DNA of 64,000 nucleotides from NCBI GenBank assembly GCA_902793435.1, contig CADBDF010000004.1:11650-75649 (forward strand). The letters are read 5' to 3'. Positions within the stretch are counted from its first letter, which is position 1; every line of letters begins with the position of its first letter. The translations under genes were made by a program, and so were the position numbers. The notes below the pieces were generated by a model. That model was not told the origin of the DNA. It did no database searches and saw nothing but the letters and a program-made list of their open reading frames with translations. The stretch is from an uncultured Pseudomonadota bacterium. GTDB taxonomy: Bacteria > Pseudomonadota > Alphaproteobacteria > Rs-D84. Of this stretch, positions 1 through 64,000 are shown piece by piece.

Positions 1-1017
1 GATTTGAATTTTGTTTTGGGACCACAAAGTTATCATAAATTACCTGAAATAATTAAAAATCCAGATAGCAAATTACTGGACATTGATTTGGGCGGTTTGG
101 AAAAATTTGATGAATTACCACCAATAACTAAATCACCTTATGTCGCATATATTCCTGTCCAGGAAGGTTGCAATCATTGTTGTACATATTGCATTGTGCC
201 TTTCACACGCGGTCGCGAAATATCCAGACCATATAACGATATTTTGGCGGAAACAATGCATGCAGCGTCCGTTGGTGCAATTGAAATTTGCTTTATTGGT
301 CAAAATGTAAATGGATATAAATTCACCGATAATGATGGGAAAACATATCGTTTATCTGATTTAATAAAACAAACATCAAAAATCGATTCTGTTAAAAGAA
401 TTCGTTTTACGTCCAGTTATCCAACCGAAATGACAGACGATTTAATTGAATTATTCAAAACCGAATCGAAATTATTACCATTTTTGAACATGCCTATTCA
501 AAGTGGTTCAAACGATATTTTGAAAAAAATGAATCGTCAATATAATCTGGACGAATATATAAACATAATAAATAAATTCAAAATCGCACGTCCAGACATA
601 CAAATTTCCAGTGATTTTATCGTTGGTTTTCCTGGTGAAACAAATGCAGATTTCGAACAAACTGTCGATATCGCAAAACGTATCAAATACATAAATTCTT
701 ATTCATTTAAATACTCACCCCGCCCTCATACTGCGGCGGCAATAATGCAAAATCAAATTCCAGAAAACATTAAAAGCGAACGTTTAATAAAACTGGACGC
801 GGTATTGAACGATATTCAACGCGAGTTTAATTTATCATGCCAAGATAAAGTGTTTGATTGCTTATACGAAGGCGCTGATAAAACTGGCACAAAACAAATT
901 TATCGCACCCCATATATGCAGCCATGTATTGTTGAAACGGATAATCCAACCCCAATGGCACGCATAAAAATCACATCTGGAAACAAATCATGCCTGCATG
1001 GAAAAATTGTTGATTAA
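1..1017 (+). CDS. miaB: tRNA-i6A37 methylthiotransferase MiaB (5'-truncated by window edge)
   Basis: Radical SAM motif QEGCNHCCTYCIVPFTRGRE; SDFIVGFPGET; FKYSPRPHT; C-terminal TRAM-like region. Confidence 0.93.
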   Translation, partial: DLNFVLGPQSYHKLPEIIKNPDSKLLDIDLGGLEKFDELPPITKSPYVAYIPVQEGCNHCCTYCIVPFTRGREISRPYNDILAETMHAASVGAIEICFIGQNVNGYKFTDNDGKTYRLSDLIKQTSKIDSVKRIRFTSSYPTEMTDDLIELFKTESKLLPFLNMPIQSGSNDILKKMNRQYNLDEYINIINKFKIARPDIQISSDFIVGFPGETNADFEQTVDIAKRIKYINSYSFKYSPRPHTAAAIMQNQIPENIKSERLIKLDAVLNDIQREFNLSCQDKVFDCLYEGADKTGTKQIYRTPYMQPCIVETDNPTPMARIKITSGNKSCLHGKIVD

Positions 1018-2276
1018 AAAGCAAGTTTAACATTTGCAGAAAATTTACCAGCCCAACCAAATTCTGTGTCAATCACACCGATTGATATGCCACCACCAAT
1101 TTTATCCGTAACCGTCCATATTGCTAAATCAATAGCGGCATCTAAATACCCTGCTGAATTTATACCGCCACGTAAATTATATGAATATGATACACCGTCC
1201 ATAAAATATTTAAATCCAACATCCGTTCCTGTATGCAACAAATACATATTATCATGCGCATTTGAAATTTTTACATCATTTGCACCAATTCCAACAAACG
1301 GTGATAAAAACAAACCTGATTCAAAATTCAATTTTGCACCGATATCTGTGCCAAAATAATACCCGAACACATTTGAATTATCGTTTGATGATGTTTTTAT
1401 TTTTGCAAAACTTAAACCACCAACACCGCGCACAAACATAACATCATTTAATTCATATAACACACGCAGATTTCCACCATATATCGCATAATCAAAATCA
1501 TCAACCCCATACTTGAATTCTGCCCCAGATAAATATGCCGTTGCCCCAACAAACAACCGACCGGCAACTTTGGCTCCAGAATTCAAATGCAAACCAACAC
1601 CGTTAAAGTCTGATGCATTATAATAATCAGGTGCCACAGATAAAAAATAATCATCAACAAAATCAAACTTTGCAAATAACTCGTGTTGATTTATCGCCGA
1701 TACAGGTCGCAATAATACCGATGGTGTATATTGCAACATTGAATCAATACCTGTCAAACCCGCAGACACCTGATGTGATGCCAAATATGCTGCCGAATAG
1801 CTACGATTTATACACATACCCGAACTACCGTCACATGCACCCCACTCATACACAAAATCGTTTGATGGATTTTCTTCTTCTATATCAGGCGCCCTATTCC
1901 AACTTAAATTATGAAAAACAACCAAATCATTTTGTTTGCCATTTATCCCGTTCAAGAAAGGTTCTTGGAATCGAAACACAACATTATCATTTTGAATTGA
2001 TAAATTTGTATTAAAATCATTATCTGTTAAAAACGACCCATCAACCAACAATGCAATTCTTTGCGAACCGCCATCTATTTTCAAAACAGTCGCACCAATG
2101 TTATCCAGAGCACTCAATGAATATCCACTACCACCTATGATAACAACCTCTTCATTTACTGGCCAAGACAACGAATCTAAATCTGCTGGACTTTCAATTG
2201 GCGGAACGACACCAAACACAGCACGTGTGATAAATAATTCAACCGCCATACAAGATGCCAACATTACATATCTCAT
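1014..2276 (-). CDS. Outer-membrane beta-barrel protein, autotransporter-like
   Basis: Signal-peptide-like N-terminus; alternating amphipathic strands in C-terminal half; terminal Phe (VKLAF). Confidence 0.6.
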   Translation of the reverse strand: MRYVMLASCMAVELFITRAVFGVVPPIESPADLDSLSWPVNEEVVIIGGSGYSLSALDNIGATVLKIDGGSQRIALLVDGSFLTDNDFNTNLSIQNDNVVFRFQEPFLNGINGKQNDLVVFHNLSWNRAPDIEEENPSNDFVYEWGACDGSSGMCINRSYSAAYLASHQVSAGLTGIDSMLQYTPSVLLRPVSAINQHELFAKFDFVDDYFLSVAPDYYNASDFNGVGLHLNSGAKVAGRLFVGATAYLSGAEFKYGVDDFDYAIYGGNLRVLYELNDVMFVRGVGGLSFAKIKTSSNDNSNVFGYYFGTDIGAKLNFESGLFLSPFVGIGANDVKISNAHDNMYLLHTGTDVGFKYFMDGVSYSYNLRGGINSAGYLDAAIDLAIWTVTDKIGGGISIGVIDTEFGWAGKFSANVKLAF

Positions 2277-2430
2277 AAAATAAAGTCTAATAAAACACAA
2301 TCACAAAACAAAGGAAAAAATTCTTAAAACCCATTGGGCATCTAAACCTATATAAAACACGACATTTCTTTGATACGATTAAAGTATCGACACAGAAAGA
2401 AACAAACAAAAAACTCAAAAAGGAGAAAAC

Positions 2431-3033
2431 ATGAAAAAACTTGCTATTTCTACACTTGCTGTATTAATCGCATGCCCTGCATTTGCGGGCCAACATTGCA
2501 ACGACAGTTTTTGGAGTGATTTAGACCCATATATTGCGTTGCGTGGCGGTATTGGATATACCAATACAAACTATAATTTTGATGGACAAAAAGAATCTAT
2601 CGCCGATATGGTTTTGGACGGACGTGTTGCTTTGGGTATTCAAATGCACAAATTATACCGGACAGAACTTGAATGGGCAATCTATGGCGATGCCAAAGAC
2701 AACGCAGACTTTGGTGCCGCAACAAATGTGGAAGTAAAAACAAAATTACAAACATTGTTGATGAACGCATACATGGATTTGGGTTCTTATAACATTGTTC
2801 GCCCATACATTGGTTTGGGTGCCGGTGTTGGATTTACAGAAATCGGTCGTTCCGGTGCAACAATCGAACAACACACCGATGACAAAGGTGGTTTTGCCGC
2901 TGGTGCAATATTGGGTATGACTTTTGACATGGACCAATTTGCAATTGATGTTGCAACCAGATACACATATGTTGATGTCCAGGCTGGATTGCATAACTTT
3001 GGTGCCGATGTTGGTGTCAGATTTATGTTTTAA
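2431..3033 (+). CDS. Small outer-membrane beta-barrel protein (OmpA-barrel/opacity/surface-antigen-like)
   Basis: AGGAG RBS; signal peptide; RTELE, LLMNAYMD, RPYIGLGAG motifs; ends GVRFMF. Confidence 0.8.
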   Translation: MKKLAISTLAVLIACPAFAGQHCNDSFWSDLDPYIALRGGIGYTNTNYNFDGQKESIADMVLDGRVALGIQMHKLYRTELEWAIYGDAKDNADFGAATNVEVKTKLQTLLMNAYMDLGSYNIVRPYIGLGAGVGFTEIGRSGATIEQHTDDKGGFAAGAILGMTFDMDQFAIDVATRYTYVDVQAGLHNFGADVGVRFMF

Positions 3034-3061
3034 AAAAAACATCATAAAACAAAAATATTTT

Positions 3062-3086
3062 CCCATACAGATTTGTATGGGTTTTT
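3062..3086 (+). terminator. Intrinsic terminator
   Basis: cccatac-agattt-gtatggg followed by T-tract after the OMP gene. Confidence 0.7.
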
Positions 3087-3107
3087 ATTTTATACAAAAC
3101 ACAAAAT

Positions 3108-3131
3108 AAAAAAACCGACCAAATTGGTCGG
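3108..3131 (-). terminator. Intrinsic terminator
   Basis: ccgacc-aaatt-ggtcgg with A7 on + strand, after the minus-strand ferritin-like gene. Confidence 0.7.
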
Positions 3132-3154
3132 CATAACATTTAATCAATATATTT

Positions 3155-3508
3155 TTATAATCTGGCCAATGCCAATTTATTCAACAGCCCAGATTCTATA
3201 TCGGTCAATAAAGATACCATACCTTGATTAACTTCTTCGTTGGCAACCGCGCGTTCAATATATTCAATCAACTGAACACATTTTTTTACAATATCCAATT
3301 CAACAAATTTTGGATTTAAAATTCCAGCTTTGAAAATACTTTTATCTTCGGTTGCCATAAAATAACGTTCTGCAATTTTATCAACCCAATCATCAATATC
3401 TTCACTCAATCTGTCGAACAACAAATGACGCGAATAATCATCTGTGGTCCAATGATTTATTTTACAAGAATATTTTAATGCAATTAAATGCTGAATCAAT
3501 TCATACAT
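3155..3508 (-). CDS. Short ferritin/Dps-like four-helix protein (DUF5856-like)
   Basis: Dps-type motif HW-x4-Y-x2-H-x3-D-x-L...D-x2-AE; GGAGG RBS. Confidence 0.65.
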   Translation of the reverse strand: MYELIQHLIALKYSCKINHWTTDDYSRHLLFDRLSEDIDDWVDKIAERYFMATEDKSIFKAGILNPKFVELDIVKKCVQLIEYIERAVANEEVNQGMVSLLTDIESGLLNKLALARL

Positions 3509-3699
3509 ATTTTCCTCCTTTGTGTTTTACACATAAAAAAATTAAACCTTTTATATATAAAACAAAACAGGACATTATTCAAAAAACATCGCTATACGCA
3601 TTGTTTCTGGGACTTTCTAGGCAATCATACCTAACGCAAATTAAATTTTTTATTATAAAATAGTTTTGTATTTCATATAAAAAACCAAAGGAGAAAAAT

Positions 3700-4242
3700 A
3701 TGAAAAAAATACTTAAACTATTATCTGCATTGGCTGTGATAGTGACTGTTGCAGGCTGCACAAATACAAATGAATACAACCATAAAAAACATTATTATAA
3801 CGACGAACAGATTTGCACAAAATGTGGCAAGAAAAATTGCGAACACAAAAAACATTATTACAACGACAAACATAAAAACAAATTATATTCAAAAATGTAC
3901 ACTCGCAACAATCATGGCGAAGCCAGTGAAATCGGTTATGTTAAATTCTATGACATCGACAGCGGTGTAAAAATGGTCGTAAATGTTGATAAATTGCGCG
4001 ATGATATCGATTACACAACAAAAATATATCAATGCAAAGATGCGAAATGCACCAACCCAGACACATGTTGCAAAGAAACAACAATGTCTTTGGAAATGCC
4101 TTTGACACGTAAAAACAAAAAATCCCCAATGCTGCAAGAAACATTTATCATCAAAAACATAAACACCAATCATTTACAAGGCGCAACAATATTCTTTGAA
4201 CGCGACAAAGGATATCGTGCCGCATGGGGATTTTTGGATTAA
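3700..4242 (+). CDS. Lipoprotein with His/Cys-rich N-terminal region and a degenerate Cu/Zn-SOD-like domain
   Basis: Lipobox VAGC; duplicated HKKHYYND; IGYVKF.D...GV.M.V and L.G.TIFF...RAAWG pattern resembles SodC without the His ligands. Confidence 0.55.
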   Translation: MKKILKLLSALAVIVTVAGCTNTNEYNHKKHYYNDEQICTKCGKKNCEHKKHYYNDKHKNKLYSKMYTRNNHGEASEIGYVKFYDIDSGVKMVVNVDKLRDDIDYTTKIYQCKDAKCTNPDTCCKETTMSLEMPLTRKNKKSPMLQETFIIKNINTNHLQGATIFFERDKGYRAAWGFLD

Positions 4243-4252
4243 AAATAACCAC

Positions 4253-4284
4253 AAAAAACAGTCGCAAATGCGACTGTTTTTTTT
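4253..4284. terminator. Bidirectional intrinsic terminator
   Basis: A6-cagtcgca-aa-tgcgactg-T8 between convergent genes. Confidence 0.85.
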
Positions 4285-6913
4285 ATTTGATAAACATCTT
4301 GCGAATCAAATCCAACGGTATAACCAAACAAGCCAATTCAAATATCAATCGCCATTGTGCATATGTCAAAGGCACAACACTAAACACACCACCACCATAT
4401 TCAACAATTGCAACCGTCCCCAAAACAATTATTGCACCAATAAATAAAAACATTGGATTTTTATGTAAATCACGCAACAAGTGCATATCATCAACACGCA
4501 CATTAAACCCATTAAATGCCGCCATCAACATAATCAACGCAAATCGCGCAGTTAAATTTACCAATTCATTATCCCCAAATACATTTGCCACAGACGGTAC
4601 AAACAGCAACGCAAAAATAATTCCAAATTCAATACAACTGGCAAAAATTCGCAATGATGTTTTCCATGAAAACAATGACGCGCCTTTTTTTGATGGCGGC
4701 ACCATCATATATTCTGGTTTAGCGGGTTCAGCACCAAATGCCAAAGAATTCAAACTGTCCATAACAATATTTATCACCAAAATTTGAACTGCGACAAATG
4801 CTGGGAAACCAAGAACAATTGGATAAAACAAACTCAAAATCACCAACATTAAATTTATCGGCATTTGAAACAGTAAAAATTTAGTCACATTATTCAAGAA
4901 AGTTCGACCAAACAACACCGCGTCTGTAATAGATACAAAATTATCATCTGTAATTATGATATCGCCCGCCTCTTTACAAACATCTGTCCCTGAGCCCATT
5001 GCAAAGCCGACATCTGCACGTTTTAATGCGGGTGCATCATTTGTTCCATCGCCACACATACCGATACACAAATTCATTTCTTGGGCAATTTTAACCAATC
5101 TCAATTTTGTTCGTGGCACAGCGCGTGCAACAACTTTGATTTTATACAGATTCTTTTTTATTTCCGCATCTGTCATCAAATCTAATTCATGTGCAGTTAA
5201 AACCATATCATCAGGATTGACGACAATCCCTGTATCCACACCAATCGCACGCGCCGTATCCAAAATATCACCTGTCATCATAATAACATGAATTCCAGCC
5301 CTGTGCATACGCGCCACAGCACTGGGGACTTCGCGACGAACATCATCACGAATACTGACCAAGGATATCAAAGTCAAATTATCCGGCAATTTTTTATTCA
5401 ATGTTTTATTTGGACAATATGCCAATGCCAAAACACGTTTTGCCTGGCGTGCATTATCGCGTATAATTTCTATCATTTTATTTTTATTTATCTTGTGCGC
5501 AACACCATTAACATCGATATATTTTGTCACATGTTCTAAAATAATTTCTGGCGCCCCTGTGTATAAAGTAAATTGTTTTGAATCCACGCGTCGCATAATA
5601 CGCACCGCCGAAAATTTATTAGCACTGTCGAACGGAATTTTATCCAAAGGTTTAATATCACGAAAAACCGCATGCACCAAATGTGATTTTGGATTTAACA
5701 CCGACAACAAAGCACGTTGAGTGCTGGTTCCACCAGAAATTTTACCATTATCATCATATGTTGCACCCGTATTAAATAAAATATCTGCGGCAATAAATCG
5801 TGCCACCGGCAAATCAGTATCAAAACCAACCTGACTGCCATCGCCCAGATAATTAGTAATAGGAATTAAATTTCCATATGTCAAAGTTCCTGTTTTATCA
5901 GTGCATAAAATTTGAATATTCCCAGCTTCTGGAATTTTATGCGTATTTTTTGCCAACACATTATGCCGTATCATATTACGCGCATTTTGTGCGATAATCA
6001 TAGTGATAATAAACGGCAATCCTTCGGGAACAGCCGCCACAACAATCGTTAATGCAACAACCAATGCCATTAAAATTTGATGCAATACAACCAATAATCC
6101 CTGGGACAAAAACATATTTATACCGCCCACATGCACCACAGAATCAGCCAACAACACAATTGCAACAATCCCGCCACCGATATAACCAAACCAACCTATT
6201 TTTTGTGCCAATTTATCTAATTTAATATCCAAATCTGTTTTTACTTCATCTATATCACGCATAGCCAATAAAGTTTGTGCATTTTCCGTATTAACACCAA
6301 CACGCGTGACCCGCATATAACATTCACCACTTTGCACAGTTGTACCACTGAACAACAAATTTTGACTGACATAATCTTCGGCGGTAATTTGTGCCGCACC
6401 ATTATAACGAAAATTTTTTATTGGCGATTTTGGACATTCTTCACTTTCACCATTTAATACCGAATTATTCACATTTATTTCACCATCAATAATATAACCA
6501 TCGGCCGGCACAGTTTCCCCAGATTGCAAAAACACAATATCACCAACGACAATATCAACTGTATTTATTGTTTTCTTTCTGGAATCACGCAATACAATTG
6601 CGTGTCGCATTGCCGTTTTATTTTTTAAATCGATTGAATATTTTTGCGCCCGCAACTTTGTAATTGTACCAATAACCCCAACACAAACCAAAACCACCCC
6701 AACACCAATTGGTTCCACATAGCCACCAACACCAACCATTGCCAAGACCAAAAACAATCCCAGCATAAACAATAAAATCACATTGATTTTATCATCAAAC
6801 ATTTCCAACAAAAAATGCCATGCCGTCTTGGGTTTTACCCCAGGCACGACATTTTCACCATATTTATTTCTGTTTTGCGCAACCTGTGCCGATGTCAAAC
6901 CAACGATTTTCAT
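4283..6913 (-). CDS. P-type ATPase, Ca2+-translocating (type II, PMCA-like)
   Basis: LNGES, VPEGLP, CTDKTGT phosphorylation site, MTGD, GDGTNDAPAL; 10-TM layout. Confidence 0.9.
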   Translation of the reverse strand: MKIVGLTSAQVAQNRNKYGENVVPGVKPKTAWHFLLEMFDDKINVILLFMLGLFLVLAMVGVGGYVEPIGVGVVLVCVGVIGTITKLRAQKYSIDLKNKTAMRHAIVLRDSRKKTINTVDIVVGDIVFLQSGETVPADGYIIDGEINVNNSVLNGESEECPKSPIKNFRYNGAAQITAEDYVSQNLLFSGTTVQSGECYMRVTRVGVNTENAQTLLAMRDIDEVKTDLDIKLDKLAQKIGWFGYIGGGIVAIVLLADSVVHVGGINMFLSQGLLVVLHQILMALVVALTIVVAAVPEGLPFIITMIIAQNARNMIRHNVLAKNTHKIPEAGNIQILCTDKTGTLTYGNLIPITNYLGDGSQVGFDTDLPVARFIAADILFNTGATYDDNGKISGGTSTQRALLSVLNPKSHLVHAVFRDIKPLDKIPFDSANKFSAVRIMRRVDSKQFTLYTGAPEIILEHVTKYIDVNGVAHKINKNKMIEIIRDNARQAKRVLALAYCPNKTLNKKLPDNLTLISLVSIRDDVRREVPSAVARMHRAGIHVIMMTGDILDTARAIGVDTGIVVNPDDMVLTAHELDLMTDAEIKKNLYKIKVVARAVPRTKLRLVKIAQEMNLCIGMCGDGTNDAPALKRADVGFAMGSGTDVCKEAGDIIITDDNFVSITDAVLFGRTFLNNVTKFLLFQMPINLMLVILSLFYPIVLGFPAFVAVQILVINIVMDSLNSLAFGAEPAKPEYMMVPPSKKGASLFSWKTSLRIFASCIEFGIIFALLFVPSVANVFGDNELVNLTARFALIMLMAAFNGFNVRVDDMHLLRDLHKNPMFLFIGAIIVLGTVAIVEYGGGVFSVVPLTYAQWRLIFELACLVIPLDLIRKMFIK

Positions 6914-6975
6914 ATATCCCCCCATGCAAAAATTAACAAACACATTTTATCACAAAAGCAAGAGTCAATAAACAC

Positions 6976-7013
6976 AAAAAAAGGCCGTGACAAATAACGC
7001 CACCGGCCTTTTT
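6976..7013. terminator. Intrinsic terminator after the small ORF
   Basis: A7-ggccg...cggcc-T5 hairpin. Confidence 0.65.
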
Positions 7014-7039
7014 ATCCTTAATAAAACTAACCTTGTTCT

Positions 7040-7177
7040 TTATAAACCGTTGTCAGAGCCTGTTAAATCGATTCCACGGTCTTTGAACATTTCAACCAAA
7101 TTGATAGGCTCCAAATCTTGTTGTTTTACCATCATCGTAGCCTTTGCCAAATTCAGTTTCTTTTTTACGTCTGTCAT
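7040..7177 (-). CDS. Small protein, 45 aa (MTDVKKKLNLAKATMMVKQQDLEPINLVEMFKDRGIDLTGSDNGL); not in ORF track
   Basis: ATG with AGAGG RBS; open frame; followed by a terminator. Confidence 0.6.
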   Translation of the reverse strand: MTDVKKKLNLAKATMMVKQQDLEPINLVEMFKDRGIDLTGSDNGL

Positions 7178-7267
7178 CTTTTTGCCTCTTAAAAAAATCT
7201 CTCTGGCAACCGTTAATTTACACTAATAAATTCTTTTTGTCAAGTATTTATTAGTTTTTTATTACGA

Positions 7268-8770
7268 TTACATTCCGCAATCCAGACATTCTTCCCCTAT
7301 TTCCTGGATTTCTGCGTCACCATCGGTCACAACAGCGATTGGGACAACCTTGCCTGGTTCGGTGTAATGCGTTTCTTTGACAACGCGCACACGACGATTT
7401 TGGGCATTTGGCACACCATCAGCCGTTGGAACTTTCAAATCTTCTTCACCTGCGGAAACTGCGACAATTTGACTTGCAGGGATTCCGTATTGAATCAGCA
7501 TTTTCTGGACAGCCTCGGCTCTGCGACCACCCAATGCATAATTATAACTGTTGCTGCCAGATGTATCCGTATGACCAACCACTGAAACCTTGATGTTCTT
7601 GTTATTTTGGGTTGCGGTTGCCAATTCACGAATCAACGCATCATATTCAGGCTTTATAATGGCTTTGTTAAAGTCAAAATGAACTTCGAATATCTCTTCC
7701 ATTACATGTTGTGTTGGTTCCAATGGAATCTGTTGGACTTTAATAACAGCCTTTTCATCGTTTGGTTTCAATGCGTCCAAACGGTCATTGATGGCCTTAA
7801 TTTCTGCACGCATAGCCATCATCATATTGATAAACTCGTCACGAGTGACAACTTCTTCACCTAATGTTGGATCTTGGTTACATGGGCATGTTTCCACCGC
7901 CGGTTCATTGTCTGGAACATTTATTACGACTGGACGACCCGTCTTGCAGTCACATTTTGACCCATTACTTGAATTTACTGCAACTGTATTGCCACTATTG
8001 GAAACATGTTTATCGCCACCATAAATATTTTGATTAAATACCATTGGCGCCGATCCTACAGGCACAGTTTGCACCAAATTTGCCGGAATATTAACATTAT
8101 TTACAATCACGATACCGTCACGTGGATATGATGCCCCACCCACAGTTTTCAAAGAACGTGTATCTGGATAAAATTCTTTTTTATTAATTTCAATTGTCGC
8201 AGGTTTTGCCGCCGCGCGTTTTGCAACCTTGCAACCACCACTTTTACAATTACGCAACACGTCCATTGCCGCGATAAAACGGTCATGACATTGATGCGCA
8301 GTCTCCTCCTGGGCGGTTGATTCCGCAGACAACCAACAATCAAATTTCGCCTGTGCCTCGGCTGCAACATCTGGACGATTTTCTGTGGCATCATTTTTGA
8401 ATTCTTCAATCATGTCATTATATGCCATTTTCAACATTTCAGCAGTTGCCTCGTCATCGATTGGCCAATTTCCCACAGTTTCCGGGAACGGTGTTTCCCC
8501 TGAAAAAGCCGTCACAGCCTTTTGCGCAAACAATTCACCCATTTCCGGATAACCCGATGTCCGCGCATTATAAATTGCATAAGACCGATAATTCATCGCC
8601 AACTGATTCAAAAAAGAATCCTGATGCGGTGCCGAATAAACATCTAAACCTTCGACATAATCAACTGTTGGGGTTGATACATCCTCATAACGATTATCGG
8701 TTCCTGCGCATGCCGTCAAAGCCGACACCAAAGCCAAACCAAAAACACGTGAAAATATTTTGTTTGCCAT
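7268..8770 (-). CDS. OmpA-family peptidoglycan-binding lipoprotein
   Basis: Lipobox LTAC; alpha-type N-domain (AQAKFDCW); C-terminal OmpA_C (VHFDFNKA, GHTDTSG, YNYALGGRRAEAV, QNRRV). Confidence 0.9.
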   Translation of the reverse strand: MANKIFSRVFGLALVSALTACAGTDNRYEDVSTPTVDYVEGLDVYSAPHQDSFLNQLAMNYRSYAIYNARTSGYPEMGELFAQKAVTAFSGETPFPETVGNWPIDDEATAEMLKMAYNDMIEEFKNDATENRPDVAAEAQAKFDCWLSAESTAQEETAHQCHDRFIAAMDVLRNCKSGGCKVAKRAAAKPATIEINKKEFYPDTRSLKTVGGASYPRDGIVIVNNVNIPANLVQTVPVGSAPMVFNQNIYGGDKHVSNSGNTVAVNSSNGSKCDCKTGRPVVINVPDNEPAVETCPCNQDPTLGEEVVTRDEFINMMMAMRAEIKAINDRLDALKPNDEKAVIKVQQIPLEPTQHVMEEIFEVHFDFNKAIIKPEYDALIRELATATQNNKNIKVSVVGHTDTSGSNSYNYALGGRRAEAVQKMLIQYGIPASQIVAVSAGEEDLKVPTADGVPNAQNRRVRVVKETHYTEPGKVVPIAVVTDGDAEIQEIGEECLDCGM

Positions 8771-8896
8771 AATTCCTTCCTTTGTATTTAATCCCTTGTA
8801 TTATACTATTTTTTTGTCAGTCAGTAAAGCAGAAAAACAGACGAAAATAATTTGTTTAAAGAAATATTTTTATCAGCTTTTACCAAAATCAATAAG

Positions 8897-8977
8897 AACA
8901 GTATAGATGCGAAGATAAAAACGAGCGTAATGTACAAAACGTACATAAACAAGCCATCAACAAGCAGATGTGCCATT
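8897..8977. repeat. Structured palindromic repeat, copy 1 (degenerate)
   Basis: aacagtatagatgcg...atgtac-aaaac-gtacat...caacaagcagatgtgcc, matches copies at 23845 and 38221-38411. Confidence 0.7.
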
Positions 8978-9803
8978 ATTTATCTAAAAATTGGGTGACT
9001 GTGGGTGCAAGTGACCCCATCCCAGACAATCCACCACCACTGGTGAGCCCCCCAACCGCCTGCATAATACTGCCAGTATTGGTGGTTTGACCCGCATTAG
9101 AAATCGTTGTGGTTAAAAATGAAGCATACGCCTCGCGATTACGTTTGGAAATATTTTCAGGCGAACACTTTTCCATTTTTTCCATCATTTTACCATACAT
9201 GGCGGCCTCGTCATTGGTATAATCTACAACGGTAAAATCAATTGCACCAAAAACTTTATATATATTTGATTTATATTTTTGTTTGGACGATGCACATGTT
9301 GGCATGCCATCGGCACAATAATATCCATACGAAGCCTTGGGATAATCTTGCCAAATCATATCTTTATCCCCTGCGCCATCAAAAAGTTCAGTACATGTAT
9401 CAATACTGTTTGTGGTCGCCGTCACCTTTAAATCAGTGGCATATGTTTCGCCATTCGCAGTTTCGCATTTCCGCCCAGTTCCAGCCACACTGGAAAGCAT
9501 TTTTTCCGCAGACACCGCCCCAACCTTGGCATATTCTTTGACCATATTATTAACCCAGTTAATTTCTGTGGCCGTCGGCACACACTCTGCCGCCAATTCT
9601 TTTTGTTGCTTGGTCAAAGCCGACACATTGGACACCAATCCAATAACGCCCGGCAACAATGACCCCGATGTTATACTTTCCAAACCCGATGTTTCTTGTT
9701 TTTTAACATTTGATGCTTTTTTGACCTGAAAATCAGCCGCATTGGCAACAACACCACACATGCAGACAATAATTCCCATTAAAAAAGAAATTTTTTTTCT
9801 CAT
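8976..9803 (-). CDS. Secreted Cys-containing hypothetical protein
   Basis: Signal peptide (VANA-A); several cysteines; no family recognised. Confidence 0.7.
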   Translation of the reverse strand: MRKKISFLMGIIVCMCGVVANAADFQVKKASNVKKQETSGLESITSGSLLPGVIGLVSNVSALTKQQKELAAECVPTATEINWVNNMVKEYAKVGAVSAEKMLSSVAGTGRKCETANGETYATDLKVTATTNSIDTCTELFDGAGDKDMIWQDYPKASYGYYCADGMPTCASSKQKYKSNIYKVFGAIDFTVVDYTNDEAAMYGKMMEKMEKCSPENISKRNREAYASFLTTTISNAGQTTNTGSIMQAVGGLTSGGGLSGMGSLAPTVTQFLDK

Positions 9804-9890
9804 CTCCGTATGCAAACATTATATCATAAAAAAATTCATGAATAAATATAAAAATTGCTTTTTTAATTATGTTATGCAAACATTTACTCG

Positions 9891-10370
9891 ATGGCACAAG
9901 ATAACAGAACTTTTATCATTTTTAAAAAGCACCGGCGTTTTACCCGTCTGTGGCAGTTTTTATTCACAGGCTGGGGCTTGGTTATGGTTGCTGCATTGGC
10001 GGCGGGTGCGGTATTTACAAAACAACTAATTTGGACACCTATATCCGCAATAAACATGGTTGATATTACCAGCAACCAATTCAAAATGACAAATGCGAAC
10101 TTTGCCGGTATTGACCATCAAGGCCACCCTTTTTCAATTCATGCAAAAACAGGTCGCCAAGAATATTCGCATCCTGATATAATATTTATGGAATCGGTCA
10201 ATGGAACAACTGTCCGTATTGTTGATGGCAAAAAGATAACTGACAAAATTCGCGCAAACACGGCCGAATTCAATCAATCGAATCGTGATTTGCGACTGAT
10301 TGGAAATGTCCATATTGATTCCAGCAACGGCGACAAAGCTCAAACACAAGAAATGGTGATAAAATTATGA
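9891..10370 (+). CDS. lptC: LPS export periplasmic protein LptC
   Basis: Single TM then GID..G.PF.I.A..G.Q beta-jellyroll pattern; overlaps lptB (ATGA). Confidence 0.75.
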   Translation: MAQDNRTFIIFKKHRRFTRLWQFLFTGWGLVMVAALAAGAVFTKQLIWTPISAINMVDITSNQFKMTNANFAGIDHQGHPFSIHAKTGRQEYSHPDIIFMESVNGTTVRIVDGKKITDKIRANTAEFNQSNRDLRLIGNVHIDSSNGDKAQTQEMVIKL

Positions 10371-11095
10371 AACAATCTGTATTACGCGTTGAACATTTAT
10401 CTAAAAATTACGGCAAACGAACAGTTATTCGCGATATATCAATGATTGTTCGCCAAGGCGAATCTGTGGGATTATTGGGACCAAACGGTGCTGGAAAAAC
10501 AACGGCTTTTTACTGTATAACCGGTCAATTAAATGCGACATCTGGGCAAATATTTTTAAATTCCCAAGATATAACACACCTGCCATTTTATCAAAGGGCG
10601 CGTTTGCATATTGGATATCTGCCCCAGGAAAACAGTGTATTTCGCGGATTAACCGTTGAACAAAACATTATGGCAATATTGGAAGTTGTTGAACCATCAC
10701 GCAAAAAACGTATTCAAAAATTAGAATCATTATTGAACGAATTTTCAATTTCTCATTTACGCACCAGTCCTGCAACTGCACTGTCTGGTGGCGAACGTCG
10801 TCGTGTTGAAATTGCACGCGCATTGGCAAACGACCCAAAATTTATATTATTGGACGAACCATTTGCCGGCATTGACCCAATTGCCGTAAATGAAATTCGT
10901 GATTTAGTATCACAATTAAAAGACAGAGGTTTAGGCGTAATTATCACCGACCACAATGTTCGCGAAACATTAGGCATTACCGACCGCAGTTATGTTTTAC
11001 ACGATGGAAAAATTTTAAAACATGGCACCGCACGCGAAATTACCGCCGACGAACAGGTAAAAAAAGTATATCTGGGCGAAAATTTCAGCATGTAA
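10367..11095 (+). CDS. lptB: LPS export ABC ATPase LptB
   Basis: GPNGAGKTT, LSGGERRRVEIARAL, LDEPFAGIDPI, ITDHNVRETL, VYLGENF. Confidence 0.97.
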   Translation: MKQSVLRVEHLSKNYGKRTVIRDISMIVRQGESVGLLGPNGAGKTTAFYCITGQLNATSGQIFLNSQDITHLPFYQRARLHIGYLPQENSVFRGLTVEQNIMAILEVVEPSRKKRIQKLESLLNEFSISHLRTSPATALSGGERRRVEIARALANDPKFILLDEPFAGIDPIAVNEIRDLVSQLKDRGLGVIITDHNVRETLGITDRSYVLHDGKILKHGTAREITADEQVKKVYLGENFSM

Positions 11096-11105
11096 AAAAG
11101 TAATA

Positions 11106-11343
11106 AAAAAACAATCCCCGCAAAACGCGGGGCTATTTTTTGGTGGACGCTTTGGGGACTCCCTCGGCCGGCAAAGCCGACACTACGGGGAAACCGTAAC
11201 GATTTGATTGCACGATGTTTATCAAATCTACTTGTTTTCGAACCCAACCGGCAAACTTTTGTTTGCCAACTATTTCAATCCAATCATATCCATCAACCAA
11301 AAAACAATCCCCGCAAAATGCGGGGTTATTTTTTGGTGGACGC
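11106..11343. repeat. 45-bp direct repeat (11106-11150 and 11299-11343) of the tRNA-Lys 3' end plus its terminator
   Basis: aaaaaacaatccccgcaaaaYgcggggYtattttttggtggacgc occurs twice, 43/45 identical. Confidence 0.9.
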
Positions 11344-11409
11344 ACAGGGACTCGAACCCTGGACCCACTGATTAAGAGTCAGTTGCTCTACCAACTGAGC
11401 TATGCATCC
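11334..11409 (-). tRNA. tRNA-Lys(CTT)
   Basis: 76-nt cloverleaf GGATGCATAGCTCAGTTGGTAGAGC...anticodon CTT...GGTTCGAGTCC...CCA. Confidence 0.97.
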
Positions 11410-11465
11410 AAAACTTAAAACAGACAAAATTATATTATAAAATATCACAAAATCAAGTTTTTACT

Positions 11466-13013
11466 TTATTTTTTTAAATAATTCACTGGATTATATGCGC
11501 GTGTTCCCTTACGAATTTCAAAATGCAACTGTGGTCTATCAACCTTGCCTGATTGACCAACCGTCCCAATTTTTTGCCCAACAACAACGGTTGCACCACG
11601 ACGCACACTCATTGTATCCATATGTGCATAGACCGTCATAAAACCATCACTATGTTGAATAATAATTAAATTTCCCATACCTTTGACTTCATTTCCAGCA
11701 TACGCAACAAAACCATTTTCCGCCGCCATAACTTTTGCGCCCTTGGTTCCTGCAATATTAATACCATCATTAACCAAACCATTTGGCTTTGAACCAAACC
11801 CAGATAAAATCTTGCCACGCAAAGGCCATGAAAATTTAGATGCTGACCGCGCCGCCAATGTCTTGGTTGCACGTTTGGTTGTTTTTTTGGTATCCACCCC
11901 AGATGTTGTTTTGGTTGCTGTTTTAGATGTTTGTTTTTTTGTCCCAGTTTTTGTATCTTTCACAGTCGCCTTGGTATTTTTCGCGATTGTTTTTGTTGAA
12001 ACCTTTTCTGTTTTTGCATTTACCTTTTTTGATGTATCCACCTTTTTGATCGCATCTACTTTTTTAACATCTGTCTTTTTAACATCTGTCTTCTTCACAT
12101 CGACTTTCTTAGGTGTCTCTTTCTTCACAGATTCCGGCACAGTTTTTTTCATGTCTGTTTTATTACTATTAACTTTTGCCGTCGTCGGCTTTGACGATTG
12201 CGCCTTGGATTCAATTTTGGGTTCTGGTTTAACCACCGCACGCACAGGCGCATTATATTTCGGCACAGACAAAACATCTGGAACTTTTATTTTTTGCCCA
12301 ACCGACAAAGTAAATGGCGCAGATATTTTATTCAACACCGCCAAATCATTTACCGGCACCGAATATTTACGCGAAATAGAATACAATGTATCACCCGCCG
12401 CCACAGTCACATCACGCAACGGCGCACGCATTGTTTCCAGCACTTTTTCATCATCATCATTTAATTTTTTAACCTGGGGCAATGATTCTGTTTTTTTATC
12501 TTCAACTTTTTTTGATTGTGGCTTTTCTGTTTCCGCCTTTGTTTCTACTTTATCATCAACAACTGGTTTTCCCGCAACATAATCTGGGATTTTTAAATCT
12601 TCAACATCGGTATCCGGCGCATAACCATATTCATTGATTTCTGTATCTGTTGTATCAGGTTCTTCTTTGTTATCTGGTTCATCGACAGATTCTTCATCAT
12701 CTGGCATACCGACATCATCGTCCGCGACATCTGTGTCTTGGGCTGGCATTGTGTAATCATCAGCCGGCGAATATAAAACATAATCTTGTTCGGTCACATC
12801 ACCATTACCATATTCGGTCGCCGATGCATAAACACCATAATCCGCCACAGCCGTTTTATAAATTTCACTGTCTGGTTCCGCCAACAATGTTGGATACCGC
12901 GTGGAAATAAAATCACCAACATCATCAGGAATAGATGCTATTTTTGGCTGTAAATCACAGCCCGCAACAACAGCGATTATACCAACGAAAAAAATCCCAA
13001 AAAACCTTTTCAT
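11466..13013 (-). CDS. LysM + M23 (LytM) lipoprotein, NlpD/DipM-like amidase activator
   Basis: Lipobox VAGC; LysM (VAAGDTLYSISRKY); Lys-rich linker; M23 with NDGINI/YAH/LHFE, first Zn ligands degenerate as in NlpD. Confidence 0.88.
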   Translation of the reverse strand: MKRFFGIFFVGIIAVVAGCDLQPKIASIPDDVGDFISTRYPTLLAEPDSEIYKTAVADYGVYASATEYGNGDVTEQDYVLYSPADDYTMPAQDTDVADDDVGMPDDEESVDEPDNKEEPDTTDTEINEYGYAPDTDVEDLKIPDYVAGKPVVDDKVETKAETEKPQSKKVEDKKTESLPQVKKLNDDDEKVLETMRAPLRDVTVAAGDTLYSISRKYSVPVNDLAVLNKISAPFTLSVGQKIKVPDVLSVPKYNAPVRAVVKPEPKIESKAQSSKPTTAKVNSNKTDMKKTVPESVKKETPKKVDVKKTDVKKTDVKKVDAIKKVDTSKKVNAKTEKVSTKTIAKNTKATVKDTKTGTKKQTSKTATKTTSGVDTKKTTKRATKTLAARSASKFSWPLRGKILSGFGSKPNGLVNDGINIAGTKGAKVMAAENGFVAYAGNEVKGMGNLIIIQHSDGFMTVYAHMDTMSVRRGATVVVGQKIGTVGQSGKVDRPQLHFEIRKGTRAYNPVNYLKK

Positions 13014-13050
13014 CGCTAACGATTATATCATATTTTTATCGACAAATAAA

Positions 13051-13770
13051 TTATTTGTTGGTGTCCCCACGCATAAACAAAACACTTATTTCAAACAAAG
13101 CCCACATTGGCACAGCCAACAAAATCTGGGACACAACATCTGGGGGGGTCAAAACCGCCGCGGCAATAACTATTAAAATAATTGCATATCGGCGCATAGC
13201 CACAACACGCGCACGCGACAGCACCCCTATTCTGTTCAACAAAATCATAATTACAGGTAATTGAAACGCGATTCCAAAAACCTTTAACAACCGAATTGTA
13301 AATGTCAAATAATCACGAACAGCCGGTAAAATAATTGCCGGCACAGATGACGATTGGTTTAATTCTATAAAAAATCCAAATACGAACGGAAATAAAACAT
13401 AGAAAGCAAATCCAGCCCCAATCAAAAATAATATCGGCGATGCAATCATTATTGGCCAAATAAAATTCTTTTCGTTTTTCTTTAATCCAGGCGCAACAAA
13501 AGCCCACACATGCCATAACATAACAGGTATCGACAACAACAATGCAACCGTCACAGATAATGACAATCGTATCATCAAACCGTCTGTTATCCCATTATAT
13601 AACAAATTTCCATTCCAAATTTTCAGCAATGGTTTTGTTAAAAATTCTTGGACACTTGGTGCAACATACCACCCCAAAACAAAGAACGCCAAAAATATAA
13701 AAACGCACCACAAAAATCGCCGGCGCAATTCTGCAAAATGTTCCATCAAAGTCATTTTTTTATTATTCAT
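13051..13770 (-). CDS. tatC: Twin-arginine translocase TatC
   Basis: EHFAELRRR, FVAPGL...E, FQLP, LTPPDV.SQ. Confidence 0.96.
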   Translation of the reverse strand: MNNKKMTLMEHFAELRRRFLWCVFIFLAFFVLGWYVAPSVQEFLTKPLLKIWNGNLLYNGITDGLMIRLSLSVTVALLLSIPVMLWHVWAFVAPGLKKNEKNFIWPIMIASPILFLIGAGFAFYVLFPFVFGFFIELNQSSSVPAIILPAVRDYLTFTIRLLKVFGIAFQLPVIMILLNRIGVLSRARVVAMRRYAIILIVIAAAVLTPPDVVSQILLAVPMWALFEISVLFMRGDTNK

Positions 13771-14051
13771 TTTTTTGCTGTTTTCTTGCGTCCGCGTGTT
13801 TTTTTAATCGGTGTTGAAAAATCATTCAATATATCATTTGTTGTTGTATTTATTATATCATTTATAGGTTTTTCTAAATCTATTTGGTCTTTGATTTTAT
13901 CGGTTGCATCTGTAATTTGCCAAATAATTTTACGAATATATTTTATCACACGCGCCAAAAAACGTGCCACATCCGGCCAATATTTTACCGGCACAACCAA
14001 AATTGCGACAATTAAAATTACTAAAAATTCAGCCCAACTGATACCAAACAT
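13767..14051 (-). CDS. tatB: Twin-arginine translocase TatB
   Basis: MFGISWAEF.VI TM helix plus amphipathic helix; directly upstream of tatC. Confidence 0.85.
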   Translation of the reverse strand: MFGISWAEFLVILIVAILVVPVKYWPDVARFLARVIKYIRKIIWQITDATDKIKDQIDLEKPINDIINTTTNDILNDFSTPIKKTRGRKKTAKK

Positions 14052-14053
14052 TT

Positions 14054-14668
14054 TTAATCATAAAAATCATCTGTGGCGGCATTACTGATTGTTTTATGCC
14101 GACCTATTTGGAAATAACTTTTTTCAAAATCTGTTTTTGGTTTTAAATTACGAAACACAACATCAGTGCTGACCCCGGTTGCATCTGTCACCGTCCAAGA
14201 TTTTAATTTAACCGGCGATTTATCAAAAACAACCGTCATATGTCCCAAACCCTTGTTATCACGCATATACATATTTAACGCAAAAGAATTTTTTTCTTCA
14301 AAAGTATCTGTCACAACAATATCTGCATTTTGCAAATCTATATTTTTACGCACCAAAATTCCCGCGGGCGTACTGGTCAATGGCACAGTTGTAATTTGGT
14401 CCAATGTTTTATCATAAAAATATAAATCTTTACCATCTGCAATCAATTGAATTGGTGCGTTTTTATAATCCAAACGGACGCGTCCTGGACGCAACATAGA
14501 AAACAAACCACGTGCAACTTTGCCTTTGGACGTTTGCATAAAATCGCCCGTCAATCCGGTCACAGAATTTAAATATTTTTCAGCCGCCGCGACATATTTT
14601 TTATCCACCTCTGCATTTGCAGACACCGCCACAAACATTGCAAAAATCACAACAAATAATTTTTTCAT
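14054..14668 (-). CDS. lolA: Outer-membrane lipoprotein carrier LolA
   Basis: Signal peptide; RPGRVRLDY, YDKTLDQ.T.PL.STP. Confidence 0.88.
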   Translation of the reverse strand: MKKLFVVIFAMFVAVSANAEVDKKYVAAAEKYLNSVTGLTGDFMQTSKGKVARGLFSMLRPGRVRLDYKNAPIQLIADGKDLYFYDKTLDQITTVPLTSTPAGILVRKNIDLQNADIVVTDTFEEKNSFALNMYMRDNKGLGHMTVVFDKSPVKLKSWTVTDATGVSTDVVFRNLKPKTDFEKSYFQIGRHKTISNAATDDFYD

Positions 14669-14673
14669 CTCTA

Positions 14674-15624
14674 TCAAGCCCCCTTGAATAATTCTATTAC
14701 ACGTTGTTTTACATTTTCCAAACTGTCATTAACAACCGCCCCAGATGCGCATATATGACCACCACCACCCAGTTTTTCAGCAATTTTATTTACCGGCAAA
14801 AACTTACTGCGCAACGATACACCGATTTGATTTTCTTTTTGTTGTTTTAACAAAACGATATATTCGATACCTTTAATCTGTCCCAACAAAGACAAAGCCG
14901 TTTCGCCACGTCCATCTAGATTTTTATATGCCGCCGAATCAACGGTCGCAATTACCAATCTGTTATGATAATAAAATTCAGCATCTGCGACAACACGCGC
15001 CTCGGTTTGAATTGTTTTACGTGGTTTATGACTTAATAATTCTAATTGTCTTTGGATATCAACACCTTTATCAACCAATTCAGCCATAATTCGCAAAGAA
15101 CGACCATCTTTGGCATATTTAAAATTACCTGTATCGGTTAAAATTCCAATTGCCAACAGGTTTAAAACCTTGTCATCATATTCCCAGCCGGCATCAATCA
15201 TCAAATCATAAATTAAACATGCTGTTGCCGCCGCAGTTTCATCATCAATACATAAATTTCCAATTTTTTCGTCATTCCAATGATGGTCAATTTCAACCAA
15301 GAATTTTGCCGTATCCAGCGCACCGCGCGTTCCGCCAATATTGCGTGTTGTTCCATAATCCATCAATATTGCCAAATCAAACGGTTTAGACAAATCCACC
15401 TGTTCAAAATAATGTGCGCGCCCACGCAAAGGAATATACCTAAATGCCTCTGGTACATTACCATCATAAATACAAACACTGTCTTTGCCATAATTTAAAT
15501 AAATCAACTGGTACAACGCTAACACAGAACACAACGCATCACCATCAGGATTTTTATGTGCCGTCAGCAAAATTGAATCCGCCGCTTTAATTTTTTCTAA
15601 TAAGATTTTAGTTTCTTGTTTCAT
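14674..15624 (-). CDS. nrnA: DHH-family nanoRNase/pAp phosphatase
   Basis: HKNPDGDA, IDHH, TDTGNF, GGGGH. Confidence 0.88.
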   Translation of the reverse strand: MKQETKILLEKIKAADSILLTAHKNPDGDALCSVLALYQLIYLNYGKDSVCIYDGNVPEAFRYIPLRGRAHYFEQVDLSKPFDLAILMDYGTTRNIGGTRGALDTAKFLVEIDHHWNDEKIGNLCIDDETAAATACLIYDLMIDAGWEYDDKVLNLLAIGILTDTGNFKYAKDGRSLRIMAELVDKGVDIQRQLELLSHKPRKTIQTEARVVADAEFYYHNRLVIATVDSAAYKNLDGRGETALSLLGQIKGIEYIVLLKQQKENQIGVSLRSKFLPVNKIAEKLGGGGHICASGAVVNDSLENVKQRVIELFKGA

Positions 15625-15625
15625 A

Positions 15626-17410
15626 TTATCTAACCGCAATATCTTCTACTACAAATTGTGCCGTATGCCGTCCGTTAAATTCATTATCTTTTAACCGTCC
15701 CAGCATAGATATTGTAGTGTTTGTATTCGCATCGTCCAGTAAAAAATTACCAACCGGCGTTCCAACCAAATTAAACCCAACAAATGCCAAAGATGTCCCC
15801 AATGAAGTTTTTATTGAACCACGAATATGCGAACCATTTCCCATAATCGTTGCATAATGCAATATCGCACCATTTAACACCAATTCTGGTTCCGGATTTC
15901 CCTGACCAAATGGCGCCAACACAGCCAATTTCTGTACCAAAGACATATTTGCACCACTGGCATCTATTTCTGCATCAACCATAACTTCTGGAACAATTTT
16001 ATTATTTCCTAATTGTTCTATAACAGACGCTTCTAAAAAATCACGAAATTCTTGTTCTTTGTCCGCCGGCAAAGAAAATCCTGCCGCCGCTGCGTGTCCG
16101 CCACCTTCGGTCACGATACCACGTGCCAATGCGTCATGGATAATCCGTCCCAAATCAACATTTGCAACAGACCGCCCTGACCCATTTATAACACCATCTA
16201 TCTTGGTTGCCACACACGAAGGCCGATTGTATTTATCTTTTAACCGTCCGGCAATAATTCCCATAACACCGCCATGCCAATTATCGCCACATACAAACAA
16301 ACTGCATCGACCATCTGCACAGCATTGTTCCGCCTGGGAAACCGCACCCAACATGATTGCATTTTGAATATCAATACGCTCTTTGTTCATAAAATCTAAT
16401 TTCTCTGCCAGCGCACGTGCCACCAACGGGTTATCAGTCAGTAATAATTCCAACGCAGGCTTTGCCGAATCCAAACGACCGGCGGCATTCAAGCGCGGCC
16501 CCAATACAAAACCCGAAACATACACAGATGCACCTTTGACCCCGGCAACATCCATCAATATACGCAAACCTAAATTTTTACGTCCGTCCATAACACGCAA
16601 TCCGGTTGATACAAACGCACGATTTAATCCAACCAATGGCATAGTATCGCAAATTGTTCCCAACGCGACCAAATCCATATAATCCATCAAGTTTATTTGT
16701 GACTGTAATTCGCAAACAGTTCCATTTGAACAATTACGCAATTCACGATTAACCGCAACCAAAGTCAAAAACGCAACACCAACACCCGCCAAATAATTCA
16801 ACCCAGATGTATCATCAACACGTTTAGGATTTACAACCGCATCGGCATTTGGCAAAACATTATCAGGCGAATGATGGTCTGTCACAACAACCGTTAATCC
16901 ACGCGATTTTGCGTATTCAACCTCGGTCACGCAACTGATACCACAATCAACAGTCACTAAAACCGTTGCCCCAGAATTTATCAATTCATCAATGGCACCC
17001 GTATTTAACCCATAACCTTCACCGTCCCTGGTTGGAACATGCCAAACGACATCTACATTCAAAGAACGCAAGAATTTTACAAATATCGCGGTTGATGTAA
17101 TTCCATCAACATCATAATCACCATAAACCGCAATTTTACGATGCGAACAAATTGCCTCGGCAATTATCTTGGCCGCACGTTCCATATCATTTAAAACAAA
17201 TGGGTCTGGCATATATTCTTTGATTGTTGGTGCCAAAAATTTTTCAATTTCCACATCACCAACCAAACCACGACCTGCCAAAATATTTTTAACCAACGCA
17301 TCAGCAAAATTCGTAGTTTCACCAAAATCTATACTATGATCCATCACCCATGCTTGACCCAGCAGGGACTTTTCAACTAACTTTTTCACGCTATACTCTT
17401 TTCTTATCAA
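15626..17410 (-). CDS. recJ: ssDNA exonuclease RecJ
   Basis: YGDYDVDG, TDHH, PRLNAAGRL, GGGHAAAAG, PFGQGNPEP. Confidence 0.96.
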   Translation of the reverse strand: MIRKEYSVKKLVEKSLLGQAWVMDHSIDFGETTNFADALVKNILAGRGLVGDVEIEKFLAPTIKEYMPDPFVLNDMERAAKIIAEAICSHRKIAVYGDYDVDGITSTAIFVKFLRSLNVDVVWHVPTRDGEGYGLNTGAIDELINSGATVLVTVDCGISCVTEVEYAKSRGLTVVVTDHHSPDNVLPNADAVVNPKRVDDTSGLNYLAGVGVAFLTLVAVNRELRNCSNGTVCELQSQINLMDYMDLVALGTICDTMPLVGLNRAFVSTGLRVMDGRKNLGLRILMDVAGVKGASVYVSGFVLGPRLNAAGRLDSAKPALELLLTDNPLVARALAEKLDFMNKERIDIQNAIMLGAVSQAEQCCADGRCSLFVCGDNWHGGVMGIIAGRLKDKYNRPSCVATKIDGVINGSGRSVANVDLGRIIHDALARGIVTEGGGHAAAAGFSLPADKEQEFRDFLEASVIEQLGNNKIVPEVMVDAEIDASGANMSLVQKLAVLAPFGQGNPEPELVLNGAILHYATIMGNGSHIRGSIKTSLGTSLAFVGFNLVGTPVGNFLLDDANTNTTISMLGRLKDNEFNGRHTAQFVVEDIAVR

Positions 17411-17428
17411 ATATATTATAGCGGAAAT

Positions 17429-19093
17429 TTATTCAAATATCAACGGCAGGATTCCATCAAGTATTTTTTCAGCAGTCGGCACAGAATTTTGTGATGCGGT
17501 TCGCCAACCACCTGTTTCTGCAATAGCCTGGGGTTCGTCCAAAGTCACCATTATAATATATTGTGGTGCATCGGCTGGGAAAATACCAACAAATGTTGTC
17601 ATATTGCGTTTTTTATCAATAACACCATTTATACGTTTTTCTGCGGTTCCTGTTTTTCCACCAATTTTAATTCCATTAATACGCGTTAATTTTCCACTGG
17701 TTTCTTCGACAACGCGCACCATATTTTCGCGCAATTTTGCAGATATATTTTCGTCCAAAACGCGTTCGCCTTTGATACGACCAACATCGCGTTTTCGTAT
17801 TGTTGGGTTGATATAAATACCACCATTTGTGACAGCATTAACCCCCAACAATAAATGCATAGGTGTGACGGCCACCGTATGTCCAAACGAAGCAGATGCA
17901 ATATCGGTAATTCCCCATTTTTTTGGAAAAATAGGATGTTCCGTTTTACCAAAATCCAAACTTAATTTTTCGTCCAAATGCAAACGATGAAAAAATCTGG
18001 CCTGGGCACCTTCGGGAAATTTTTCTGCGATTTGCACACTGCCCACATTACAAGAATGAACCATCACATCATCAACATCCATCCAATCTTGTTTAAATTT
18101 TGTGACATCATGAAACGTATGAATATATTTACCACTTTTGGTTCTTAAAATATATGGTTTTGCGACATAATACCGCCCACCAATATTATTTTCATACGCA
18201 ATCGCGGTATTAAATATTTTGAACACAGACCCCATTTCCAACACATCGCGCATTTGTTTAAATCTGCGATTTTCAATCGGGTACCACGACACATGTTCTG
18301 GGTCATAATCCGGCAAAGACACCATAGCCAAAATTTCACCTGTGCGTGAATTCATCAAAGTTCCCATTGCGGCCTTGGCATGATATTTTTGTACCGCTTC
18401 GGATAAACGACTGTGGAATTGTTCTTGAATTCTGGCGTCCAAAGACAAACGCAAAGGGTCGCGATTTTCACGCAAATACGAATCAAATATTTGTTCGGCA
18501 CCGTCCAAGCCTTCGCCTTCTTTGCCGACAAAACCAACGATATGCGCAAACAAATTGTGTTTTGGATAAACGCGTCTTTGTTCTGTGACCATTTCCAAAC
18601 CACTCAAACTGTGTTTAGGTTGTTTTTTTAATCGCGCGTCCGCAATTGATTGTTGTATTGCCGTTTTCAAAGCATCAATTTCACTTTGTGTTGCCTTTTC
18701 ACGCAAAACAACATACTTACCTTGGCGAATAAATTCATACACCTGATTCACAGAATATTGATATGGAAAAACATTATGAATTGTTTGTGCCACCGCATCT
18801 GCATCAACAACAAATTTAGAAACCAACTGCACCTTGGCACTCATAACATTTTTTGCCAGTTTTACACCATTTCTATCTTCGATATCTGCGCGTGTGACAA
18901 CCCATTCACCATCAACAGATGTGCCACCTTTCTTGTCGGTCCCAATAATTCCATAATATAAAGTCTTGGCAAAAAACAAAGCAAACACCAGGTATATTCC
19001 ACCCAACAGCCACCCCAATCTAACACGTTCTGTATCGCGGCGTTTTGCAACGCGTCTTTTAGATTTATAAACATCGCTTCCTAATTCGAACAT
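17429..19093 (-). CDS. ftsI: Class B penicillin-binding protein (FtsI/PBP3)
   Basis: SVFK, SCN and KTGT motifs; follows the ftsL-like gene. Confidence 0.88.
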   Translation of the reverse strand: MFELGSDVYKSKRRVAKRRDTERVRLGWLLGGIYLVFALFFAKTLYYGIIGTDKKGGTSVDGEWVVTRADIEDRNGVKLAKNVMSAKVQLVSKFVVDADAVAQTIHNVFPYQYSVNQVYEFIRQGKYVVLREKATQSEIDALKTAIQQSIADARLKKQPKHSLSGLEMVTEQRRVYPKHNLFAHIVGFVGKEGEGLDGAEQIFDSYLRENRDPLRLSLDARIQEQFHSRLSEAVQKYHAKAAMGTLMNSRTGEILAMVSLPDYDPEHVSWYPIENRRFKQMRDVLEMGSVFKIFNTAIAYENNIGGRYYVAKPYILRTKSGKYIHTFHDVTKFKQDWMDVDDVMVHSCNVGSVQIAEKFPEGAQARFFHRLHLDEKLSLDFGKTEHPIFPKKWGITDIASASFGHTVAVTPMHLLLGVNAVTNGGIYINPTIRKRDVGRIKGERVLDENISAKLRENMVRVVEETSGKLTRINGIKIGGKTGTAEKRINGVIDKKRNMTTFVGIFPADAPQYIIMVTLDEPQAIAETGGWRTASQNSVPTAEKILDGILPLIFE

Positions 19094-19094
19094 A

Positions 19095-19385
19095 TTATTG
19101 CTTCCTTAATGGTAAATCATCAACATCTGTGTATTTTTTAAAACCGATTATTTCAACACGTGGGACAACCGCCATAACACTATTTTGCAAATATTCTGCA
19201 TTTATCATAGATTCAAATTTTGCCTGGGACACTGCAATTTGTTGTTGTGTTTTTACAATTTCTGCATTGGTATAATTTAATGTTCGTCTTTGTATTCTGT
19301 TTGCCACCTGTAATGCGACCATAACAAAAACGCACCCAGCCAATGCCCAAACACCAATTTTAAACATTTTCTGTTCTTCGTTCAT
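19095..19385 (-). CDS. ftsL: Cell division protein FtsL-like
   Basis: Single TM plus coiled coil, immediately upstream of ftsI. Confidence 0.55.
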   Translation of the reverse strand: MNEEQKMFKIGVWALAGCVFVMVALQVANRIQRRTLNYTNAEIVKTQQQIAVSQAKFESMINAEYLQNSVMAVVPRVEIIGFKKYTDVDDLPLRKQ

Positions 19386-19414
19386 ATCCGTCCCCTCGCC
19401 AGAATAGTATTTTA

Positions 19415-19780
19415 TCATAAATTTTGTAAAAAACTAATCATAGAATTTACCCCAGATAACCTTGCGGCACCCAAATTCAATTTCAGGCCCAAAAACTCGC
19501 CCATTAAATCCATTTCACGTATCTGGGTTAGTGTTTTTGAATCAACCATTGCCAACAATATCGCCAACACACCACGCACAATCGCCGAATCAGCAACACC
19601 ATAAAACCGACCATCTGGGCCAACACATATTTCAACATGCGATGTACAACCCGTAATTTCATGACATTGGGCACTTTGTGGCACAGATTCCAATTCGCGA
19701 CCAAAATCCATAACCAATTCTAATTTATCCACAGGATTGTCCAACGAATTTAAAAGATTTTTTATTTTTTCATATTGCAT
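19415..19780 (-). CDS. sufE: Sulfur acceptor SufE
   Basis: ITGCTSHV, DSAIVRG, R.SG. Confidence 0.9.
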   Translation of the reverse strand: MQYEKIKNLLNSLDNPVDKLELVMDFGRELESVPQSAQCHEITGCTSHVEICVGPDGRFYGVADSAIVRGVLAILLAMVDSKTLTQIREMDLMGEFLGLKLNLGAARLSGVNSMISFLQNL

Positions 19781-19786
19781 AACTAA

Positions 19787-20101
19787 TTACCAACCCATAT
19801 TTGTTAAATCTAATTCCAAACGCGCCTCGTCTGTCATACGCGATAAATCCCACGCAGGTTCCCAAACCAATTTAACATCTGCGTTTTTAACACCTGGAAC
19901 ATTTGACAAGACCTGTTTTACCTGTGCCAATAATTCTTCCATCATTGGACATGTTGGACTGGTAAAAGTCATAGTTATCGCAACATTATCATCATCTATG
20001 TTAATATCATACACCAAACCCATATCCCAAATATTCACAGGAATTTCTGGGTCAAACACTGTTTTCAAAGCATTTATAACATCATCACGATTTACTGTCA
20101 T
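19787..20101 (-). CDS. sufT: DUF59 Fe-S assembly protein SufT
   Basis: DPEIPVNIWDMGLVY, TSPTCP, VWEPAW. Confidence 0.9.
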   Translation of the reverse strand: MTVNRDDVINALKTVFDPEIPVNIWDMGLVYDINIDDDNVAITMTFTSPTCPMMEELLAQVKQVLSNVPGVKNADVKLVWEPAWDLSRMTDEARLELDLTNMGW

Positions 20102-21210
20102 TTTATAATCTTTTTTACAACCGATATAAACTTATCTGCGTCCGCCAATGTGTTCCATGGACCAACAGACACACGTATTGAACCATCAATATTCATTGCA
20201 TGATGAATCCACGATGCGCACATATTACCAACACGCAAACATATACCATTTGCCCCCGCCAAAGTTCCAAAATCCAACACATGCATACCATCAATTACAA
20301 AAGACAAAACCGCCGCATCACGTGATGATAAAATTTTAATACGTTTAATTTTTTGCAATTCATCATACATATATTGAATTAATTTCAAATCAGGACGTGA
20401 TTTTTCCAATTCATCAATTGCAACTGCCAGCCCAGAAATCTGGGTCAATGGCAAAGTACCTGACTCGAATCTGTCGGGCGCATTATTCCAGATTGGAATA
20501 TTATCATCGACACGCAACACCATACCGCCACCAAATTTGTCCGGCATATATTTATCAGCATCTTTGATATATAAAACACCGATACCTGTATCCGCACCAA
20601 TTTTATGTCCTGAAAAAACCAAGAAATCACAATCCCAATCCACCACATCTATTTTTTTATGCACGATATATTGTGTTGCATCAACAATGGTTATAACATT
20701 TGGATTTTTATGCCGAGCGACGCGAATAATTTCCGCGACATCTTGGGGCATACCTAATACATTTGACATCGCAGTTATAACCAATATGTCTGTTGTGGGT
20801 ATAGAATCGATTTTAATATTAAAATCATCATCTAAATCATATACAGATAGTTGTTTAATTTTTTTATTTGTTATCGCATCTTGCCATGGCAACCGCGCCG
20901 AATGATGTTCTAAATTTGACACCGCCACAGAAAAATCAGCCATATTATAATTACGTGCAATTATATTAACGATTCTATTTAAACCATCGGTTGCGTTTGC
21001 CGTCCAAACAATCTGTGATTCGGTTGCATTTATAAAATTGGCCACCCTTTTGCGTGAAATTGCAACCATATCATCAACCGCCACCGCACGTGCGCAGACC
21101 CCCCGCCCCGCATTAGCATAGCGATTACGCAGGAAATCCGCCTGATTTTGAATTACAGATTCAGGCTTTAAAAAACTTGCCGCGGCATCAAAATATACGA
21201 TTTCGTTCAT
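20098..21210 (-). CDS. sufS: Cysteine desulfurase, SufS-type
   Basis: YFDAAA, EHHS, VDATQ, FSGHK (PLP Lys), FESGT, RVGNMCA. Confidence 0.88.
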   Translation of the reverse strand: MNEIVYFDAAASFLKPESVIQNQADFLRNRYANAGRGVCARAVAVDDMVAISRKRVANFINATESQIVWTANATDGLNRIVNIIARNYNMADFSVAVSNLEHHSARLPWQDAITNKKIKQLSVYDLDDDFNIKIDSIPTTDILVITAMSNVLGMPQDVAEIIRVARHKNPNVITIVDATQYIVHKKIDVVDWDCDFLVFSGHKIGADTGIGVLYIKDADKYMPDKFGGGMVLRVDDNIPIWNNAPDRFESGTLPLTQISGLAVAIDELEKSRPDLKLIQYMYDELQKIKRIKILSSRDAAVLSFVIDGMHVLDFGTLAGANGICLRVGNMCASWIHHAMNIDGSIRVSVGPWNTLADADKFISVVKKIIK

Positions 21211-21283
21211 ATACAAAAATCCTTGCATTTCACAAAGATTATAATACACTCAAACCAAATATCAACAACCCAAGGAGAAAAAA

Positions 21284-21601
21284 ATGGCTTTACAACATGC
21301 AACAGACGAGAATTTTCAAAACACAATTCAAAATGGATTAACATTGGTGGATTTCTGGGCAACATGGTGTGGTCCATGCCGTATGTTTGGTCCAATTTTT
21401 GAATCTGTATCCGAAAAGGTTCCTGGTGTCAATTTCGTTAAATTCGAGGTTGATGAAACAAATCGCGCAACCCCAACAAAATTTGGTATCCGCAGCATTC
21501 CCAGTGTCCTGGCATTCCGCGATGGCAATTTGATTGAGGCCCGCACAGGTTTAATGGACGAAGAAACCGTTATCGCATGGATTAAAGAATTACAATCCTA
21601 A
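21284..21601 (+). CDS. trxA: Thioredoxin
   Basis: DFWATWCGPC, IRSIP. Confidence 0.96.
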   Translation: MALQHATDENFQNTIQNGLTLVDFWATWCGPCRMFGPIFESVSEKVPGVNFVKFEVDETNRATPTKFGIRSIPSVLAFRDGNLIEARTGLMDEETVIAWIKELQS

Positions 21602-21628
21602 GGAAAAACAAAACCAAAAGGTAAAAAA

Positions 21629-22057
21629 ATGGCAAAACAAGATTACAAAACACTGGAATTACCTGCAAAATACGTTCCAAAGAAAAGCGAAGAATACATG
21701 TGCTTGGAACAACGCGCGTATTTCTATCAAATTTTGATGGCACAAAAACAAGAAATAACCGATGGCAATTCGGGTGTTTTGAACACCGTTCGTGGTGCTG
21801 ATTCAAATGATAACGGTGGCGGTGGCGACGATGCAGACAACGCATCACAAGAACAGGCATTAACAATGAATCTGCGCATGACCGAACGCGACAACAATTT
21901 ATTAAAGAAAATAGATGCAGCATTGGAAAGATTGGAAAACGGAACATTTGGATTCAGTGTTATATCCGGCGAAGAAATTGGTATTTCGCGTATGTTGGCA
22001 CGTCCATTGGCAACAATGACTGTCGAAGAACAGGAAGAATACGAATCCAGAAAATAA
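21629..22057 (+). CDS. dksA: RNA polymerase-binding factor DksA
   Basis: EEYM...Q..YF, DDADNA coiled-coil tip, KIDAALERL..GTFG, R.LARP.AT. Confidence 0.9.
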   Translation: MAKQDYKTLELPAKYVPKKSEEYMCLEQRAYFYQILMAQKQEITDGNSGVLNTVRGADSNDNGGGGDDADNASQEQALTMNLRMTERDNNLLKKIDAALERLENGTFGFSVISGEEIGISRMLARPLATMTVEEQEEYESRK

Positions 22058-22083
22058 ACAATCGTTATGTGATATCAAACAAT

Positions 22084-22111
22084 CGGGTTATATTTTATAA
22101 CCCGTTTTTTT
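22084..22111 (+). terminator. Intrinsic terminator
   Basis: cgggttat-atttt-ataacccg-T7 after dksA. Confidence 0.75.
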
Positions 22112-22148
22112 ATAAAAAAAGAAACAGAAACACCCAAGGAATGTGAAT

Positions 22149-22481
22149 TTATTCAATCCACATATCAACCAGAGTGGCGCTAGAGCCAGTGCCTGATTTT
22201 ACCTTGGATGTTCTGTTTGCATCTGTCCAACCAATAGTCGCCACCTCTTTATTAGAAGAGGTTTGAACTGCGGTTGTTTGGGGATTTTGAGACAGAGTTA
22301 CAGAGGAATTAGTACCAGTATTTTTAATGACGACATTACCTGACTCGCGCTTAATCGTACTATCGACATAAGACGTAGAAGCCAGCTGCGTATCCGTAGC
22401 AGCCATGGCAGAATTACCACAAACCACGCAAAAAACGCAAGAAAACAACAAAAATTTGGATATTGTTGCTCTCAGTCTCAT
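22149..22481 (-). CDS. Small secreted Ser/Thr-rich hypothetical protein
   Basis: Signal peptide (SAMA-A); LASTSYVD and VATIGWTD motifs; GGGG RBS. Confidence 0.65.
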   Translation of the reverse strand: MRLRATISKFLLFSCVFCVVCGNSAMAATDTQLASTSYVDSTIKRESGNVVIKNTGTNSSVTLSQNPQTTAVQTSSNKEVATIGWTDANRTSKVKSGTGSSATLVDMWIE

Positions 22482-22546
22482 TATTACTTTTTCCCCTTAA
22501 TCACAAGGGTAGTAAAAATAATAAAACTGACGCAAGCACAAAAATA

Positions 22547-22780
22547 TTATTTTTGCTTTTTATTACTGACTTTTTTATAAGTCTTTGTTTTTGCGGTCGT
22601 TTTTTTTACATGCGATTTTTCATTTTTATCATCTTTTTTGGCAGAATCCCTCATTTCGCGTTTAAACACATTTACGCCATCTGCCAGATTTTTCATCATA
22701 CCTGGTATAGATTTATGACCAAACAAAATGACCAGCAAAACAACAATAACCAGTATTTCCATCCAACCTAATCTTCCCAT
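22547..22780 (-). CDS. tatA: Twin-arginine translocase TatA
   Basis: GWMEILVI...LFG..IP.....A.G...FK. Confidence 0.92.
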   Translation of the reverse strand: MGRLGWMEILVIVVLLVILFGHKSIPGMMKNLADGVNVFKREMRDSAKKDDKNEKSHVKKTTAKTKTYKKVSNKKQK

Positions 22781-22795
22781 ATTTGCCTCCTTTTG

Positions 22796-23593
22796 TTATT
22801 TGGCCACATAACAATCCAATCCATCAGATTTTGCATTACGGCAAAAACCATTTGCATCACTGCTGTTATTAAACGCGACACGCAAACGATATGTTGTCCG
22901 TCCATCTTTCAACACCGATGCCAAAACAACGAACTGTTTGCCTGCAAACAAACTGCTGTGCGCCGCGCGAATTTTTTTGCCCGCCGCATTTGCCGCATCA
23001 CGCGTAGCATAAGAACCAAATTGCACATACCACGCCGCCCCAGATTTTGCGACTGTTTTTTGAGCCGCCGGCTTATTCACTGACTTTGGTGCAGGTTTGG
23101 CCACTGGTTTTTGTTGAACAACAGGTTTTGGCGCAGGTGCCGCATCAACCTTGTTTGGATTAAATACAACCTCGCGTCTATCTTGCACAACGCGCACATC
23201 TGGTTCTGGATTGACCGCAACCTGTTGGGGTTGGGGTTGTGACTGAACCTGAACAGGTGGCATTGGCATAGGTTTTGGTTCCACACGCACATTATCAGGC
23301 ACCTGTAAAGGTTGCTGATTTGCGTCCATCACCGGGGCCGATGGCATTGGCATATCGCCACCATCAACGACAACCTCTGGTTCGGCATCTAAATCAATTT
23401 CTACGGACGAAGACGGCGTGCCAGACACAGTCCGCACAATAATATATGTTGCCAGCGCAATAACAACCAACCCTATTCCCAATAACAACCAAGGTTTCCG
23501 GGGACGTGGGCTAACAAACGCGGCCTCTGGCAAAGAATCAGATGCGTCTGCATCTAAATCCAATAAATCTAAATTTGTATTATCTTCGTTCAT
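22796..23593 (-). CDS. SPOR-domain membrane protein (FtsN/DedD-like)
   Basis: TM, Pro/Gln-rich linker, WYVQFGSY...YRLRV...FC...DCYV. Confidence 0.88.
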   Translation of the reverse strand: MNEDNTNLDLLDLDADASDSLPEAAFVSPRPRKPWLLLGIGLVVIALATYIIVRTVSGTPSSSVEIDLDAEPEVVVDGGDMPMPSAPVMDANQQPLQVPDNVRVEPKPMPMPPVQVQSQPQPQQVAVNPEPDVRVVQDRREVVFNPNKVDAAPAPKPVVQQKPVAKPAPKSVNKPAAQKTVAKSGAAWYVQFGSYATRDAANAAGKKIRAAHSSLFAGKQFVVLASVLKDGRTTYRLRVAFNNSSDANGFCRNAKSDGLDCYVAK

Positions 23594-23671
23594 AAAAAAC
23601 TCCCTTAGATTCTTTTATCTAAGGGATATTATATCACAAAAAACACACTAAAACAAATACAGATATCATTT

Positions 23672-23812
23672 TTATTTTGGTTGTGCTCCAAAATGTGGCG
23701 GCACAATCAATTTTTGGTTTTGTTCTACAATCGGTTCAACCTCGCAATTACAGCAACCGGCAACCGCCGCCACTGACAAAACCGCCAAACAAATCAACAA
23801 AGCTTTTTTCAT
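23672..23812 (-). CDS. Small lipoprotein, 46 aa (MKKALLICLAVLSVAAVAGCCNCEVEPIVEQNQKLIVPPHFGAQPK); not in ORF track
   Basis: AAGGA RBS; lipobox VAGC; LIVPPHF recalls the DUF3035 motif. Confidence 0.72.
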   Translation of the reverse strand: MKKALLICLAVLSVAAVAGCCNCEVEPIVEQNQKLIVPPHFGAQPK

Positions 23813-23844
23813 CTCTTTTCCTTTTAATCTTAAAACCATTTAAA

Positions 23845-23935
23845 AAAATAACGAGACAGATGCGCAGTTGTTTATGAGTGCGGTGTAGAACTGCTACATA
23901 AACGAATAAACAACAAGCAGATGCCCTTTATTTTA
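23845..23935. repeat. Structured palindromic repeat, copy 2
   Basis: agatgcgca-gttgtttat...gtgtag-aactg-ctacat...ataaacaac-aagcagatg. Confidence 0.8.
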
Positions 23936-23943
23936 ATAAATTA

Positions 23944-23968
23944 TGCCCCAATCAATCGATTGGGGCAA
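23944..23968 (-). terminator. Hairpin downstream of thrS
   Basis: tgccccaatc-aatc-gattggggca, weak U-tract. Confidence 0.6.
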
Positions 23969-23974
23969 TAACTT

Positions 23975-25708
23975 TTATGCAGGCATCTTTACCGCATCAC
24001 CCATTTGGCGAACAAAATCATTTAATGCCACAACCTCTTGGGCATCAATACCCAATTTACGCAAAGTGACCGTTTTATCATTTTGTTCTTTTTCACCAAC
24101 AACGGCAATAATCGGCGTTTTTGCCAAAGACAATTCGCGAACCTTGTAATTGACCTTTTCGTCACGCAAATCTGCACGCGCACAAACACCCGCGCCGCGC
24201 AAATCCGCAACCACAGATTCCGCATATTCACGATATTTTTCGGATACAGGCACCACAACAACCGGTTCCGGCGACAACCACAATGGCAAATTACCACCTG
24301 TTGATTCTAACAAAATACCCATAAATCTTTCAATGGAACCCAACATAGCGCGATGCAACATAATTGGACGATGCTTTTCACCATCTTCGCCGATATAAGA
24401 CAAATCGAATCTTTCTGGCAAATTCATATCCAATTGCACCGTTCCGCACTGCCAAACACGACCCATAGAATCTTTCAAATAATTATCGATTTTTGGACCA
24501 TAGAAAGCGGCATCGTTTTCTGCAATTTCATATTCAATACCATTTGCATCCAACGCATGCTTTAATGCAGCCTCGGCTTTATCCCAAACTTCGTCAGAAC
24601 CGATACGGAATTCTGACAAAGGACGTGTTGCCAACTTCATCGTGATTTTTTCAAATCCAAATTTATTGTAAATATCTTTGATAAAGCGCAATATTTTTAC
24701 AACTTCGCTTTCTAACTGTTCTTCCGTACAGAAAATATGCGCATCATCTTGGGTAAATTCACGCACACGCATCAACCCAGACAAAGCACCTGCGGCCTCG
24801 TAACGATTAACCTTGCCGAATTCAGCAAAATATAATGGTAAATCTTTATACGAACGAATACCTTGACCGAACACCAACATACAACCCGGACAAGACATAG
24901 GTTTCACACAGAACACTTTACCATCTTGGGTTGTTCCTGAATAATTATGCGCACCATATTTTGCCCAGTGACCAGATTTTTCCCACAAACATCTGTCCAT
25001 CACAGACGGCGTAGAAATTTCCATATAGCCGGCCAATTCCTGACGATGACGAATATAATCAATCAAATGACGATAAATCTTATATCCCTTGTCATGCCAA
25101 AATACTGCACCTGGTGCATATTCTGGTTCAAAATGGAACAAATCCATATCACGACCTAACTTACGATTATCGCGTTTTGCGGCCTCTTCCTGCATTTTCA
25201 AGAATTCGTCTAATTCTTCTTTGCTGGCAAATGCATCAACATAGATTCTTTGCAACATTTTATTTTTAGAATCGCCCTTCCAATATGCACCTGCAACGGA
25301 ACGAATTTTGAAAGCATCGCGTGGTAAATCTTTGGAACTTTCCACATGTGGGCCGCGACACAAATCCGTAAAATCACGAAAAGAATACACAGACAATTTT
25401 TCGCCATTGGCATCGTATTCATTTAACCATTCCATTTTATATGGTTGATCATGGAATAATTCTTTGGCTTCATCCAAACTAACAATTCTTTGTTCGAAAC
25501 GACCATTTGATTTAATCAAATCGCGCATTTCTTTTTCAATTTTTTCAAAATCATCTTCACTGAATCTGTAATCGGTATCAAAATCATAATAAAATCCGTT
25601 TTCAATAGCCGGACCACCCGCAAATTTAATATCTGGGTGTAATTTTTTAACCGCAGCCGCCATAACATGTGCCAACGAATGACGAATCAATTCAATAGGA
25701 TAAGACAT
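23975..25708 (-). CDS. thrS: Threonine-tRNA ligase (short form lacking the TGS domain)
   Basis: RHSLAH, DLCRGPHV, GAYWKG, KPMSCPG, RVREFTQDDAH, HRAMLGSIERF. Confidence 0.97.
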   Translation of the reverse strand: MSYPIELIRHSLAHVMAAAVKKLHPDIKFAGGPAIENGFYYDFDTDYRFSEDDFEKIEKEMRDLIKSNGRFEQRIVSLDEAKELFHDQPYKMEWLNEYDANGEKLSVYSFRDFTDLCRGPHVESSKDLPRDAFKIRSVAGAYWKGDSKNKMLQRIYVDAFASKEELDEFLKMQEEAAKRDNRKLGRDMDLFHFEPEYAPGAVFWHDKGYKIYRHLIDYIRHRQELAGYMEISTPSVMDRCLWEKSGHWAKYGAHNYSGTTQDGKVFCVKPMSCPGCMLVFGQGIRSYKDLPLYFAEFGKVNRYEAAGALSGLMRVREFTQDDAHIFCTEEQLESEVVKILRFIKDIYNKFGFEKITMKLATRPLSEFRIGSDEVWDKAEAALKHALDANGIEYEIAENDAAFYGPKIDNYLKDSMGRVWQCGTVQLDMNLPERFDLSYIGEDGEKHRPIMLHRAMLGSIERFMGILLESTGGNLPLWLSPEPVVVVPVSEKYREYAESVVADLRGAGVCARADLRDEKVNYKVRELSLAKTPIIAVVGEKEQNDKTVTLRKLGIDAQEVVALNDFVRQMGDAVKMPA

Positions 25709-25763
25709 ATTAACTACCTCTAACTTTATTTATATTTGTTTAATTTTTTTGAAACTGTTTTTG

Positions 25764-25792
25764 ATTATAATACGCACCATTTTTTAGTGCAA
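25764..25792 (-). promoter_or_regulatory. Sigma70 promoter P2 of thrS
   Basis: TTGCAC-17 bp-TATAAT on minus strand. Confidence 0.65.
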
Positions 25793-25801
25793 GCAGAACC
25801 C

Positions 25802-25861
25802 TTAGACCCCCGCGGGGGTTGTGCAAGTCAAAGTAGTAAAGAATATTTTTTTCAACAACAT
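25802..25861 (-). CDS. Thr-rich leader peptide MLLKKIFFTTLTCTTPAGV upstream of thrS
   Basis: 5 Thr codons within 7 codons; ATG 6 nt after a -10 box; followed by GC-rich alternative hairpins. Confidence 0.75.
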   Translation of the reverse strand: MLLKKIFFTTLTCTTPAGV

Positions 25862-25867
25862 ACCACT

Positions 25868-25896
25868 ATTTTAAGACTTTACATATTAAAAGTCAA
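25868..25896 (-). promoter_or_regulatory. Sigma70 promoter P1 of thrS leader
   Basis: TTGACT-17 bp-TAAAAT. Confidence 0.75.
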
Positions 25897-25907
25897 TACC
25901 ATGATAT

Positions 25908-25937
25908 AAAAAAAAGCGGGAAAACCGCTTTTTTTTT
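25908..25937. terminator. Intrinsic terminator
   Basis: A8-gcgg-gaaaa-ccgc-T9 after the hemolysin III family gene. Confidence 0.75.
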
Positions 25938-26715
25938 ATATTAAACACGCAACTGTTGGGAAATCGATGATACTACCAAACAACACAGCAAAAAAGAAAC
26001 ACACCGACCCACCAATAACAAACAAATGCCACAACGCATGAGAAAACCGCATACGGCGCCACAGATAAAATATTACACCAATCGAATAAGACAAACCACC
26101 CGCCAACACAAACCACATTCCACGATGAGATATTGTTTGAATCATGGCTGGTAAAATCCAAAGCAATGCCCAACCCATAATCAAATATAACACAACAACC
26201 CATTTTGGTTGCTGTTTGGGATTTTTAAATTTCATTATTGCGCCAAAAATAACAATCGCCCACAACACACCAAACATAGACCACCCCAGTCCCATATGAT
26301 GACATCTATTTAAATTCACCAATAAAAACGGTGTATATGTTCCGGCGATTAAGGCATAAATAGCGATACTGTCCCATACCTCGAAAAAGCACTCACTCTT
26401 TTCGCCAATCATCGCATGACACATTGTTGAACCAAAATATAAAAAGAACATTGTTGCACCAAATATAGAACAAGAAACAACCGCCCATACATTATGATAC
26501 AACACCGCATAGGCAACCAACATCGCCAGTCCCGCAATTGCAAGACCAATACCAATTCCATGCGTTAAAATATTCAATACCGATTCACTATGCGTCACCG
26601 GTCTTTCCCAACGGAACAAACCAGTCGCACGCAATACACGCAACAAAGTTGATGCATGTGAATCTTTTTTTACTGCGCGCAATTTTGCTTTTATTTCTCT
26701 CTTTGATTTTGTCAT
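25936..26715 (-). CDS. PAQR/hemolysin III family membrane protein (TrhA/YqfA-like)
   Basis: E...N.LTHG.G, S...H, D..AIY.LIAGTYTP, HALWHLFV. Confidence 0.92.
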   Translation of the reverse strand: MTKSKREIKAKLRAVKKDSHASTLLRVLRATGLFRWERPVTHSESVLNILTHGIGIGLAIAGLAMLVAYAVLYHNVWAVVSCSIFGATMFFLYFGSTMCHAMIGEKSECFFEVWDSIAIYALIAGTYTPFLLVNLNRCHHMGLGWSMFGVLWAIVIFGAIMKFKNPKQQPKWVVVLYLIMGWALLWILPAMIQTISHRGMWFVLAGGLSYSIGVIFYLWRRMRFSHALWHLFVIGGSVCFFFAVLFGSIIDFPTVACLI

Positions 26716-26716
26716 A

Positions 26717-28294
26717 TTATTTTAATGCCCCCTGCACTCTTTCCTTTACACGATTTTCACCCATCACTTGCATCACAGAATATAAATCAGGTGTATTTGT
26801 TCGACCAGTTAATGCAACACGCAAATTCATTGCGACATCACCATTTTTAATTCCTAATTTTGTTGCAATAGCGACAATTTTATTCCACCAAGTGTCTTTA
26901 TCATCAGCAATATTAAATGTGGATAAAAATTCATTTAACGCATCTTTGTTAAATTCAAATTCACGATTCGCATTAAACAAATTATCCCAAAAATATTCAA
27001 CCTCAGCCAAAGTTTGTTGCCATGTAATAAAATCTTTACGAATACGTTTTGGATTATCGCGTTCAATAGACAAAACATTACGTAAATATTGCACATCGGC
27101 AACCTGGTCTTTACGCACAGAATCTGCATAATTTTGCGCCCAGTCAATAATACTTTTAACCAATGTATCCACAGGCATTTGTGCAATATTTTCTTTGGCC
27201 CACCACTCTAATTTTTTCATATCAAATAATGCACCGGACATTGGTATCTTTTTTGGACGAAACTCATAATCCCAAATAGATTTAACCGCACCTTTTAATT
27301 TAGATTCTTCATAACCCGATGCAATAATATTAAACAAATATTCCAACACCGCATTGGTCGGCCACCCCGCCGCCAACAAATTTGCAACATTGGATTCTGG
27401 GTCATGTCGCTTTGATAATTTACGTTGTTTTCCTGTATCTGCATCAATTGTATCCAATGTCGATGTATGGATATAAAGTGGCGGCGTCCAACCCATCATA
27501 CGAAACAACTGATAATGCAATGGCAAAGACGACAACCATTCTGCCCCACGCACAACATGTGTTGTCCGCATAAAATGATCATCACACAAATGTGCAAAAT
27601 GGTATGTTGGCAAACCATCATTTGATTTTATCAAAACCAAATCTTCATTATTTTCCGGAAAAGAAATTGAACCGCGCACCGCATCTTTACAAAAAATACG
27701 TTGTGCCGGATTACCTGTTGAATACAAACGAATCGATGGAACCTCACCTTTATCCAAATGCGCAATAATATCTTCGTCTGTTAAATCGCGGTCGCGTGCA
27801 AATTCACCATATATCCCGGTTGGGAAACCCGCCGCGGTTTGACGATTACGTATTTCTTCCATTTCGTCCGCAGTTAAAAAGCAAGGGTATGCCAATCCCC
27901 GTGCCAACAAATCCGCCGCAACTGAATGATAAATATCGCGACGTCTGGATTGATAATACGGGCCATACTTTTCATCGTTATTATAAGAGAGCCCAAATTT
28001 ACTTAATGAATCTATAATAATTTTTACAGCATCGGCAACTTCGCGTTTAGTATCCGTATCTTCAATACGCAACATAAACACACCACCCGATTGTTGTGCT
28101 AATTTTGAGTTTATCAAAACCTGATACAAACCACCAATATGCATAAATCCAGTTGGACTGGGTGCGAATCGGGTGACAAAAGCCCCCTCTGGCAAATTAC
28201 GTTCCGGGAATTTTTCCTCTAATTCCTGCAAAGTATATTTTGGTTTTCCACCCAAAACTCGTTCTATCAAATCAGGTTTTAATCCATTACGCAT
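26717..28294 (-). CDS. gltX: Glutamate-tRNA ligase
   Basis: TRFAPSPTGFMHIGG, RIEDTD, PTYHFA...DDH, KLSKR. Confidence 0.95.
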   Translation of the reverse strand: MRNGLKPDLIERVLGGKPKYTLQELEEKFPERNLPEGAFVTRFAPSPTGFMHIGGLYQVLINSKLAQQSGGVFMLRIEDTDTKREVADAVKIIIDSLSKFGLSYNNDEKYGPYYQSRRRDIYHSVAADLLARGLAYPCFLTADEMEEIRNRQTAAGFPTGIYGEFARDRDLTDEDIIAHLDKGEVPSIRLYSTGNPAQRIFCKDAVRGSISFPENNEDLVLIKSNDGLPTYHFAHLCDDHFMRTTHVVRGAEWLSSLPLHYQLFRMMGWTPPLYIHTSTLDTIDADTGKQRKLSKRHDPESNVANLLAAGWPTNAVLEYLFNIIASGYEESKLKGAVKSIWDYEFRPKKIPMSGALFDMKKLEWWAKENIAQMPVDTLVKSIIDWAQNYADSVRKDQVADVQYLRNVLSIERDNPKRIRKDFITWQQTLAEVEYFWDNLFNANREFEFNKDALNEFLSTFNIADDKDTWWNKIVAIATKLGIKNGDVAMNLRVALTGRTNTPDLYSVMQVMGENRVKERVQGALK

Positions 28295-28340
28295 TTTCGT
28301 TTCCCTTGTGTTTATAACTTTATGATTCTATACTAATTAT

Positions 28341-28976
28341 ATGGAAAAACAAGAAATAAGAACATTTGGTCGTCGTCATGGCAAAAAATTATCGCCACGA
28401 AAACAGTTATTATTGGAAACTGTTTTACCGGCTTTTTTGCCAAAAAACATCAAAAACACCGGGAATTTAATTTTGGAAATTGGTTTTGGCAATGGCGAAC
28501 ATGTTCGCGATTTGGCGATTCGCAATCCTGAATCTATTATTATTGGTGCCGAACCATTTATGAACGGGGTTGCGGCATTATTATCGGCAATAACAAACGA
28601 ATCGACCAATCAAGTTATGGACGAATATAAAAACATAAGAATTTGGCCTGACGATGTTCGCAAAATGTTTAATGAATTGGACGCAAAATTTAATGAAATA
28701 TGGGTATTACACCCTGACCCATGGCCCAAGGCCCGACACGAAAAACGCAGATTATTAAACGCTGATTTTTTGTCTGTATTGGGAACCAGACTAACAAAAA
28801 ACGGTCAAATTATTATTGGCACAGACCATTGGGAATATTTCGATTGGATTGTTGAACAAAGTAAAAAAACGGCGCTTAACGCATCGTTTCCGGCACAATC
28901 TTTAATTCATACACGATATGCAGAAAAAAACATGGCCGGAACAACCGAACCAAAATATTTGATTTTATCCAATTAA
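28341..28976 (+). CDS. trmB: tRNA (guanine-N7)-methyltransferase
   Basis: LEIGFGNGE, PDPWPKARHEKRR, TDH..Y, TRYAEK. Confidence 0.95.
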   Translation: MEKQEIRTFGRRHGKKLSPRKQLLLETVLPAFLPKNIKNTGNLILEIGFGNGEHVRDLAIRNPESIIIGAEPFMNGVAALLSAITNESTNQVMDEYKNIRIWPDDVRKMFNELDAKFNEIWVLHPDPWPKARHEKRRLLNADFLSVLGTRLTKNGQIIIGTDHWEYFDWIVEQSKKTALNASFPAQSLIHTRYAEKNMAGTTEPKYLILSN

Positions 28977-29641
28977 TACGCAACAAAGAATTTTAATTTA
29001 TCTATCAATTCTGGACGATTTATTTCTACCAACCTATAAACCTGTTCTGCTCGAACAAAACTGGTTCCTAACATGACATGTAATTCCATATTTTGTGCCG
29101 TCCAATTTTCCAACGCACTGTAAATTCTGCCAACAAAATCAGATTTATCCATATCTTCGTGCGACATAATTAGCAACACAGATGACGCGTGTAATTTATT
29201 TAAATCCGCAAACACATCGTCCCAATCCAAAGGCCATATTTCAAATATATCCAACCCGATTGATAAATCTTTGTTAAAAAACAAATCATCACGCACAGCC
29301 GACAGCGATTCAGCGAATCGTTTTAAATCATTTAATTTCACAATTAACTGTGCGCCATTTGCACCCTGTTTAAATACAGAATTTATATTAACAGCCAAAT
29401 TTGAAATATCATCACCTGCAACACAATCGAATCGCGAATATATTTTTATATTTGATTTTTCAACCCATGGCCAAATCACAGGAACCGATGTCGGCAATAC
29501 CGATAATGCAGGCACTTTCATTTCAACCATATATTCCGCCGCCCCCGCCAATTCCGCACCGTCCGGATTATCACCCATCCACAAAGACACAGATTTTGCC
29601 ACATCAACATTATTATCAAAAATTTCTTTTATATCTATCAT
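28973..29641 (-). CDS. Hypothetical protein, DeoC/aldolase-like TIM barrel (degenerate)
   Basis: ALSVLP..V..I..W...S.IKI and F..GA.GAQLIV patterns resemble DeoC; catalytic Lys/Asp not seen. Confidence 0.45.
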   Translation of the reverse strand: MIDIKEIFDNNVDVAKSVSLWMGDNPDGAELAGAAEYMVEMKVPALSVLPTSVPVIWPWVEKSNIKIYSRFDCVAGDDISNLAVNINSVFKQGANGAQLIVKLNDLKRFAESLSAVRDDLFFNKDLSIGLDIFEIWPLDWDDVFADLNKLHASSVLLIMSHEDMDKSDFVGRIYSALENWTAQNMELHVMLGTSFVRAEQVYRLVEINRPELIDKLKFFVAY

Positions 29642-29666
29642 TATGCTTTCTAGTTTATCATAAATA

Positions 29667-29675
29667 TGATATAAT
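29667..29675 (+). promoter_or_regulatory. Extended -10 promoter, back-to-back with a divergent TGATAAACT box
   Basis: TGATATAAT 8 nt before ATG 29684. Confidence 0.6.
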
Positions 29676-29683
29676 TAAAACAA

Positions 29684-30604
29684 ATGAAATTACACGAAAG
29701 ACTAAATTTTTTATTACTGGGGACACTATGGATTTTGGCCATAGTGTTGATATTGAATTTTTGGTTAAATACGGCATACCGTTTTAATATGTTTTCTGGG
29801 GCACATTGGGAATATATATCAAATATCCAGGCCCAAAACCTGCCTATATCCAGTGGTTTTTATATTGCATTTATTATTGCAATAACAATGGCTATACTGG
29901 GGTTATATTTATTATTCCGTCCAAAATTTAGAAAAATAAAATTGCCCATATCACAAAAAACTGTGACGCAACAAATCACACCACAACAACCAATTATCAA
30001 ACCCGAACAAACGGTTCAGCAACCCGCACCCCTGGAACAAAAAAACGATATTCAACCGACAAACACACAAATATCATCAAATCCAATGATGGCACGACCA
30101 CCGCGTTTGCATATTCAAATGCCACAAAAAACAGTAAATCGTCCTGTCACCGCAACCCAAAACACACAACCAGCAATAAAAAAACAAGAACCCGTTGCGC
30201 GCTATACGCATGAAATCCGGGAAATTTTTGAAAAAAATAAATTTATGGTTTTAACACCAAAACCAATCAATCGTATTCCTTTGTCATTGATTGCAATTGG
30301 TGCAAATGAAACATTATGGATTGGCGCAACCAATATATCACACGAACAAATGAGTGATATAATATTGACATTAAAAAATGTATTTAACGAAACACTGGAA
30401 GATATTGAAATAGATTTAAATGCATTTATAATAAACCCAACAGATACAGATTTCGTAGATGCAATTTTGGATTTAAAAGATATTCAAGAACTAGAATCCG
30501 CAATCCAAAATATTCCAAACGAACCTGAATCTGACGAAAACGACAGTATGGACGCTTTTGCTGGATATATTGAAACCGTTTTGACATATTTGGGAAATAA
30601 ATAA
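29684..30604 (+). CDS. Membrane protein: 2 TM, Pro/Gln linker, alpha/beta C-domain
   Basis: Two hydrophobic helices, low-complexity linker, acidic C-terminal domain; first gene of a coupled operon. Confidence 0.75.
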   Translation: MKLHERLNFLLLGTLWILAIVLILNFWLNTAYRFNMFSGAHWEYISNIQAQNLPISSGFYIAFIIAITMAILGLYLLFRPKFRKIKLPISQKTVTQQITPQQPIIKPEQTVQQPAPLEQKNDIQPTNTQISSNPMMARPPRLHIQMPQKTVNRPVTATQNTQPAIKKQEPVARYTHEIREIFEKNKFMVLTPKPINRIPLSLIAIGANETLWIGATNISHEQMSDIILTLKNVFNETLEDIEIDLNAFIINPTDTDFVDAILDLKDIQELESAIQNIPNEPESDENDSMDAFAGYIETVLTYLGNK

Positions 30605-31110
30605 TGAAAATAAGTGAAACAAATGCTATTGCACGCATATCAGAACTGGGCATGGACGATATGCCCCTGATAGAATACACCCCAAAACCCAAATTATTAC
30701 CAAACGATTGGTTTGCAAAATATCGCACATTATGTCATGAATTTATGGAATCTTTATCTAATTGTGCCACCGAAATTGCATTTATGAATTTATCACAAAA
30801 TGAATTTATGGGGTTATTAACCGGACGTGCATTACCACGAAACACATCTATTCGGTGGCGCATACCAATTACACTGGGTGGCGAAATGTCGATTGAAAAC
30901 ATGTTTTTATGTCGCACCTTCCCAAACAGCCACAGATTAGACAGATTCATAATGGAACAAACCGGCAACGAAACATTATGGTTGCCCAATCCTGAAAAAG
31001 CGGTATATGTCACAACACATACGGCAACGGGTGGCACCGGCGGTAACGCAACATCTGACCGTCTGTCCCAGGTCGCCGCACAAATCGCCAAAGATAATTC
31101 ATTGGGGTAA
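30604..31110 (+). CDS. Degenerate HNH toxin-like domain protein
   Basis: IEYT...F...L...LS......G..P...IRWRIPITLGG....NMFL....P..H......P.P...VY parallels HNH toxin tips, with VHH replaced by IRW. Confidence 0.6.
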   Translation: MKISETNAIARISELGMDDMPLIEYTPKPKLLPNDWFAKYRTLCHEFMESLSNCATEIAFMNLSQNEFMGLLTGRALPRNTSIRWRIPITLGGEMSIENMFLCRTFPNSHRLDRFIMEQTGNETLWLPNPEKAVYVTTHTATGGTGGNATSDRLSQVAAQIAKDNSLG

Positions 31111-31113
31111 AAC

Positions 31114-31548
31114 ATGAACCAAACAGAATTTTTAGACACAATAAAAAATAAAGGCGCATTGATTTGGGGACCATCAAACGCACGCGCCATTGAACACGCA
31201 AACTCTAATTTACAGCAAAAAAAATGTGCCATGTTTCCTAATTTTATGATTAGTTTATATACACAAACGGCTGGAATAAATTTAGGCTCCGGATATATAT
31301 TTGGTCCAACGGAATTACCAAATGGAAACAATTTTCCAATTCCCAGTATCACAGATATAAACTCAGAAATTCAAAACATACCTGCATTAAAAAACAAAAC
31401 ATTATTTGGTCGCAACGATTTATTTTGGTTTGCATTTGATTCTTTTGGAACATGTTATATGCTCAGTAATATAAACGGCAGCATTTTACGCAAATATGAT
31501 GACGGATATCGCGCATTATACGATTGCTTGATGGGTGGAAAAATTTAA
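31114..31548 (+). CDS. SMI1/KNR4 (SUKH, YrhA-like) immunity-type protein
   Basis: P.S...I......FP.F...LY....G....GYIFG.......SI...N...LFG..D...FAFD....Y. Confidence 0.72.
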   Translation: MNQTEFLDTIKNKGALIWGPSNARAIEHANSNLQQKKCAMFPNFMISLYTQTAGINLGSGYIFGPTELPNGNNFPIPSITDINSEIQNIPALKNKTLFGRNDLFWFAFDSFGTCYMLSNINGSILRKYDDGYRALYDCLMGGKI

Positions 31549-31758
31549 ATGAAAAAACTATCTGTATCTTTATCTGGACATCAAACCAGTATATCACTGG
31601 AACCTGAATTTATATTGGAATTACAGCGTATAGCCAAAAATCAAAACACATCGGTCGCGGCAATTATTTCCAATATAGACAAAACGCGCAGTGCAAATTC
31701 AAATTTATCATCTGCAATACGCGTTTGGATTTTAAATAATATAAAAAGAGACAATTAA
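31549..31758 (+). CDS. Ribbon-helix-helix protein (RHH_4 family)
   Basis: KKLSVSLSGHQTSISLEPEF...L..IA...NLSSAIRVWIL. Confidence 0.9.
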   Translation: MKKLSVSLSGHQTSISLEPEFILELQRIAKNQNTSVAAIISNIDKTRSANSNLSSAIRVWILNNIKRDN

Positions 31759-32441
31759 TCTTTTTGCTTACTATTTTGTTCTAACTGCATCATCAATATT
31801 TGTTGTGGCGATTTTGGCAACGCACTCAACAAAGCATCTGCGCATTGTGATTCTGTCACGAAATCATAATTTTTTTCCATCAAAGATATAATTGTATTAT
31901 GAATTTCATTATCTGAAAATTTTCTTTTTTCTGACCAATCATATTGCATTTTATATGGAACCTTAGACGATGGAGTATAAATATTGACCCCCAATTCTGT
32001 TGCTAATTTTCTGCGTGCGTCATTTGAATTAAACAAACACAATGCCGTATTACGACCATGCGCGGTTCTGCGAAATTGAATCAACGGCATACCTTTTTCA
32101 TCACGCATAGATGCCAAATCTTTATCTTTGATATCACGCACCAATTTGACAATTTTATAAACAGGTATGCGATATAATGAAACCAAACGAACCACAGGAG
32201 TCCAATGAATATCTTGCTCTGGAACTTTTTTTAAATTCACCAAATTAAACTTATTAACAAATTCATCAAAATAACCTTTATGTAAAAAATATTGACCGTC
32301 ACGAAACAAAACGTGTTTATGACCACCCCATGTATCATAAACAGATTTTAAATTTTGTACCAACGCATCACGTGATATATCAACATTCGCCCGTATTTTT
32401 TCATAATCCAACCAAACATTAGTTTTAAACATAATAATCAC
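31755..32441 (-). CDS. Hypothetical protein
   Basis: 228-aa ORF with GGGTG RBS; no family recognised. Confidence 0.6.
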   Translation of the reverse strand: MIIMFKTNVWLDYEKIRANVDISRDALVQNLKSVYDTWGGHKHVLFRDGQYFLHKGYFDEFVNKFNLVNLKKVPEQDIHWTPVVRLVSLYRIPVYKIVKLVRDIKDKDLASMRDEKGMPLIQFRRTAHGRNTALCLFNSNDARRKLATELGVNIYTPSSKVPYKMQYDWSEKRKFSDNEIHNTIISLMEKNYDFVTESQCADALLSALPKSPQQILMMQLEQNSKQKD

Positions 32442-32475
32442 CCTTTTATTTTTTTACAAATAACACTATATATCT

Positions 32476-34419
32476 TTAATTACGTTTATCAAGTCTATAC
32501 GCAATAAATCCGCCAAAAATTGCAATTAGAACAATTATAACGAACCACGCGTCACGCCCCAACATTCTGTATAAAGTCATATGAGAACCAGTTGCCACAC
32601 CGTCCAACACACCAATTTGTCCAATGGGTAATTGCGATATAATTTTACCGTCCGCACCAACAAACGCACTAATTCCAGAATAATTAGCCCTGATAACCGG
32701 AACACCCGATTCGATTGCCGCCCTGCGCACCATATCCAGATGTTGATATGTCCCCGGTGTTTTTCCAAACCAAGTATCATTTGTTATATTCACAATCGCA
32801 TCAACATAATCATTTTTTACAACCGCGTTTGAAAATATAATTTCATAGCAAACCGCCGGCGCAAAAACAAAACTGGTGTTTTTATCAATACGTAAATCCA
32901 TCAAACGCGCACCTTGCCCAGCCGTCAAATTTGCAGGTGTTGGAATAAATTTAATTGGGCCATATTCACCAAACGGCACCAAATGAGATTTACTGTAATA
33001 ATCTAAAATATCACCATTTTCATTTGCCAAAACCAATGAATTATATACTGACGAATCATAATCAACAACATGCGCACCAATTATCACAGGAACATTTAAT
33101 TGTTTTGCAATCGGCATAAAATCATTTGGACGCAATGCAAACGGATACGATGTTTCTGGATAAATAACAACATCAATATTGCGAACATCACCCGCCAATT
33201 TTATCAATGCATCAACACGATTTTTTGCCTGATTCAATGCGTCCGCACGCGTCATAGAAATTTTAGATTCTTGACTGGTCACTGGTTGAACGACACGAAT
33301 TCGCGTTGCACCATTACCCGTATTTGATTGCCCAATATTGTTATACCCAACAAATATTCCAACAAATAAAAACACAGAAAAAAACAGCAACAAAAACCAA
33401 TTCGCTTTGCCACCACGATTATATAATAATTGCACAGACGATGCAATCAAACCCAATATCACAAATCCTAATCCCAATGCCCCAAACAACGACATAGAAT
33501 TCGAAATAATTGCGCCACCCAAAGTAATATTTGCAATTGGATTCCATGGAAAACCAGTCAAAAACCATTCACGCAACCACAACACCGCGGTTGCCGACAA
33601 AGCAAAAACCATTGGTTTTACACTATTTTTATTGTATATACATCGTGTCAATACAAATGGAATTGTGAATATAATTGCGCCAACCAATGCCAATCCAATC
33701 AATGCCGGCCCGGTCCAAATTGCAAATCGTTTTGTTAATTCCGGAACAACATATATGGAATTTAACGACCACCAAAACATAGATACCGAATACATGGCGC
33801 CAAAAGGAACTGCACGCAGCCAAACCCGCCACCAAGCAATCTTTTCGTTATCAACACACAACAACCAATATGCCACACCAAATGACAAAATCGTTATCCA
33901 CCACAAATTAAAAGGTGCAAAACCCAACGACGCCAAACCACCCAGCGCCCCAACCAATACATATTTCCACCACTTAAACCCAGAAATATTTTCATCAGCA
34001 TACGGATTTTTAAATCCCAACTTTTTCAAAACCTTGATTTCCTTGGACTCCATAACACGCGCCTGGGCATCGGTCAAATGATCATACCCCAACAAATGAA
34101 ACATACCATGCACAACCATATGCGCCGTATGTTCAGCCACAGAAATATTAGCAGCCGCCGCCTCACGTTTTACCGTATCCAACGATATATAAATATCACC
34201 CAACAAAATATCGTCCCCCAATTCAAAAGACAAAACATTTGTTGGTTTATCCATATCACGATACATTTTATTCATCGCATGAATTTCATTATCATCAGTC
34301 AAAGTGATAGAAACCTCGGCATCATGATATTTTGCACCAACAACCGCATTTGCAATTTTTTCAAAATCTATATTATATTTTTTCCAACGAGAATCATTAT
34401 AATTCACATAAACTTTCAT
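32476..34419 (-). CDS. ybeY-lnt: YbeY-Lnt fusion (rRNA maturation RNase + apolipoprotein N-acyltransferase)
   Basis: N-terminal KPTNVLSF, LGDIYI, HMVVHGMFHLLGYDH; then GFPWN, YPET, YSKSHLVPFGEY, VCYE, TNDTWFG in one frame; GAGG RBS before 34419. Confidence 0.92.
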   Translation of the reverse strand: MKVYVNYNDSRWKKYNIDFEKIANAVVGAKYHDAEVSITLTDDNEIHAMNKMYRDMDKPTNVLSFELGDDILLGDIYISLDTVKREAAAANISVAEHTAHMVVHGMFHLLGYDHLTDAQARVMESKEIKVLKKLGFKNPYADENISGFKWWKYVLVGALGGLASLGFAPFNLWWITILSFGVAYWLLCVDNEKIAWWRVWLRAVPFGAMYSVSMFWWSLNSIYVVPELTKRFAIWTGPALIGLALVGAIIFTIPFVLTRCIYNKNSVKPMVFALSATAVLWLREWFLTGFPWNPIANITLGGAIISNSMSLFGALGLGFVILGLIASSVQLLYNRGGKANWFLLLFFSVFLFVGIFVGYNNIGQSNTGNGATRIRVVQPVTSQESKISMTRADALNQAKNRVDALIKLAGDVRNIDVVIYPETSYPFALRPNDFMPIAKQLNVPVIIGAHVVDYDSSVYNSLVLANENGDILDYYSKSHLVPFGEYGPIKFIPTPANLTAGQGARLMDLRIDKNTSFVFAPAVCYEIIFSNAVVKNDYVDAIVNITNDTWFGKTPGTYQHLDMVRRAAIESGVPVIRANYSGISAFVGADGKIISQLPIGQIGVLDGVATGSHMTLYRMLGRDAWFVIIVLIAIFGGFIAYRLDKRN

Positions 34420-34438
34420 AGTATTGCCTCTATACGCA

Positions 34439-34819
34439 TTAATTCTGGGATTTTTTATTTTTCCCCAATCCAGATTTTTTTGCAATTTTCGACCTGACAT
34501 TTGCATAATTTGGTGCAACAAATGGGTAATCATCTGGCAATCCCCATTTTGCACGATACTGTTCAGGTGTCATATTAAATCGCCGTTTAATATAACGCCG
34601 TAACATAACATGCCACGTTCCATCTTCCAGACATTGAATTCTATCTGGTTGGACCGAATCAGCAATTTGTTGGGGACTGACCACCGTTCCACGCAAAATT
34701 GCACGCGCAGAATTTACCGCATCAGCCATAGACAAATCTGGATTATTTGCCATTGCCGCCGCCGCCAGATTCGCAACAGCCAATGTAAATTCATTATTTT
34801 TCGTATTAATATTTACCAT
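34439..34819 (-). CDS. mucR: MucR/Ros family regulator
   Basis: IQCLEDG...MLRR...MTPEQYRAKWGLP.DYP.VAPNY...RS.IAK..GLG. Confidence 0.93.
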   Translation of the reverse strand: MVNINTKNNEFTLAVANLAAAAMANNPDLSMADAVNSARAILRGTVVSPQQIADSVQPDRIQCLEDGTWHVMLRRYIKRRFNMTPEQYRAKWGLPDDYPFVAPNYANVRSKIAKKSGLGKNKKSQN

Positions 34820-34891
34820 TTGCCAAAAATCCTTTTATTTACTAATATTATATCACAAATAAACTACAAATAAAACGAAAGTCAAATTATA

Positions 34892-36172
34892 ATGAAAAAA
34901 GATACCAGACCACTCGCCGATATTATGCGCCCCACAACCATAGAAGAAGTTGTTGGCCAACAAAATTTATTAGGCGAAAACGGATTGATACGCCGTATGG
35001 TTGATAACCACAAATTATCAAATTTAATATTATGGGGTCCCCCAGGTTGCGGTAAAACAACAATTGCACGCGCATTGGCACATTCTGTTGATATGGATTT
35101 TGTCCCGATGTCTGCGGTATTTTCTGGGTCTGCCGATATAAAGAAAGCAATGGACGCGGCGCGTATGAATCGCGATATTGGTCGTGGAACACTGTTATTC
35201 ATAGACGAAATACACAGATTTAATAAAACCCAGCAAGATACATTATTACCGTACCTGGAAGACGGTACAGTTGTTTTTATCGGTGCCACAACCGAAAACC
35301 CCAGTTTCAATTTAAACAACGCATTGCTGTCACGTTGTCATATTGGTGTATTAACTGCACTCGGCACAGATGATTTAATGATATTATTAGATCGCGCCGA
35401 AAAATTTTTAAATAAAAAATTACCATTAACCATGGACGCAAAAATTCACTTGGCACAAATGGCGGACGGCGACGCGCGATTTTTATTAAACACCGTTGAA
35501 TATTTATCAAGCGCGAATTTTAAACACGATTTAGACATAGATGCATTAGACAGCGCAATACAAAAACGCGCGCCATTAAGTGATAAAACAGGTGACGAAC
35601 ATTATAATTTAATATCTGCGGTTCATAAATCTTTACGCGCCAGCGATACAGATGCGGCATTATACTGGGTCGCCCGCATGATGACATCTGGCCAAGACGC
35701 CAGATATATATTCAGGCGACTAACACGATTTGCAATGGAAGATGTTGGCCTGGCCGACCCAAACGCATTACAAATTGCAATTGCAGCATGGAACGCATAC
35801 GAACGCCTGGGCAGTCCCGAAGGCGATATCGCATTGACAGAACTGGTTGTATATTTGGGCACAGCTCCAAAAAGTAACGCATGTGACCGCGCAATTCACG
35901 CATCGTATTCTGCGGCAGAAAAAACAGGCAGCCTGCCCCCACCAAAAAACATTTTAAACGCACCAACAAAAATGATGAAAAATTTAGGGTATGGTGCCGG
36001 ATACATTTATGAACCAGATACTGCACTTGGATTTTCTGGTCAAAACTGTTTCCCAGAAACCATGTCACGCCAAAGATATTACACACCTGTGGAACGCGGA
36101 TTTGAACGTGAAATAAAAAAACGTATTGATTATTGGGACGGATTACGTGAAAAAATAAACAATAAAAAATAA
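34892..36172 (+). CDS. rarA: Replication-associated recombination protein A
   Basis: PLAD.MRP, GPPGCGKTT, DEIHRFNK.QQD, GATTENPSF, HKSLR.SD, APKSN. Confidence 0.96.
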   Translation: MKKDTRPLADIMRPTTIEEVVGQQNLLGENGLIRRMVDNHKLSNLILWGPPGCGKTTIARALAHSVDMDFVPMSAVFSGSADIKKAMDAARMNRDIGRGTLLFIDEIHRFNKTQQDTLLPYLEDGTVVFIGATTENPSFNLNNALLSRCHIGVLTALGTDDLMILLDRAEKFLNKKLPLTMDAKIHLAQMADGDARFLLNTVEYLSSANFKHDLDIDALDSAIQKRAPLSDKTGDEHYNLISAVHKSLRASDTDAALYWVARMMTSGQDARYIFRRLTRFAMEDVGLADPNALQIAIAAWNAYERLGSPEGDIALTELVVYLGTAPKSNACDRAIHASYSAAEKTGSLPPPKNILNAPTKMMKNLGYGAGYIYEPDTALGFSGQNCFPETMSRQRYYTPVERGFEREIKKRIDYWDGLREKINNKK

Positions 36173-36195
36173 CGCCATTTTGGCGTTATTTTTTT
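36164..36195. terminator. Bidirectional intrinsic terminator
   Basis: aaaaaataacgcca-tt-tggcgttatttttt between convergent genes. Confidence 0.85.
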
Positions 36196-36919
36196 AAAAC
36201 AGAATATTTAAATACATGCCGACCGCAGATTCTTCCCGTTCATATTCATACGAAAATGTTGCGCCATATTGCGTCCGTCCAAATTGACGCGCCAATTTAA
36301 AACGCAACCATTCACGGTCAAAGTCAGGATTTGTTGCAACACGAATTGTCGCACCAATTCCCAAACGCCAACCATCAACCATACGAAAATACGAATCAGG
36401 CATAAAATCAATATATGACATGCCACGCGTATCATCAAAAATCCATGTTGATTTAACAGTTCCCGCCAAAGACACCCCTGCCCATTGGCGTCCAACACGC
36501 AATCCCGCAAAATATGTTGATTTTGCAAAGTCTGGTTCCCGCACATGACGATTACCACCAAATCGCGCACCGAATAAAACATCGGTTAAAATATGTGCCG
36601 AATTATTATCCGCCAACCCTGCACGATAAACACCGTTTAATTCGATACTGGAAAAACCGCGTTCTTTGCGTTCATGCACAAAATCGAACTGATAATGAAC
36701 ATTTGCGCCCGCGGTCAAACGACTGTTCAAACCATACGAAAACGCCTGACCCAACCGCAAAATATCATTACCATAATCAACAGATGTTGTTGATAATAAA
36801 TGTTCTGTGTCCAACAGATACAACACATCAGATGTATCTGCCATCAAATAATCGTCATCTGCGTATGCGGCACCACACAGCACAACCGTTCCAACAAAAC
36901 CACATAATAACTTTTTCAT
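36194..36919 (-). CDS. Outer-membrane beta-barrel protein
   Basis: Signal peptide; FSYGL..RL, amphipathic strands, terminal Phe. Confidence 0.65.
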   Translation of the reverse strand: MKKLLCGFVGTVVLCGAAYADDDYLMADTSDVLYLLDTEHLLSTTSVDYGNDILRLGQAFSYGLNSRLTAGANVHYQFDFVHERKERGFSSIELNGVYRAGLADNNSAHILTDVLFGARFGGNRHVREPDFAKSTYFAGLRVGRQWAGVSLAGTVKSTWIFDDTRGMSYIDFMPDSYFRMVDGWRLGIGATIRVATNPDFDREWLRFKLARQFGRTQYGATFSYEYEREESAVGMYLNILF

Positions 36920-36938
36920 ATAAACCTATACCCATTGT

Positions 36939-38114
36939 TTAGAATTGGAACATAACTTGCAACCCAACCGACCATTCGCGGAATTTAGACAAATCAACAT
37001 ACGCATAATGTGCCGGGTCATTAAACTGTGCCGCCGTCGCAGGCAAAGTTCCATCATGCACAACCAAAGTCTTGTCATCTGCGCTGTCATACAAAGATGT
37101 TTTTGCATACAGATTCAATGCAAACCAATCATTTGGTTGCCAACCGAATGCGCCCTTGATAGAAAATTGGTCATGCCAATCATAGAAACCATATAAACCT
37201 TCGACATTTAACGTCCAATCTTCTGCCAATACGGTCCAAACACCCATACCTAATTCACCCATAAAAACAGTATCGGTTGAATCACCATAAACCAACATAC
37301 CCCATTCGTTCGTGGTCAGGTTTTCCATATAATCACCATAAACATCACCGTCCATATTCACCAACCAACCGCGTGCCAAACCATAGATTGTTGATGTTGC
37401 GACTTTATATCCTGCCTTTAAATCAGCAATAAAATAATCAACACCATGTTTTTGATGTTCATAATATCCAGATATCGTTGCAATCCAATCGTCTGTATCA
37501 ACAATACGACCCTGCAAACCCAAACCATACAAATTCAATCCATTTGATTTATATTCATCTGTACCTGCACCTGCGGTATCTGTCCATGTTAATTTATCAC
37601 GATTGTATTTACCCATTGCCTGCAAAGCGATACGGTCAGTCAAACCAAAACTCAAATCTTCCTTTAAAGACAATTCTTTTAATTTTCTGGCAACTTCACC
37701 TGTGGCATTACCAAAATTATATTTACCCTCTAAATATTCACCGGTGGTCACCGAACCAAATTGGAATTGCAAAGGCTGATAAAAAGGATTTGCAATAAAA
37801 TATTTACGCTTTGCAGATTTACGATATGTTTCGCCACGCATATATGTTTGTTTATTTTCACGTGGTTTTACCTGACTATAATGACGTGGTTCATAATTTG
37901 TATTGATATTATCATACACACCCGCACGCGACGCACGTGGTGCATAATCATTAGAATAAGATTCATAAGCACTGCGATTTATACGAATTGTATCACCATC
38001 AGAATTTGTCATATTGATACTGGAATACATAGAACTGCGGCCCGCCGCATTAACATCTGCACCAAACGCAACACAGCCCAAAACTGCGAAAATTCCAAAA
38101 AATTTAATATTCAT
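36939..38114 (-). CDS. Outer-membrane beta-barrel protein with N-terminal extension
   Basis: Signal peptide; LSFGLTDRI, amphipathic strands, ends GLQVMFQF. Confidence 0.7.
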   Translation of the reverse strand: MNIKFFGIFAVLGCVAFGADVNAAGRSSMYSSINMTNSDGDTIRINRSAYESYSNDYAPRASRAGVYDNINTNYEPRHYSQVKPRENKQTYMRGETYRKSAKRKYFIANPFYQPLQFQFGSVTTGEYLEGKYNFGNATGEVARKLKELSLKEDLSFGLTDRIALQAMGKYNRDKLTWTDTAGAGTDEYKSNGLNLYGLGLQGRIVDTDDWIATISGYYEHQKHGVDYFIADLKAGYKVATSTIYGLARGWLVNMDGDVYGDYMENLTTNEWGMLVYGDSTDTVFMGELGMGVWTVLAEDWTLNVEGLYGFYDWHDQFSIKGAFGWQPNDWFALNLYAKTSLYDSADDKTLVVHDGTLPATAAQFNDPAHYAYVDLSKFREWSVGLQVMFQF

Positions 38115-38220
38115 TTAAAATCTCCTTTCCCGTCAATTATATCACATTTTACCCCAATAAAAAAGCCATAATTACATTTGAATTAAAAAGTAAAAAACAA
38201 AATATAAATATGTAAATAGA

Positions 38221-38411
38221 ACGAGGTAGATACGCAGTTATTTGCAAGTGCAGTGTAAAAGAGCTACATGAGTGAGCCGGAATCAAGCAGATATGCCACA
38301 GCAAATAAAAACAGATTTTATAACAGTGTAGATGCGCAGTTGTTTGCAAGTGAAGTGTACAAATGCTACATGAACGAACAAACAACAAGCAGATATGCCG
38401 TTATAAAATCT
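38221..38411. repeat. Structured palindromic repeat, tandem copies 3 (38221-38297) and 4 (38312-38411)
   Basis: gtagatRcgcagttRtttgcaagtg.agtgta...gctacatga...caagcagatatgcc occurs twice. Confidence 0.85.
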
Positions 38412-40608
38412 GGCGTTTGTTGTTGGCATCAGGCGCACTCACAATCCCTTCTTGTTCCATACGTTCCATAAAACCAGCCGCCTTGTTATAACCAATTCCC
38501 AATCTTCGTTGCAAATATGAAATTGTCGGTTTTTTATCACGTAAAACAATTTCTTTGGCCTGGGAATATAAATCACCGTCCTTGGCGGCCTTGGCATCCG
38601 CCGCCGATGGCACAACACCACCTGACGCCATATCATCACCAGAATCCGTCACCCCAGATGCATATTCTGGTTCGCCCTGGGAACGCAAGAAATCACCAAT
38701 ACGCGTTAATTCTTTATCCGAAATAAACGCACCATGAATACGTACCAAATCATGTCCAGAATCACTGTACAACATATCACCACATGCCAATAATTGTTCA
38801 GCACCCTTTTCACCTAATGCCGTCATTGAATCGATTACACTACGCGCATGGAAAGAAACACGTATTGGGAAATTGGCCTTGATAACACCTGTAATGGTAT
38901 TTGCGTCTGGACGCTGGGTTGCCATAATCAAATGAATTCCGGCGGCACGCGCCTTTTGTGCAATTCGTTGCACACACATTTCAACTTCTTTACGCGCCAC
39001 AGCCATCAAATCAGCAACCTCGTCGATTACTATTACAATATACGGCATATCAGACAAATCGACTTCTTGGGTTTCAAACAACAATTCACCCGTTTCCTCA
39101 TCTGTGCCAATGGCAACCTGTTGAGTAATTTTTTCACCAGCCTCGCGCTTGGCGGCAACGATTTCGTTATAACTTTGAATATTACGCGCATTAACAACCT
39201 GCAACTGTTTATAACGTTCTTCCATTTCACGCACCGCCCATTTCAATGCGTTCACAGCCGCCGTCGCATCTAATTTCACAATAGGTGTAATCAAATGTGG
39301 GATATCGTCCCAGAACCCAAAATCAACACCCTTGGGGTCAATAATAATCAATTTGCATTTATCAGGTGTAAAATGATACACAATGGAAGTAATTATCGAT
39401 TGAACAAACACAGATTTTCCAGTTCCCGTATGTCCAGAAACCAACATATGTGGCATTTTTGCCAAATCATAATATAACGGATTTCCACCAATATCGACAC
39501 CCAACGCCAACGGTATTTTAAATGGCGAATTTACAAACATATCGTTTTCTATTAACCCACGATATTTAACAGTCTGTGGTTTTACATTTGCCATTTCTAC
39601 ACCAATCAATTGTGTTGATGGAATCGGCGCAATACGCAAAGTTTTTGTTGCCATGGCACGTGTCATATCTTTGACAGTCTTGGTCACATCAATTAATTTC
39701 GTTCCACTTTCTGGCAAAAATTCATACAACGTCACGATTGGCCCCGGACGAATACCTGTCACTTTGCCATACACATTATATTCTGCAAAATGTGTTTCCA
39801 TAGATTCTGCCTGGGCCCTTAATTCTGGCGTCACAACACCTTTGCCAAACACAGATTCTTCCAAAAATTCAGGGTCAGGTAATTCATATTCCCCACTTTC
39901 AATTGTGACTTTTTTACGAACCGCACGTGTTTTCTTTTGCTTAGGTTTCTCTTCTTCCTCTGCTTCTTCGGGTTCTTCTTCTACGTCTTCTTCCTCTTCT
40001 TCTACATCTTCTTCACGCACAGGCAAAATATGAAATGCAGACAGCACCCAACGAATTGCACCCCAAACCAAATGCGCAACACTAACCACATAATCCCATT
40101 TTATATGCAATAAAATTCCAGCCATCAACCCAAATCCAGCCAACGAAAGCAAACCAATAACTATTTGCCAATTCCCCATAAACGCACCAAAATCATTTGA
40201 CGCAATCGCACCAAACATACCACCAAACGAAGAACCAGGAAATACCATACCAAACCCAGCGCACCCCAAACACAACGCAATAAATCCACGCAATATATTA
40301 TATTCAGGCGTTGCCATTTCATCGCGTCCGCCCATATAGTAAAAACCGGCACGCATCAAACACAAAAACAAAAATATCATTGGAATAAAACCAAACATAT
40401 AACGCAACAGACCGACAACATAGCCAAATATGCCATGATTACCATATGTACTGGAAACCGCCCAACCATCCAAATAGGAATTATAAAACAAAGCCGACAA
40501 AATCGCCAATACACCAACACAAAACATCGCCCCGCCTAACAACCGCCAAGCCAGGTCTTTCAACGCCCCAGATAACCTTTCTGGTAAAAATCTAGATTTT
40601 CCTTCCAT
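38401..40608 (-). CDS. ftsK: DNA translocase FtsK
   Basis: 4 TM, GPIVTLYE, MPHMLVSGHTGTGKSV, IDEVADLM, ATQRP, gamma domain LQRRLGIGYNKAA. Confidence 0.97.
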   Translation of the reverse strand: MEGKSRFLPERLSGALKDLAWRLLGGAMFCVGVLAILSALFYNSYLDGWAVSSTYGNHGIFGYVVGLLRYMFGFIPMIFLFLCLMRAGFYYMGGRDEMATPEYNILRGFIALCLGCAGFGMVFPGSSFGGMFGAIASNDFGAFMGNWQIVIGLLSLAGFGLMAGILLHIKWDYVVSVAHLVWGAIRWVLSAFHILPVREEDVEEEEEDVEEEPEEAEEEEKPKQKKTRAVRKKVTIESGEYELPDPEFLEESVFGKGVVTPELRAQAESMETHFAEYNVYGKVTGIRPGPIVTLYEFLPESGTKLIDVTKTVKDMTRAMATKTLRIAPIPSTQLIGVEMANVKPQTVKYRGLIENDMFVNSPFKIPLALGVDIGGNPLYYDLAKMPHMLVSGHTGTGKSVFVQSIITSIVYHFTPDKCKLIIIDPKGVDFGFWDDIPHLITPIVKLDATAAVNALKWAVREMEERYKQLQVVNARNIQSYNEIVAAKREAGEKITQQVAIGTDEETGELLFETQEVDLSDMPYIVIVIDEVADLMAVARKEVEMCVQRIAQKARAAGIHLIMATQRPDANTITGVIKANFPIRVSFHARSVIDSMTALGEKGAEQLLACGDMLYSDSGHDLVRIHGAFISDKELTRIGDFLRSQGEPEYASGVTDSGDDMASGGVVPSAADAKAAKDGDLYSQAKEIVLRDKKPTISYLQRRLGIGYNKAAGFMERMEQEGIVSAPDANNKRQIL

Positions 40609-40680
40609 GCCCCGATTATACCACAAAAAATCCTAAAATTAAAGGGGGACGAAATAAAAAATCGGGATTTCCCCGACTTT

Positions 40681-41364
40681 CTATTTTATCCGTCTAACAA
40701 TCGCCAAAACAACATCTGCGGCGACCATACCAATAAACGCCCCCAATATAACATCGGTCGGCCAATGCGCCCCGGTTGCCACACGTGATACCGCAATAAT
40801 AATTGCCAAACTCCATGTCAGCCATTTGAAACGCGGCATCAACATACCTAACATAACCAAGCCGGCAAACGATAACGCGGTATGTCCAGACGGCATAGAA
40901 TTAAACCAATAATTTGTTGTAAATGGGTAAAAACCATCTAATCCCAACATATCAAAAAATTTTGGACGCATACGACCAATAACAACCTTTAATATTTCGA
41001 CAACGACCCCAGACAAACACAGCGAACACAAAACCAAAAACGCATTACTGTTTTTTAATTTTGAATATGCATCTTTAAATAAAAACCGCACATTAAACCA
41101 ATGCATTTGTGTTGTTGGATCATTACGCAATTCGTACGTTTTTTTCAAATACATCAATATTGTTGCCAATAAAAACACCGCAACCCAGACCTTGCCATCA
41201 AATATATTCGCGAACCAATGCCACAAAGTAATATCATAATTTTGCAACCACAAATACACCGGTATATCAAACCAACACACCCCAGCAACCACAGTCGCCA
41301 AAACCAGTAAAGTTGCAACAATTAAACGCAACCATTTAATTTTATTTTGTTTTGAAATAAACAT
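40681..41364 (-). CDS. PAP2-family phosphatase (lipid A or undecaprenyl-PP phosphatase-like)
   Basis: K.VIGR.RP, SMPSGH, SRV..G.HWPTDV. Confidence 0.9.
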   Translation of the reverse strand: MFISKQNKIKWLRLIVATLLVLATVVAGVCWFDIPVYLWLQNYDITLWHWFANIFDGKVWVAVFLLATILMYLKKTYELRNDPTTQMHWFNVRFLFKDAYSKLKNSNAFLVLCSLCLSGVVVEILKVVIGRMRPKFFDMLGLDGFYPFTTNYWFNSMPSGHTALSFAGLVMLGMLMPRFKWLTWSLAIIIAVSRVATGAHWPTDVILGAFIGMVAADVVLAIVRRIK

Positions 41365-41373
41365 ATAAATCCC

Positions 41374-42843
41374 CTATTCTGCGATTAACCTGTTATAAAC
41401 AGTTTTATCGGTTAAAATTTTTGTTGCAACCGCCATCGACATCATATCTTCATCATCACCACTGGTAATAACCGGACATCCACGCCGCACAGATGCAACA
41501 TTTACTTTATCATTTTTGTTAAAATCCTGAATTTTAAAATCGTTATTTATAACATTTACAAAGAACGCATTTTGCTGCTTTGACGAACGAATATTCGACA
41601 AACACACAATTGGGAAAACCCCACGAGAATCCAATGCGTACCCACCCACAGATTTAATAGATTTATTTAATAATTCCAATGCACCACCATTTGACAATTC
41701 AATACGTGTTGCAATACGCGCCTCGCCTGCTGTTGGTGTGCCAACCAAAACCCCGCGTCCATTTTCATAAATTGCCGATGCCAAACCTTCGGCTGTACCA
41801 CGTGTGGTATTAGATGTCAAAACAACAATATTTGCATCAGTCACCGCATCTCCACCCGGCACAAATTCAACATCTTCACCTGCCGTTTGCGATACACGCA
41901 TAACAGGTTTTGCCCCCATAAATAATCCAGCCATTTTTGTGGTAGCTTTGGCATCGGTTCCTGATGCCGCACGCAAATCCAAAATAATACCATCAATATT
42001 TTTATATTTTGCCAATGCCTCATTAACAATATTTGTTGCATTATCTGTCATTTCATTAACAACAATTTCTAACAAACCACCCTTATCAATTGGTCGATAA
42101 ATAATATCTGCATCCGCCAACACAATTGTTGCACGACGCAACACAACATTACGATTTCCTGATGGCGTCAATAAATGCAACTTGGCGGTTCCGCTATTTA
42201 AACCTTGGAAAACAGAATCTAATTCTGTATCTGTCATTTTTGAAACATCACGTCCATTAACAACATCAATTAAATCGCCAACCTTTATTCCAGCCATATC
42301 CGCAGGCGAACCTTGGACAATCGCACCAACACGAAAATCGCCATTATTTTCACGCCAGCCTGACAGACCAACACTGGTTAAAATACGATTGCCAGAATTA
42401 TTCAAAATTGTTTCACGTGATATATATTTGCCAGATTCATCTATTCCTTGCATTAATGCCGAAACTGCACGTTCATAAATTTCTTCATTGGATAACTGCG
42501 CCAATTCAGAATCACGCGCACGCATTTTATCAATCAATGATGTTGTAATTTTTCCGTATTGCAACCAATCACCCTTTTGTGGCTGTTGATAATTTCCAAC
42601 AATCGAATCGCGCCAAACTAAAATAATTCTGTCATCTGTCGCCGCCAAATGTGCATGTGGGCTTAGATTTTCCAGCCCTTCGATAACTACACCGATATTT
42701 TTTCCACCCCATTGCACAGAATCTAATTTTTCATAAATTTCTGCAAAAATATTCACAGATTTTTCTGGCATACCGGAATCTGCATACGCAGAAAAAACGG
42801 TCAATGCAAAAAGCCCAGAAAAAACTATATGTGAAATTTTCAT
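41374..42843 (-). CDS. S41/CtpA-like PDZ protein, apparently catalytically inactive
   Basis: Signal peptide; PDZ GSPADMAGIKVGD; GIILDLR; TRGTAE and TAGE in place of SASASE and TFGK. Confidence 0.8.
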   Translation of the reverse strand: MKISHIVFSGLFALTVFSAYADSGMPEKSVNIFAEIYEKLDSVQWGGKNIGVVIEGLENLSPHAHLAATDDRIILVWRDSIVGNYQQPQKGDWLQYGKITTSLIDKMRARDSELAQLSNEEIYERAVSALMQGIDESGKYISRETILNNSGNRILTSVGLSGWRENNGDFRVGAIVQGSPADMAGIKVGDLIDVVNGRDVSKMTDTELDSVFQGLNSGTAKLHLLTPSGNRNVVLRRATIVLADADIIYRPIDKGGLLEIVVNEMTDNATNIVNEALAKYKNIDGIILDLRAASGTDAKATTKMAGLFMGAKPVMRVSQTAGEDVEFVPGGDAVTDANIVVLTSNTTRGTAEGLASAIYENGRGVLVGTPTAGEARIATRIELSNGGALELLNKSIKSVGGYALDSRGVFPIVCLSNIRSSKQQNAFFVNVINNDFKIQDFNKNDKVNVASVRRGCPVITSGDDEDMMSMAVATKILTDKTVYNRLIAE

Positions 42844-42883
42844 TTTATTCCTCCCTTTACTCTCTTTACATTGACCGACATTA

Positions 42884-43747
42884 TTAATATTTTGTTTCGC
42901 GCAAATTAAAGTGATACAAAATAACATTAGAAATATAAATGGACGTCAGTGTTCCCATAACAACACTGAAAGTCATGGCAATTGCAAAATCACGCAACAT
43001 CATTCCTCCAAACACATACAAACCAACCATAGCCAATATGGTTGAAATACTGGTCATCAATGTTCTGCGCAACATTTCATTAACAGACAAATCAATCAAA
43101 TCATTCATCGGCATTTTATGATATTTTTGTATATTTTCATCGATACGGTCATAATTCACAACCTTATCATTAATTGAATAACCAATACCCATCAAAATAA
43201 CCGCAATCGCCGTTTGGTTAAATTCCAAACCTGTGACAGAAAAGAAGCCGAACATCAAAACAAAGTCCAACAACAACGACACAAAGGAACCAACCGCATA
43301 ACCACCGCGATAACGAATCCAAATATATACACTCATCAACACAAAAGAAACCAACACCGCCAAAATACCACCGCGGATAAGTTCGCCACCAATTTTGGGT
43401 CCAACAATTTGCACCTGGGAATATGTCACATTATCACCCAAAATATTTTTAATTTCCGTCACACGTGCATTTTGTTGTGCATCGGTAGAACCTTTTGGCA
43501 AACCAACACGTACCAACACAGAACCACCATCAACAACCTGTAATTCTGGTTTAAATTCTGCCAAAGCGGAACGCATTTTATCAATAGTATATTCGGCATT
43601 TGTTGGTTGAACTTCCATCGAAATACCACCAGAAAAGTCGATACCGTAATTCAGTCCTTTAAAACACAAAGACAAAATCGACAATAAAACCAACGCGCCA
43701 GAAATCCAATAGGACAACTTACGATATTTCATAAAGTGTAAATTCAT
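42884..43747 (-). CDS. secF: Protein translocase subunit SecF
   Basis: GLNYGIDFSGG, VGPKIG.EL, IGYSIND.VV.YDRI.E. Confidence 0.96.
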   Translation of the reverse strand: MNLHFMKYRKLSYWISGALVLLSILSLCFKGLNYGIDFSGGISMEVQPTNAEYTIDKMRSALAEFKPELQVVDGGSVLVRVGLPKGSTDAQQNARVTEIKNILGDNVTYSQVQIVGPKIGGELIRGGILAVLVSFVLMSVYIWIRYRGGYAVGSFVSLLLDFVLMFGFFSVTGLEFNQTAIAVILMGIGYSINDKVVNYDRIDENIQKYHKMPMNDLIDLSVNEMLRRTLMTSISTILAMVGLYVFGGMMLRDFAIAMTFSVVMGTLTSIYISNVILYHFNLRETKY

Positions 43748-43758
43748 CAGCCCCACCT

Positions 43759-45318
43759 TTATTTATTTTTAATAAAACCAATTTTTTTGTTTTTCGCATT
43801 CATATACCAATCAATCAAAACACGTGACAACACCAAACATGTAAATAAAGTTGTTATCACACCGATTGATAAAGTGACCGCAAAACCACGAATTGGACCC
43901 GCACCAAATTCAAACAAAATCAACGAGCAAATCAAATTCGTTAAATTACCGTCCATAACTGTTTTGACAGAACGCGAAAATCCCATATCAACGGCACGTA
44001 ATGTCGGCACACCGGCACGAACCTCGTCACGAATACGTTCATACGGCAATATGTTCGCATCAACCGCCATACCCAAAGTCAAAACAATACCTGCGATACC
44101 TGGCAAAGTCAGTGTTGCACCCAACACAGCCGAAACACCAACAATCATCGCCAAATTAACCAACAATACAATATCGGCAAAGAATCCAAATAATCCATAC
44201 ACCAATATCATAAATACGACGATAAACAACACACCAACTGCCGAACCAATTTTACCAGACGCAATAGTATCAGCACCCAATCCGGCACCAACTGTGCGTT
44301 CTTCGATGACCGTTAATGGCGCAGGCAACGCACCACTGCGTAATAATACCGCCAAATCTTTTGCACCCTGCAAAGTAAATCCACCAGAAATTTGACCACG
44401 TCCCCCAGGTATAGGTTCGCGAATATTTGGCGCCGACAAAACTTTGCCGTCCAACACAATTGCAAACCTTTCATTTACGTGTTCTGTGGTCAATTTTGCA
44501 AAACGACGCGCCCCCGATGCATCAAACACAGTTGTCACAACCGGCATATTGTTTTGATCAAAATCCGCCTGAGAATCTTTTAAAGATTCACCAGAAACCT
44601 CGACATGCGAATACACAGGAACCAACTGTTCTGGATTTTCCATATATGGCAAAAATACAGTTCCCGCCGGCGCACGTTTCGATGCCAGTTGTTCAGGACT
44701 AACATTTTCATTTACCAAATGAAACGTCATTTTTGCGGTCTGGCCAATCAATTCTTTGATACGTTCTGGGTTATCAACACCAGGCAACTGAATCAAAATA
44801 TATTTTCCACCCTGACTTTGAATAGACGGTTCTTTGGTACCCAACGCATCAATACGACGACGAACAATTTCGATACTGCGTGTCAAAGCATCATTAACCA
44901 TTTCTTGCTTTTGCTTTTCTGTATATTCAACACGAACGATATTTCCAGACGACGAAACATCAACACCGGCACCCAACACAGATTTTAATCTGCCTTTGGC
45001 CTTGGACACTTCCGTACCATCACGCACAGCCAATGTAATCACACCATCAACATTACGCAAATTAGAAAAACGAATAATTCCACGATTTCTATCCACCAAT
45101 GCAGAACGAACCTCGTCATACAATTGCACAGATTTGTCCTGAAACATTTGGTCTGTATTGACCTCTAACAATAACTGCGCACCACCTTTTAAATCCAATC
45201 CCAAATTGATTGGTTGAATCCACGATGGAAAATATTTTGCTGCACCCGGCACAAACGTCGGCACAGCCAACAAAACACCAAACACTGCAACAAATACAAT
45301 TGCCAGTTTTTTAAACAT
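43759..45318 (-). CDS. secD: Protein translocase subunit SecD
   Basis: LGLDLKGG, RRIDALG..EP, LRSGALPAP, GMAVDANI..ERI. Confidence 0.97.
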   Translation of the reverse strand: MFKKLAIVFVAVFGVLLAVPTFVPGAAKYFPSWIQPINLGLDLKGGAQLLLEVNTDQMFQDKSVQLYDEVRSALVDRNRGIIRFSNLRNVDGVITLAVRDGTEVSKAKGRLKSVLGAGVDVSSSGNIVRVEYTEKQKQEMVNDALTRSIEIVRRRIDALGTKEPSIQSQGGKYILIQLPGVDNPERIKELIGQTAKMTFHLVNENVSPEQLASKRAPAGTVFLPYMENPEQLVPVYSHVEVSGESLKDSQADFDQNNMPVVTTVFDASGARRFAKLTTEHVNERFAIVLDGKVLSAPNIREPIPGGRGQISGGFTLQGAKDLAVLLRSGALPAPLTVIEERTVGAGLGADTIASGKIGSAVGVLFIVVFMILVYGLFGFFADIVLLVNLAMIVGVSAVLGATLTLPGIAGIVLTLGMAVDANILPYERIRDEVRAGVPTLRAVDMGFSRSVKTVMDGNLTNLICSLILFEFGAGPIRGFAVTLSIGVITTLFTCLVLSRVLIDWYMNAKNKKIGFIKNK

Positions 45319-45335
45319 AACACCACACCTTTTTA

Positions 45336-45653
45336 TTATTTAGATTCCACACCCGCCACAGCATTCTTGCTAACCGTCACAACAACACCTTTGGCAATTT
45401 CCAATTCAATTGTTTTTTCATTGATTGATTTAATGGTTCCATAAATACCACCCGCCAACACACGCGAACCAACGCTTAACGAATTCAGCATTTTTTGATA
45501 TTCCGCCATACGTTTTTTTGCAGGCCTTACCATTAAAAAGTAAATAATTCCAAAAACAACCGCACAATATAACAACATTCCTAACCAACTGCCCTGTTCG
45601 GCCGCAGCCACGTTATTTGCCATCATATTCGCAGATTCAACTGTATTTTCCAT
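45336..45653 (-). CDS. yajC: Preprotein translocase subunit YajC
   Basis: YFLMVRP.KK, G.RV..GGIYG.I, LEIA.GV. Confidence 0.93.
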   Translation of the reverse strand: MENTVESANMMANNVAAAEQGSWLGMLLYCAVVFGIIYFLMVRPAKKRMAEYQKMLNSLSVGSRVLAGGIYGTIKSINEKTIELEIAKGVVVTVSKNAVAGVESK

Positions 45654-45742
45654 AATTTCTCCTTTTGATTATGGTTGAAACATAGACAAAAAACCCAAAA
45701 AAGTAAAGAAAAAAAGCGGAAAGTCGCACAATCATTTTCAAC

Positions 45743-45771
45743 AAAAAAAATTCGGCATAAAATATGCCGAA
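45743..45771 (-). terminator. Intrinsic terminator
   Basis: ttcggcata-aaa-tatgccgaa with A8 on + strand. Confidence 0.7.
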
Positions 45772-45791
45772 CCAGAAATTAAAATTCTTAT

Positions 45792-46316
45792 TTACTGGGC
45801 ATCAGCCGCAGTTGCAATTTTCATCCACGTTCTGCCATTATCGCTACTGGCTGTGGCTGGCTGATTTGAATGGTTGCCGATTGTCACATAACCACATTCA
45901 TCACTGGACCCACAATTTCCGGCATACGCAGTTGATAATTTATCACGTTGCAAAACCGCAACATTTGCCTTGTTATTTTTAATACTGGACGTGGAAATAT
46001 TTGTACTGGCCGTTGCCGCCAAATCTCCAACCGCAACCCCTGTAATTGTCGGTGTATCACCAACATCTGTAATAACATTGTTAATCGCCGTACCCTCAAC
46101 AGAAGCCAGTTTCGCAGTTTGCGGAACCGTTCCACGTCTATAACCATAATCGTATGTAGATGAACTGGTGCTGCTATCAACCGTTCCATCGCCATATGTA
46201 ATATCATAAACAGATTTACGAACAACATTTGTTGATGCCGTTTTAATATCCGCATTAGCCCCAGCCGCAACAAACAGCGTACCAAAAACACCAGCAAACA
46301 AAGCAACTTTCTTCAT
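45792..46316 (-). CDS. Secreted Ser/Thr-rich hypothetical protein
   Basis: AAGGA RBS; signal peptide (ANA-D); C-terminal C-x5-C and W motif. Confidence 0.75.
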   Translation of the reverse strand: MKKVALFAGVFGTLFVAAGANADIKTASTNVVRKSVYDITYGDGTVDSSTSSSTYDYGYRRGTVPQTAKLASVEGTAINNVITDVGDTPTITGVAVGDLAATASTNISTSSIKNNKANVAVLQRDKLSTAYAGNCGSSDECGYVTIGNHSNQPATASSDNGRTWMKIATAADAQ

Positions 46317-46397
46317 TTTCCTTTCCTTTTTATCTATACGATAACTCTTTACGCAAATAATGATATCATAGTTTTAAAATTTTGACAATTGAAAAAT

Positions 46398-48194
46398 TTA
46401 ACTTCTTTCAAAAATAATATCCAAATCAGTTAATGGAATAATTTTATACACCGGCCGACCATGATTACATTGTCCGCCACGTGTGGTATTTTCAATATCA
46501 CGCAACAACGCATTCATTTGTGCAACATCTAATTTTTGCCCTGCCCGCACAGAATGATGACATGCCCAATTTGCCAATTTCAAATGCAACCTTTCATTTA
46601 ATTGTACCGAATGACCATTTGCACGAACCTCATCTGCAATTTCATGCAACAATGTTGCCCAATTTAAATCCCAATCAGCCGGCTTTTCAAATATTGCAAT
46701 TGCGGTATCACCAAACGAATCCAATGTCAGCCCCGAATTTTTTAACTCATCTGCGATTTCCAACACAGCCTCAACATCTTCGGCACGCATATTTACAACA
46801 ATCGGGGTCAATAATGGTTGAACCTTTATTGTATGGGTCCGCACACGTTCATACGTAATACGTTCATGCGCCGCATGTTGATCAACAATAATTAAATTAT
46901 CCCCAGATTCCGCCAATATATATTTATCACCAATTTGTCCAATTGCATGTCCCAACGGTCTTTGCGCAAACGCATCATCTGGCGAAACAATATTTTTTTC
47001 GCACACAACATTTTCATCATTTAAATTTTGTTCATCAAAAAAGTTTTTCACATTTGGCGACCGCACAGACAACACTTTTTGCACAGTATTTGTATCACGA
47101 TTTGCCAAATTAAAATTATCATAGTTTGGCGTTGCAACTGGAATATTCATCTGTTGAGGTTTTGACACAAATTCCAAATCATGTGACATATCATTGGACA
47201 AATTATTTTGCACAACTGTCTGCAAAGTTTCCGCCAAACGATTTCTTAAATTTTTAATAATAAATGCACGCACATGCGATGGCTCTAAAAAATGAACCTC
47301 TGTCTTGGCGGGCGACACATTTACATCAACATTTGCCGAATTAAGATTTAAAAATAACGCACACAACGGAAACTCGCGCGCATGCATAACGTCCATATAC
47401 GCGGCCCGCAAAGCCCCAACAACAACCTTGTCTTTTATTGGTCGTGAATTTACAAATAAAAATTGATCAACCGATGACGCACGACGCAATGTGGGTTCTG
47501 ACACAAAGCCCGTTAATGTCATATCCCCAGATTCAGATTTTGCGTTAATTTCCAACATACGACCATTTATATCATCGCCCATAACGGCAATCATACGTTC
47601 CAACAAATCTTGTCCTTTTGGGAAAAACCATTTGTTGTTTAAAACAAAACCAACGTCCCGTCGCGCCAAAGCCAACCGTTTGATTATTTCCAAAACCGAC
47701 ATTGTTTCTGCGCGGTCACCACGTAAAAATTTCAATCGTGCCGGCACATTTCCAAATAAATTTTGAACCCTGATTCGTGTTCCAGAATCCCAATTAGACG
47801 GTTTTATTTCACCTGTGGTTGCATTTAATTGCCAACCGTTTGGCTCACTGTCATTATATGTATCAATCGTCATATTAGAAACAGACGCAATTGACGGCAA
47901 TGCTTCGCCACGAAACCCCATATATGTAATATTTGTTAAATCATCATCTGGTAATTTTGATGTTGCATGCCGCATTATTGATTTTGCCAAATCATCACGC
48001 ACCATACCGCGCCCATTATCAACAACAGTTATTGATGTGCGTCCCCCATCAACAACATCAACCACAATTTGGTCAGCCCCCGCGTCCAGCGCATTTTCAA
48101 CCAATTCTTTTACAACACTAGCTGGATTTTCCACCACTTCACCCGCGGCAATTTGATTCACTAAAAAATCAGGCAACACGCGAACCGACATCAA
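46398..48194 (-). CDS. mutL: Mismatch repair endonuclease MutL
   Basis: NQIAAGEVV, GFRGEAL, DQHAAHER, ACH, CNHGRP. Confidence 0.97.
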   Translation of the reverse strand: MMSVRVLPDFLVNQIAAGEVVENPASVVKELVENALDAGADQIVVDVVDGGRTSITVVDNGRGMVRDDLAKSIMRHATSKLPDDDLTNITYMGFRGEALPSIASVSNMTIDTYNDSEPNGWQLNATTGEIKPSNWDSGTRIRVQNLFGNVPARLKFLRGDRAETMSVLEIIKRLALARRDVGFVLNNKWFFPKGQDLLERMIAVMGDDINGRMLEINAKSESGDMTLTGFVSEPTLRRASSVDQFLFVNSRPIKDKVVVGALRAAYMDVMHAREFPLCALFLNLNSANVDVNVSPAKTEVHFLEPSHVRAFIIKNLRNRLAETLQTVVQNNLSNDMSHDLEFVSKPQQMNIPVATPNYDNFNLANRDTNTVQKVLSVRSPNVKNFFDEQNLNDENVVCEKNIVSPDDAFAQRPLGHAIGQIGDKYILAESGDNLIIVDQHAAHERITYERVRTHTIKVQPLLTPIVVNMRAEDVEAVLEIADELKNSGLTLDSFGDTAIAIFEKPADWDLNWATLLHEIADEVRANGHSVQLNERLHLKLANWACHHSVRAGQKLDVAQMNALLRDIENTTRGGQCNHGRPVYKIIPLTDLDIIFERS

Positions 48195-48224
48195 AAACCC
48201 TTTCCTAACCTTTTTATTGTATAT

Positions 48225-48695
48225 TTAGTCTTTAAATTTAACTTCAATAATTTCAAATTCTTTTTCACCACTTGGTAATTTCACAGTACAACAATCACCC
48301 ACGCAACGTCCAATCAACGCGCGTCCCATTGGTGATGTGCAAGAAATAATTTGTCGCCCATCAGATTCCACATCCGACAAAATCCGGCACTGCATACGAT
48401 TGCCATCTTCGTCTTCGGCGATGACACGCGCACCAAAAACCACTTTGTCGCCAGACAAACTGTCTATATCAATAACATCAGCATTTGCAACAATACTTTC
48501 GATATATTGTATGCGTTTATCAATCTGTCTTTGTTTTTCGCGTGCCGCACTGTAATCCGCATTTTCTGACAAATCGCCCAACGACCGCGCCCATTGAACA
48601 ACACGCAAAATTTCAGGTCTTTGCACCTCTTTTAAATCTTTTAATTCTTTTAACAGTGTATCAAATCCAGCCCGCGAAATTGGTTTTTTTTCCAT
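48225..48695 (-). CDS. greA: Transcription elongation factor GreA
   Basis: AR.LGDLSENADY..A, V.FGA.V, IS..SP.GRAL. Confidence 0.95.
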   Translation of the reverse strand: MEKKPISRAGFDTLLKELKDLKEVQRPEILRVVQWARSLGDLSENADYSAAREKQRQIDKRIQYIESIVANADVIDIDSLSGDKVVFGARVIAEDEDGNRMQCRILSDVESDGRQIISCTSPMGRALIGRCVGDCCTVKLPSGEKEFEIIEVKFKD

Positions 48696-48792
48696 AACAA
48701 CCACCTTTATCAACATTATTTTCAAAGCCAAATTATACACTTTCATTTTAATTTTGCAATTATCAAATGAACAAGGTATAATTCCCAATATT

Positions 48793-49842
48793 ATGAGTAT
48801 TTTATTTAGATTTTTATTACGCAAATTCTTTGGGGGCATTGGCATCATATTGCTGATTGTGTGCGGAATTATTTATGCGGTCACATTTGTTGAACGTCTG
48901 CCATCAAATCCGGACACAATATCCGCAATAACAGATGCCTGGGTGCGTTTATTAGAATATATACCAATGTTTTTACCATTAACAGTGTTTATGGGAACAT
49001 TACTGGCAATGTATAATTTAACTAAATCCAGCGAGGCCATTATTATATCCAGTGCCGGTCGGTCACCATATCAAATTGCACGTCCATTTTTATTAGGTGC
49101 TTTTTTGGTTGGCATATTCGCAACAACGGTTATAAACCCATATTTTGTTAGTGTCAGTGCAAAAAACATAACAGACCAAGAATTACAATTGGTCGATAAC
49201 ACAATATGGATTCGTGAAGAAGCCGACAATCATTTTTTAACAATGTCTGCACACGATATGCACAAAACCAACGAAACATTGATATTTGGTGACGCAACAA
49301 TATTTATCCAAGATAACAATTTCAAATTATTAAATCGTATTGAAACACAATCCGCCACATTATCTAATGACGGAATTGCTGCACAAAATGCAACAATATG
49401 GGACACACGCGGAAACACAACAAACGGCAAATGGGAAATAAAAACAAAACTGACACCTAAAACCGTATTGGAAAGATATTTACAACCAAACCAAATTTCA
49501 TTTTGGGAATTACCCGGGTTTATACATAAAATGTCTGCAATTGGGGTGCCAATGCGTGGGCATCTGGTTCAGTTTTGGACACTATTATTCTTGCCATTAA
49601 CCATGGTGGCAATGGCGACATTGGGAATTGCATTTTCACAAACCCGCCAACGCAGAAATTTTAACTTTGGCTTGAAATTTAGTCTGGGTATCATTACATG
49701 TTTCTTGATGTATTTTTTAATCAATACATTTAATGCCCTGGGGGCAACTGGCGCACTGCCACCAATATTGGCGATTATTGCACCACCGATTATAATTATC
49801 GCGGCATCTGGGGCATTTATTGAACATTTTGACACGATATAA
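48793..49842 (+). CDS. LPS export permease LptF/LptG family
   Basis: L...SE.....SAG.S..Q..RP; 3 TM + beta-jellyroll + 3 TM; SFWELP.FI (LptG-like). Confidence 0.88.
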   Translation: MSILFRFLLRKFFGGIGIILLIVCGIIYAVTFVERLPSNPDTISAITDAWVRLLEYIPMFLPLTVFMGTLLAMYNLTKSSEAIIISSAGRSPYQIARPFLLGAFLVGIFATTVINPYFVSVSAKNITDQELQLVDNTIWIREEADNHFLTMSAHDMHKTNETLIFGDATIFIQDNNFKLLNRIETQSATLSNDGIAAQNATIWDTRGNTTNGKWEIKTKLTPKTVLERYLQPNQISFWELPGFIHKMSAIGVPMRGHLVQFWTLLFLPLTMVAMATLGIAFSQTRQRRNFNFGLKFSLGIITCFLMYFLINTFNALGATGALPPILAIIAPPIIIIAASGAFIEHFDTI

Positions 49843-49856
49843 AGGGGATAAATACT

Positions 49857-49985
49857 ATGCCATTAAAGAAAAAAACAAATACAAAAAAGATATTGATTTG
49901 GTTATGTATAATTGTATTGGTTTTATTTATGATAATGTATTTTGAACCAACAACTACACCGATTGAATTGGAATTGTACCCATGA
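49857..49985 (+). CDS. Small single-TM protein, 42 aa (MPLKKKTNTKKILIWLCIIVLVLFMIMYFEPTTTPIELELYP); not in ORF track
   Basis: AAGGGG RBS; basic N-terminus plus TM; ATGA overlap with xerD. Confidence 0.7.
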   Translation: MPLKKKTNTKKILIWLCIIVLVLFMIMYFEPTTTPIELELYP

Positions 49986-50857
49986 ATTATATAGATGTTT
50001 TTCTTGAAGCTTTATCTGCCGAAAAAGGACGCAGTGAAAAAACAATTACAAGTTATGAATCTGATTTAAATTTGGCAGAAAACGCCCTACCAAACGGATT
50101 ATTGGGCGCAACCGATAACGACATTCAAAATTATTTATCGTCTTTGACACAAACAGAACGCGCGTCCAGTATTGCCCGCAAAGCAAGTGCCCTGCGCACA
50201 TTTTATAAATTTTTAATGTTGGAAAAAATCATTCAAACAAACCCAACCAAAAATTTGGAATTACCAAAACGTTCGCGTCCATTACCAAAATTATTATCAA
50301 CCGATGAAATCGATTTATTAATATCATCGGCTGGCGATATAAAAACATCTGTGCGACTGCGCGCAATGATTGAATTATTATACGCATCAGGTCTGCGCGT
50401 ATCTGAATTATGCGAATTACCAATGACTGCGATTTTGGGCGACCACTTACTAATTCATGGCAAAGGTGCCAAAGAACGCATGGTTCCAATGCACGCAGGC
50501 GCAATATCTGCATTACAAAAATGGTTAGATTTGCGCGATGCCCCCGATTCGAAATATGTATTTCCAGGCACTGGAAAAACCGGACATATAACACGCGATG
50601 GATTTTTTAAAATTTTAAAAAAATGCGCCGTATTGGCGGGTCTGGACCCAAACCATGTTTCGCCACACGTCCTGCGACATTCGTTTGCATCACACTTGTT
50701 GGCACATGGGGCAAATTTGCGTGCAATACAAACCATGTTGGGACACGAAGACATTTCAACAACGCAAATTTACACCCATGTTTTACCTGAACAACTGCGT
50801 GAAACGGTTGAAAATTATCACCCATTATCTAAAAAATCAAAGGATACAGAACAATGA
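49982..50857 (+). CDS. xerD: Tyrosine recombinase XerD
   Basis: LLYASGLRVSEL, GKG.KER, SPHVLRHSFASHLL..GA.LR.IQ.MLGH.DISTTQIYTHV. Confidence 0.92.
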   Translation: MNYIDVFLEALSAEKGRSEKTITSYESDLNLAENALPNGLLGATDNDIQNYLSSLTQTERASSIARKASALRTFYKFLMLEKIIQTNPTKNLELPKRSRPLPKLLSTDEIDLLISSAGDIKTSVRLRAMIELLYASGLRVSELCELPMTAILGDHLLIHGKGAKERMVPMHAGAISALQKWLDLRDAPDSKYVFPGTGKTGHITRDGFFKILKKCAVLAGLDPNHVSPHVLRHSFASHLLAHGANLRAIQTMLGHEDISTTQIYTHVLPEQLRETVENYHPLSKKSKDTEQ

Positions 50858-51354
50858 TAACCAAATGCGACCACCCAGGATGTACCAAGGCCGGCACATG
50901 TCGTGCGCCAAAAAATCGTGATTTGCGTGAATATTGGCATTTCTGTCAAAAACACGCCGCTGAATACAATAAAAATTGGAATTATTATGCCAATATGACG
51001 CCCCAAGAAATCGAAGAAGACTGGGAAAGACAAACATTTGGCGCACCATTAAAAGACAACAAAACCGCAAACGCAAACGAGACCGAATATGTCCAATTTT
51101 TAAACGATTTTATAACTGGACGTTCGCGCTTTGACCATGCACCAAAACCCAGCAAATTGGGAACAAATATAACGAACGCATTTCGCGCATTGGATTTGCC
51201 TATTACGGCCACCTGGCGCGAGGTTGGTGCAAAATATCGCGCATTGGCAAAAAAACACCACCCAGATACAGCAGAAAACAAAGAATCTGCAACCACAGAA
51301 TTTACAAAAATTACAAATGCATATAACACATTAAAGAAGTATTTTAACAAATAA
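50854..51354 (+). CDS. J-domain protein (alphaproteobacterial type)
   Basis: CDHPGC...G..RAPK.R....FC..H...YN..WNY; HPD motif. Confidence 0.9.
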   Translation: MITKCDHPGCTKAGTCRAPKNRDLREYWHFCQKHAAEYNKNWNYYANMTPQEIEEDWERQTFGAPLKDNKTANANETEYVQFLNDFITGRSRFDHAPKPSKLGTNITNAFRALDLPITATWREVGAKYRALAKKHHPDTAENKESATTEFTKITNAYNTLKKYFNK

Positions 51355-51427
51355 TTTAATATGTTGCGTAAATGCCATGGGCTGTGCTATGCTGTGCCAA
51401 AACAAAAAAGGAAATTAAGGATAAAAA

Positions 51428-52327
51428 ATGTATGATATTATAATCTTAGGTTCTGGTCCTGCGGGCTTAACGGCTGCAATTTATTGCGCACGCGCAAATA
51501 AAAAAACTTTGATAATTGCCGGTGACACACTGGGTGGTCAAACAGGTGAAATTGCAAATCTGGAAAATTTCCCTGGATATATGGGTTCCGGCATGGATTG
51601 GATACAATCCACATTAAAACAAGCAACCGGGTTTGGTGCCGAAATTGCATACACATCTGCAACAGAGATAACATGGGACGATAATTTAACATATACAATT
51701 AAATGCGACAACGGGAAAACATTTACCGCCAGCGCAGTTGTCATGGCAACTGGCGCACGCGCACGCAGATTGGAAATCGACGGCGCACGCGAATTGGTGG
51801 GTAATGGTGTTTCATATTGCGCAACATGCGACGGATTTTTCTATTCTGGGAAAAAGGTATTGGTAATTGGTGGCGGAAACAGTGCGTTAAACGATGCTTT
51901 ATACCTGGCTGATTTGGCAAGCGAAGTTAAAATCGTTTATCGCAAATCTGCATTTACACGTGCCGAGGCCATCGTTCGCGACCGCGTTGCTGCACGCGAA
52001 AATATCAAACCAATATTTAACACCGAATTAAAATCTATCCGTAAAAACCCAGAAACCGGTGAATTGATTGCAACAACAACAACCGGAGACAACATTGTTT
52101 GTGATGGAATATTTGTTGCCATTGGACACGAAGCCAACACTGATTATTTAACAGAATCAATCAAACGCGATGATGTTGGCAGAATCGAATCGACAAACCT
52201 ACCCCGCGGATTATTTGTTGCAGGTGACGAAAAAAGTGGTATAAAGATGCAGGTAGCAACCGCTGTTGGTTCCGGATGCAGTGCCGCGATGGACGCAATC
52301 GCATATATAAATACAAAGGATAACTAA
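51428..52327 (+). CDS. trxB: Thioredoxin reductase
   Basis: GSGPAGLTAAIY, GVSYCATCDG, GGGNSA. Confidence 0.94.
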   Translation: MYDIIILGSGPAGLTAAIYCARANKKTLIIAGDTLGGQTGEIANLENFPGYMGSGMDWIQSTLKQATGFGAEIAYTSATEITWDDNLTYTIKCDNGKTFTASAVVMATGARARRLEIDGARELVGNGVSYCATCDGFFYSGKKVLVIGGGNSALNDALYLADLASEVKIVYRKSAFTRAEAIVRDRVAARENIKPIFNTELKSIRKNPETGELIATTTTGDNIVCDGIFVAIGHEANTDYLTESIKRDDVGRIESTNLPRGLFVAGDEKSGIKMQVATAVGSGCSAAMDAIAYINTKDN

Positions 52328-52328
52328 A

Positions 52329-53609
52329 ATGTTGGACATAAAATTTATTCGCGAAAATCCAGACATCGTAAAAAACGCATGTCGTGTTAAAAATTTTCCA
52401 GATATCGTTGATGATTTATTAAATCTGGATACACGTGTTCGCGAATTAAAGACAATCACGCAAACAAAAACTGCTGAAAAAAATAAAATTTCAAAGGAAA
52501 TTCCAACGGCTGCTGACAAGGCACCTTTGATTAAACGTAGCAAGGAAATCGGCGAAGAAATTGCTGCTGACATGGCGGAATTGGCGGAAAAAGAGATTTT
52601 ATTAAATGATTTAATGCACCGCGTCCCACAAATTCCAGACGCATCCGCACCAATAGGCGCAGACGATTCGGCAAACGTGGAAATAAAACGCGTTGGCAAC
52701 CCACGCAATTTTGATTTTTCACCACGCGCCCAATGGGATTTACTGGATATGAATAATTGGTGGGCACCCGAAAAAATTGCTGGCATCTGTGGCACCCGTA
52801 CATACTGTCTGTGTGGCGAAGCCGCTGAATTAGAATTGGCTGTAGAAACTTTCGTTATTCAAAAATTAATAGCCAAAGGATTTAAATACATTGAATGTCC
52901 ATCTATCACAAAACCCCAAACAATATTTAACGCTGGGCATTTTATGGGTTCAGACATGTCCGTTATGAACGATGATGTGTTTATGCTAACTGGCACTGAC
53001 AGATGCTTGGCTGGAACTGCCGAAATTATATTGAATTCATTGCATGCTGACGAAATTTTATCAGAAAACGATTTGCCAATAAAATACGCCGGTTTTTCAC
53101 CCTGCTTTCGTAAAGAGGCTGGTGCAGCCGGTCGCGACACACGTGGATTGGTGCGTTTCCATCAATTTAACAAGGTTGAACAATATATATTCTGCAAACC
53201 GGAACAATCTGACGAAATGCACGAATTATTGTTAAACAATCTGTGTGAAATTATGGAAGATTTGGAATTACCATATCGTGTAATTGCAAACTCAACCGGC
53301 GACATGGGATTTAACAAAGTTAAAATGAACGATGTAGAGGCATGGTTCCCATCGGAAAACACATATCGCGAATTAGGTTCTTGTTCATCAATCGGGACTT
53401 TCCAGGCACGCAGAACAAATACCCGCTATCGCGAAAACGGAACAAATGATGTTAAATTTGTTGCGACATTAAATAATACCGGAATTGCCCTGCCACGCGC
53501 ATTGGTTCCAATAATTGAAAACCACCAAAATGCAGACGGCTCTGTAAATATTCCAAAAAAATTACAACCATTAATGGGTGGCAGAACAAAGATTGGTGGA
53601 AAACATTAA
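52329..53609 (+). CDS. serS: Serine-tRNA ligase
   Basis: MLDIKFIREN, GTAE, FRKEAG..GRDTRGL.R.HQF.KVE. Confidence 0.97.
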   Translation: MLDIKFIRENPDIVKNACRVKNFPDIVDDLLNLDTRVRELKTITQTKTAEKNKISKEIPTAADKAPLIKRSKEIGEEIAADMAELAEKEILLNDLMHRVPQIPDASAPIGADDSANVEIKRVGNPRNFDFSPRAQWDLLDMNNWWAPEKIAGICGTRTYCLCGEAAELELAVETFVIQKLIAKGFKYIECPSITKPQTIFNAGHFMGSDMSVMNDDVFMLTGTDRCLAGTAEIILNSLHADEILSENDLPIKYAGFSPCFRKEAGAAGRDTRGLVRFHQFNKVEQYIFCKPEQSDEMHELLLNNLCEIMEDLELPYRVIANSTGDMGFNKVKMNDVEAWFPSENTYRELGSCSSIGTFQARRTNTRYRENGTNDVKFVATLNNTGIALPRALVPIIENHQNADGSVNIPKKLQPLMGGRTKIGGKH

Positions 53610-53612
53610 AAT

Positions 53613-53639
53613 AAAAAACTCCCGTTTGGGAGTTTTTTT
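53613..53639. terminator. Bidirectional intrinsic terminator
   Basis: A6-ctccc-gttt-gggag-T7. Confidence 0.85.
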
Positions 53640-54165
53640 AATACCGACAATACGGTTCCAATAAAACATTTACCGTTTTTTGATGCATTTTCCATGCATC
53701 AACACTGAACTCTATATTTGAATATCTATTTGGATCTTTATAATATTCATCAACTGCCGCATCATACATTTGACCCAAATCTTGCTTGCCTAAAAATTTT
53801 AATCCACTTGCACAACATTGATTCAAACCATCACCATCATGACATCTTTCTTTTTTTACATAACCAATCGGTTGAACCTTATAAATTGCAAATTCAGGAA
53901 AAGACCAACACAAAGTATTATGCCACAACATAGTATCGAATGCCCCTTGGGCAAAATGAAATCCATGTTCACTTACCAAACCTTCGGGATAAAACACATA
54001 CTTTCTTGGTGTTTCTGGGGCTGTAAATTCTTTACCTTTTGGTATATTAAATATATCCACAGAATCATCAACAAAATCCGCAAACCAAGAATCAAGTGTG
54101 ACGATTTTATAATAATCTTTATCACTACGAAATTTATTTCTTTGAAAAAATCTGGCGATATTCAT
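53638..54165 (-). CDS. Hypothetical protein, possibly DUF7666-like
   Basis: GKEF...GFHF...Y.V.P.G......CA..LKF pattern. Confidence 0.45.
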   Translation of the reverse strand: MNIARFFQRNKFRSDKDYYKIVTLDSWFADFVDDSVDIFNIPKGKEFTAPETPRKYVFYPEGLVSEHGFHFAQGAFDTMLWHNTLCWSFPEFAIYKVQPIGYVKKERCHDGDGLNQCCASGLKFLGKQDLGQMYDAAVDEYYKDPNRYSNIEFSVDAWKMHQKTVNVLLEPYCRY

Positions 54166-54167
54166 TT

Positions 54168-54626
54168 TTATTTCTGTAAATTTTTCTTAAACAAACCTAA
54201 AACGAATTCCTTTAATGTTGGTTTTGGATATGCCATATCCATCCAGTCTTTTATAGCATTTTCTAATTCGACATTTTTCAAATTATATTTTGCATAAAAT
54301 CTGTAATAACGAATAATAGAATTATATAATTCTTGGGTGATAAACATTATATGTAAATCATGGCTTACAAACCATTTTACTTCTTTGATATTCGCAGCAT
54401 CATAATTTGTTTGTACGGCATTTATATTCTCGTACATACGCAAATACGTCTCTTTGATAAGTACATTTTCGTCTTCAACTTTTTTTAATTCAACGTACAA
54501 TTTTTCTAAACCCGCTTCGGTATTTAAACTATACGCATTTACATTTACTTTACTTTGATATCTTGCAGCCAATTCAAGCATAAGTCTTTTAAACTTAAAT
54601 ACCGCATCATCATATCTTGTTTTCAT
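54168..54626 (-). CDS. Hypothetical helical protein
   Basis: AAGGTG RBS; TTGACA-16-TATAAT upstream; no family recognised. Confidence 0.6.
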   Translation of the reverse strand: MKTRYDDAVFKFKRLMLELAARYQSKVNVNAYSLNTEAGLEKLYVELKKVEDENVLIKETYLRMYENINAVQTNYDAANIKEVKWFVSHDLHIMFITQELYNSIIRYYRFYAKYNLKNVELENAIKDWMDMAYPKPTLKEFVLGLFKKNLQK

Positions 54627-54785
54627 AACAACACCTTTATTTATCATAACACATTCTATTATAGACAAAATTATTTAAATGTCAATATTTTTATTGACAG
54701 CACGCATATTTTACATATAATTTGTTGAAATTGCAAAAATATAGTATAATCTATACACTTATTAACAAAATATAGGAAAATACAG

Positions 54786-56630
54786 ATGAAAATTCGCAAC
54801 ATTGCAATTATTGCACACGTGGATCATGGTAAAACAACCTTGGTCGATAATATGCTGAAACAGGCGGGAACATTCCGCGAAAACGAACGTGTCGAAGACA
54901 GAGTTATGGACAGTGGCGATATCGAACGCGAACGTGGTATCACAATTTCCGCAAAACCAACATCTATCCAATGGGGTGAATATAAAATTAACATTGTTGA
55001 TACACCGGGACACGCTGACTTTGGTGGCGAAGTTGAACGTATTTTATCTATGGTTGATGGCGTGGTGCTATTGGTTGATAGTGCCGAAGGCCCACTGCCA
55101 CAAACAAAATTTGTGTTATCCAAGGCTTTAAAACTGGGATTGCGCCCTATTGTTTGTATAAACAAAATCGACCGCGCTGATGCACGTCCCGAAGAAGTTT
55201 TAACAGAAACATTTGATTTATTCGACAAATTGGGTGCAAACGATGCCCAACTAGATTTCCCATATTTGTATGCTGTTGGTCGTGACGGTTGGGCTGTACG
55301 TGATTTGGCTGACATCAACAATCCAAACAAAGATTTAAAACCATTATTCCAATTAATTGTTGACCATGTACCTGCACCTGATTGCAATGGGGACCGTTGT
55401 CGTATCGACGCACCATTTACCATGTTGGCAACAACGTTGGAGGCAGACCCCTATGTTGGTCGTATTTTAACTGGTAAAATTGAATCAGGAACCGTCAAAG
55501 TTGGTCAAACAGTAAAGGCTATCAATATGGCTGGCGAATTAATTGAAACAGCCAAAATCACAAAAATTATTGAACACCAAGGTATAAACAAAGTATCCCG
55601 CGACAGTGCATCTGCGGGTGACATCGTTGTTGTTGCCGGATTTTCCAAGGCAACTGTGGCGGACACATTATGCGACCCATCTGTCACAACACCTATTCCG
55701 GCAATTCCAATTGACCCACCAACCCTTACTATGACTTTCTTTGTTAATACATCACCATTGGCGGGTAAATCTGGTAAGAAATTAACATCGCGTATGATTG
55801 GTGAAAGATTGTTCCGCGAGGCCGAAACAAACATCGCTCTGCGTGTCACACAAAGTTCTAACAACGAGGCTTTCGAGGTTTCCGGTCGTGGCGAATTACA
55901 ACTGGGAATTTTAATTGAAACAATGCGTCGCGAAGGATTTGAATTAAGCGTCAGTCGCCCACGCGTTATCATGCAACAAAACGAAAACGGCGAAAAAACA
56001 GAACCAATCGAAGAAGTTGTTATCGATGTCGATGACGAATTCAGCGGTGTCGTTATTGAAAAAATGACAAAACGCAAAGCCACAATCACAGAAATGAAAC
56101 CATCTGGAATTGGAAAAACACGAATTGTATTTTCGGCACCATCTCGTGGTTTAATTGGTTATTTGTCTGAATTCCGTACAGATACACGTGGAACTGGCAT
56201 TATGAACCGCGTATTTGATAAATATGATTTATACCGCGGTCCAATCACACAATATCGCCCAGGTGTTTTGGTTTCAATGGAGGCAGGACAAACAACAACA
56301 TACGCCCTGCATAATCTGGAACCACGTGGCGTTTTGTTTGTTGGTCCCCAGGTTGAAGTATATTCTGGTATGATTGTTGGCGAACACAGCAAAGAAAATG
56401 ATATAGAGGTAAATCCAGTCAAAGGAAAACAATTAACCAATGTTCGTTCGGTCACAGCCGATGAAAAATTATTCTTGGCACCACCGCGCAAAATATCATT
56501 GGAAGAAGCCCTGTCATATATCCAAGACGACGAATTGGTAGAAGTCACACCTGATACAATCCGTCTGCGTAAAAAAGAATTAGACAGCGGCAAACGCAAA
56601 AAGGCATACAGATTTGCCGAAACTGATTAA
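54786..56630 (+). CDS. typA: Translational GTPase TypA/BipA
   Basis: AHVDHGKTTLVD, DTPGHADFGGEVER, NKID, GRGELQL, K.LTNVRS. Confidence 0.98.
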   Translation: MKIRNIAIIAHVDHGKTTLVDNMLKQAGTFRENERVEDRVMDSGDIERERGITISAKPTSIQWGEYKINIVDTPGHADFGGEVERILSMVDGVVLLVDSAEGPLPQTKFVLSKALKLGLRPIVCINKIDRADARPEEVLTETFDLFDKLGANDAQLDFPYLYAVGRDGWAVRDLADINNPNKDLKPLFQLIVDHVPAPDCNGDRCRIDAPFTMLATTLEADPYVGRILTGKIESGTVKVGQTVKAINMAGELIETAKITKIIEHQGINKVSRDSASAGDIVVVAGFSKATVADTLCDPSVTTPIPAIPIDPPTLTMTFFVNTSPLAGKSGKKLTSRMIGERLFREAETNIALRVTQSSNNEAFEVSGRGELQLGILIETMRREGFELSVSRPRVIMQQNENGEKTEPIEEVVIDVDDEFSGVVIEKMTKRKATITEMKPSGIGKTRIVFSAPSRGLIGYLSEFRTDTRGTGIMNRVFDKYDLYRGPITQYRPGVLVSMEAGQTTTYALHNLEPRGVLFVGPQVEVYSGMIVGEHSKENDIEVNPVKGKQLTNVRSVTADEKLFLAPPRKISLEEALSYIQDDELVEVTPDTIRLRKKELDSGKRKKAYRFAETD

Positions 56631-56631
56631 T

Positions 56632-56663
56632 AAAAAACCGCCCCGAAATTTCGGGGCATTTTT
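56632..56663 (+). terminator. Intrinsic terminator
   Basis: gccccgaa-at-ttcggggc followed by T-tract. Confidence 0.8.
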
Positions 56664-56729
56664 TATTTCTTGCGGATTAAAATCCTATGTATTAAAATTA
56701 ATTTAACCTAAAAACAATAGGATTTATCA

Positions 56730-57647
56730 ATGAACTGGAAAATAAAAAAATTCTTTTGCAATCTTGTTGCACTCCCTGGTTTTACACGCACACAACGTCG
56801 TCGCATTCGTGACCGTTTAATGTTTCGCGATGTTATATTGGAAACAAATGTTAATTTTTTTACAACACCATCAAAACAGATATATAATAAAACTAAAATA
56901 AATGTGGCTTTTTGCTCCGACAAACGCGGTATAAAATTAATGGCGGTGGCAATAAAATCATTGTTAAACGTATCTGCAAACAAATGCGATTACAACATAT
57001 ATTGTGTGATTGATACAGATGTCACATCTGCCGAAAAGAAAAGCATATCAAAATTGACCGACGGCACAAAATCAACCATCACATTTTTAAAGCCTAATCA
57101 TGACTTTGATAAATCTTATGTTCGTCATTGGACACGCGCAATATATTATCGCACAATGTTGCCCGATTTATTACCTGATGTTGATAAAATAATTTATGCT
57201 GATATTGATGTTATATTCTGTAATGATTTAATCGAAGCATATAATATAGACATGGATAAAAACTATATTGCCGGTGTAAAGACTTTTAATAACGGTTATA
57301 TAAATTCTGGATTTTTAATAATGAATTTAAAACAAATCAGGAAAGATAACCTGTATAAAAAATGGATTGATGCATCACAACGCAAACAATATCCAAACCC
57401 AGACCAAGATTTATTAAATTTCACTTGCCGCGGTCGTATTTTATACCTACCATTAAAATATAATTTTCAACCAATGGATGGTGCAAACATATACAAATAT
57501 CACACCCCATGTGAAATTGCCGATATTCAATATCATTTGGTTGTATTACACTTTTCAAATTGGATGAAACCATGGCATGCTAAAAATAAACGACCAATAT
57601 TTTCTGAACTCTGGTGGAAACATGCCACACAAACAGGTCTATGGTAA
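56730..57647 (+). CDS. Glycosyltransferase family 8
   Basis: YYR..LP.LL...DKIIY.DID, YINSG...MNL, DQD.LN, H....KPW. Confidence 0.93.
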   Translation: MNWKIKKFFCNLVALPGFTRTQRRRIRDRLMFRDVILETNVNFFTTPSKQIYNKTKINVAFCSDKRGIKLMAVAIKSLLNVSANKCDYNIYCVIDTDVTSAEKKSISKLTDGTKSTITFLKPNHDFDKSYVRHWTRAIYYRTMLPDLLPDVDKIIYADIDVIFCNDLIEAYNIDMDKNYIAGVKTFNNGYINSGFLIMNLKQIRKDNLYKKWIDASQRKQYPNPDQDLLNFTCRGRILYLPLKYNFQPMDGANIYKYHTPCEIADIQYHLVVLHFSNWMKPWHAKNKRPIFSELWWKHATQTGLW

Positions 57648-57666
57648 TATTGCAAAGGATAAAAAC

Positions 57667-58545
57667 ATGACAAAATCACAACCTTTATTTACCGTTGTAA
57701 TTCCAATGTACAACGCGTCCAAATTTATCAAAAAACCAATTGAACAATTAATACATCAAACATTTGACGACATCGAAATATTAATTGTTGATGATGGCAG
57801 TACAGATAATTGCGCTGAAATTATCAAACAATATGCCAAGCATGACAAACGCATCAAATTAATACAACAAAAAAACGCCGGTGTATCCACCGCTTCCAAT
57901 ACAGGTATATTAAATGCATCTGGAAAATATATTTGCATACACGATCACGATGATTTTGTAAATTTAGAATATTTTGAAAAAATGGCAATCGCAGCAAACG
58001 GAACAGACGCCGACATTTTATGTGGTTGTGTTAATGAACCAGGTTGGTCTTTTCCTGAATTTGACAACATAGAAATTGCGACTGAATTGGCTGATAAAAT
58101 TTTTATGACGCACGCGAACGCATTTAATTGCGCATGGCGATATGCGTATAAAAAAGAATTTTTACAACGCACAAAATTATTGTTTGAAACATCTGTTTGG
58201 GGTGCCCAAGATGTAATATTTTCAAAATCTGCAATTTGCATGGCGGACTCTGTGGCAACGGTTCCTGGGGCAATTTATACCGTCCGCGATCAACCAACAT
58301 CCCTTGGCAAAGACAAGAAAAAAAAGGCAGCACACAACACCACCGAAACAGGACGCGCATGGGCGCGTTATGCCGAACTGTTAAACAAATACGGCGCAAC
58401 AGAATTAATGAACGCACCCGACAAACCATCACACATCACAACATTTAAAATGTTTAATCGTGTAATTTCACGCGTTGAAATTTACCCACGCAAAAAACGT
58501 TATTACCTGTTTGGTATAAATATCGGCACAAAACATTTTGATTAA
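57667..58545 (+). CDS. Glycosyltransferase family 2
   Basis: VVIPMYN, VDDGSTD, NAGVS, DHDD. Confidence 0.92.
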   Translation: MTKSQPLFTVVIPMYNASKFIKKPIEQLIHQTFDDIEILIVDDGSTDNCAEIIKQYAKHDKRIKLIQQKNAGVSTASNTGILNASGKYICIHDHDDFVNLEYFEKMAIAANGTDADILCGCVNEPGWSFPEFDNIEIATELADKIFMTHANAFNCAWRYAYKKEFLQRTKLLFETSVWGAQDVIFSKSAICMADSVATVPGAIYTVRDQPTSLGKDKKKKAAHNTTETGRAWARYAELLNKYGATELMNAPDKPSHITTFKMFNRVISRVEIYPRKKRYYLFGINIGTKHFD

Positions 58546-58548
58546 ATA

Positions 58549-58573
58549 TTCCCCGATATATTCGGGGATTTTT
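58549..58573 (+). terminator. Intrinsic terminator
   Basis: tccccga-tatat-tcgggga-T5. Confidence 0.65.
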
Positions 58574-58583
58574 AACAACCACA

Positions 58584-58612
58584 TTGCAAAATACATAAAT
58601 ACAATGTATGAT
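58584..58612 (+). promoter_or_regulatory. Sigma70 promoter, leaderless start
   Basis: TTGCAA-17 bp-TATGAT, ATG 6 nt downstream. Confidence 0.65.
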
Positions 58613-58618
58613 AAAGAC

Positions 58619-59464
58619 ATGAAACAAAAACGACTTTTTTTATTTGCAGGTTTCTGTCCAAACGGCAAAATTGATGATTCTTTGATTTATTATATAAAAT
58701 CATTATCTGCGTTTGGCGATGTGATTTTGTGCATGGATTCGAACTTAAACGATGGCGAAATAACCAAGGTCAAAAAAAACACAATACATACAATCGCTAC
58801 ACATCATGGTGAATACGATTTTGGGTCTTATAAACGTTGTTTTCAATATGCACGCGATTGCAACATATTAAAAAATTATGATGTTTTATATTTGGTAAAT
58901 GATTCTGTTTATGGGCCAACAAAACCATTAAACAATATAATTAACCGCATAGAACAAATTTCAACAGATGCCGCAGGTTTAATCGTATCAAAACACAAAA
59001 CACATGCATTTATGGAATCTTGGTTTGTTCGTTTAAACAAATCTGTATTCATGACAAAATGGTTTAACGATTTTATGCAATCGATAACACATCTAGAACA
59101 TAAATACCAAATTACCGTTCAATACGAACATGGATTAAGCAATTTAATTACCAACAACAATTGTACATGGGACGGCATATATCGTGTTCGTGGCAGATAC
59201 ACGTACAACAAACCTAAAAAATTGTTTTTACGCGGTTGTCCATTTATTAAAAAGGCATCTTTTACACGTCACAATGGCGCATTGGGATATCAAATAAAAT
59301 ATGTATTATCACATTGCGATAATGCGGCATCAAAAATTATAAAAAATGCCGGAAACAATGCGTATAGCCCTGAATACATGTCATGGTTTTTAACATCAAA
59401 CCCATTAACATATTTTTCACGCGGAATAAAATATATTGTTCAAAAACAAAGGAACAAATCATGA
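58619..59464 (+). CDS. Rhamnan synthesis protein F (RgpF)-like glycosyltransferase
   Basis: YDFGSYK, NDSVYGP, ESWF, YE.GLS, PFIKK. Confidence 0.82.
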   Translation: MKQKRLFLFAGFCPNGKIDDSLIYYIKSLSAFGDVILCMDSNLNDGEITKVKKNTIHTIATHHGEYDFGSYKRCFQYARDCNILKNYDVLYLVNDSVYGPTKPLNNIINRIEQISTDAAGLIVSKHKTHAFMESWFVRLNKSVFMTKWFNDFMQSITHLEHKYQITVQYEHGLSNLITNNNCTWDGIYRVRGRYTYNKPKKLFLRGCPFIKKASFTRHNGALGYQIKYVLSHCDNAASKIIKNAGNNAYSPEYMSWFLTSNPLTYFSRGIKYIVQKQRNKS

Positions 59465-60297
59465 AAAAATTAAAACGAATCGCTGCAATTACAATGGCTC
59501 GTGATGATGAATTTTTCTTATCACGTTGGATTGCATACTATGGCAAACAATTCGGCACAGAAAATTTATATATATTATTGGACGGCACAGACCAAAAAAT
59601 TCCAAAAAATGCTGGCAACGCGCATATAACAAAATTGGAACATAAAAACCTGTCACGTGCATCGGGCGACAAATACAGAATTGGCAAATTATCTAACCTG
59701 GCAACAGAATTATTAAAAACATACGATATAGTCATTGGTTGTGATACAGACGAATTTTTAATTGTCGATACAAACACCAAACAATCTTTGGCACAATATT
59801 TATCAACCAAGAAAATTAAAACATCTCTTTCTGGATTAGGATTAGACATAGGGCAAAATTTAAATTGCGAACCAGAACTGGACCGCAACGCGCCATTTTT
59901 GGAACAACGTGAATACGCCCTGCTTTCCACACGTTATACTAAACCGGTTGTAAAAACCACAACATCTCCATGGGGTAGCGGTTTCCACAGAATCATCGGT
60001 AAAAATTTTCATATTGATAAAAATTTATATCTATTGCACTTTGGCGCAATTGATTTAAAAATGCTGGAAACCAAGGCTGCTGCACGTGGTGCCGATTGGT
60101 TAAACCATTTGCAAAGACGTGGGAACGGCACAATAAACGCGGTGAGCACCATAACACCACACCCAGAAAAATACATGCGATATGCACGTATAATGCAACA
60201 AATATTTCGTCCAATTTATGCTTTTAATAAACCCAGCATGTTGGGATTAAAATGGGTAGTAAAAATTCCATCTCGATTTAAAAAATCAGGGGTATAA
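59461..60297 (+). CDS. GT-A fold glycosyltransferase (GT2-like)
   Basis: TMARD..FL.RWI.YY, LDG.D, DTDEF, KP, GFH, LLHF. Confidence 0.82.
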   Translation: MKKLKRIAAITMARDDEFFLSRWIAYYGKQFGTENLYILLDGTDQKIPKNAGNAHITKLEHKNLSRASGDKYRIGKLSNLATELLKTYDIVIGCDTDEFLIVDTNTKQSLAQYLSTKKIKTSLSGLGLDIGQNLNCEPELDRNAPFLEQREYALLSTRYTKPVVKTTTSPWGSGFHRIIGKNFHIDKNLYLLHFGAIDLKMLETKAAARGADWLNHLQRRGNGTINAVSTITPHPEKYMRYARIMQQIFRPIYAFNKPSMLGLKWVVKIPSRFKKSGV

Positions 60298-60312
60298 ACC
60301 CCTGATTTTTTT
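60280..60312. terminator. Bidirectional intrinsic terminator
   Basis: aaaaaatcagggg-tataaa-cccctgattttttt between convergent GT operons. Confidence 0.85.
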
Positions 60313-61336
60313 ATTTATCAATAAAATCTAATATTTTCACCGCCAATTTTCTACGAGATTTTGGCACAGACCGAAAGACACCCAACTTATACAATTCTGT
60401 AAAGCCCTGCTTTGCCAAAGTTATTTCTTCCGCTGTTTTTAAATATTTAACTTTTGAAAAAGCCTTGGCAACAAAAAACCATAAAAAGTTTTTCGCCCAC
60501 AAACTCATTTGATGTGCAGAAGCCTGGTCACTATACAAAACGAACGAATCTTTTATCCCGGTAATTAAACTCTGCATAATGCGCAACTGTTTTGCACTTA
60601 ATACAATTCCACCAAAATTTGGAATATAATAATACAAAGGCAATGGTGCAACTGTGACGCGCGGATTTCTCAACATAACACGCGACCACCATGGAAAATC
60701 TTCAAACACAATTCCTTTGATAAACGGAACATCTGCAATCAAATCACGACGATATAAATTTTTCCAAACCTGACAATGTTTAATCAACCATTTGCGATTT
60801 TTACAAAACATATTATGCGCAGAATCCGTTGCATATTCATAAATATCTGTAATTTTATGTGATTTAATTTTGTTTATATCATAATGTTTTTTTATTCCCA
60901 ACGGCACAACATTATCTGTCGCCATACATAATTTATGTCGCACCATCAGTTGCGGACGATACAATCTGTCGTATGTAAAAGACACAATATCACTGTTATC
61001 ACGTTGTGCCAAACTATATGCAATTTCCATTGTTTGCGGATGAATAAAATCATCACTGTCCAAATACATAATATATTCACCTGACGCCTTTGACATACCG
61101 ACATTACGCGCATCCGACAGACCACCATTTTCTTTATGAACAACAATAAACCGTTTATCCAACGCTGCATAAGATTCCGCAATTTCACCAGATTTATCAG
61201 GTGACCCATCATCAACCAGAATTGCTTGGAAATCAGTAAAAGTTTGCGCACGTACAGAATCCAAACACCGCTTTAAATATTTTTCAACATTATACATTGG
61301 TATAATAATTGAAATTTTCGGTTTTTTATTTGGCAT
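60311..61336 (-). CDS. Glycosyltransferase family 2
   Basis: SIIIPMYNVEKYL..CLDS, VDDGSPD, NGGLSDARN, LDSDD, FED. Confidence 0.94.
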   Translation of the reverse strand: MPNKKPKISIIIPMYNVEKYLKRCLDSVRAQTFTDFQAILVDDGSPDKSGEIAESYAALDKRFIVVHKENGGLSDARNVGMSKASGEYIMYLDSDDFIHPQTMEIAYSLAQRDNSDIVSFTYDRLYRPQLMVRHKLCMATDNVVPLGIKKHYDINKIKSHKITDIYEYATDSAHNMFCKNRKWLIKHCQVWKNLYRRDLIADVPFIKGIVFEDFPWWSRVMLRNPRVTVAPLPLYYYIPNFGGIVLSAKQLRIMQSLITGIKDSFVLYSDQASAHQMSLWAKNFLWFFVAKAFSKVKYLKTAEEITLAKQGFTELYKLGVFRSVPKSRRKLAVKILDFIDK

Positions 61337-61352
61337 TACATACCCCTTTGTT

Positions 61353-62117
61353 TTACATAAACCATTTTATAATTTTGCGAAACCACCACAAAGATGCGAC
61401 ATGATTTTGTGCAACATACTTTCTTTTGAAATTTTTTCCAATTTTATATTGCTGTTTTAATTTTGCACGATGTTCAGGTGTTTTTTTATTCAACGCAGAA
61501 TTTTCATTAAATAAATAGTGATAATTTACATTTGGCACAATAACAACCTGGTTTGCAACAACAAAAGATTGCAAAACAAAAATCGCATCTTCTTGGGAAA
61601 TTAAATTTGTATCAAACTGCAATTTATTATTTTTAATAAATTCCGTTTTAAACAAATACCGCCAAACGAAAGATTTTATCAAAGCCTGGGACCAAAACAA
61701 TTTACCAAACAAAGTTTTTAAAACATGCAATTTTTTATACACCAAATTTGTAGAATATTTACTGTTTGAAACAAACCCCGAACAAACGATATCCGCATTT
61801 TTTGCATTATTTAACATATATTCATAATAGTGTTCGTCCAACACATCATCAACATCCATAAAATGAATATATATGCCCTTTGCATGCTTTATACCATCAT
61901 TGCGCGCCGCCGATACACCCGCATTTTTTTTATGTATGACCAACACACGCTTATCTTGGGCAGCAAACAAATCCAATATTTTTGGCGATTCGTCTGTTGA
62001 ACCATCATCAACAAATATCACCTGAAAATCGGTAAATGTTTGCTGTTGCAAAGTATCAAAACAACGCGACAAAAACTTTGCACCATTATATACAGGCACC
62101 ACCACAGACAATTGCAT
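61353..62117 (-). CDS. Glycosyltransferase family 2
   Basis: SVVVPVYN, VDDGSTD, NAGVSAARN, DVDD, ED. Confidence 0.93.
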   Translation of the reverse strand: MQLSVVVPVYNGAKFLSRCFDTLQQQTFTDFQVIFVDDGSTDESPKILDLFAAQDKRVLVIHKKNAGVSAARNDGIKHAKGIYIHFMDVDDVLDEHYYEYMLNNAKNADIVCSGFVSNSKYSTNLVYKKLHVLKTLFGKLFWSQALIKSFVWRYLFKTEFIKNNKLQFDTNLISQEDAIFVLQSFVVANQVVIVPNVNYHYLFNENSALNKKTPEHRAKLKQQYKIGKNFKRKYVAQNHVASLWWFRKIIKWFM

Positions 62118-62123
62118 AATATC

Positions 62124-63038
62124 TTAATCCTTGTACATTTTGTTAATCATTTCATCTGCAACAGTTCCGGCACGAATATTTTTTGCCCATGGACTGTTAT
62201 ATGTGGTTTTTTGAAAAAACGCACCAGATGTCACATCATCAAAAGTTTTTTTATCAAACGGTTTTGCCCCGTATGCCCACCATAACGCATGTGTTGGGTC
62301 TTGATCGACATGTGGCATTTTTGCAAAATATTTTTTGGCCCTAGCATCATTTTCAACCAACGTTTTAAACATCAATTGATGCATAAAATAATCAAATTCA
62401 CGATTTTCGTGTATCCAATAATCCAAAATCATCGCCCGCCATGCATCCAGCAAATATGCGCCCTTACGACTGCGGATAAAGCAATTTTGCATATAGGAAT
62501 ATGGACTGCCAACATTTTGCCCTGCCAAATAAACAAAGAAATCTTGGTCTTCAATCCAATCAGGAATCGGTGCTGTGGCAAAGCCTGTTGAATCCAACCA
62601 ATATCCACCATGTTCATATAATAATTCCACACGACAAATATCTGCAAAATGTGCGCGTTTAATTTTACCAGCCTTGTATTTTTCAACAATTTCTTGTGGC
62701 AAAGTTATATAATCAAAAATATTTGTATCGTCCAACACAACCAATTCTTGTTTGCAGTTTTTACGAATACTGCGAAAACATGCCTTGACCAACGCAGGTG
62801 CTTTTTCTTCACCTTGTTGCCATATAGTCCAAATTTTATCATTTGAATCATTATTGATAACTTTGCGTTCTGGAATTGCCGCCGCCGCTGGCAAATAACG
62901 TTTAAAATATTGCGGTAATACAGATGTCAAAATTTTACAACGACGCGCGCGTCTGTGTTCGCGCGACCACCATAACGGATTAAAAACATGTCCAAATAAA
63001 ACAATTTTGCTTGTTGCATAAAATCGTGCCAGATTCAT
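62124..63038 (-). CDS. Capsular polysaccharide synthesis protein (GT32-like)
   Basis: IW..WQQG...AP.LV..C, HFADI.R..LL...GG.WLDST, DYF. Confidence 0.88.
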   Translation of the reverse strand: MNLARFYATSKIVLFGHVFNPLWWSREHRRARRCKILTSVLPQYFKRYLPAAAAIPERKVINNDSNDKIWTIWQQGEEKAPALVKACFRSIRKNCKQELVVLDDTNIFDYITLPQEIVEKYKAGKIKRAHFADICRVELLYEHGGYWLDSTGFATAPIPDWIEDQDFFVYLAGQNVGSPYSYMQNCFIRSRKGAYLLDAWRAMILDYWIHENREFDYFMHQLMFKTLVENDARAKKYFAKMPHVDQDPTHALWWAYGAKPFDKKTFDDVTSGAFFQKTTYNSPWAKNIRAGTVADEMINKMYKD

Positions 63039-63100
63039 TTTTTATCCTTTTTGCTTTTATTAAATGTTATTAAAAGCGACGAAAACGCCGCTTTTAAAAT

Positions 63101-64000
63101 TTATTCTTCAACAGATTCCACCATTTCATCATCATCGCTTGGACCTGTTGTCATTTCTTCGGCAATACCATTTGCACGCGCCATAATTTTATCTAACAAC
63201 TCTTTTTGCGCATCTTCGTGGTCTTTCAACCATTGACGTGCATTGGCCTCGCCCTGACCCATACGTTCATCATTGTATGAATAGAACGAACCAGCCTTTT
63301 CAATAAAATTATATTTAACACCCATATCCAAAATTTCACTAATTCTGGAAATACCCTCGCCATACATAATTTTAAAATCAACAGTCCGAAAAGGTGGTGC
63401 GACTTTGTTTTTAACAATTTTTACACGCGTTTCATTACCAATAACATTTTCTTTATCCTTGATTGCGCCCGTTCTGCGAATATCCAAACGCACAGACGCA
63501 TAGAATTTCAACGCATTACCACCCGATGTTGTTTCTGGATTTCCAAACATAACACCGATTTTCATACGAATTTGATTGATAAAGATTAACAATGTATTAC
63601 TGCGTGAAACACTACCCGCCAATTTTTTCAAACTTTGCGACATCAACCGCGCAGTTGTCCCTACAAAAGAATCACCGATATTACCTTCTAATTCTGCCTT
63701 GGGCACCAACGCCGCCACAGAATCGATAACAACAACATCAACCGCCCCAGATTTAATCAAAGTATCTGCAATTTCCAAAGCCTGTTCCCCAGAATCAGGT
63801 TGTGAAATAATCAACTCTGAAACATTACAACCCAATTTTTTAGCATAACTTGGGTCCAGCGCATTTTCCGCATCAATATACGCACATGTGCCACCCTTCT
63901 TTTGAGCCTCGGCAACCGCATGCAACGCCAATGTTGTTTTACCAGAACTTTCCGGTCCATAAATTTCAACAATACGACCACGTGGATAACCGCCAATACC
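63101..64000 (-). CDS. recA: Recombinase RecA (5'-truncated by window edge)
   Basis: GPESSGKTT upstream of the track start; [32 protein letters not shown]. Confidence 0.98.

Follow-up and report, generated by a model that had tools for sequence, protein, structure and literature searches.

Why does a short, threonine-rich reading frame stand between two promoters directly upstream of the gene for threonyl-tRNA synthetase? We encountered this arrangement on the minus strand of a 64,000-nt stretch of DNA (the window, to whose first base all coordinates refer unless stated otherwise) from a gut alphaproteobacterium with a reduced genome of 0.9 Mb, Candidatus Enterousia. The accessible text of one report assigns Enterousia to Rs-D84, an uncultured order of gut Alphaproteobacteria with reduced genomes (PMC12306168). 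The synthetase gene, thrS (23975–25708, minus strand), encodes a threonine–tRNA ligase of 577 amino acids, assigned using Pfam and NCBIfam (TIGR00418; 675 bits, cut-off 384), and is preceded by a Shine–Dalgarno sequence, AGAGGT (25716–25721, minus strand), 7 nt 5′ of its ATG.

Further upstream, a HlyIII-family gene (ORF 25936–26715, Pfam HlyIII) ends at an intrinsic terminator recognized from sequence as a GC hairpin flanked by A and T runs (25908–25938, minus strand), which isolates the promoter that follows. This promoter, P1 (25868–25896, minus strand), combines TTGACT (25896–25891), a 17-nt spacer and TAAAAT (25873–25868); it gave 10 of 12 matches in a promoter scan, and its −35 and −10 columns are kept in the alignment of relatives (A1). 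Six nucleotides past the −10 box, an ATG at 25861 opens a frame of 19 codons, five of them for Thr (MLLKKIFFTTLTCTTPAGV and a stop codon; 25802–25861), on the same strand as thrS and 93 nt 5′ of it. The frame has no Shine–Dalgarno sequence because the gap between −10 box and ATG leaves no room for one. A first-pass annotation of the window had read promoter, start codon and Thr-rich frame in this way, and each element was recovered at the coordinates given.

The last two Thr codons directly adjoin a hairpin, HP1 (ACCCCCGCGGGGGT, ACCCC(C)-loop-(G)GGGGT; 25806–25819, minus strand), whose 5′ arm consists of the last Thr codon and a Pro codon; the leader stop codon lies 2 nt past the stem. Behind it follows a second promoter, P2 (25764–25792, minus strand; TTGCAC at 25792–25787, 17-nt spacer, TATAAT at 25769–25764), which is absent from the promoter-scan list because its −35 box matches at only three of six positions. 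A second hairpin, HP2 (GCACU/GGUGC; 25774–25790, minus strand), sits within the −35 box and spacer of P2, and an A-rich stretch of 55 nt separates P2 from the thrS Shine–Dalgarno sequence. The overlap of a second promoter with a hairpin (given as GCACTA/TGGTGC) had likewise been proposed, and both are present at 25792–25764. The annotation had also stated that a classical U-tract terminator is absent, and a terminator scan of the source genome agreed, finding none between the leader and thrS. For AACCCCC, it had offered two alternative partners: the pairing with GGGGGT stands as HP1, whereas the pairing of AACCC with GGGTT after the stop codon is not conserved and, among the upstream regions compared, occurs only in the source genome, with AACC/GGTT in one relative (L003). 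An Rfam search of the thrS upstream region returned no family at an E value of 0.1 or better, and no T-box riboswitch was returned on 24500–27500 at E values up to 10.

Conservation and codon selection in the Thr leader

The Thr leader is not a chance feature. Among 40 thrS loci from the source genome and its relatives, 30 carry it, eight lack it (L028–L033, L038 and L040) and two are cut by contig ends. A covariance model of the leader, R1, found matches in 124 of 151 genomes of the order, and these adjoin thrS wherever the locus was checked. The genus is covered completely (107 of 107 genomes), as are families f5 (two genomes) and f6 (three); f1 gave 115 of 121 and f2 three of four, with none in the 19 genomes of f3 or the one genome of f4. 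In a class-wide draw, only one of 149 genomes outside the genus gave a match, MIVFIAKFITTTTTTP 5′ of a short ThrRS. Public contigs with a ThrRS 84–90% identical to that of the source genome bear the same leader among the matches listed, and a global pattern scan matched at least 120 stretches, of which 80 loci were read, nine of them with thrS. The gene upstream of the leader varies from locus to locus, and the leader therefore travels with thrS. Thr-codon conservation in relatives had been set beforehand as the refutation test of the annotation; both the ORF and its Thr codons proved to be kept.

Leader statistics were compiled from 62 distinct leaders (alignment A4), with several counts made on 61. 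Because the ATG lies about 7 nt past the −10 box (7 nt in 35 of 61 leaders; range 3–10), the thrS leader mRNA is predicted from promoter geometry to be leaderless, with its start at or beside the AUG. The frame is 18 codons long in 37 of 61 leaders, and 46 of 61 contain five or six Thr codons. Along the Thr run, the first two bases of the codons are nearly fixed and the third varies freely: the four codons preceding the final two for Thr have entropies of 0.35–0.98 at bases 1 and 2 and of 1.33–1.49 at base 3 (62 leaders). All 62 distinct leaders use ACC for the last Thr and GGG for Gly, synonymous sites that HP1 holds frozen. In the source genome, the Thr run is broken by Leu and Cys, and this copy appears to be a somewhat decayed version of the leader.

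The CCCC and GGGG of HP1 are invariant in all 62 distinct leaders, and in each of them the last Thr codon and the Pro codon form the 5′ arm. HP1 displays no covariation, with three of its five pairs invariant and the other two departing by unpaired cells only, so its role as RNA rests on the invariant synonymous sites and on an A–U to U–A change between Thr and Ser leaders. Directly past the stem, at least five U occur within 8 nt in 33 of 55 leaders, and seven of eight positions are A or U in 40 of 55; the tail in the source genome is poor, with at most three U in eight. HP1 would be only a borderline terminator. Mutually exclusive antiterminator and terminator hairpins were not found, RNAalifold giving HP1 only, and folds computed with the HP1 5′ arm withheld contained no conserved alternative pairing. 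In the 55 thrS leaders, P2 has the −35 consensus TTGCGG and the −10 consensus TATAAT, with a 17-nt spacer in 51. HP2 starts 4–13 nt past the leader stop and covaries, the pairing being kept while the sequence changes (GCGA/UCGC, GCGG/CCGC, GCAC/GUGC and others). HP2 has an MFE of −5.79, its shuffles one of −2.01, and no more than five of 100 shuffles reach its stability in 40 of 55 leaders.

As a separate observation on the enzyme, the ThrRS of the source genome (23975–25708) is without an N-terminal TGS domain; the domain is retained in the ThrRS of L029, L037 and L039, which belong to other families of the order and two of which still have the Thr leader.

Cognate leaders before other synthetase genes

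The strongest evidence for a sensing role of the Thr leader comes from its cognate twins. Weak secondary R1 matches pointed to leaders with Ser runs 5′ of serS, exemplified by MKNRFVFFSSSSSSPLGE, with the same hairpin, and by MKHEFVFFSSSSSPLGE, with the hairpin UCCCC-N4-GGGGA. Ser leaders precede serS at 9 of 10, 7 of 15 and 16 of 18 loci in three sets checked, and a Ser covariance model, R2, matched 72 of 151 order genomes, a count that includes cross-matches on thrS leaders. A single base in each codon separates the Ser from the Thr runs (ACN to UCN), suggesting that the module was duplicated and given a new target. Weak R2 matches pointed in turn to His-His leaders 5′ of hisS. The His-leader pattern is present in 66 of 151 order genomes, and 10 of 12 loci checked were true, lying 5′ of hisS. 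One belongs to the source genome itself (contig 8, 15317–15382, outside the window), where a P1-type promoter is followed after 6 nt by the ATG opening MTVNKLHFYHILHHAHWASCF, 77 nt 5′ of hisS. The identities of thrS, serS and hisS are all above NCBIfam cut-offs.

All synthetase loci of five relatives were then covered by a scan that passed 120 ORFs through a custom filter, which variants can escape. Trp leaders with a single Trp codon (ending in CWRIAA) lie 5′ of a trpS-type gene in three of the five and Tyr leaders (containing FFYYSFY) 5′ of a tyrS-type gene in two, and one Leu-rich leader candidate was found, in G050. TrpRS, TyrRS and LeuRS were assigned by the Pfam family of the search and not scored separately; the assignment also leans on N-terminal motifs that we take to be theirs. 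Candidates near the Ile and Met synthetase genes of these relatives are doubtful, and none were found at the Asp/Asn/Lys, Ala, Arg, PheS, Glu, Cys, Pro or Gly synthetase genes. In every leader type, the sensing codons directly adjoin the 5′ arm of a short GC hairpin.

No leader stands upstream of serS, trpS, tyrS or leuS in the source genome; the Ser leader is carried by many of its congeners. Its serS (window position 52329, plus strand) directly follows the preceding gene, the Ser leader having been lost there or never present. Ala and Pro versions on the CCCC hairpin were also considered and rejected: a search of 131 family genomes for CCCCNNNGGGGGNNTAA yielded no types other than Thr and Ser, the remaining matches being unrelated repeats, terminators and gene ends. 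Two repeats may be recorded here. A scan for CCCC-N-GGGG hairpins brought up a GC-rich repeat family of the source genome, centred on tccccctCCCCAnnGGGGcggaat and found on contigs 1, 2, 3, 5, 7, 9 and 13 (for example, C1:65893 and C5:16142). In G167 and G183 (family f1), CCCCAAGGGGGGAGTAA occurs 8–9 times per genome on many contigs and is probably a dispersed repeat.

The same design was observed in Bacteroidota, in three Flavobacterium MAGs (L111, L125 and L127) and one Bacteroidales MAG (L155), near 701–722 of each locus. These leaders end in TTTTPFGV or TTTTTP, contain ACCCC-N4-GGGGT and are followed by a conserved ACATATCATCC motif. They lie 82–209 nt 5′ of an ORF starting with MKVLKFGGTS, which we take to be aspartokinase/homoserine dehydrogenase (thrA). 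In our literature search, this Bacteroidota Thr leader design was not found described.

Possible modes of action of the leader

Cognate codon runs stand at the matching synthetase genes; ribosome readout of charged tRNA is therefore very probable, and the Thr frame very probably lets ribosomes report the charged-tRNA supply. The initial proposal of a leaderless Thr-codon leader that senses charged tRNA-Thr is thus supported by conservation, codon periodicity and the cognate Ser, His, Trp and Tyr versions. Sensing by ribosome stalling, which we infer from the anatomy together with established knowledge of attenuators, is well supported, unlike the output step. Our preferred reading, which we consider reasonably likely, is that a ribosome-mediated sensor of charged tRNA-Thr, with HP1 as a weak stop or pause and P2 as a basal promoter, tunes thrS. 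The P1 transcript would begin at or beside the AUG of the frame of ~18 codons. When Thr-tRNA is scarce, a ribosome translating this frame would dwell on the Thr run, and its front edge would hold HP1 open; with ample Thr-tRNA, it would finish and leave, and HP1 would close. Closed HP1, most likely acting as a weak terminator or pause, would together with the A/U-rich stretch behind it limit the P1 share of thrS expression, and P2 would supply an unregulated basal level of the essential ThrRS. Timing is a difficulty here. A ribosome tightly coupled to the polymerase would cover HP1 stalled or not, HP1 would stay uncovered if the ribosome stalled on the first of six codons in a run, and the expected direction of control does not obviously result from a simple one-hairpin terminator. 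If a coupled ribosome masks HP1 regardless, either coupling is not tight here or the effect is post-transcriptional.

For the output step, we rank a stop or pause at HP1 with basal transcription from P2 first, followed by mRNA stability or translation, then Rho and then promoter interplay. With sensing unchanged, a post-transcriptional output would have the stalled ribosome or open HP1 stabilize the P1 mRNA or aid thrS translation, comparable to erm-type induced stability or to mycobacterial poly-Cys leaderless ORFs. It would sidestep the coupling and timing problem, a canonical terminator was not found in the source genome, and the accessible text of the mycobacterial report provides a precedent in which stalled ribosomes unmask a ribosome-binding site (10.1101/834739). 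We nonetheless regard this output as unlikely: the leader has no conserved pairing partner in the ribosome-binding site or UTR of thrS, predicted folds of the leader region differ among species, and leader–UTR duplexes average −7.83 kcal/mol for cognate and −6.96 (s.d. 2.4) for non-cognate combinations. A long-range interaction between the 5′ portion of the leader and the UTR of thrS was accordingly discarded as a candidate, cognate combinations being no better than non-cognate ones. Rho-dependent attenuation, in which Rho loads onto naked leader RNA unless a stalled ribosome hides the loading site, as at tnaC, would suit the G-poor Ser and Thr runs and the missing U-tract terminator, and Rho is encoded in the source genome. 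It appears improbable, however, as the best C/G ratio in 78-nt windows has a median of 1.26 in leaders versus 1.27 in 354 control upstream regions, and a Rho loading site sought by C over G was dropped because composition gave no signal.

Lower still in our estimate stands promoter interplay alone, with P1 and its mini-gene as a separate unit whose traffic or pausing modulates P2, the sole source of thrS mRNA. P2 is as conserved as P1, HP1 lies close to its −35 box (~12 nt upstream), and the hisS leaders, which have an extended −10 box (TGnTATAAT), also count in its favour. Yet the Thr codons and HP1 are retained in L034, L035 and G267, from other families, where P2 and HP2 are not recognizable, and we know of no mechanism by which ribosome stalling acts on a downstream promoter, which weighs against such interplay. 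We give hardly any credence to the view that there is no regulation and that the frame either encodes a small hydrophobic protein or is an ORF arisen by chance where promoter sequence is conserved. Its great brevity and merely presumed translation speak for this view, but in five separate cases the codon run has changed to match the amino acid of the synthetase encoded downstream.

Beyond the preferred reading of a ribosome-mediated Thr sensor at thrS, we tentatively entertain a broader possibility: throughout their lineage, Enterousia and its relatives may possess leaderless leader-peptide switches with a single hairpin, individually assigned to synthetase genes (Thr, Ser, His, Trp, Tyr and perhaps Leu), each with an internal basal promoter and with a mechanism that is neither a four-segment attenuator nor ribosome-binding-site unmasking. 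If true, this would amount to a ribosome-read replacement for T-boxes, retargetable by single-base codon changes (ACN to UCN). A 0.9-Mb genome with few regulators could then still keep every synthetase in step with its cognate charged tRNA, at a cost of about 100 bases and a ribosome. With one scaffold and different codons, the parallel modules for Thr, Ser, His, Trp and Tyr represent a natural experiment, and the compact one-hairpin design with its embedded promoter poses a clear mechanistic question.

Comparison with known leader peptides

Leader peptides before synthetase genes are already known (pheST; Streptomyces thrL–thrS); our literature search found no description for Enterousia or Alphaproteobacteria. 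At Escherichia coli pheST, the pheM leader peptide is rich in cognate codons, and low charged tRNA leads to more synthetase; pheM has a ribosome-binding site, alternative hairpins and a U-tract terminator. The thrS leader is likewise rich in cognate codons and stands before an aminoacyl-tRNA synthetase gene but, unlike pheM, it is predicted to be leaderless, has a single hairpin that overlaps the 3′ end of the ORF, lacks a clear terminator and is followed by an internal promoter. The thr operon leader (Rfam family Thr_leader, RF00506) senses Thr-tRNA through a run of Thr codons and serves biosynthesis genes as a classical four-segment attenuator. It shares the Thr-codon run with the thrS leader, whose region matches no Rfam family (E 0.1).

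In bacilli, the accessible text of one study places His codons in a short ORF upstream of hisS paralogs; that leader was found through a premature terminator, belongs to Firmicutes and accompanies a main hisS that uses a T-box (PMC2965389). The mycobacterial poly-Cys ORFs resemble the thrS leader family as leaderless sensory ORFs and, as far as the accessible text describes them, a stalled ribosome blocks RNA structure there, and several loci respond to one amino-acid signal (10.1101/834739). They control cysteine metabolism genes by unmasking the ribosome-binding site (10.1101/834739), whereas such pairing was not found at thrS. As a precedent in favour of our preferred reading, the accessible text on Streptomyces lividans describes a single hairpin and no U tract for the leaderless thrL (MKRVRPFLETTPGFVPAR) that precedes thrS, along with Streptomyces leaders at alaS, trpS and leuS (alaL, trpL2 and leuL2; PMC8079986). 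It concerns a different phylum, thrL has only two Thr codons, and a comparative or mechanistic test and a second promoter are not described in that accessible text (PMC8079986). The S. lividans trpS leader given there (PMC8079986) ends in LWRAA, close to the CWRIAA ending of the Trp leaders described above.

Follow-up and report, generated by a model that had tools for sequence, protein, structure and literature searches.

A predicted catalytically dead HNH protein, its SUKH partner and a possible link to a type IV coupling protein in the alphaproteobacterial order Rs-D84

Toxin-immunity pairs are known as weapons or as addiction modules, and proteins of the SUKH family normally serve as immunity proteins against HNH-type nuclease toxins. 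In the stretch of 64,000 nt analyzed here (the window), a nuclease-like gene and a SUKH-like gene are found in a four-gene operon (29684-31758), where the pair appears to be fixed in the core genome, catalytically dead and strongly conserved. What could a pair of this kind be kept for? The answer put forward here, tentatively and at somewhat less than an even chance, is that the domesticated nuclease-immunity pair, together with a membrane-bound pseudo-nuclease, would provide accessory or receptor parts of the coupling protein (T4CP) of a type IV secretion system (T4SS).

According to the ORF list and the sequence, the four ORFs (g1 to g4, Table 1) all lie on the + strand and are packed head to tail. 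The spacing given in a preliminary description of the locus, i.e. a TAATG overlap followed by gaps of 3 nt and 0 nt, is correct for the g1/g2, g2/g3 and g3/g4 junctions, respectively; the g1 stop and the g2 start have one base in common.

Table 1. Positions of the operon genes and of the upstream sequence elements in the window
Feature	Position	Strand	Description
Inverted repeat TATCAT-n4-ATGATA	29656..29671	.	Overlaps the -10 sequence; speculative candidate operator
Extended -10 TGaTATAAT	29667..29675	+	8 nt 5' of the g1 ATG; sequence reading
g1, 306 aa	29684-30604	+	ORF; 2 predicted TM helices, P/Q-rich linker, C-terminal alpha/beta domain
g2, 168 aa	30604-31110	+	ORF; predicted catalytically dead HNH (His-Me finger) protein
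g3, 144 aa	31114-31548	+	ORF; putative SUKH-superfamily protein, conserved partner of g2
g4, 69 aa	31549-31758	+	ORF; ribbon-helix-helix protein RHH_4

The beta-beta-alpha core of g2 spans ~aa 78-119 (nt 30835-30960). The protein starts directly at the domain, so that the delivery domain is missing, as had been remarked before, and the listed members of its 303 homologs in the searched size range (92-294 aa) are mostly ~168 aa long. It had also been noted that the catalytic VHH reads IRW. In the alignment, I83-R84-W85 of g2 indeed coincide with V-H-H of HH-bearing relatives. The general-base position (the second H of HH) is occupied by W85 in g2 and by Phe in most family members, and no aligned member of the order's g2 family carries a His at this position. 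The metal-ligand positions are likewise altered, with R84, S109 and D113 aligning with H82, H106 and H110 of the HH-type proteins. The beta-beta-alpha core of the family is devoid of conserved His, Asp, Glu and Lys residues. The invariant family positions are P88, G92, G93, N99, F115, Q119 and G147. A conserved tail motif, GG.GGNAT.DRLSQ, is located at ~aa 143-156. Judging from these alignments, g2 belongs to the HNH family and has been stripped of the general-base His and of all three metal-ligand His.

The relationship to HNH nucleases is established through the HH-bearing paralogs, in which H82, H83, N93, N97, H106 and H110 are invariant. By hhalign, the g2 family matches these paralogs with 99.1% (E 5.4e-19, 132 columns), and they in turn match solved HNH nucleases with E-values of 2.9e-6 to 0.037 (Cas8f-HNH 2.9e-6, pyocin AP41 2.6e-5, McrA 0.014). 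The HNH family PF01844 is approached by 5/9 of the paralogs, with scores of 18.5-21 bits at a cut-off of 21.4. Searches with g2 itself are less informative: Pfam and NCBIfam scans matched no family, neither g2 nor its family profile drew a meaningful match from PDB sequences, and phmmer, run on 1.84 billion representatives, yielded 37 matches without a named family. Of these 37, two long repeat proteins were discarded as spurious alignments to the G-rich tail. The AF2 model of g2 (pLDDT 86) points in the same direction as the paralogs. HNH nucleases make up most of its 33 VIA rows with Z>=2, the best being Cas8-HNH (Z 5.9, rmsd 3.0, 84 aa), and colicin and pyocin DNases stand on top of the Foldseek matches, where the best E-value is 0.16 and none is at E <= 1e-3. 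In the protein atlas, g2 sits near the Tox-GHH, Ntox8 and Col-Pyo_DNase clusters.

The loss of the histidines can be followed in related genomes as a graded series, from the intact HH via loss of the general base to loss of all histidines. The HH-intact paralogs stand in tandem and are followed by one SUKH gene. In the intermediate forms, which are the T4CP-linked g2 orthologs outside the order, the general base is gone and the three metal-ligand His are kept (invariant H129, H154 and H158). This series opens the route of domestication to direct tests.

The assignment of g3 as a SUKH/YrhA-like protein, first made from the sequence, is supported at the profile level. The Pfam scan of the window g3 gave no match, and NCBIfam YrhA is reached below its cut-off (E 3.7e-4, 20.4 bits vs 55). 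Among 24 g3 orthologs, SMI1_KNR4 is matched by eight (best E 1.6e-5), SUKH_6 by four and SUKH_5 by three; the g3 profile found no significant match among PDB sequences. At this profile level, g3 can probably be placed in the SUKH superfamily. The succession of a g2-like and a g3-like gene is shared by the window, 23 loci of the order and 13 additional loci (L028-L040).

The predicted g2+g3 complex scored 0.89 vs 0.01 for the best of three controls, a score that may stem in part from solved nuclease-immunity complexes known to the predictor. The mark used for this score is attained by 58/80 solved complexes and by 2/110 mismatched pairs. Between model runs at least 93% of the contacts agree, and the partner pLDDT is at least 91. 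The predicted g3 interface on g2 comprises residues 79-84, 88, 90-91 and 104-121, and g3 is thereby predicted to cover the former active site of g2. The conserved C-terminal tail of g2 is poorly structured and lies outside this interface.

The ORF translation and the AF2 model agree with the earlier description of g1 as a 2-TM anchor with a Pro/Gln linker. The N-terminal hairpin (TM helices ~aa 9-31 and ~57-78) contains a conserved loop motif, FN(I/M)FS..HW.Y, and is followed by a P/Q-rich linker of about 90 aa (~aa 84-170) and by an alpha/beta domain (aa 171-306). The model has a pLDDT of 80.6 overall and of ~90 in the C-domain. For residues 170-280, the VIA rows are Upx (Z 7.4), Can2 (6.8), AF1548 (6.7), NucS (6.6), VRR_NUC (6.5) and FokI (6.1). 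The Foldseek matches are headed by Bax1, XisH, the R2 endonuclease domain and cap-snatching endonucleases (best E 0.015; none at E <= 1e-3), and Pfam NERD is matched by one g1 homolog (L058) with E 1.1e-3 and 19.9 bits, under the cut-off of 22.1. In the alignment, the g1 strands that correspond to the catalytic D...(D/E)xK read SLIAI and LWIGATN, and the catalytic residues are absent. Relatives of g1 appear to retain the first Asp (xDF), with LCLxD or LGKLD as second motif. From these individually weak matches, the C-domain would be a degenerate restriction-endonuclease-like domain (PD-(D/E)xK/NERD-like). As far as can be read from its sequence, g1 is an inner-membrane protein with a cytoplasmic C-domain that lacks the usual acidic/lysine triad. 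The NERD-like domain had been overlooked in the preliminary description.

The operon is a stable part of the genomes of the order. The order g1-g2-g3-g4 is retained in 11/11 loci of the genus Ca. Enterousia, and g1-g2-g3 in 12/12 loci from other families of Rs-D84, which excludes a chance arrangement. One g2 match each is found in 39/41 sampled Rs-D84 genomes, the two others being 70% and 84% complete. Across the order, with genomes of 0.5-1.1 Mb, g2 is inherited vertically and in a single copy. Values of dN/dS are 0.04-0.15 for g2, 0.05-0.14 for g3, 0.03-0.13 for g4 and 0.12-0.34 for g1. The operon genes belong to the core genome and evolve under purifying selection. Their neighbors in the window are housekeeping genes and no mobile genes occur in 14-46 kb of it, as had been claimed. 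The view that the pair was domesticated and is not decaying gains support from the g2 and g3 dN/dS values, the order-wide presence of g2 and the housekeeping neighbors. None of the outcomes named as refuting in the preliminary description (lack of an HNH or SUKH profile match, relatives with an intact HH and a sporadic distribution, or dN/dS near 1) was observed. A decaying toxin cassette is ruled out by dN/dS and by the presence across the order. PADLOC gave no family matching g1-g4, and this, with the housekeeping context, rules out a defense island. RNA-library contigs span the g1/g2 junction (two studies) and the g3/g4 junction (one study); such contigs do not prove transcription and give a weak hint of expression of the operon. 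None spans g2/g3, and several bins lack cover, which is uninformative either way. In other families of the order, proteins of 450-600 aa are encoded upstream of g1; they match no Pfam family, and since phmmer detects no counterpart in the window's genome either, they are treated as lineage-specific.

In other alphaproteobacterial families the genes occur in the order g1-like, T4CP, g2-like, g3-like. In a class sample of 301 genomes, this T4CP type (E <= 1e-177) was present in 14 genomes outside the genus. Immediately 3' of the T4CP gene, g2-like and g3-like genes are found in 12/14 of these loci, the other two ending at a contig edge; a g1-like gene lies immediately 5' in 13/14, the remaining locus again ending at a contig edge. 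The upstream neighbors of the g2-like genes gave T4CP Pfam matches in 11/11 scanned ORFs, and an HMM built from genus g1 sequences alone matches the genes upstream of T4CPs with E 3e-12 to 1e-3. Among the aligned loci, disarmed g2 forms are confined to genomes with this T4CP type, and genomes without it carry HH-type g2 copies. A locus scan with the T4CP protein alone listed 80 loci, all 80 from the same genus. The flanking of the T4CP gene by g1, g2 and g3 in other families had escaped the preliminary description.

Within Rs-D84 the arrangement is different. The T4CP is present in 41/41 sampled genomes. In the window's genome the operon is carried by contig C4, whereas the T4CP gene is found at 29765-32038 of contig C1. 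Elsewhere in the order the two are non-adjacent as well, being 13-78 kb apart when they share a contig. The VirB-type T4SS genes of the window's genome are scattered and comprise VirB3, VirB4, VirB8-like, VirB9, VirB10, VirB11-like and T4CP; a search for TrbL/VirB6 (PF04610) found none.

These observations can be combined into a possible scheme. The operon would be the remnant of a conserved cluster around the VirD4-type T4CP of a chromosomal VirB-type T4SS. Its functional unit may be a g2-g3 heterodimer in which the SUKH protein sits on the former active site, and this unit and g1 would serve the T4CP, the gatekeeper ATPase of the T4SS, as receptor or adaptor components at the inner membrane. 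Through the surfaces of the pseudo-nucleases, a substrate, either nucleic acid or protein, could be held without being cut, or the ATPase could be regulated. In Rs-D84 the T4CP gene would have moved off, leaving g1, g2 and g3 joined in one translationally coupled operon, which would then have acquired the RHH_4 gene; g4 may autoregulate the conserved promoter. With less confidence, it could be supposed that the parts make up an undescribed type IV coupling complex, whose substrate receptor would consist of a membrane-anchored PD-(D/E)xK/NERD-like pseudo-nuclease, a dead HNH pseudo-nuclease and a former immunity protein. The proposal that such a complex occurs in the Rs-D84 gut bacteria with genomes under 1 Mb and in several other uncultured alphaproteobacterial families is similarly guarded. 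Counting against the accessory reading are the non-adjacent T4CP in Rs-D84 (the neighborhood elsewhere is no proof of function here), the weak individual fold matches (best Z 5.9 for g2 and 7.4 for g1), the missing TrbL/VirB6 match and the attachment of g4, which is seen only in Rs-D84.

The same T4CP context would also fit a secreted protein. The g2 protein could be a non-cutting T4SS effector derived from an interbacterial DNase toxin, with g3 as an immunity protein turned chaperone and g1 as an unrelated or auxiliary protein. The g2 family has its roots among HNH toxin-like proteins, with g2 lying close to toxin clusters in the atlas, and the HH-intact paralogs have the tandem arrangement with a SUKH gene behind them. 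A position immediately behind the T4CP gene would suit an effector-immunity pair, and the conserved g2 tail outside the predicted interface could act as a secretion signal. Effectors, however, are usually variable and lineage-specific, whereas g2 is present in a single copy that matches the T4CP type one to one across many families and evolves under strong purifying selection. Immunity is moreover superfluous for a dead toxin, yet g3 is as conserved as g2. An effector role is regarded as unlikely.

In the preliminary description the operon was taken for a membrane-tethered regulatory or nucleic-acid-binding module. The domestication implied therein is supported; the flanking of the T4CP gene by g1, g2 and g3 in other families, however, points to a T4SS-linked role more than to a free-standing one. 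A T4SS-independent unit of Rs-D84, in which g4 would bind DNA and g1-g3 would sense or sequester, is clearly improbable. It would agree with the unlinked T4CP gene across the whole order, and with g4 itself. The RHH_4 assignment of this protein (PF13467), made earlier, is confirmed with E 6.7e-21 and 74.5 bits vs a cut-off of 25 (residues 2-64/69). The g4 gene directly follows g3, to which it is translationally coupled, in 11/11 genus loci and in 10/12 Rs-D84 loci from other families. The conserved promoter block and its inverted repeat speak for the same view. An extended -10 promoter had been claimed, and TGnTA(T/C)AAT is indeed kept 8-10 nt upstream of the g1 start in 11/11 orthologous genus loci, across which g1 protein identity falls to ~30%. 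The inverted-repeat block is mostly kept across the 11 loci, with single-base changes in certain arms. A consensus promoter scan (-35/-10) of the region does not list TGaTATAAT because the scanner requires a -35 element, and promoter-like sites are not in excess over chance (10 observed vs 14.7 expected). From the short distance between the -10 element and the start codon, a leaderless or near-leaderless g1 mRNA is predicted, with transcription starting near 29682-29684. Against a T4SS-independent unit, the T4CP is found in every sampled genome of the order, so that its loss cannot have freed the module. In addition, g4 is absent from 2/12 order loci and from all T4CP-linked clusters outside the order, its attachment to the operon being confined to Rs-D84, and g2 conserves no DNA-binding residues beyond structural ones.

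That the pair still works as a toxin-immunity, toxin-antitoxin or anti-phage cassette through non-canonical catalytic residues is very improbable: a nuclease-like gene tightly coupled to a following SUKH gene is a toxin-immunity layout and the g2-g3 binding model is confident, but the g2 family core has no conserved His, Asp, Glu or Lys, the genes are spread vertically and in single copy through the small genomes of the order, and mobile genes and PADLOC matches are absent as described above.

How does the preferred reading, that of accessory parts of a coupling protein, compare with known systems? The nearest kin are HNH DNase toxins whose immunity proteins are of the SUKH or the colicin type; the SUKH system was described by Zhang, Iyer and Aravind (2011, PMC3113570, accessible text). 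The accessible text of that article does not mention 'inactive', 'type IV' or 'alphaproteobacteria'. The toxins compared were colicin E7/E9, pyocin AP41/S2 and polymorphic-toxin tips such as Tox-GHH. The beta-beta-alpha fold family is the same, a nuclease-like gene likewise precedes a SUKH gene, and in g2-g3 too the partner is predicted on the active-site face. Unlike these toxins, g2 lacks the general-base His, the metal-ligand His and a delivery domain, and unlike their cassettes it is single-copy, core, vertically inherited, under purifying selection and T4CP-linked. The fold of g1 (170-280) resembles Can2, NucS, VRR_NUC, FokI and AF1548 among the NERD/PD-(D/E)xK domains, but g1 has no D...(D/E)xK and is anchored by a 2-TM hairpin with a P/Q linker.

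Toxin-immunity logic tied to a T4SS is known as well. Bacteria-killing effector-immunity pairs (X-Tfe/X-Tfi; PMC11253643, PMC13600162) are known from Xanthomonas, Stenotrophomonas and Lysobacter. Nuclease effectors are included among them. The X-Tfe effectors are active and variable and have a VirD4-binding C-terminal domain, in contrast to the dead, conserved and single-copy g2. Accessory receptor subunits on a T4CP also exist as a concept in the type IV coupling complex of Legionella, where DotL is joined by DotM, DotN, IcmS, IcmW and LvgA. There, too, a membrane-protein gene lies just upstream of the T4CP gene and the partners are small and soluble. The Legionella system is, however, of the Dot/Icm type, whereas the window's genome encodes a VirB-type T4SS with putative nuclease-derived parts. 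DotM, DotN and IcmS/W do not occur in the g1 and g2 fold-match lists, which does not exclude similarity.

Titles and abstracts on VirD4, HNH, SMI1 and immunity contain no description of the g1-T4CP-g2-g3 cluster, and no existing annotation for it was found. Literature joining SUKH, type IV secretion and the coupling protein gave only author-name or passing matches; nothing was found on Rs-D84 and type IV secretion, nor on secretion in titles and abstracts on Enterousia. To our knowledge, few coupling-protein accessory partners have been recognized in VirB-type systems. The strict linkage to one T4CP type across many uncultured alphaproteobacterial families suggests a new accessory set of this kind. 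If so, a toxin-immunity pair would have become a lasting structural component of a secretion machine, where it might hold nucleic acid that it does not cut. Dependence on partner cells is assumed for Ca. Enterousia and Rs-D84 (PMC12306168, accessible text, in which secretion is not mentioned). A T4SS that is present throughout the order and has an accessory module of its own could be a concrete lead on how they interact with these partners.

A parallel for the domestication itself may be found in animals. The C-terminal tip of the teneurins, which we take to be a Tox-GHH domain, resembles g2 in being an animal-domesticated HNH toxin-like domain. It differs in belonging to a eukaryotic cell-surface protein and in having no SUKH partner gene. 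Residues 2679-2754 of mouse teneurin-2 form the second VIA row for g2 (Z 4.4, 71 aa).

The operon encodes a membrane-anchored protein with a probable degenerate endonuclease fold (g1), a dead HNH protein (g2) with a probable SUKH partner (g3), and an RHH_4 protein (g4), whose assignment was borne out at 74.5 bits against a cut-off of 25. As the preliminary description had it, the four genes are co-directional, with a one-base overlap between g1 and g2 (TAATG), a 3-nt gap between g2 and g3 and a 0-nt gap between g3 and g4. The extended -10 promoter also reported there recurs as TGnTA(T/C)AAT, 8-10 nt upstream of the g1 start, in all 11 orthologous loci of the genus. Because this element is so close to the start, the g1 message would be leaderless or near-leaderless. 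TGaTATAAT is absent from the output of a -35/-10 scanner, which found 10 promoter-like sites in the region against 14.7 expected, not above chance. Contigs from gut metatranscriptome RNA libraries span the g1/g2 junction (two studies) and the g3/g4 junction (one study), a weak hint of expression since such libraries can contain DNA. The divergent 222-aa gene shares a 42-bp promoter region with the operon, and the 228-aa gene runs towards g4 and overlaps it by 4 nt; neither has a Pfam or NCBIfam family. The 205-aa ORF antisense to g2 and g3 is presumably spurious, in view of the conservation of the two sense genes and the purifying selection on them.

Features of the operon, its surroundings and related loci (C1 and C3, other contigs of the same genome; L, related loci; G, genomes of the class sample)
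Feature	Position	Strand	Remark
g1	29684-30604	+	306 aa, ORF
g2	30604-31110	+	168 aa, ORF
g3	31114-31548	+	144 aa, ORF
g4	31549-31758	+	69 aa, ORF
Extended -10 TGaTATAAT	29667-29675	+	8 nt 5' of g1 ATG
Inverted repeat TATCAT-n4-ATGATA	29656-29671	.	overlaps extended -10
Flanking gene, divergent	28973-29641	-	222 aa
Flanking gene, convergent	31755-32441	-	228 aa
Antisense ORF	30735-31352	-	205 aa
YbeY-apolipoprotein N-acyltransferase ORF	32476-34554	-	692 aa
VirB3/VirB4	C1 about 95.5-98.2 kb
VirB8-like/VirB9/VirB10	C3 about 90-94.8 kb		VirB10, 821 aa
VirB11-like ATPase	C3 about 10.3 kb
T4CP	C1 29765-32038
Tandem HH-type loci	L045:3277-5077 and 8589-9687; L049:3452-5760; L047:3466-6246; L050:2622-5221
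Second T4CP paralog	G056, G074, G114, G141, G142, G224, G228, G236

The g2 protein has no family in Pfam or NCBIfam and no annotated relative. A search over lengths of 92-294 aa retrieved 303 homologs; among the matches listed, most are about 168 aa long and any names are 'hypothetical'. Exhaustive phmmer search gave just 37 representatives. For the AlphaFold model (pLDDT 86), the top Foldseek matches are the nuclease domains of pyocin AP41, colicin E9/E7 and Cas8-HNH (best E 0.16). In VIA, a fold search independent of Foldseek, 33 chains reach Z >= 2 and the majority are HNH nucleases, the best matches being Cas8-HNH (Z 5.9, rmsd 3.0, 84 aa), the teneurin-2 C-terminus (4.4), GVE2 HNH (3.8) and colicin E9 (3.7). 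These model-based matches are individually weak but lean to one side, HNH. As a lead only, a protein atlas independently puts g2 in the vicinity of the HNH, Tox-GHH, Ntox8 and Col-Pyo_DNase clusters.

The profiles of relatives provide the decisive evidence for HNH homology. The g2-family profile retrieved paralogs in other Alphaproteobacteria with the full motif VHHK.P..GGG.N...N..L....H...H (HH-type), in which H82, H83, N93, N97, H106 and H110 are invariant. The HH-type alignment matches the solved HNH nucleases Cas8f-HNH (2.9e-6), group II intron maturase (1.1e-5), pyocin AP41 (2.6e-5), an Rhs toxin (5.4e-3), McrA (0.014) and colicin E2 (0.037). The g2 family aligns with the HH-type family over 132 columns (99.1% probability, E 5.4e-19). 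In the alignment, I83-R84-W85 of g2 occupies the V-H-H columns, and S109 and D113 those of the two helix histidines; the earlier claim of an HNH-like protein disarmed by IRW in place of VHH is upheld. In colicin E9 the first and the two helix histidines are metal ligands and the second the general base. Since these roles map to replaced positions, g2 would lack both general base and metal site. The g2 family keeps structural residues only (P88, G92, G93, N99, F115, Q119, G147).

The proposed SUKH/SMI1 (YrhA-like) nature of g3 is supported through its orthologs. The window protein itself lies below all thresholds (YrhA family, 20.4 bits vs a cut-off of 55), and the 24 orthologs yield matches to SMI1_KNR4 (8, best E 1.6e-5), SUKH_6 (4) and SUKH_5 (3). 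A g2-like gene is followed by a g3-like gene at every locus looked at. The predicted g2-g3 complex is confident, scoring 0.89 where the highest of three controls scores 0.01, with contacts agreeing to at least 93% between runs and partner pLDDT of at least 91. Of 80 solved complexes, 58 attain this mark, as do 2 of 110 mismatched pairs. The score supports g2-g3 binding rather than showing it, and already solved nuclease-immunity complexes may have contributed to it. The predicted g3 interface comprises g2 residues 79-84, 88, 90-91 and 104-121, the former active-site strand and helix, which is where an immunity protein would be expected to bind.

The g1 model can be subdivided into two TM helices, a P/Q-rich linker, about 90 residues long and modelled at low confidence, and a well-modelled C-terminal alpha/beta domain (171-306). 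Anchor and linker had been recognized in the preliminary description; the endonuclease-fold domain had been overlooked. From the positive charges that flank the helices, both ends would lie in the cytoplasm. All domain-level fold matches are restriction-endonuclease-like, each weak on its own: VIA gave Upx (Z 7.4), Can2 (6.8), AF1548 (6.7), NucS (6.6), VRR_NUC (6.5) and FokI (6.1), and Foldseek gave Bax1, XisH, the R2 endonuclease domain and cap-snatching endonucleases (best E 0.015). One g1 homolog reaches 19.9 bits vs a cut-off of 22.1 for Pfam NERD. The usual D...(D/E)xK residues were not seen in the window protein on reading of the alignment.

PMC12306168 describes Candidatus Enterousia (order Rs-D84) as partner-dependent, with genomes below 1 Mb; the window's genome comprises 0.9 Mb in 15 contigs. 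In this order g2 is present in 39 of 41 sampled genomes, the two without it being 70% and 84% complete. The order g1-g2-g3-g4 is found at 11/11 genus loci; at 12 loci in other Rs-D84 families, g1-g2-g3 is kept in all and g4 in 10. Pairwise dN/dS (NG86) is 0.04-0.15 for g2, 0.05-0.14 for g3, 0.03-0.13 for g4 and 0.12-0.34 for g1, not near 1, in comparisons near saturation because dS is about 0.8-2.3. The core setting described earlier is confirmed: at 14-46 kb of the window the neighbors are recJ, a PBP, sufS/sufE, trxA, dksA, thrS, gltX, trmB, ybeY-lnt, rarA, ftsK and secDF, with no mobile-element genes. Thus g1, g2 and g3 are core genes under purifying selection, and a decaying or mobile toxin cassette is ruled out by order-wide presence, kept synteny, low dN/dS and housekeeping context. 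Upstream of the g1-like gene in the other families (L013-L024) lies a rapidly evolving gene encoding 440-600 aa; it matches no Pfam family, and phmmer gave no window-genome homolog.

Outside Rs-D84, the g1, g2 and g3 genes are clustered with one type of type IV coupling protein (T4CP). In 12 genomes of other alphaproteobacterial families, a g2-like gene spans the whole profile, including the conserved tail GG....DR. These proteins keep the first and both helix histidines (invariant H129, H154, H158) and miss the general base. The ORF immediately 5' is a T4CP (PF02534 in 11/11 scanned). When the 301-genome sample was searched with the window genome's own T4CP, this type (E <= 1e-177, 46-54% identity) was found in 14 genomes outside the genus, 12 of which are those with the linked g2-like gene; the remaining two have the T4CP at the end of a contig. 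A g1-like gene, sometimes as a tandem pair, stands immediately 5' of the T4CP in 13 of 14 loci, the 14th being cut, and a genus-only g1 HMM detects these genes (E 3e-12 to 1e-3). From these adjacencies, the widespread order is therefore g1-T4CP-g2-g3, in housekeeping surroundings such as mur/fts, nusA-infB and rsmB. A second T4CP paralog, 34-42% identical to the T4CP of the window's genome, occurs in some of these genomes. Genomes without the T4CP type carry HH-type copies only (aligned loci; G151 and G170 lie outside the motif-level inspection), often in tandem, then one SUKH gene, beside pheA and queA. Such tandems, of 2-3 intact-HH paralogs, occur in larger alphaproteobacterial genomes; the four tabulated loci adjoin pheA and queA, not mobile DNA, and include two proteins of about 505 aa that combine a degenerate HNH domain with an intact one.

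All 41 sampled genomes of Rs-D84 carry the T4CP, but not next to the operon: it is 13-78 kb away where both share a contig, and on a different contig in the window's genome. That genome also encodes VirB3, VirB4, VirB8-like, VirB9, VirB10 and a VirB11-like ATPase at three or more places besides the T4CP; the VirB-type T4SS is dispersed over at least four places. TrbL/VirB6 was not found there with Pfam model PF04610.

With slightly less than even confidence, the g2-g3 heterodimer and g1 are read as accessory parts that join the coupling protein at the inner membrane and would act as its receptor, adaptor or regulator, with the old nuclease surfaces of g1 and g2 used for binding instead of cutting. 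The conserved g2 tail, in the models poorly structured and beyond the predicted g3 interface, is a candidate docking motif, and g4, added in Rs-D84 only, may autoregulate the operon promoter. That g2 is instead a T4SS substrate and g3 its chaperone is unlikely. The T4SS-independent membrane or regulatory module first proposed is rather improbable. A still active toxin or defence cassette is highly improbable, g2 being dead and g1-g4 having no PADLOC family match.

HNH toxins, SUKH immunity, NERD-like folds, RHH proteins and T4CPs are known building blocks; their combination here and the domesticated state appear undescribed so far. No member of the g2 family or its T4CP-linked orthologs is named in any source (134 relatives, any names being 'hypothetical protein'). 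In titles and abstracts, neither a dead HNH-SUKH pair tied to a T4CP nor a T4SS in Enterousia or Rs-D84 is described, and the available part of PMC12306168 does not mention secretion. Downstream of the operon, a YbeY endoribonuclease domain (aa 61-178) and an apolipoprotein N-acyltransferase (LNT_N and CN_hydrolase) are fused in the 692-aa ORF, an unusual arrangement.
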